From: Eledone cirrhosa
Taxonomy: Eukaryota
Assembly (NCBI GenBank): GCA_964016885.1
Contig: OZ024756.1
Location: forward strand, 15,314,001-15,378,000
Length of the DNA stretch: 64,000 nucleotides
Reading direction: 5' to 3'
Below the pieces are notes generated by a model that saw only the letters and a program-made list of their open reading frames with translations, did no database searches and was not told the origin of the DNA. Each line of letters begins with the position of its first letter. Positions within the stretch are counted from its first letter, which is position 1. Both the position numbers and the translations under genes were made by a program. Of this stretch, positions 1-64,000 are shown piece by piece.

Positions 1-125
1 GTCATTCTGAGTTCAAATCCCGCTGAGGTTAACTTTGCCTTTCATCCTTACGTGGTCGATAAAATAAAGTACCAGTAATGTACTGGAATAATTGCTGGCC
101 TTGTGCCAAAAGTAGAAACCATTAT
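1..125 (+). mobile_element. tRNA-derived SINE family A (partial)
   Basis: B-box GAGTTCAAATCC plus core TTTGCCTTTCATCCTTACGGGGTCGATAAAATAAAGTACCAG, resembling a Meta/MESC-type domain. Confidence 0.8.
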
Positions 126-748
126 TTATTCAAAGTAATGCAACTTATTTTACTAATGTGATAACAAAATTGTAAACCGTACGCAGTCCCGCGCTCTTTA
201 CTTTATTATAGTTTAGATATTGTGTGTATCTGGTTTAGAATAGAAACAAAGTATCCCTGCGTGTATAAGAGGACGCCTAAAAGGGTTAATGCCAGGAAGG
301 GCTTCTGGCTGTAAAACATCGCCTAAAAATGGTCACCCAGGACAAGTATGAAGTTGGTCATGAAACCTAGCAAGGCTAACACATTCTTTAACTGGGAATG
401 TGGCCTTGAAAAATACTTTGTTAGTGTCATCCGAGAAGTGAAACTGTTGTGATCTAGGTGTGCCAGATACATACACACCTCTCCACACACAACGATAGCT
501 ATCTTTGTGTTTTTAGCCCAGAGCCAGTTGCGATCGATAAAAAACGTTCCAGACATGACCAACTCGTCTTTTTGTACATCTGGGACTATGTTGTCTCCTT
601 GTGTCCATCTCCGTGTGGGATTTTGGGGAGATTTGGATCCTATTTCTAGAACTAGATGCTCACTGTAGCTGAAATGTAGATGCTACAAAAGTAGGAATTT
701 CGAATATACAATGGGGAAAAAGATTCACCCTTCCCTAAAATAATCCTG

Positions 749-789
<41 letters not shown>

Positions 790-1157
790 CATACATACAT
801 ACATACACATTGGTGTATATATATATATCATCCCTATATATATATATATAGCAATCCACGACACCATTGACAACGCAATCATAGACCTTTAACTAAATTA
901 CGTTCTAATTAACTAAACATATAGACAGCCATAAGATAGCACACATATACATTATACGAAAGCACATGAAATGTGTTGAGAGAGGTGGATTAAATGAAAA
1001 CATTTCTGCAGAGGCAGGCATGTACGCAGTCACATTACAATCTTAAGTTCCGTATTTTTGTTGTTAGTGTTTTAGAAGATGAAAACGAAACAAACAAAAA
1101 AAAATGTATCCCTAACTAGTCTTAGCTGAATTTTCTACTAAACATGACACACGTGAT

Positions 1158-1215
<58 letters not shown>

Positions 1216-1396
1216 GAAAAGATTCAGCAGTCCTGAACCTTTTCATATTACCAAAACTCTATTACCCCAAGTATCGAGTACACTGGTCGGTTATTGCCCT
1301 CCTGGATGTTTTACCACACCCTATCTGATATAGTAGAGTTGGTAATATGAAAAGATTCAGAACTCCTGAATCTTTTCATGCGTGTGTATATATATA

Positions 1397-1582
1397 TAGG
1401 AAAAGGTATGACCCGACGGCAGAACTCAAGCCGTTTCGACGGCTATTTCTGGACTAGCCGTCGAAACGGCTTGAGCTCTGCCGTCGGGGTCATACCTTTT
1501 CCTATTACCCACTCTACTACCCTAAGTATTGAGTACTCTGGTGGGTTATGGTCCATCTGGTTCCTTACCACAATTCCTTCGT
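1397..1582 (+). mobile_element. Fold-back pLTR, family H8 (half-hammerhead palindrome)
   Basis: Palindrome 1397-1505 containing GAAAC-GGC..GCC-GUC, then tail; related copies at 55333-55489 (+) and about 30096-30145 (-); related tail at 1216-1378. Confidence 0.7.
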
Positions 1583-4500
1583 TATATAGATATATATATA
1601 TATATATATATAGCTTCCACACAATTCACCTTGAAGATTCATAAGCCGTACTTATAAATATATATTGTATTTCTTATAGATATATATAAAGGTATTTCTC
1701 CCGCCCCCGTTGTTTTATAATAATAATGAAATTATTGTGTAAAGTGCTCAGGTACACTACATAACAGTGTAAGATATAAACAAATATATTCCATATTCTT
1801 ATTGTCTGTTTCCCTTCCGTCTCACTATGACTTGTGCAGTCCAAATCTGATTCAGTGATCTAAGTTTACATTTTGCGTCAGATACTGCATGCGGTGTTTA
1901 CAAGGTGAAGGATGCCTTTAAAACCCCCATTACATTACAAATGCTTCTCAGACTCAGAGAATATCAAACATTGGGTCATGCATGGCACCTGCCGCAAAGG
2001 AATAGGGAAATAAACCCTGCAACGGAAAAGAACACTTGTCATGTGAAAGTATTTTGTAAAGTCTGGCACAACAGATGCTGTGTTAATTCTCAGAAACGAA
2101 GAACCCAGCCCCACCCTCAAACAAAGGAGGAAGAGAAACACCCGTCGTTACTCAAACTATATCAATAACTGTATGTGATGGTTAATGAAAACAACATTTC
2201 CTCAACCAAGAATGGCCAAACTTGATAGTCCATTACACACAAACACGGCTCCCTACAATGCCACACACACATATATATATATATATAATCTTGTAACCGA
2301 GAAGCTATAGCAGTGATTCGGGGATTCAGGAATTTTGTGTTTTAAGGACACTCCCCAAACAAGGTTGGAAGGGTACCCTTAAGCAGCCTTCAAACGAAAC
2401 TCCTGGCTCTCAAGTCAGTGATATAGCTTCGTAGATATAATAAATAAAATATGTAGTGAGCTTTATTTATGCCGTTTGCACAACCAAGCCTCGCTCTCTC
2501 TGTCTGTGTGTGTATATATATATATACATTATATATGCATGTATGTGTATATATATAAACTACGTATACTCACTGTCCACCTGTCCGCCTGTCTCTCGTA
2601 CTCCGTCCTTCGTTGACGAAGGCATAATGATGCCTTCTTAAGTTATTCTCCTTTCACTTGAACAGTTTCTTTCTGTTTTTTCTCCTTATTTTTTTGCCAG
2701 CGAAGACTTGTCCAGGTCTCCCCTCCGTATTTGTTGCCGTTGCTGCGATATTTCTAGCTTAGTTGCCAACGTGAAATTCTCTTAGTACCTTGACTTGGAG
2801 GTGGACCATACACAAACAACAACAATACTACTACTGTTGCTGCTATTACTACTATCACTATTAATAGCCACCAACGACACCACCACTCTACCACTACTAC
2901 TATTATAACCAATAGACAAACATCAATACCACCACTATTATTACTACTACTACTAACAGTCATATGACAAGTGGAAATGACTGACTCCCCCACATCTCGA
3001 CAGGGGGCGTTGCTGGTCGACTGTGTCAGGTGCCCTTAAGCTGCACATCTCTCAATAAAACTGCAGCAACAAATCCGAGCATTGCTCCCCAATATATTTG
3101 CCAACTTCGACTTTTCTTCGTGAGTATACTCACTTTCTGCTGGGGGTTTTTTTTTATTTTTTTTTAGCTTAAATAACGGGAATTTGAAATCTGGGTGTAT
3201 TAAAAAGAAAGTGTATAAATTCTTGCTATTCTGCAAATTCACACAGGAATTTTAGTGTTTTTAATCATGTATTTTCTTTACGAATATGTTGAAGAAACCA
3301 CAAACTTGAGATAAAATATATGAGTTTCAGCACAAAGAGTGGAGGTATGGACCAGATGTTTGATAGTAACTATTTTGATGTGTCACCGTTCAATGTTTAA
3401 ATCCACCTTGCTGCGGTCTTTTTGTTTTCTTTCTTTCAGTCCCAGTAATATCCTAGGTACAATCCATCTATTACACCTTTCCTTATATTTACAAAAACGT
3501 GCATTACAACTGAATTGGCTGTCAGAAGTGAAAGTAGAAGAATGTTACGTCAATCTGACGTCATTCGTCAAACTTATTTCCGTATCACCACGCGTTTATT
3601 TACGTTAGCGTAGTAATCGATGAAAATATTTATTTCGCTCTATATATTTATATATTTCAATAATGTTTCAAAAGCATGGATACAGTAAAGTGAGTACATT
3701 TGAAAATAAATCGATTACGCTAAACATACATTGGTTTTTCACTTTGGGATAATACACGTATTTGCAACTTGCTTACACGTTAATTACAATTGTAACAGCT
3801 AGTGTAGTTTTTAATGCACATGTTAAATAAGATTGTATATTATCGTTGTTGAATTTATTTTCTTAATCCTGTATGTTATTAAAAGGTTCCCGAATAGTAC
3901 AGTAAATTAAAGCATTTACGAACGGAACTATGCAATGAAAGTATTTTTAATAAGTGTATCTCATCGTAATTCATAAATGGCTGTGTAAACCCTTACACTT
4001 TAAAACAAAATTACAAACCAGTTATGTGGTCATTTAAGTTGCTAGAAATAGCAGGCAAATCTTATACCCTCTACCACATTAAAAAAAGAAAGAATGAAAA
4101 CGGGAGTAACTCGTTAATATTTAATGAAATATTCGAAGCGTTTCTGCTTCGGACGTGATAAAAAGGAAATTATATAGAGATTTTTAAATATTTCGAAAGC
4201 ACAAGCAATCGTCAAGGACTTTATATACTAATTCCTTTCTTTCTGTGTTCGTGGCAGCTGAGTATCAACCATCCATAAATAATTTTTACCCGCTAAGAAT
4301 CTCAATGGGGAAAACTTTTTTAAATTTCTGGCAGTATTACAAAACAAGGTTATCTTGTAGTTACCCGCGTTAAATTGTTTTGTTTTTTTAAGATAGTCGG
4401 TAGTGTCGGCCCCATGAACTTCATTTGTTTTCTAATTTGATAACTATGACTATGAAATAAAACACGTGGTGATACGGAAACAAATCGATTATGCTAAACG

Positions 4501-4646
4501 TAAATAAACAAATAAACGCGTGGTGATACGGAAATAAACGAAGGTTGACGACGTTACTTTCTTCTACTTTCACTTCTGACAGCCAATTCCGTTGTAGTGC
4601 CCTGTATTGTTCTCCAGTGTTGTTTTTCCATATCATCATATATATA

Positions 4647-5463
4647 CTAGCAGAGGAACCCAACGTTGCTCGGGTTTTAAATAGCAGTCATGTATAACAT
4701 TCATGTCAATACTTCAGTGCTGCTTGATAACTATACTTGTACAAAATCATCAGCTTTTTCCAAAACGGGGTTCCTGCCCCCAGGAGTCCCCTACTCAATA
4801 TGTGCCAATTCTGAGTGTTCAAATTCATCTGCAGAACATACGTAGCCCATGTCTCAAGTTTGGTGAAAATCGGTTGTGAACTCCAGAAGTTATGACTGCA
4901 GTGCTTCAGTTGACTCCAAGGAAGCGGTTAAAGGGGGTTATCTGCCCCCGGAAGAGGGGGGGGGGGGGGGGGGGGGGGCTATAATCAATATCTGGAAAAA
5001 TGAAAGTACTCATGACCATCCAGAGTACATAAGTAACCTATGTCTTAAATACAACGCTGCTCGTAGTTTTCTAACGCTCTTGCAGTAGCTTTACATTCAG
5101 CATCTTGCCATTGTCTAATTGCAGCCTCCATTGATAATTCATTTGCTTTTCTTCTTTTCCCTCTCTCAGCTTTCACCGTTTTTCAACCAATGGCAGATCT
5201 CTTCCTTGGAGGCATTATCTAAGATGAGTAAAATGTTAACCAACAATTATTTAAGTTTCTCGCATGTGACGCGATTGTTACGGTGATCCAGACAGCCTTC
5301 GTCCACCTAGGGGCTGCATTAGACAAAAACTTTATGAGTCCCCAACACTTCTGGGAACATAACGCAAGTTTGTTCCAAATTTGAAGAAAATCAGTTGCAA
5401 ACTGTAGAAGTTATGTGGGTATGGGTACGGACATACACACACATCCTCAGTTTTATATATAGA
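4647..5463 (-). mobile_element. Non-autonomous Helitron
   Basis: On the - strand: 5' TCTATATATAAAACTGAG ... hairpin CCCGAGCAACGTTGGG ... CTAG 3', between A and T; a second 5'-like end at about 6088. Confidence 0.65.
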
Positions 5464-6303
5464 TGCGTGTTTGTGTATGTATGTGTGTGTATGTGCGTGC
5501 GGATAATGTAACTTCTCAGGACACAGTACATCTTGTGTGAAAGAGAGAAAAAGACGTACTGTTGAGGAAAGGGGAGAGTTAAACTGTAAAGAATGAATAA
5601 ATAAAAGTTATCGAATGCTGCTATCCTTTTCTCCCCAATCCCCCTCACTCTTTCTTTCTTTCTCAACTCCTCTGTCTTTTTCCTCATACCCTCTCTCTCT
5701 CTCTCTCTCTCTCATACCCTCTCTCTCTTTTTCTACAGAATGGAGAACAATCAAGAATGCACATTGTCGTCTGCTTTGTTTGAAATTTCTTTATGTATAT
5801 TTCTAATAAGTTGTTGCCTCGTCTTGGAGGACTGAGTTGTGGTAGGATGGAGGGTTTAACATAGTAGTAGTAGTCTCTCCTCTTGCCCTCTCTCACTGAA
5901 ACGTCTTCTCTTTCCTCCTCCATAGTAAAGATGTCTCCGGGGTTCCATTATTGATTTTTATTGAAATCCAATTAGCCAGTCCTGTTTCTGAATATTAGCT
6001 TAACGTGTGTAAAGTTTCATCAGGATCGGATTACTGGTGTAGGCACCAACTGGTCATACACAGACAGAAATTGCCATTTATATAGTAGATTATATATATA
6101 TATATATATATCATCATCATTTTACGTCTGCTTTTCCCTACTTGCAAGGGTTGGACGGCTCCTATTCAGCACAGCATCTCTCCACAGGTCACGGTCCTTC
6201 GTCATCTCCTCGGTGAGTTTCAGCGATCTGAGGTCTGCTCTCACCACCCCCACCAATGTTTTTCGTGGTCTACCTCTACTGCGTCTTCCTTCTACATACA
6301 CAC

Positions 6304-6686
6304 ATCATCATCATCATCATTTTACGTCCACTTTTCCCTGCTTGCAAGGGTGGGACGGGAACTGATTCTGGCTTGATTTCTACAGCTGGATGCCCTTCCT
6401 AACATCAACCTCATTTACAGTGAGTGCTGGGTGCTTTTTTTTTTTACGTGGCGCCTACACGTCCACTTTACAGTATGGGCTGGGTGCTTTTTTGCCGTGG
6501 CACCTCCACGACCACTTTGCAGTGGAATGATAGGGACCCCAGTCCCTATCATCTCATTTCTACAGCTGAGTAAACTGGAGTAATGTGAAATAAAGTGTCT
6601 TGCTCAAGGAAACAACACATCACCCGGTCTGAGAATTGAACTCACAATCTTTCAATTGCAAGGCCAATGCTCTAACCTCTAAGCCT
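6304..6686 (-). mobile_element. tRNA-derived SINE family B with (GAT)n tail
   Basis: Reverse complement of 8553-8932; CCTTGAGCAAGACACTT core and AGGAAGGGCATCCAGC block. Confidence 0.85.
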
Positions 6687-7116
6687 TATAAGAAAAAATA
6701 AATGGAGGAGAAGGCAATACATTCAAAAACAAAAATTACTCATTAGACTGTGTTTCATTTAAGGCCTAATATCTATATAGCAGTTCTATATATATATGTG
6801 TGCATATATATTATTATAAAGAATATTTTCTTAGAATTTTCAGAGAAGAAACATTATTGAGGCATACATCACTGTTTAACGTCCATTTTTCCACCCTGGC
6901 ATGGGTTAGACAAGTTGTCTCGTGAGACAAGCCAGGTCGGATGACCATGTCTTGCTCATACAGAACTAATTTTGGCTTGGTTTCTACGACTGGATGCTCT
7001 TCCTAATGCCAACCACATTTACACGACCACTTTACAGTGTGGGGGAGGTCTGTGGGGATTGTGTTTTAATATATTTTAATTTTTAAATTTCATCTTTTTC
7101 AGACAAGACTGCAAAC

Positions 7117-7205
7117 ATGAACTCTAATGAAGATGAAAGAATCGTTAATGTTAAAAAAATTATGAATATTTTTCCAGATTTTCCCAAAAAAGGGATTCAA
7201 TTTTG
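7117..7205 (+). CDS. APRT: APRT coding exon 1 (MNSNEDERIVNVKKIMNIFPDFPKKGIQF)
   Basis: FPDFPKKGI is the APRT N-terminal motif. A polypyrimidine/AG acceptor at 7101-7102 precedes the ATG at 7117, implying an unlocated upstream non-coding exon. GT donor at 7206, phase 2. Confidence 0.9.
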
Positions 7206-7671
7206 GTACATACTTTCTTTTACCCTTTCACTACCATATTTCTAATGAAACATCACTCTCTATGGTTTTTAAATTATTTTGAAAATAATAAAGAACAGGA
7301 CACAATGTCATACTCCATCCTTGACAACTACCTCAGACAATAGAACAATGAATGGCAAATAGAATTCAATTCATATTATCTTATTGTTTGTGTAAAGGAA
7401 CAATGCATAAGTGGAATGTGGGGAGGGGAGGTACTTGTAGATGTGATGGTAGTGATGGTGGTGGTAGTGGGGTGGGGTAATATGGTTTGTGGTGGTGATG
7501 ATAATGGTAATGATGATGGTGGTGATTGTTGTGAAGAGGCACCCACTATGTCTGCTCAACTATGAACTTTTGCACAAATACACACATACATACATATACA
7601 TACATACATAAACATACACTTCACTACTTAACTCTTTACATCCTATACTACATGAAACCACATTACATGAC

Positions 7672-7860
7672 ATCGGTGGATTGACAGTATCAGTAGAGGG
7701 TCGGACGCCATGCTTTCAAGCATAGTTACGTCCCTTTACGATCTGAGTTCAAATCCCGCCGAGGTTGACTTTGCCTTTCATCCTTACGGGGTCGATAAAA
7801 TAAAGTACCAGTAATGCACTGGGTAATTGCTGGCCTTGTGCCTAAAGTAGAAACTATTAT
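7672..7860 (+). mobile_element. SINE family A
   Basis: A/B boxes plus core. Confidence 0.85.
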
Positions 7861-8040
7861 TACAAGGTATGAAACAGCACTATGGCTGCACCACATTAAA
7901 AATGAAAGCCTTTTCACAACAATCTGTCCACTAGTAAAGATGTTTATAAACATTTGAATTAACAAACCTGTTTTTAGATATTTTCTGTTAAATGATTACA
8001 GAATGTTAAGAATTCAACCCTTCTTCTCTCTGTTTTAAAG

Positions 8041-8278
8041 TGATATTCTACCAGTCCTACAAAACCCTTCAATCTTCAAAGGTCTCATCTCCAAGATGGT
8101 CGAGGTAATTAAAGAACATGCTCCTGATGTTGAAATAATTGTTGGACTTGAAGCCAGAGGTTTCCTCTTTGGACCCCAAATTGCCATTGAACTAAACGTT
8201 GGGTTTGTCCCCATCCGTAAGAAAGGAAAGTTACCTGGGCCAACGCAAGTAGTTGATTACAAACTTGAATATGGCGAG
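8041..8278 (+). CDS. APRT: APRT coding exon 2 (DILPVLQNP...GLEARGFLFGP...RKKGKLPG...LEYGE)
   Basis: LEARGF, RKKGKLP and LEYG motifs; AG at 8039-8040 and GT at 8279; frame joins exon 1 (TG|T). Confidence 0.96.
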
Positions 8279-8329
8279 GTAAACATTTGTCTCCTACTTT
8301 TTTTTTCTTCTATTATCTGTGTATTGTTA

Positions 8330-8500
8330 GGGTGATGGATCGGCAGTATTGCGAGAGCATCGGACACCATGCTTCGTGACATAGAGTTACATCCTTTTAC
8401 GTTCTGAGTTCGAATCCCGCTGAAGTTATCTTTGCCTTTCATCTTTACGAGGTCGATAAAATAAAGTACCAATAATGCAAAATTGTTGACCTTGTGCCAT
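8330..8500 (+). mobile_element. SINE family A (diverged)
   Basis: A/B boxes plus core. Confidence 0.75.
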
Positions 8501-8552
8501 TATGTGCATTGTGCATTTTTACTTGCGTACACACATTGGTACGAACATACAT

Positions 8553-8932
8553 GGCTTAGTGGTGAGAGCATTGGCCTTGCAATCGAAAGGTTGTGAGTTC
8601 AATTCTCAGACCGGGTGATGTGTTGTTTCCTTGAGCAAGACACTTTATTTCACATTGCTCCAGTTTACTCAGCTGTAGAAATGAGATGATAGGGACTGGG
8701 GTCCCTATCATTCCACTGCAAAGTGGTCGTGGAGGTGCCACGGCAAAAAAGCACCCAGCCCACACTGTAAAGTGGACATGTAGGTGCCATGGCAAAAGCA
8801 CCCAGCACTCACTGTAAATGAGGTTGGTGTTAGGAAGGGCATCCAGCTGTAGAAATCAAGCCAGAATCAGTTCCCGTCCCACCCTTGCAAGCAGAGAAAA
8901 GCGGACGTAAAATGATGATGATGATGATGATG
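8553..8932 (+). mobile_element. SINE family B
   Basis: TGGCTTAGTGG A-box, GAGTTCAATTC B-box, core, GAT tail; further fragments to about 9500. Confidence 0.85.
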
Positions 8933-10188
8933 ATACATGCACCATCACATGCACACATAGGTGCACAGACATGCATAGGTAAAGACCCCCTTTGATCACG
9001 AATGACCATGGGATTTGCACCTTAGAAAGTTCCCCTCTAAGGCACAAGTCTGGACAAGGTTGTTTGTTGAAGACCAGCAGCCTCCGCTCTCCATGCCATC
9101 GATGTTATTCAAGGGAAAGGCAATGACTGATACAGATTAGCACCAGTGATGTAACACATTTCTACAGCTGAAAAAACTGGAGCAATGTGAAATAGTCTTG
9201 CTCAAGAACACAACGCATCACCTGGTCTGAGAATTGAACATCTGATTGAACGTGGAGGTGCCACAGAAAAAAAAAAGCACCCAGCACTCACTGTAAATGA
9301 GGTTGGGTGTTAGGAAGGGCATCCAGCTGTAGAAATCAAGCCAGAATCAGTTCCCGTATGAGCAAGGCATGGTCAGCCGACCGGACACTGCCCACAACAG
9401 GACAACCCATCTAACCCATGCTAGCATGGAAGAACGGACGTAAAACGGTGATGATGATGATGATGATTGCAAGACCAATGTTCTAACCATTAAACCATGT
9501 GCCTTTATAACAGACATACAGACATATAATCATCCAGCCATGCGTGTTACATCCAGTAAATCGTTTCTGTTGATGTAATTAATGTGTAGTATGGTGTTAA
9601 AATGTGCTCACCTGGCAATCGTGCTTTTATTCCAAGCAGGTAGTTTTGTCCTCGTGGTGTCCCCAGCCCCAGCATGGCCTCAGCATGTGGGCTGGAACAC
9701 ATATTAGAGTAATTAATATAGTCTATATATGTGGTTAGAGTAGACTCTCTCACCCTCTCTCTATATCTCATATGTGGTTATGTCCAGTAAAATATGTTTT
9801 GTATTTCTACTAAAGGCATTGTCCGAGATACAAACCTCTATCAGTATAGTACATATATATATATCATCATCATCGATTAACGTCCATCTTCCACGCTGGC
9901 AGGGGTTAGACGGGTCCTATTTTCAGGCAAGTTGAGTTGGGTGACTGTCTCACTCAAATCGGGGTGTTTCTGGCTGGTTTTCTACAGCTGGATGCCCTTC
10001 CTAACGCCAGCCATCCACACACATTTACATATATATATATATGTGTGTAAATATATATATAGGTAGAGAAAGCTCTCCCTCTCTCTTTATAGTTTTTATA
10101 TATATATGTTGCTAGAGTAAGCTCTCTCTTGTTCTCTCTCTCTCTGCTGTATTGTTAACTCAGTAAAATATCTATGTTTCTACTAAAG

Positions 10189-10267
10189 GCATCATTTGAG
10201 ATACAAGCCTCAGCTCTCAAGGAAAACCAGAAAGTTGTTATCATTGATGACCTGTGCGCCACTGGAG
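10189..10267 (+). CDS. APRT: APRT coding exon 3 (ASFEIQASALKENQKVVIIDDLCATG)
   Basis: PRPP-binding motif VVIIDDLxATGG; 79-nt exon with AG/GT boundaries. Confidence 0.95.
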
Positions 10268-10365
10268 GTAACTGTTTTATTTATTTTGTTAGCTTATTTG
10301 CTTCTATTGTTATTGTATATGTATTTATAGAGCTACTCATATATATATATATATATTGTATATGT

Positions 10366-10589
10366 ACAGGCATTGCTTTATATCTGGAGATCTCTCTGCA
10401 CTTGTCATCACATGGTACCAAGGGCCCAGCACTATGTGTCAATAATTGTCACAGGTGTAGTGTTTGTACCAGAGTTTTCAAGTCGCTGGCTGGACTAAAA
10501 AGTCACACTCGTTCAGTGCATCGGTTAGGGGTTATCCTACATGGATATAAAGTAGTGGCCGTACTCGAAAACGAGTTGGCAGCCACCAT
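10366..10589 (+). mobile_element. 3' fragment of the ~600-bp element in an APRT intron
   Basis: Similarity to 60640-60863. Confidence 0.7.
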
Positions 10590-10698
10590 ATATATATATA
10601 TATGCATACACACGGCTCTGTAGCATACTTATTTTACATTGAGCTATTTTCATACTTGTAATTAGGTAATATTTATTATTACCTACATTATATATATA

Positions 10699-10767
<69 letters not shown>

Positions 10768-10771
<4 letters not shown>

Positions 10772-11213
10772 AGAAGGTGAGTAATATTGTAGAACAATAA
10801 AACTATGCATATATCAGATAGGAGCACTCAACAGTTGGTAGAATGGAGTATATATAATAAAGAAGAAATTAAAAGATGGTTAAAAGAGTTCCATATATTT
10901 TATTATGCGCATTTCGAATACAAAATCATCCTGGGACAAAAATTGTGTTCTCATCAGATAACATAAGGTAACATGATATGAGGTATAATAGCACTTGTTT
11001 ACAGGAAAGTGCTAAGTCTACATATGGATATATTAGCTAAAATTCTGATATGTAGACTTAACACATTCCTGTAAACAAGTGCTATTATGCCTCATATCAT
11101 GTTACCTTATTTTATCTGATGAGAACACAATTTTTGTCCCAAGATGATTTTGAATTCGAAATGCGCATAATAAAATATATGGAACTATTTTAACCATCTT
11201 TTAATTTCTTCTT
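10768..11213 (-). mobile_element. Fold-back Penelope-like pLTR, family H1 (arms about 10860-11024 and 11048-11213)
   Basis: About 165-bp inverted arms, each with an HHR, plus a single-copy 3' tail; related to 19922-20343, 24457-24854, 53179-53334 and 61130-61265. Confidence 0.8.
11108..11177 (+). ncRNA. Hammerhead ribozyme (H1), sense strand in APRT intron
   Basis: UAUUUUAU-CUGAUGA-GAA..UUC-GAAA-UGCGCA-UA-AUAAAAUA; perfect 8-bp stem I, palindromic stem III, AUA triplet; mirror copy on - strand at 10896-10965. Confidence 0.8.
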
Positions 11214-11264
11214 TGTATATATATACATATATAGAAGTGGTTACACAACAGTTAGTTCACCATA

Positions 11265-11304
11265 CCGAGAACAATTGTTTCACCTTAGTGGATCTTCAGC
11301 TCGG
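11265..11304 (-). ncRNA. Minimal type I hammerhead ribozyme
   Basis: CCGAG-CUGAAGA-UCCACUAAGGU-GAAAC-AAUU-GUU-CUCGG; 5-bp stem I and palindromic stem III. The + copy at 12039-12075 lacks 3 core nt. Confidence 0.75.
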
Positions 11305-11454
11305 AATGGGCATGGTTATAGGAACAGGAGGGACAACCGTACGAATGCGCATGAGCAGAAACTCGGTCACTTCACACAGGCAATACTAGACTGCGTGCGA
11401 GAGAGGTGTAAGGGAGATAACTGCGAAAGTCCGAAAAGTTTTTAGGTTGAAAGC

Positions 11455-11880
11455 TTGCCCCTTCAACAGCAATGCAACACACAAGCTGTAATCTATGAAG
11501 CTGTGGTCACTTCCAACCGACCAAACGAACCACAGGAGGTCAAATCCTATGTGGGCATGGTGGAGGGCTGATTCAAGGAACGTTTCCTGAACCACCAGTC
11601 TACCTTCAGATACCTGGACAGACGTTCATCCACGAGACTCGCGAGCCACGTATGGTTCCTCAAGGACTCAAGTATAGACTACTCCATTCAATGGAAAGCC
11701 ACCACTAAGTCCAAGCCATATGCAAGAGGAAATCCGACGTGTGGCTTATGTATTGACGAACGAATAACTATTCTAAAGAGATTACGCAATAGTGATTGCC
11801 TAAATACGAGAAGTGAATTTTTCACACGTTGTCCACATGTCGCCAAACACCTATTGCATAACTACAAGGCTCCAGACTGA
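11455..11880 (+). pseudogene. Penelope-like GIY-YIG endonuclease C-terminal domain (one in-frame stop)
   Basis: Manual translation: LPLQQQCNTQAVIYEAVV...KSYVGMVEG*FKERFLNHQSTF...TRLASHVWFLK...IQW...CGLCIDER...LNTRSEFFTRCPH...KAPD*; matches the VIY/YVG/R/CxxC/LNxR/CxH pattern. Confidence 0.88.
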
Positions 11881-12169
11881 TTCTTTGTAATTTTATTTTC
11901 AACCTAAAAACTTTTCGGACTTTCGCAGTTATCTCCCTTACACCTCTCTCGCACGCAGTCTAGTATTGCCTGTGTGAAGTGACCGAGTTTCTGCGCATTC
12001 GTACGGTTGTCCTTCCTGTTCCTATAACCATGCCCGTTCCGAGCTGATCCACTAAGGTGAAACAATTGTTCTCGGTATGGTGAACTAACTGTTGTGTAAC
12101 CACTTCTACCTAACTCGTCCCTTGGACTGAGTGCTCTACCACTACGGATATTATCTTCCAGTGTTCCAC

Positions 12170-56840: not shown

Positions 56841-57227
56841 GTTGTGTGTGAGGTTTGCGCCCACCCATCTTCATATTCACAAATACACTGTTTCACCTCT
56901 CTTCACACAGCGAGGAGGGCCTCAACAACAATATTTTAACAGAAATCTCATTGAAATTGCTATAATTCTTGAAAACAACGTAACATCCTACAGGTGAAAT
57001 TTACCTGCAAGTGCCTGAGCATTCCAAAAACACGTACAGCATTAACGTACTTCTCAGGGAAGTCTGTTTCAAAATGCAGAAACAGTACATCTTGTGTAAT
57101 AGTGTATGTGGCTGAGTATTCCACAAACACATGTATGTTACGGCTGTTTAGGTTCTAGGTTCAGATAACGGCAATGTCAACTTCACCTTTCATATTTCCG
57201 GGGTCGATAACGTAAAGTAACATATGT

Positions 57228-57262
<35 letters not shown>

Positions 57263-57265
<3 letters not shown>

Positions 57266-57640
57266 GGTAAGATACAAGGGAGGTAACACTTGAGAGACCA
57301 CAGTCAATTCAGAATAGAAATAGAAGCGCAATAATTTCTTCTGGTTGACTCCAGGGATCACATTTCACTGAAATACAATATAGTCAGCAATTTGAAAGAT
57401 ACTTCTAGACCTATTAGTCAGGCCTAAGCCATTTAATCAAAATATATTTCTTCACATGGGGACAACCGCCAAAGCAATCGAGTCGTGTGTTGAGGCAGTG
57501 CTTATTCGAAGCTAATTGTGAGAGTATCCACCATTTTTCGGAATTACACAGCCGACAAAATTTCGACCCATTTACGTAGGCGGTAGATCTTTCCAAAATA
57601 CTCCATTTTATGGGAAAAGGCGTGCTTTTTCGTCGACGTA
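57263..57640 (-). mobile_element. Second Penelope-like GIY-YIG C-terminal fragment plus 3' region, in (TA)n
   Basis: ORF 57414-57596: AYVNGSKFCRLCNSEKWWIL...LNTRLDCFGGCPHVKKY...PD*, collinear with the end of 11455-11880. Confidence 0.8.
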
Positions 57641-57960
57641 AATATATATATATATATATATTTACATTTCATATACTCTATCATATATATATATACACAG
57701 AGATATCCACGGTAAATTGTGGGGTCTAGTCATTGCTTTTGACAACAGCTGGTGATATGCATGTAAGTAAATATTCTCTTTATCTGCTATTTTGTAACTA
57801 ACCTTACATAGATCGATATCGAAGTATAGTTACTATGTATTATCATCACATAGAAACGATCGTAAAGCAGTGAAGTATATTTCTAATGACTTGATTTTTT
57901 ATTTCATTGTTTTAACATATATATATATATATATATATATAGATAGATAGATAGATAGAT

Positions 57961-58038
57961 ATTGCCTTGTCCGACGAACGAATGCGGACGTTTCTTTCGT
58001 ATTCGTCTTATTCGGGAAACCTCTGGTAATGAGGTAAT
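57961..58038 (+). ncRNA. Hammerhead ribozyme with one core substitution (H6)
   Basis: AUUGCCUUGU-CCGACGA-(A)CGAAU..AUUCG(G)-GAAAC-CUCUG-GUA-AUGAGGUAAU; 10-bp stem I including G-U pairs. Confidence 0.65.
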
Positions 58039-58139
58039 TATATTGTATTGTTTATTATACATTAAATTTTGCTCTGGTACTTACATAGAGCACTCTTCAC
58101 TCCTATGACTTTTTCAATTCCAACGGAAACTTCAATACT

Positions 58140-58171
<32 letters not shown>

Positions 58172-58583
58172 TATTTATTTTTGCATATATATATATGAAT
58201 TTTGTTTCTCGCTCTAGCACAGCTGTGTCGGCACAGCTTCTAATCGGGTTCGTTTGTTTACAAACGAATCAAACATTATTATTAATGTTCGATATAACCC
58301 ATACGTACATATGTATATGTATGCATATGTATGAGTATATGTGTGGGGGGGGGGGGGGGGGGTCTACGTATGCATACTTATTTTTATGTATCAGCTGTGC
58401 TAGAGCGAGAAACAAAATTCTTATCTTATCTTATCTGCAAAGCCAGCCGTAACCCGCTCAGTATGCAAATGAGGTTACTCAGCTACAAAGCCAGCTCAGT
58501 ATGCAAATGAGGCTACTCAGCTGATGTGAACTTAAGAAAATACTATATATTTTCAACTATTCAACACATTGGCAGATACGTGT

Positions 58584-58626
58584 ACAGTCGTGATGAAGTG
58601 TGATGAGCCAGAAACATGTTGATTGT
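58584..58626 (+). ncRNA. Decayed minimal hammerhead
   Basis: ACAGUC-gUGAUGA-..-GAAAC-AU-GUU-GAUUGU; 6-bp stem I, stem II eroded. Confidence 0.45.
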
Positions 58627-58719
58627 TCCTCAAAGCCAGTGTTGAACAAACAGATGACGGTCAGTCACCGACGCGGCATGCATACATATGTATATGTATG
58701 TGTGTATATATATACAGCT

Positions 58720-59668
58720 ATGTATATATATATATATGTGTGTGTATGTATACATACTTAGTTATATATGGATGTACATTTATCAAATGTATATATATTT
58801 GGTATTATACCAACATATTGTCTCTGGTGTGTATATATATATACAGATATGTATATATATATGTGTACGTATACATACTTACTTATATATGGATGTACAT
58901 TTATCAAATGTATATATATTTGGTATTATACCAACATATTGTCTCTGTTGTGTATATATATACAGATATGTATATATATATATGTGTACGTATACATACT
59001 TACTTATATATAGATGTACATTTATCAAATGTATATATATTTGGTATTATACCAACATATTCTCTCTGGTGTGTATATATATATACAGATATGTATATAT
59101 ATATGTGTACGTATACTTACTTATATATGGATGTACATTTATCAATTGTATATATATTTGGTATTATACCAACATATTGTCTCTGGTGTATATATATATA
59201 CAGGTATGTATATATATATGTGTACGTATACATACTTACTTATATATGGATGTACATTTATCAAATGTATATATATTTGGTATTATACCAACATATTGTC
59301 TCTGATGTGTATATATATATACAGATATGTATATATATATGTGTACGTATACATACTTACTTATATATGGATGTACATTTATCAAATGTATATATATTTG
59401 GTATTATACCAACATATTGTCTCTGGTGTGTATATATATATACAGATATGTATATATATATGTGTACGTATACATACTTACTTATATATGGATGTACATT
59501 TATGAAATGTATATATATTTGGTATTATACCAACATATTGTCTTTGGTGTGTATATATATATACAGATATGTATATATATATGTGTACGTATACATACTT
59601 ACTTATATATGGATGTACATTTATCAAATGTATATTTATTTGGTATTATACCAACATATTGTCTCTGT
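58720..59668. repeat. ~120-bp tandem repeat, about 8 copies
   Basis: GGATGTACATTTATCAAATG...GGTATTATACCAACATATTGTCTCTG recurs about every 120 bp. Confidence 0.92.
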
Positions 59669-59825
59669 TTTCAAACCTTAATTAATAATCGTTTCTAATT
59701 TTGAGGTGTGAGTACATAATTATATGAGGAAATATTTTGGTATTACATTAGTACATTAGTATATATATATATTAGTATATATATATTAGTACATTAGTAT
59801 ATATATATATTTATATATATATATA

Positions 59826-60148
59826 TCATCATCATCATTCGTCGACTACTGTCGAGATGATGGATCTCACTCTCATGCCCCAGAATTCCCTGTCCCCCAT
59901 CGCTACCCCCAGGTCCCGTCTACCGATTCCCGTATCCCTAGAGATAACGTCAGGGAATGACAGCCTCCTACTCCTAGTCAGGGTGGAGTCAGGGTTCCAG
60001 GGCAAGAGAGCGGATATGATTTCATTGCTGGCACGGTGACAGTGGCCAGCAAATTGAGCTCTCCGGGATTTTAGAAGGGCAGAGGCTCGAGGGAGTTTGC
60101 CATAGATTTTAGACAAGGTGGGATGTCGTTTCCAGGAGAGGTTTTGCA
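59826..60148 (-). mobile_element. LINE 3' end (RTE-like) with (GAT)n tail
   Basis: SWKRHPT..IYG.LP...RRAQFAGHCHR. Confidence 0.7.
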
Positions 60149-60181
<33 letters not shown>

Positions 60182-60255
60182 GAGAGAGAGAGATAGAGAG
60201 ATGTATGTATGTATGTATGAATGTATGTGTGTATGTACATATATATATATTTATG

Positions 60256-60863
60256 TCAGGTCACCAGTTGGTGCTACTGGTAACATGTATCCCAGTACAA
60301 CCTGTCCCATGGTCGGGTCGTTGGCGACTAAACTGGCAACCCCACCAAGGTTTCTTGGTGAGGAGGGTGACTTTGGACATCCTGCAGGACTAAAAACAAA
60401 ACCTGTCAAAGGGCAAAGGAGCTCTTAGAGTCAATGGCCATCCAAAATCACCGGGAGAGATGACCCCTTAGCCTTTGTCAAGGCAGAATTCTAGGAGAAG
60501 GAAAACTCTGATATCACACCTGCAACCCTGATGATATCCAATGATGTTGACTTGTTCTTCTTTTTGGTAAATATCATCTTGGTTAAGAGAGTGGGACTGG
60601 CTTTGTGCAGTGCCTTTGCTCACTATAAAAACTTCACGGCACAGGCATTGCTTTATATCTGGAGATCTCTCTGCACTTGTCGTCACATGGTACCATGGGC
60701 CCAGCACTATGTGTCAATAATTGTCACATGTGTAGTGTTTGTACCAAAGTTTTCAAGTCGCTGGCCGGACTGAAAAGTCACACTCGTTCAGCGCATCGGT
60801 AGGGGTCCTCCTACATGGATATAAAGTAGTGGCCGTACTCGAAAACGAGTTGGCAGCCACCAT
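60256..60863 (+). mobile_element. ~600-bp internally deleted LINE-derived (RTE-like) non-autonomous element
   Basis: Copies at 19271-19875 (-), 10366-10589 (+, 3' part) and 62037-62201 (-, 5' part); 3' part carries a C2H2 finger remnant (CSVCTRVFKSLAGLKSHTRSVH in the 10366 copy). Confidence 0.75.
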
Positions 60864-60877
60864 ATATGTTACATATA

Positions 60878-61060
60878 TAATTGTTTCTATTTTAGGCACA
60901 AGGCCAGCAATTACCCAGTACATTACTGGTACTTTATTGTATCGACCCCGTAAGGATGAAAGGCAAAGTTAACCTCGGCGGGATTTGAACTCAGATCATA
61001 AAGGGACGTAACTCTATGCTTCAAAGCATGGTGTCCGACTCTCTACCGATACCAATCCAC
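60878..61060 (-). mobile_element. SINE family A
   Basis: Reverse copy. Confidence 0.85.
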
Positions 61061-61167
61061 TTTCCATTACCAATCCACTTATAATACATATACATGTATA
61101 TATATATACATGTATATATATATACATGTAATATATAAGATCAAAAGATGGTTAAAGGAGTTCCATG

Positions 61168-61237
61168 TATTTTATTATGCGCATTTCAAAACAAACATCA
61201 TCATGCAATAATATTTGTGTTTTCATCAGATAAAACA
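61168..61237 (-). ncRNA. Hammerhead ribozyme (H1b), solo arm within 61130-61265
   Basis: Near identical to 24491-24561. Confidence 0.7.
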
Positions 61238-61354
61238 GGAGAACATGATATGAAGGCTAAAAAACATACATGTATATATATGTGTATATATATGTACATG
61301 TGTGTATGTATATACACATAAATATATATATATTTATATATATTTATATATATT

Positions 61355-61460
<106 letters not shown>

Positions 61461-61609
61461 ATACATATGTTAGCCAGTGGTATTGTATAGCTGTACCTCT
61501 GCCTAACGGACGTGTTGTAATTGTTGTTTTATCATAACTTACAAAATTCTTCAAACGAAATCACTGAAATTACCAAAATTATCTACATCACTGAAGAATT
61601 GTGTATATA

Positions 61610-61828
<219 letters not shown>

Positions 61829-61836
61829 TGTGTGTG

Positions 61837-62036
61837 NNNNNNNNNNNNNNNNNNNNNNNNNNNNNNNNNNNNNNNNNNNNNNNNNNNNNNNNNNNNNNNN
61901 NNNNNNNNNNNNNNNNNNNNNNNNNNNNNNNNNNNNNNNNNNNNNNNNNNNNNNNNNNNNNNNNNNNNNNNNNNNNNNNNNNNNNNNNNNNNNNNNNNNN
62001 NNNNNNNNNNNNNNNNNNNNNNNNNNNNNNNNNNNN
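61837..62036. other. Assembly gap (200 N)
   Basis: N run. Confidence 1.
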
Positions 62037-62269
62037 ATGGCCATTGACTCTTAAGAGCTCCTTTGCCCTTTGACAGGTTTTGTTTTTAGTCCTGCAGGAT
62101 GTCCAAAGTCACCCTCCTCACCAAGAAACCTTGGTGGGGTTGCCAGTTTAGTCGCCAACGACCCGACCATGAGACAGGTTGTACTGGGATACATGTTACC
62201 ATACATACATGCATACATACATACATACATACATACATACATACATACATACATACATACATACATACA

Positions 62270-62302
<33 letters not shown>

Positions 62303-62551
62303 GTATGTAAGTATTTGTAAACGGCAGTGGAAGTTTATTGGGACAGTGAAAATGAAAATCAGGTATACCTCAGTTTAATTTCTTCAACCAATCAACAGGT
62401 AAAACAATCTATCAGAGAATCTCACACAGGAAAAATTGTCTGGTATCTGTTAAAAGTTATCGAAAGCATTAATCATCTTAATGAAAGTGTATTTTCTTTA
62501 TATTGGCGACGGGGGTGAGGTGTCATCTAGGCTTCGTACCTGGGTATTTAG

Positions 62552-62712
62552 GCGGCGAATTGGCAGAGTCGTTAGAACGTCGGTTAGAATACTTTATGGT
62601 ATTCGTTCCGGCTTTCTACTCCCTGAATTCAAATCTCGCAGAGGTCAACTTTGCCTTTCATCCTTTCGAGGTCGATAAAAAAAAGTACCAGTCTAGTACT
62701 GGGGGTCGATTC
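62552..62712 (+). mobile_element. SINE family A variant
   Basis: A/B boxes plus core. Confidence 0.7.
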
Positions 62713-63531
62713 TTCCTCTATATCTCACTCTCACTTCCATTCTCTCACTTTCTATCTTTCTCTGGAAGAAATCTGCTGCTGTACTCAGGTCTGGAGAAGG
62801 ATGGGCCCCACCAGGCTTAAAATGCCCATGAAACGCTGTATGCCAATACAGAGCCCCTTCGCCTCTATCAGGAGTTACGGGACCATTCATATATATACAT
62901 ACATACCTGGGTATTTAACACCCTAGGTAAGCTTATCTCTTCAACGTGCCCCCCACCCCCTCCCTCAAGTTACGCGCCCTAATCACCCAAATAAAATAAT
63001 TTCGACTTCAGCTCGTTTTTAACACTTCTTGCTCTGACAACACTAAAATAATTGCAAATTATGTCATAGGCCCAGCGCCATACCACCCTTCCCATTGCAC
63101 ATTTCTATAGAATGTTGATCCCTGATTTAATGGCTTATCCAAAGAATGGAGGGCTTTTATGAGATTTTGGTAGGGACCTTCAAGATTAGTGGAGAAGTAG
63201 ATGGGGGACAATGCCGGAATACTTGCAACAGAACAGACTCTGCTAGAGTTAACCAATGTTAGAGAAAAATCCATAATTCATTGGGACCTCCGCATAGTCT
63301 TCCTTCATCCACCAAATTTCATTAAGTCGACGTTGGTTGATCCGATGTTGTTGAAGAAGCTATCTCCTCAAAGGAATGTGCAGTGAGATCAACTAGAGAG
63401 CTACAGACTTGCTATGAGGATCTTCAAGCATTGTTTAAATGTATACAAATGGCAAGATCAGATCAGAGAATGTTGTAGTAGCAGTGGAGTAAAATAGGAG
63501 ATGACACAGAATAACGTTGTGGCACTAGTTG

Positions 63532-63580
<49 letters not shown>

Positions 63581-64000
63581 ATAGAGTATGTGTGTGTGTG
63601 TGTTTGTGTTTGTGATTGTGTGTGTGTGTTTGTGTATGTGTGTGTATGAGAGATAGAGTATGTGTGTGTGTGTGTGTGTGTTTGTGTTTGTGTATGTTTG
63701 TGTGTTTGTATATGTGTGTGTGTTTGTATATGTGTGTGTGTTTGAGTGTGTGTGAGTGTGTGCGATTGTGAGCGTGCTTGTTTGCGTGTACATTAGTGTG
63801 TGTATGCTTGTGTGTGTGTGTGTGTGTGTGTGTGTTTGTGTGTGTGTGTTTGTGTTTGTGATTGTGTGTTTGTGTTTGTGTATGTGTGTGTGTTTGTATA
63901 TGTGTGTGTATGCTTGTGTGTGTGTGTGTGTGTGTGTGTGTATGCTTGTGTGTTTGTGTGTGTGTGTGAGAGATAGAGTATGTGTGTGTGTGTGTTTGTG

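Follow-up and report, generated by a model that had tools for sequence, protein, structure and literature searches.

The window analysed here, a 64,000-nt stretch of the 3.0-Gb Eledone cirrhosa assembly, carries an APRT-like gene on its plus strand, in which exons at 8041–8278, 10189–10267 and 14213–14352 (+) join into an APRT-like frame that ends in a stop codon. The first two of these coding exons align with Pfam profile PF00156 at positions 6–71 (E 4e-5) and 75–100 (E 5e-4), respectively; both matches fall below the cut-off, and splice sites and frame also place the exons. The last coding exon, assigned from its frame and stop codon, had no Pfam match on its own in the profile search. The start of the middle exon at 10189 is set by the acceptor AG, and this exon carries what we take to be the PRPP-binding IIDD motif. 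A diverged (86%) duplicate of this acceptor site and the first bases of the exon lies 373 nt upstream (9804–9838 versus 10177–10211) and is possibly a cryptic or dead pseudo-exon. The GT–AG intron 10268–14212 (+), read from splice sites and frame, contains the fold-back element that is our subject.

Anatomy of the fold-back

The element is centred on an inverted repeat with 178-nt halves (10859–11036 and 11037–11214) that are 93% complementary. On its left flank lies a (TA)n-rich target tract (10689–10769), in which no target-site duplication could be read around the insertion. From there rightward come a one-sided 'tail' of ~88 nt (10770–10858, −), which aligns with the element's 5′ leader at three other loci (L067, L068 and L077); an inverted, 5′-truncated pseudo-LTR (pLTR) forming the left arm (10859–11025, −); a 22-nt centre filler (11026–11047, +); and a direct, 5′-truncated, tail-less pLTR forming the right arm (11048–11214, +). 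The filler is an exact copy of 12268–12289 (+), a flanking template ~46 nt past a (TA)n tract, and short microhomologies lie beside it. Minus this centre, the arms measure ~166 bp each with 7 mismatches, and nearest-neighbour folding gives the fold-back a minimum free energy of −247 kcal/mol. The original prediction of a ~165-bp fold-back in an APRT intron therefore holds, as do its coordinates; the unit also reaches left to 10770, outside the span first described, and the left arm alone bears the tail. Against the family majority, the left arm has two private substitutions and the right arm five, and one of these changes leaves a G·U pair on the transcribed strand. The arms have mutated independently, with no preference for retained pairing on that strand.

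Hammerhead motifs in both arms

The intron and the predicted ribozyme share the plus strand, so the hammerhead does lie on the transcribed strand, as first proposed. Located by descriptor match and folding, this type I motif (11108–11177, +) combines the CUGANGA (here CUGAUGA), GAAA and NUH core with helices I–III, including an 8-bp stem I and a 2-bp helix III with a palindromic loop (palindrome at 11161–11168), and its predicted cut falls after A11169 (11169/11170). It had been called intact-looking, which is true of its core; the motif nevertheless has two private substitutions, one of which (11153) costs a stem II pair, and the family base stands at that position in 227 of 229 first-mate-plus DNA reads. 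The mirror motif in the left arm (10896–10965, −; descriptor match and family alignment) likewise keeps its core and has a private stem I mismatch at 10962. Judged as a conserved regulatory ribozyme, the fold-back carries private mutations in both of its motifs. The mirror is transcribed first, as had been noted, but this order is uninformative on selection because the unit is two-fold symmetric, and a transcript from either strand would meet an antisense copy first.

The descriptor matched 41 times in 560 kb of real sequence and 0 times in 3 shuffles, and a loose core pattern matched 30 times in the window versus 2.4 expected. Across unrelated families within the genome, stems I and III vary in sequence and keep their pairing. 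Of 281 Rfam matches in the window, the 150 listed include no hammerhead family, and the 17 in 10780–12160 include none either; within the APRT intron, the helix III palindrome does not recur in another sense copy. Rare changes fell in the core at 3/456 versus 78/5514 elsewhere (p 0.29, with loci picked by their exact core omitted), a difference short of significance; another count, 1/571 versus 93/6131, was dropped because half of its loci had been chosen by exact match over the core.

The motif resembles the hammerheads, or min-HHRs, of Penelope-like elements (PLEs) as described in the available text of PMC4209133, which are of type I, lie within the pLTR, have a 2-bp helix III with a palindromic loop and occur as dual copies on opposite strands, 100–700 bp apart. 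It differs from them in its longer stem I and its large, branched loop II, and it stands here as a predicted motif.

Other such motifs occur across the window. Those in related subfamilies comprise three more complete Penelope pLTR fold-backs with hammerheads (19915–20360, 20545–20832 and 24438–24819), a tiny fold-back of the pLTR 3′ end plus tail, with hammerhead (53162–53299), and a solo pLTR stub with hammerhead (61113–61253). Among hammerhead-like motifs of unrelated families, two (43366–43431 and 43894–43959, +) are directly repeated 528 nt apart, a retrozyme-like or partial tandem arrangement, and further ones lie at 23350–23400 (+), 51190–51250 (−), 53595–53660 (+), 52255–52295 (−) and 18857–18895 (−).

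The parent is an abundant Penelope-like family

By sequence comparison, the arm is the pLTR of an endonuclease-bearing (EN+) Penelope-like element. It is a high-copy repeat, with 1542 first-look candidates genome-wide, and a 25-mer from the hammerhead has 640 exact matches in the genome versus 0 for its reversed control. Longer copies (L029/L031 and L012/L032) extend upstream into an endonuclease and reverse transcriptase (RT) coding region. In L032, RT is followed by endonuclease and then by the same pLTR downstream at 98% identity, which is the contiguous order, with a C-terminal GIY-YIG domain, that defines EN+ PLEs. Compared with an 806-aa protein, P0001, L032 scores 46–58% over RT pieces and 25% over the endonuclease. 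P0001 itself has a weak PF01541 match (E 0.012, below the cut-off), and Pfam matched the parent pieces to neither an RT nor an endonuclease; the RT and GIY-YIG motif labels on the parent element are ones that we assume. At L067, L068 and L077, a pLTR lies upstream of the ORF start and runs into tail, leader and ORF start, and the first 88 nt of their leader are the tail that the APRT copy carries on its left arm only. Two more marks of EN+ PLE insertions recur in the family: an inverted, 5′-truncated copy beside the 5′ end (21 of 55 distinct loci) and an optional one-end tail that matches pre-ORF sequence (19 of 21 fold-backs).

These observations bear on whether the structure is real and whether it is an element in its own right. 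We regard both an assembly artefact (a fold-back read chimera) and an independent MITE or retrozyme as highly improbable. A chimera would be in keeping with the read depth of 0 at the centre junction (11020–11040), although the runs come from an unproven individual or species and need not span that junction; against it, the arms carry substitutions of their own (2 and 5), the unit has unlike ends and its centre was copied from a template. As for an independent MITE or retrozyme, copies of this sequence at other loci run on into DNA that codes for RT and endonuclease, and the APRT copy is not tandem. A non-LTR retrozyme was rejected on similar grounds: that class consists of direct tandem units, and only two inverted copies are found here. 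The metazoan non-LTR retrozymes reported in the accessible part of bioRxiv 10.64898/2026.07.22.740005 are likewise non-coding, PLE-derived and equipped with a type I hammerhead, whereas the APRT unit is the inverted, truncated end of a coding element.

Diagnostic motifs make the parent family look more like the Hydra clade than the Neptune clade. With Hydra elements, as characterized in the available sections of PMC8557442, it shares DKT, a CxCX5C linker, CxxC before the conserved E and CxH after the conserved N, GIY and YIG boxes without a cysteine pair between them, (TA)n targets and a canonical hammerhead; it departs from them in having RWI in place of RWK (4 of 21 copies), in the presence of a GLKF string and in an estimated length of ~3.5 kb versus <3 kb. 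Among 21 long copies scanned, DKT was found in 6, the linker, as CNCX5C, in about 10 (17 raw matches including repeat noise), CxxC..E in 17 raw and CxH in 15 raw. Neptune was defined by a CX2-5CxxC linker and by CCHH with two cysteines between GIY and YIG, and was rejected for a parent with a CxCX5C linker and one cysteine between these boxes. The Poseidon element PAc of Anolis (PMC11167929, in part) also has a tail that adjoins the ORF start, an AT-rich target and extension of both strands; here, the ORF starts ~200 nt past the hammerhead rather than within it.

Between its RT and endonuclease regions, the parent ORF encodes a run rich in asparagine (L032 1869–2687, −), which resembles the N-rich inserts of rotifer Penelope elements described in the portion of PMC3846280 that we cite. 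Within the window, 57456–57668 (−) holds a further GIY-YIG-like endonuclease remnant that ends in (TA)n (tblastn E 6e-4).

A neighbouring element of a second family

The adjacent element (11232–12170) belongs to a second Penelope-like family and includes an endonuclease fragment, with its tail on the direct arm. It consists of an inverted pLTR (11232–11452, −) whose hammerhead-like core is intact near 11267–11299 by repeat comparison and core pattern; a broken fragment of a C-terminal GIY-YIG-like endonuclease (11453–11880, +), recognized by translation and by tblastn to P0001 (E 1e-10) and without a Pfam match; and a direct pLTR (11881–12170, +), which on arm alignment has a private 3-nt core deletion near 12046, a 6-nt deletion elsewhere and a ~62-nt tail (12109–12170). 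The neighbour had been said to fit the same pattern, with a core deletion in the sense copy and an intact antisense copy. Both of these features are present, but a purposeful pattern is not borne out. There are four differences between the arms, including the 6-nt deletion outside the core in the sense arm, the core deletion occurs in 1 of 38 arms examined, and the chance expectation that one event falls in the core is ~12%, so the deletion appears to be a private event compatible with chance. The neighbour's arms could also pair, which would make the deletion unneeded under the shielding idea.

Head-to-head copies are a standard shape of the family

Our census held 57 rows on record, 28 found by similarity (including the APRT locus) and 29 that were the first exact matches on one contig; two loci occur in both sets, which leaves 55 distinct ones. 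Head-to-head fold-backs were present at 21 of the 55, and the opposite adjacent geometry at none (0/55). Exactly one tail accompanied 19 of 21 fold-backs; in two, the partner barely exceeds the tail. Within the exact-match subset, both hammerheads were complete in only 3/29, and 22/29 had no adjacent inverted arm. Fold centres vary among loci and cluster at a CATATG palindrome; several are themselves palindromic (L018, L021 and L060), and among 20 centres scanned a long, non-repetitive flank match was found once, at the APRT locus. Many direct and inverted family arms end at one CATATG palindrome, near window position 11048; possible explanations are that this site is a hotspot of microhomology with TA targets or that the element RNA has its 5′ end there.

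An inverted, 5′-truncated copy with a one-sided tail in a TA target is a published PLE insertion structure (PMC8557442, in part), and head-to-head is given as the most frequent arrangement in the text available from PMC3846280. The APRT element agrees with the EN+ PLE insertions of these sources (including Pen2a_Av, PMC3846280) in its 5′ truncation, adjacent head-to-head inverted copy, one-end tail, microsatellite target and junction microhomology. Where it differs is in arms too short for an ORF, a tail of ~88 nt versus 30–40 nt and a 22-nt centre copied from the flank.

A proposed route to the fold-back

The sequence comparisons show the family of the APRT fold-back, its RT- and endonuclease-coding parent, its one-sided tail, its copied centre and its independently decaying arms. 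In our judgement, it very probably represents two head-to-head, 5′-truncated pLTRs of an abundant EN+ PLE inserted in (TA)n, and is likely a dead by-product of insertion; the duplex is predicted to lock its hammerhead, which is likely idle. In the route that we propose, the element protein would cut the TA tract on both strands, and each 3′ end would act as primer on a pLTR RNA, with reverse transcription beginning at either of two sites, one of which includes the tail and the other of which omits it. The two cDNAs would end prematurely, and microhomology would join them at the centre, where 22 nt would be copied in from the nearby flank. Each arm would then read as cDNA from its own flank inward, and the junction as templated end joining of two primed cDNAs. 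We infer twin priming at both DNA ends; in the available account of PMC11167929, a Penelope protein given AT-rich DNA in vitro cuts both of its strands and extends them, and two start sites delimit the tail. One feature sits poorly with this explanation: the tail, at ~88 nt, exceeds the 30–40 nt usually described.

A different origin of the inverted arm, by self-priming or fold-back copying of one template or by inverted duplication after insertion, strikes us as unlikely. Palindromic junctions have been read as self-priming on an antisense template (PMC3846280, in part), and palindromic centres exist here at L018, L021 and L060. A tail on a single arm, which is the inverted arm in the APRT element and the direct arm in its neighbour, fits separately primed cDNAs better, and a flank-copied centre fits repair joining of two cDNAs.

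Locking, cleavage and editing

In the APRT pre-mRNA, the first-made arm would pair with the second, so that neither hammerhead would fold. Computation agrees with the original prediction that the long duplex sequesters the ribozyme, because the hammerhead fold inside the hairpin lies about 100 kcal/mol uphill (ddG about +100 kcal/mol, nearest-neighbour), and upstream structures are described as blocking ribozyme assembly in the part of PMC2817708 consulted. The fold is also disfavoured with no partner present, by +8.7 kcal/mol for the motif alone, +10 for a single arm and +6.6 for a parent-like copy, in energies that exclude tertiary contacts, Mg2+ and proteins. According to the text available from PMC4209133, the class with a palindromic helix III is dimer-dependent, with no cleavage by the single motif and little by dimers, and the Anolis Penelope hammerhead is reported to have cleaved only with protein (PMC11167929, in part). 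The hammerhead is thus likely idle even when unlocked, as its fold is disfavoured alone, its class depends on dimers and it has lost a stem II pair at 11153. According to the relevant part of PMC2995048 (citing Dye 2006 and Fong 2009), cleavage of an intron by a slower hammerhead did not stop its splicing.

The duplex in the APRT intron probably has little to lock. That the arrangement serves to protect the pre-mRNA was not borne out: it is a standard head-to-head insertion (21/55), it is symmetric, and the motif is predicted to be unfolded even alone. Locking is more likely a predicted side effect of insertion geometry, and the models do not support a protective purpose; a lone motif would need a second copy and probably the element protein too. 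Intronic host ribozymes such as CPEB3 (PMC10919898, in part) resemble the APRT case in having a self-cleaving-type motif on the intron sense strand. CPEB3 is described as highly conserved in mammals in the accessible text of PMC8233481, whereas the APRT motif is a decaying copy of a high-copy repeat.

The hairpin would probably be edited like other young inverted repeats and then removed with the intron. By analogy, it is likely an ADAR/Dicer substrate, a generic trait: young inverted repeats are named as the main ADAR targets in metazoans (PMC9989829, in part), and Penelope inverted repeats yield siRNAs in flies (PMC3681739, in part). Editing had also been suggested to release or destroy the ribozyme, and here the two halves of the suggestion part ways. 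A switch in which ADAR editing unwinds the duplex, so that the hammerhead is released and cleaves the APRT pre-mRNA, could draw on a long, A/U-rich duplex with 129 adenosines and on that same preference of metazoan ADARs for young repeats (PMC9989829), yet it is exceedingly improbable. When 10–75% editing was simulated with the hammerhead spared (12 random trials per setting), the gap stayed at least 72 kcal/mol with G as proxy and at least 42 kcal/mol with a non-pairing proxy, the latter even with 75% of the other adenosines non-pairing. Loss of core adenosines would come more readily: in simulation, only 3% of molecules retained all five of them at 50% editing. A freed motif would still be without a dimer partner, and the arms bear no sign of selection.

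Nor was an A-to-G footprint seen in the DNA copies: changes numbered 10 A>G and 13 T>C in 47 arms, G·U pairs 62 versus 49 A·C in 22 intronic pairs, and none of 17 family loci plus 4 window fold-backs was strongly polarized. Four sequencing runs over 11020–11212 revealed family-level variation only. Paralogues give apparent A-to-G differences in DNA reads (at 11061 and 11142), which makes them a trap for RNA-editing calls.

Strand of intact hammerheads in introns

If hammerheads cut host transcripts, intact copies on the sense strand of introns should be depleted. We counted strands over 1.62 Mb in 25 gene spans whose strand was known from myosin and dynein exon chains; the spans include C3 (a 50-kb myosin, continuity unconfirmed) and any nested genes. 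Each insertion was one event; for the seventh dynein, 3:1 hits were collapsed by hand, and the rule for pairing differed slightly. In myosins (560 kb, 18 gene spans), unpaired, fully intact hammerheads stood at 1 sense to 9 antisense (p 0.02) and paired ones at 11:10. In dyneins (1.06 Mb, 7 genes), unpaired intact copies stood at 3:6 in six genes and 2:1 in the seventh, or 5:7 (p 0.77), and a core-only count in the first six gave 8:8. Pooled, the unpaired intact class stood at 6 sense to 16 antisense (p 0.052) against 20:16 for the paired (Fisher 0.056). The proposed strand bias of intact intronic hammerheads thus appeared in myosins and was not replicated in dyneins. A raw first count of 3:15 was set aside as inflated by tandem copies and long-range pairs, and a doubtful match, C5, is included in a count of 4:17 and omitted from later ones.

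We treat the sense deficit of unpaired intact hammerheads as a lead, not a result. It could reflect a selective filter in which the fold-backs are by-products, but unshielded intact sense hammerheads in introns of expressed genes are mildly harmful and purged, through trans-dimer cleavage or with the help of the element protein, whereas duplex-masked copies survive. Such a filter would be compatible with the insertion mechanism proposed above, and we hold it doubtful. The myosin contrast speaks for it, together with an antisense lean in 9 of 10 genes with unpaired intact events and a ratio of 7:5 for degraded unpaired copies (both in the first two sets), with 4 of 5 control repeats balanced and with PLE ORF remnants lacking skew; Xenopus retrozymes are also under-represented in introns, with strand not analysed in the part of bioRxiv 10.64898/2026.07.22.740005 that bears on this. 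The dynein counts weigh against it, as do six unshielded intact sense events that are tolerated, one of which (D1m 39563) shares the helix III palindrome of the APRT motif. Strong skew to the sense strand is also seen in a non-ribozyme repeat, so skew need not mean cleavage, and the class definitions were fixed after the first set had been viewed. Lower axonemal dynein expression could, post hoc, explain the difference between the gene sets. For the by-product reading that we prefer, the pooled skew is a point against, as it hints that unshielded sense copies may be purged and that shielding is maybe not neutral.

The skewed control repeat lies at 8331–8480 of the window (163:83 raw hits, sense to antisense) and presumably carries a tRNA B-box-like motif. 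In the C3 myosin intron (L136, gene-sense offsets ~7.5–9.5 kb), a tandem run of six 310-bp hammerhead units lies antisense to the gene and meets a single sense unit head to head, an array that is retrozyme-like with Penelope geometry. Two copies of a dynein heavy chain with equal scores, inverted tail-to-tail (G000:C19:6705821-6811056), are either a recent duplication or an assembly artefact.

Wider meaning

The APRT locus alone matters little: its insertion type is known, and hundreds of such stubs exist. Its one-sided tail and flank-copied centre are of value as genomic traces of inverted-arm formation in an apparently abundant Hydra-clade family. If unshielded sense copies proved to be depleted from introns, this would inform on in vivo cleavage by metazoan Penelope hammerheads, for which evidence is described as absent in the available text of PMC4209133, and no RNA-seq ends at the predicted hammerhead site are reported in that of PMC11167929. 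We found no paper on intronic strand bias of PLE ribozymes within the open-access literature. It is improbable, in our estimate, that Penelope hammerheads cut host pre-mRNA in vivo enough for counter-selection, with the fold-back as a built-in safety catch; were it so, genome-wide strand counts would provide evidence, for the first time, that Penelope ribozymes are active in vivo. Elsewhere in the window, a tandem repeat of 66 bp at 16362–16799 has an open frame, and GC skew is extreme over the 4 kb at 26000–30000, where it reaches −0.95.
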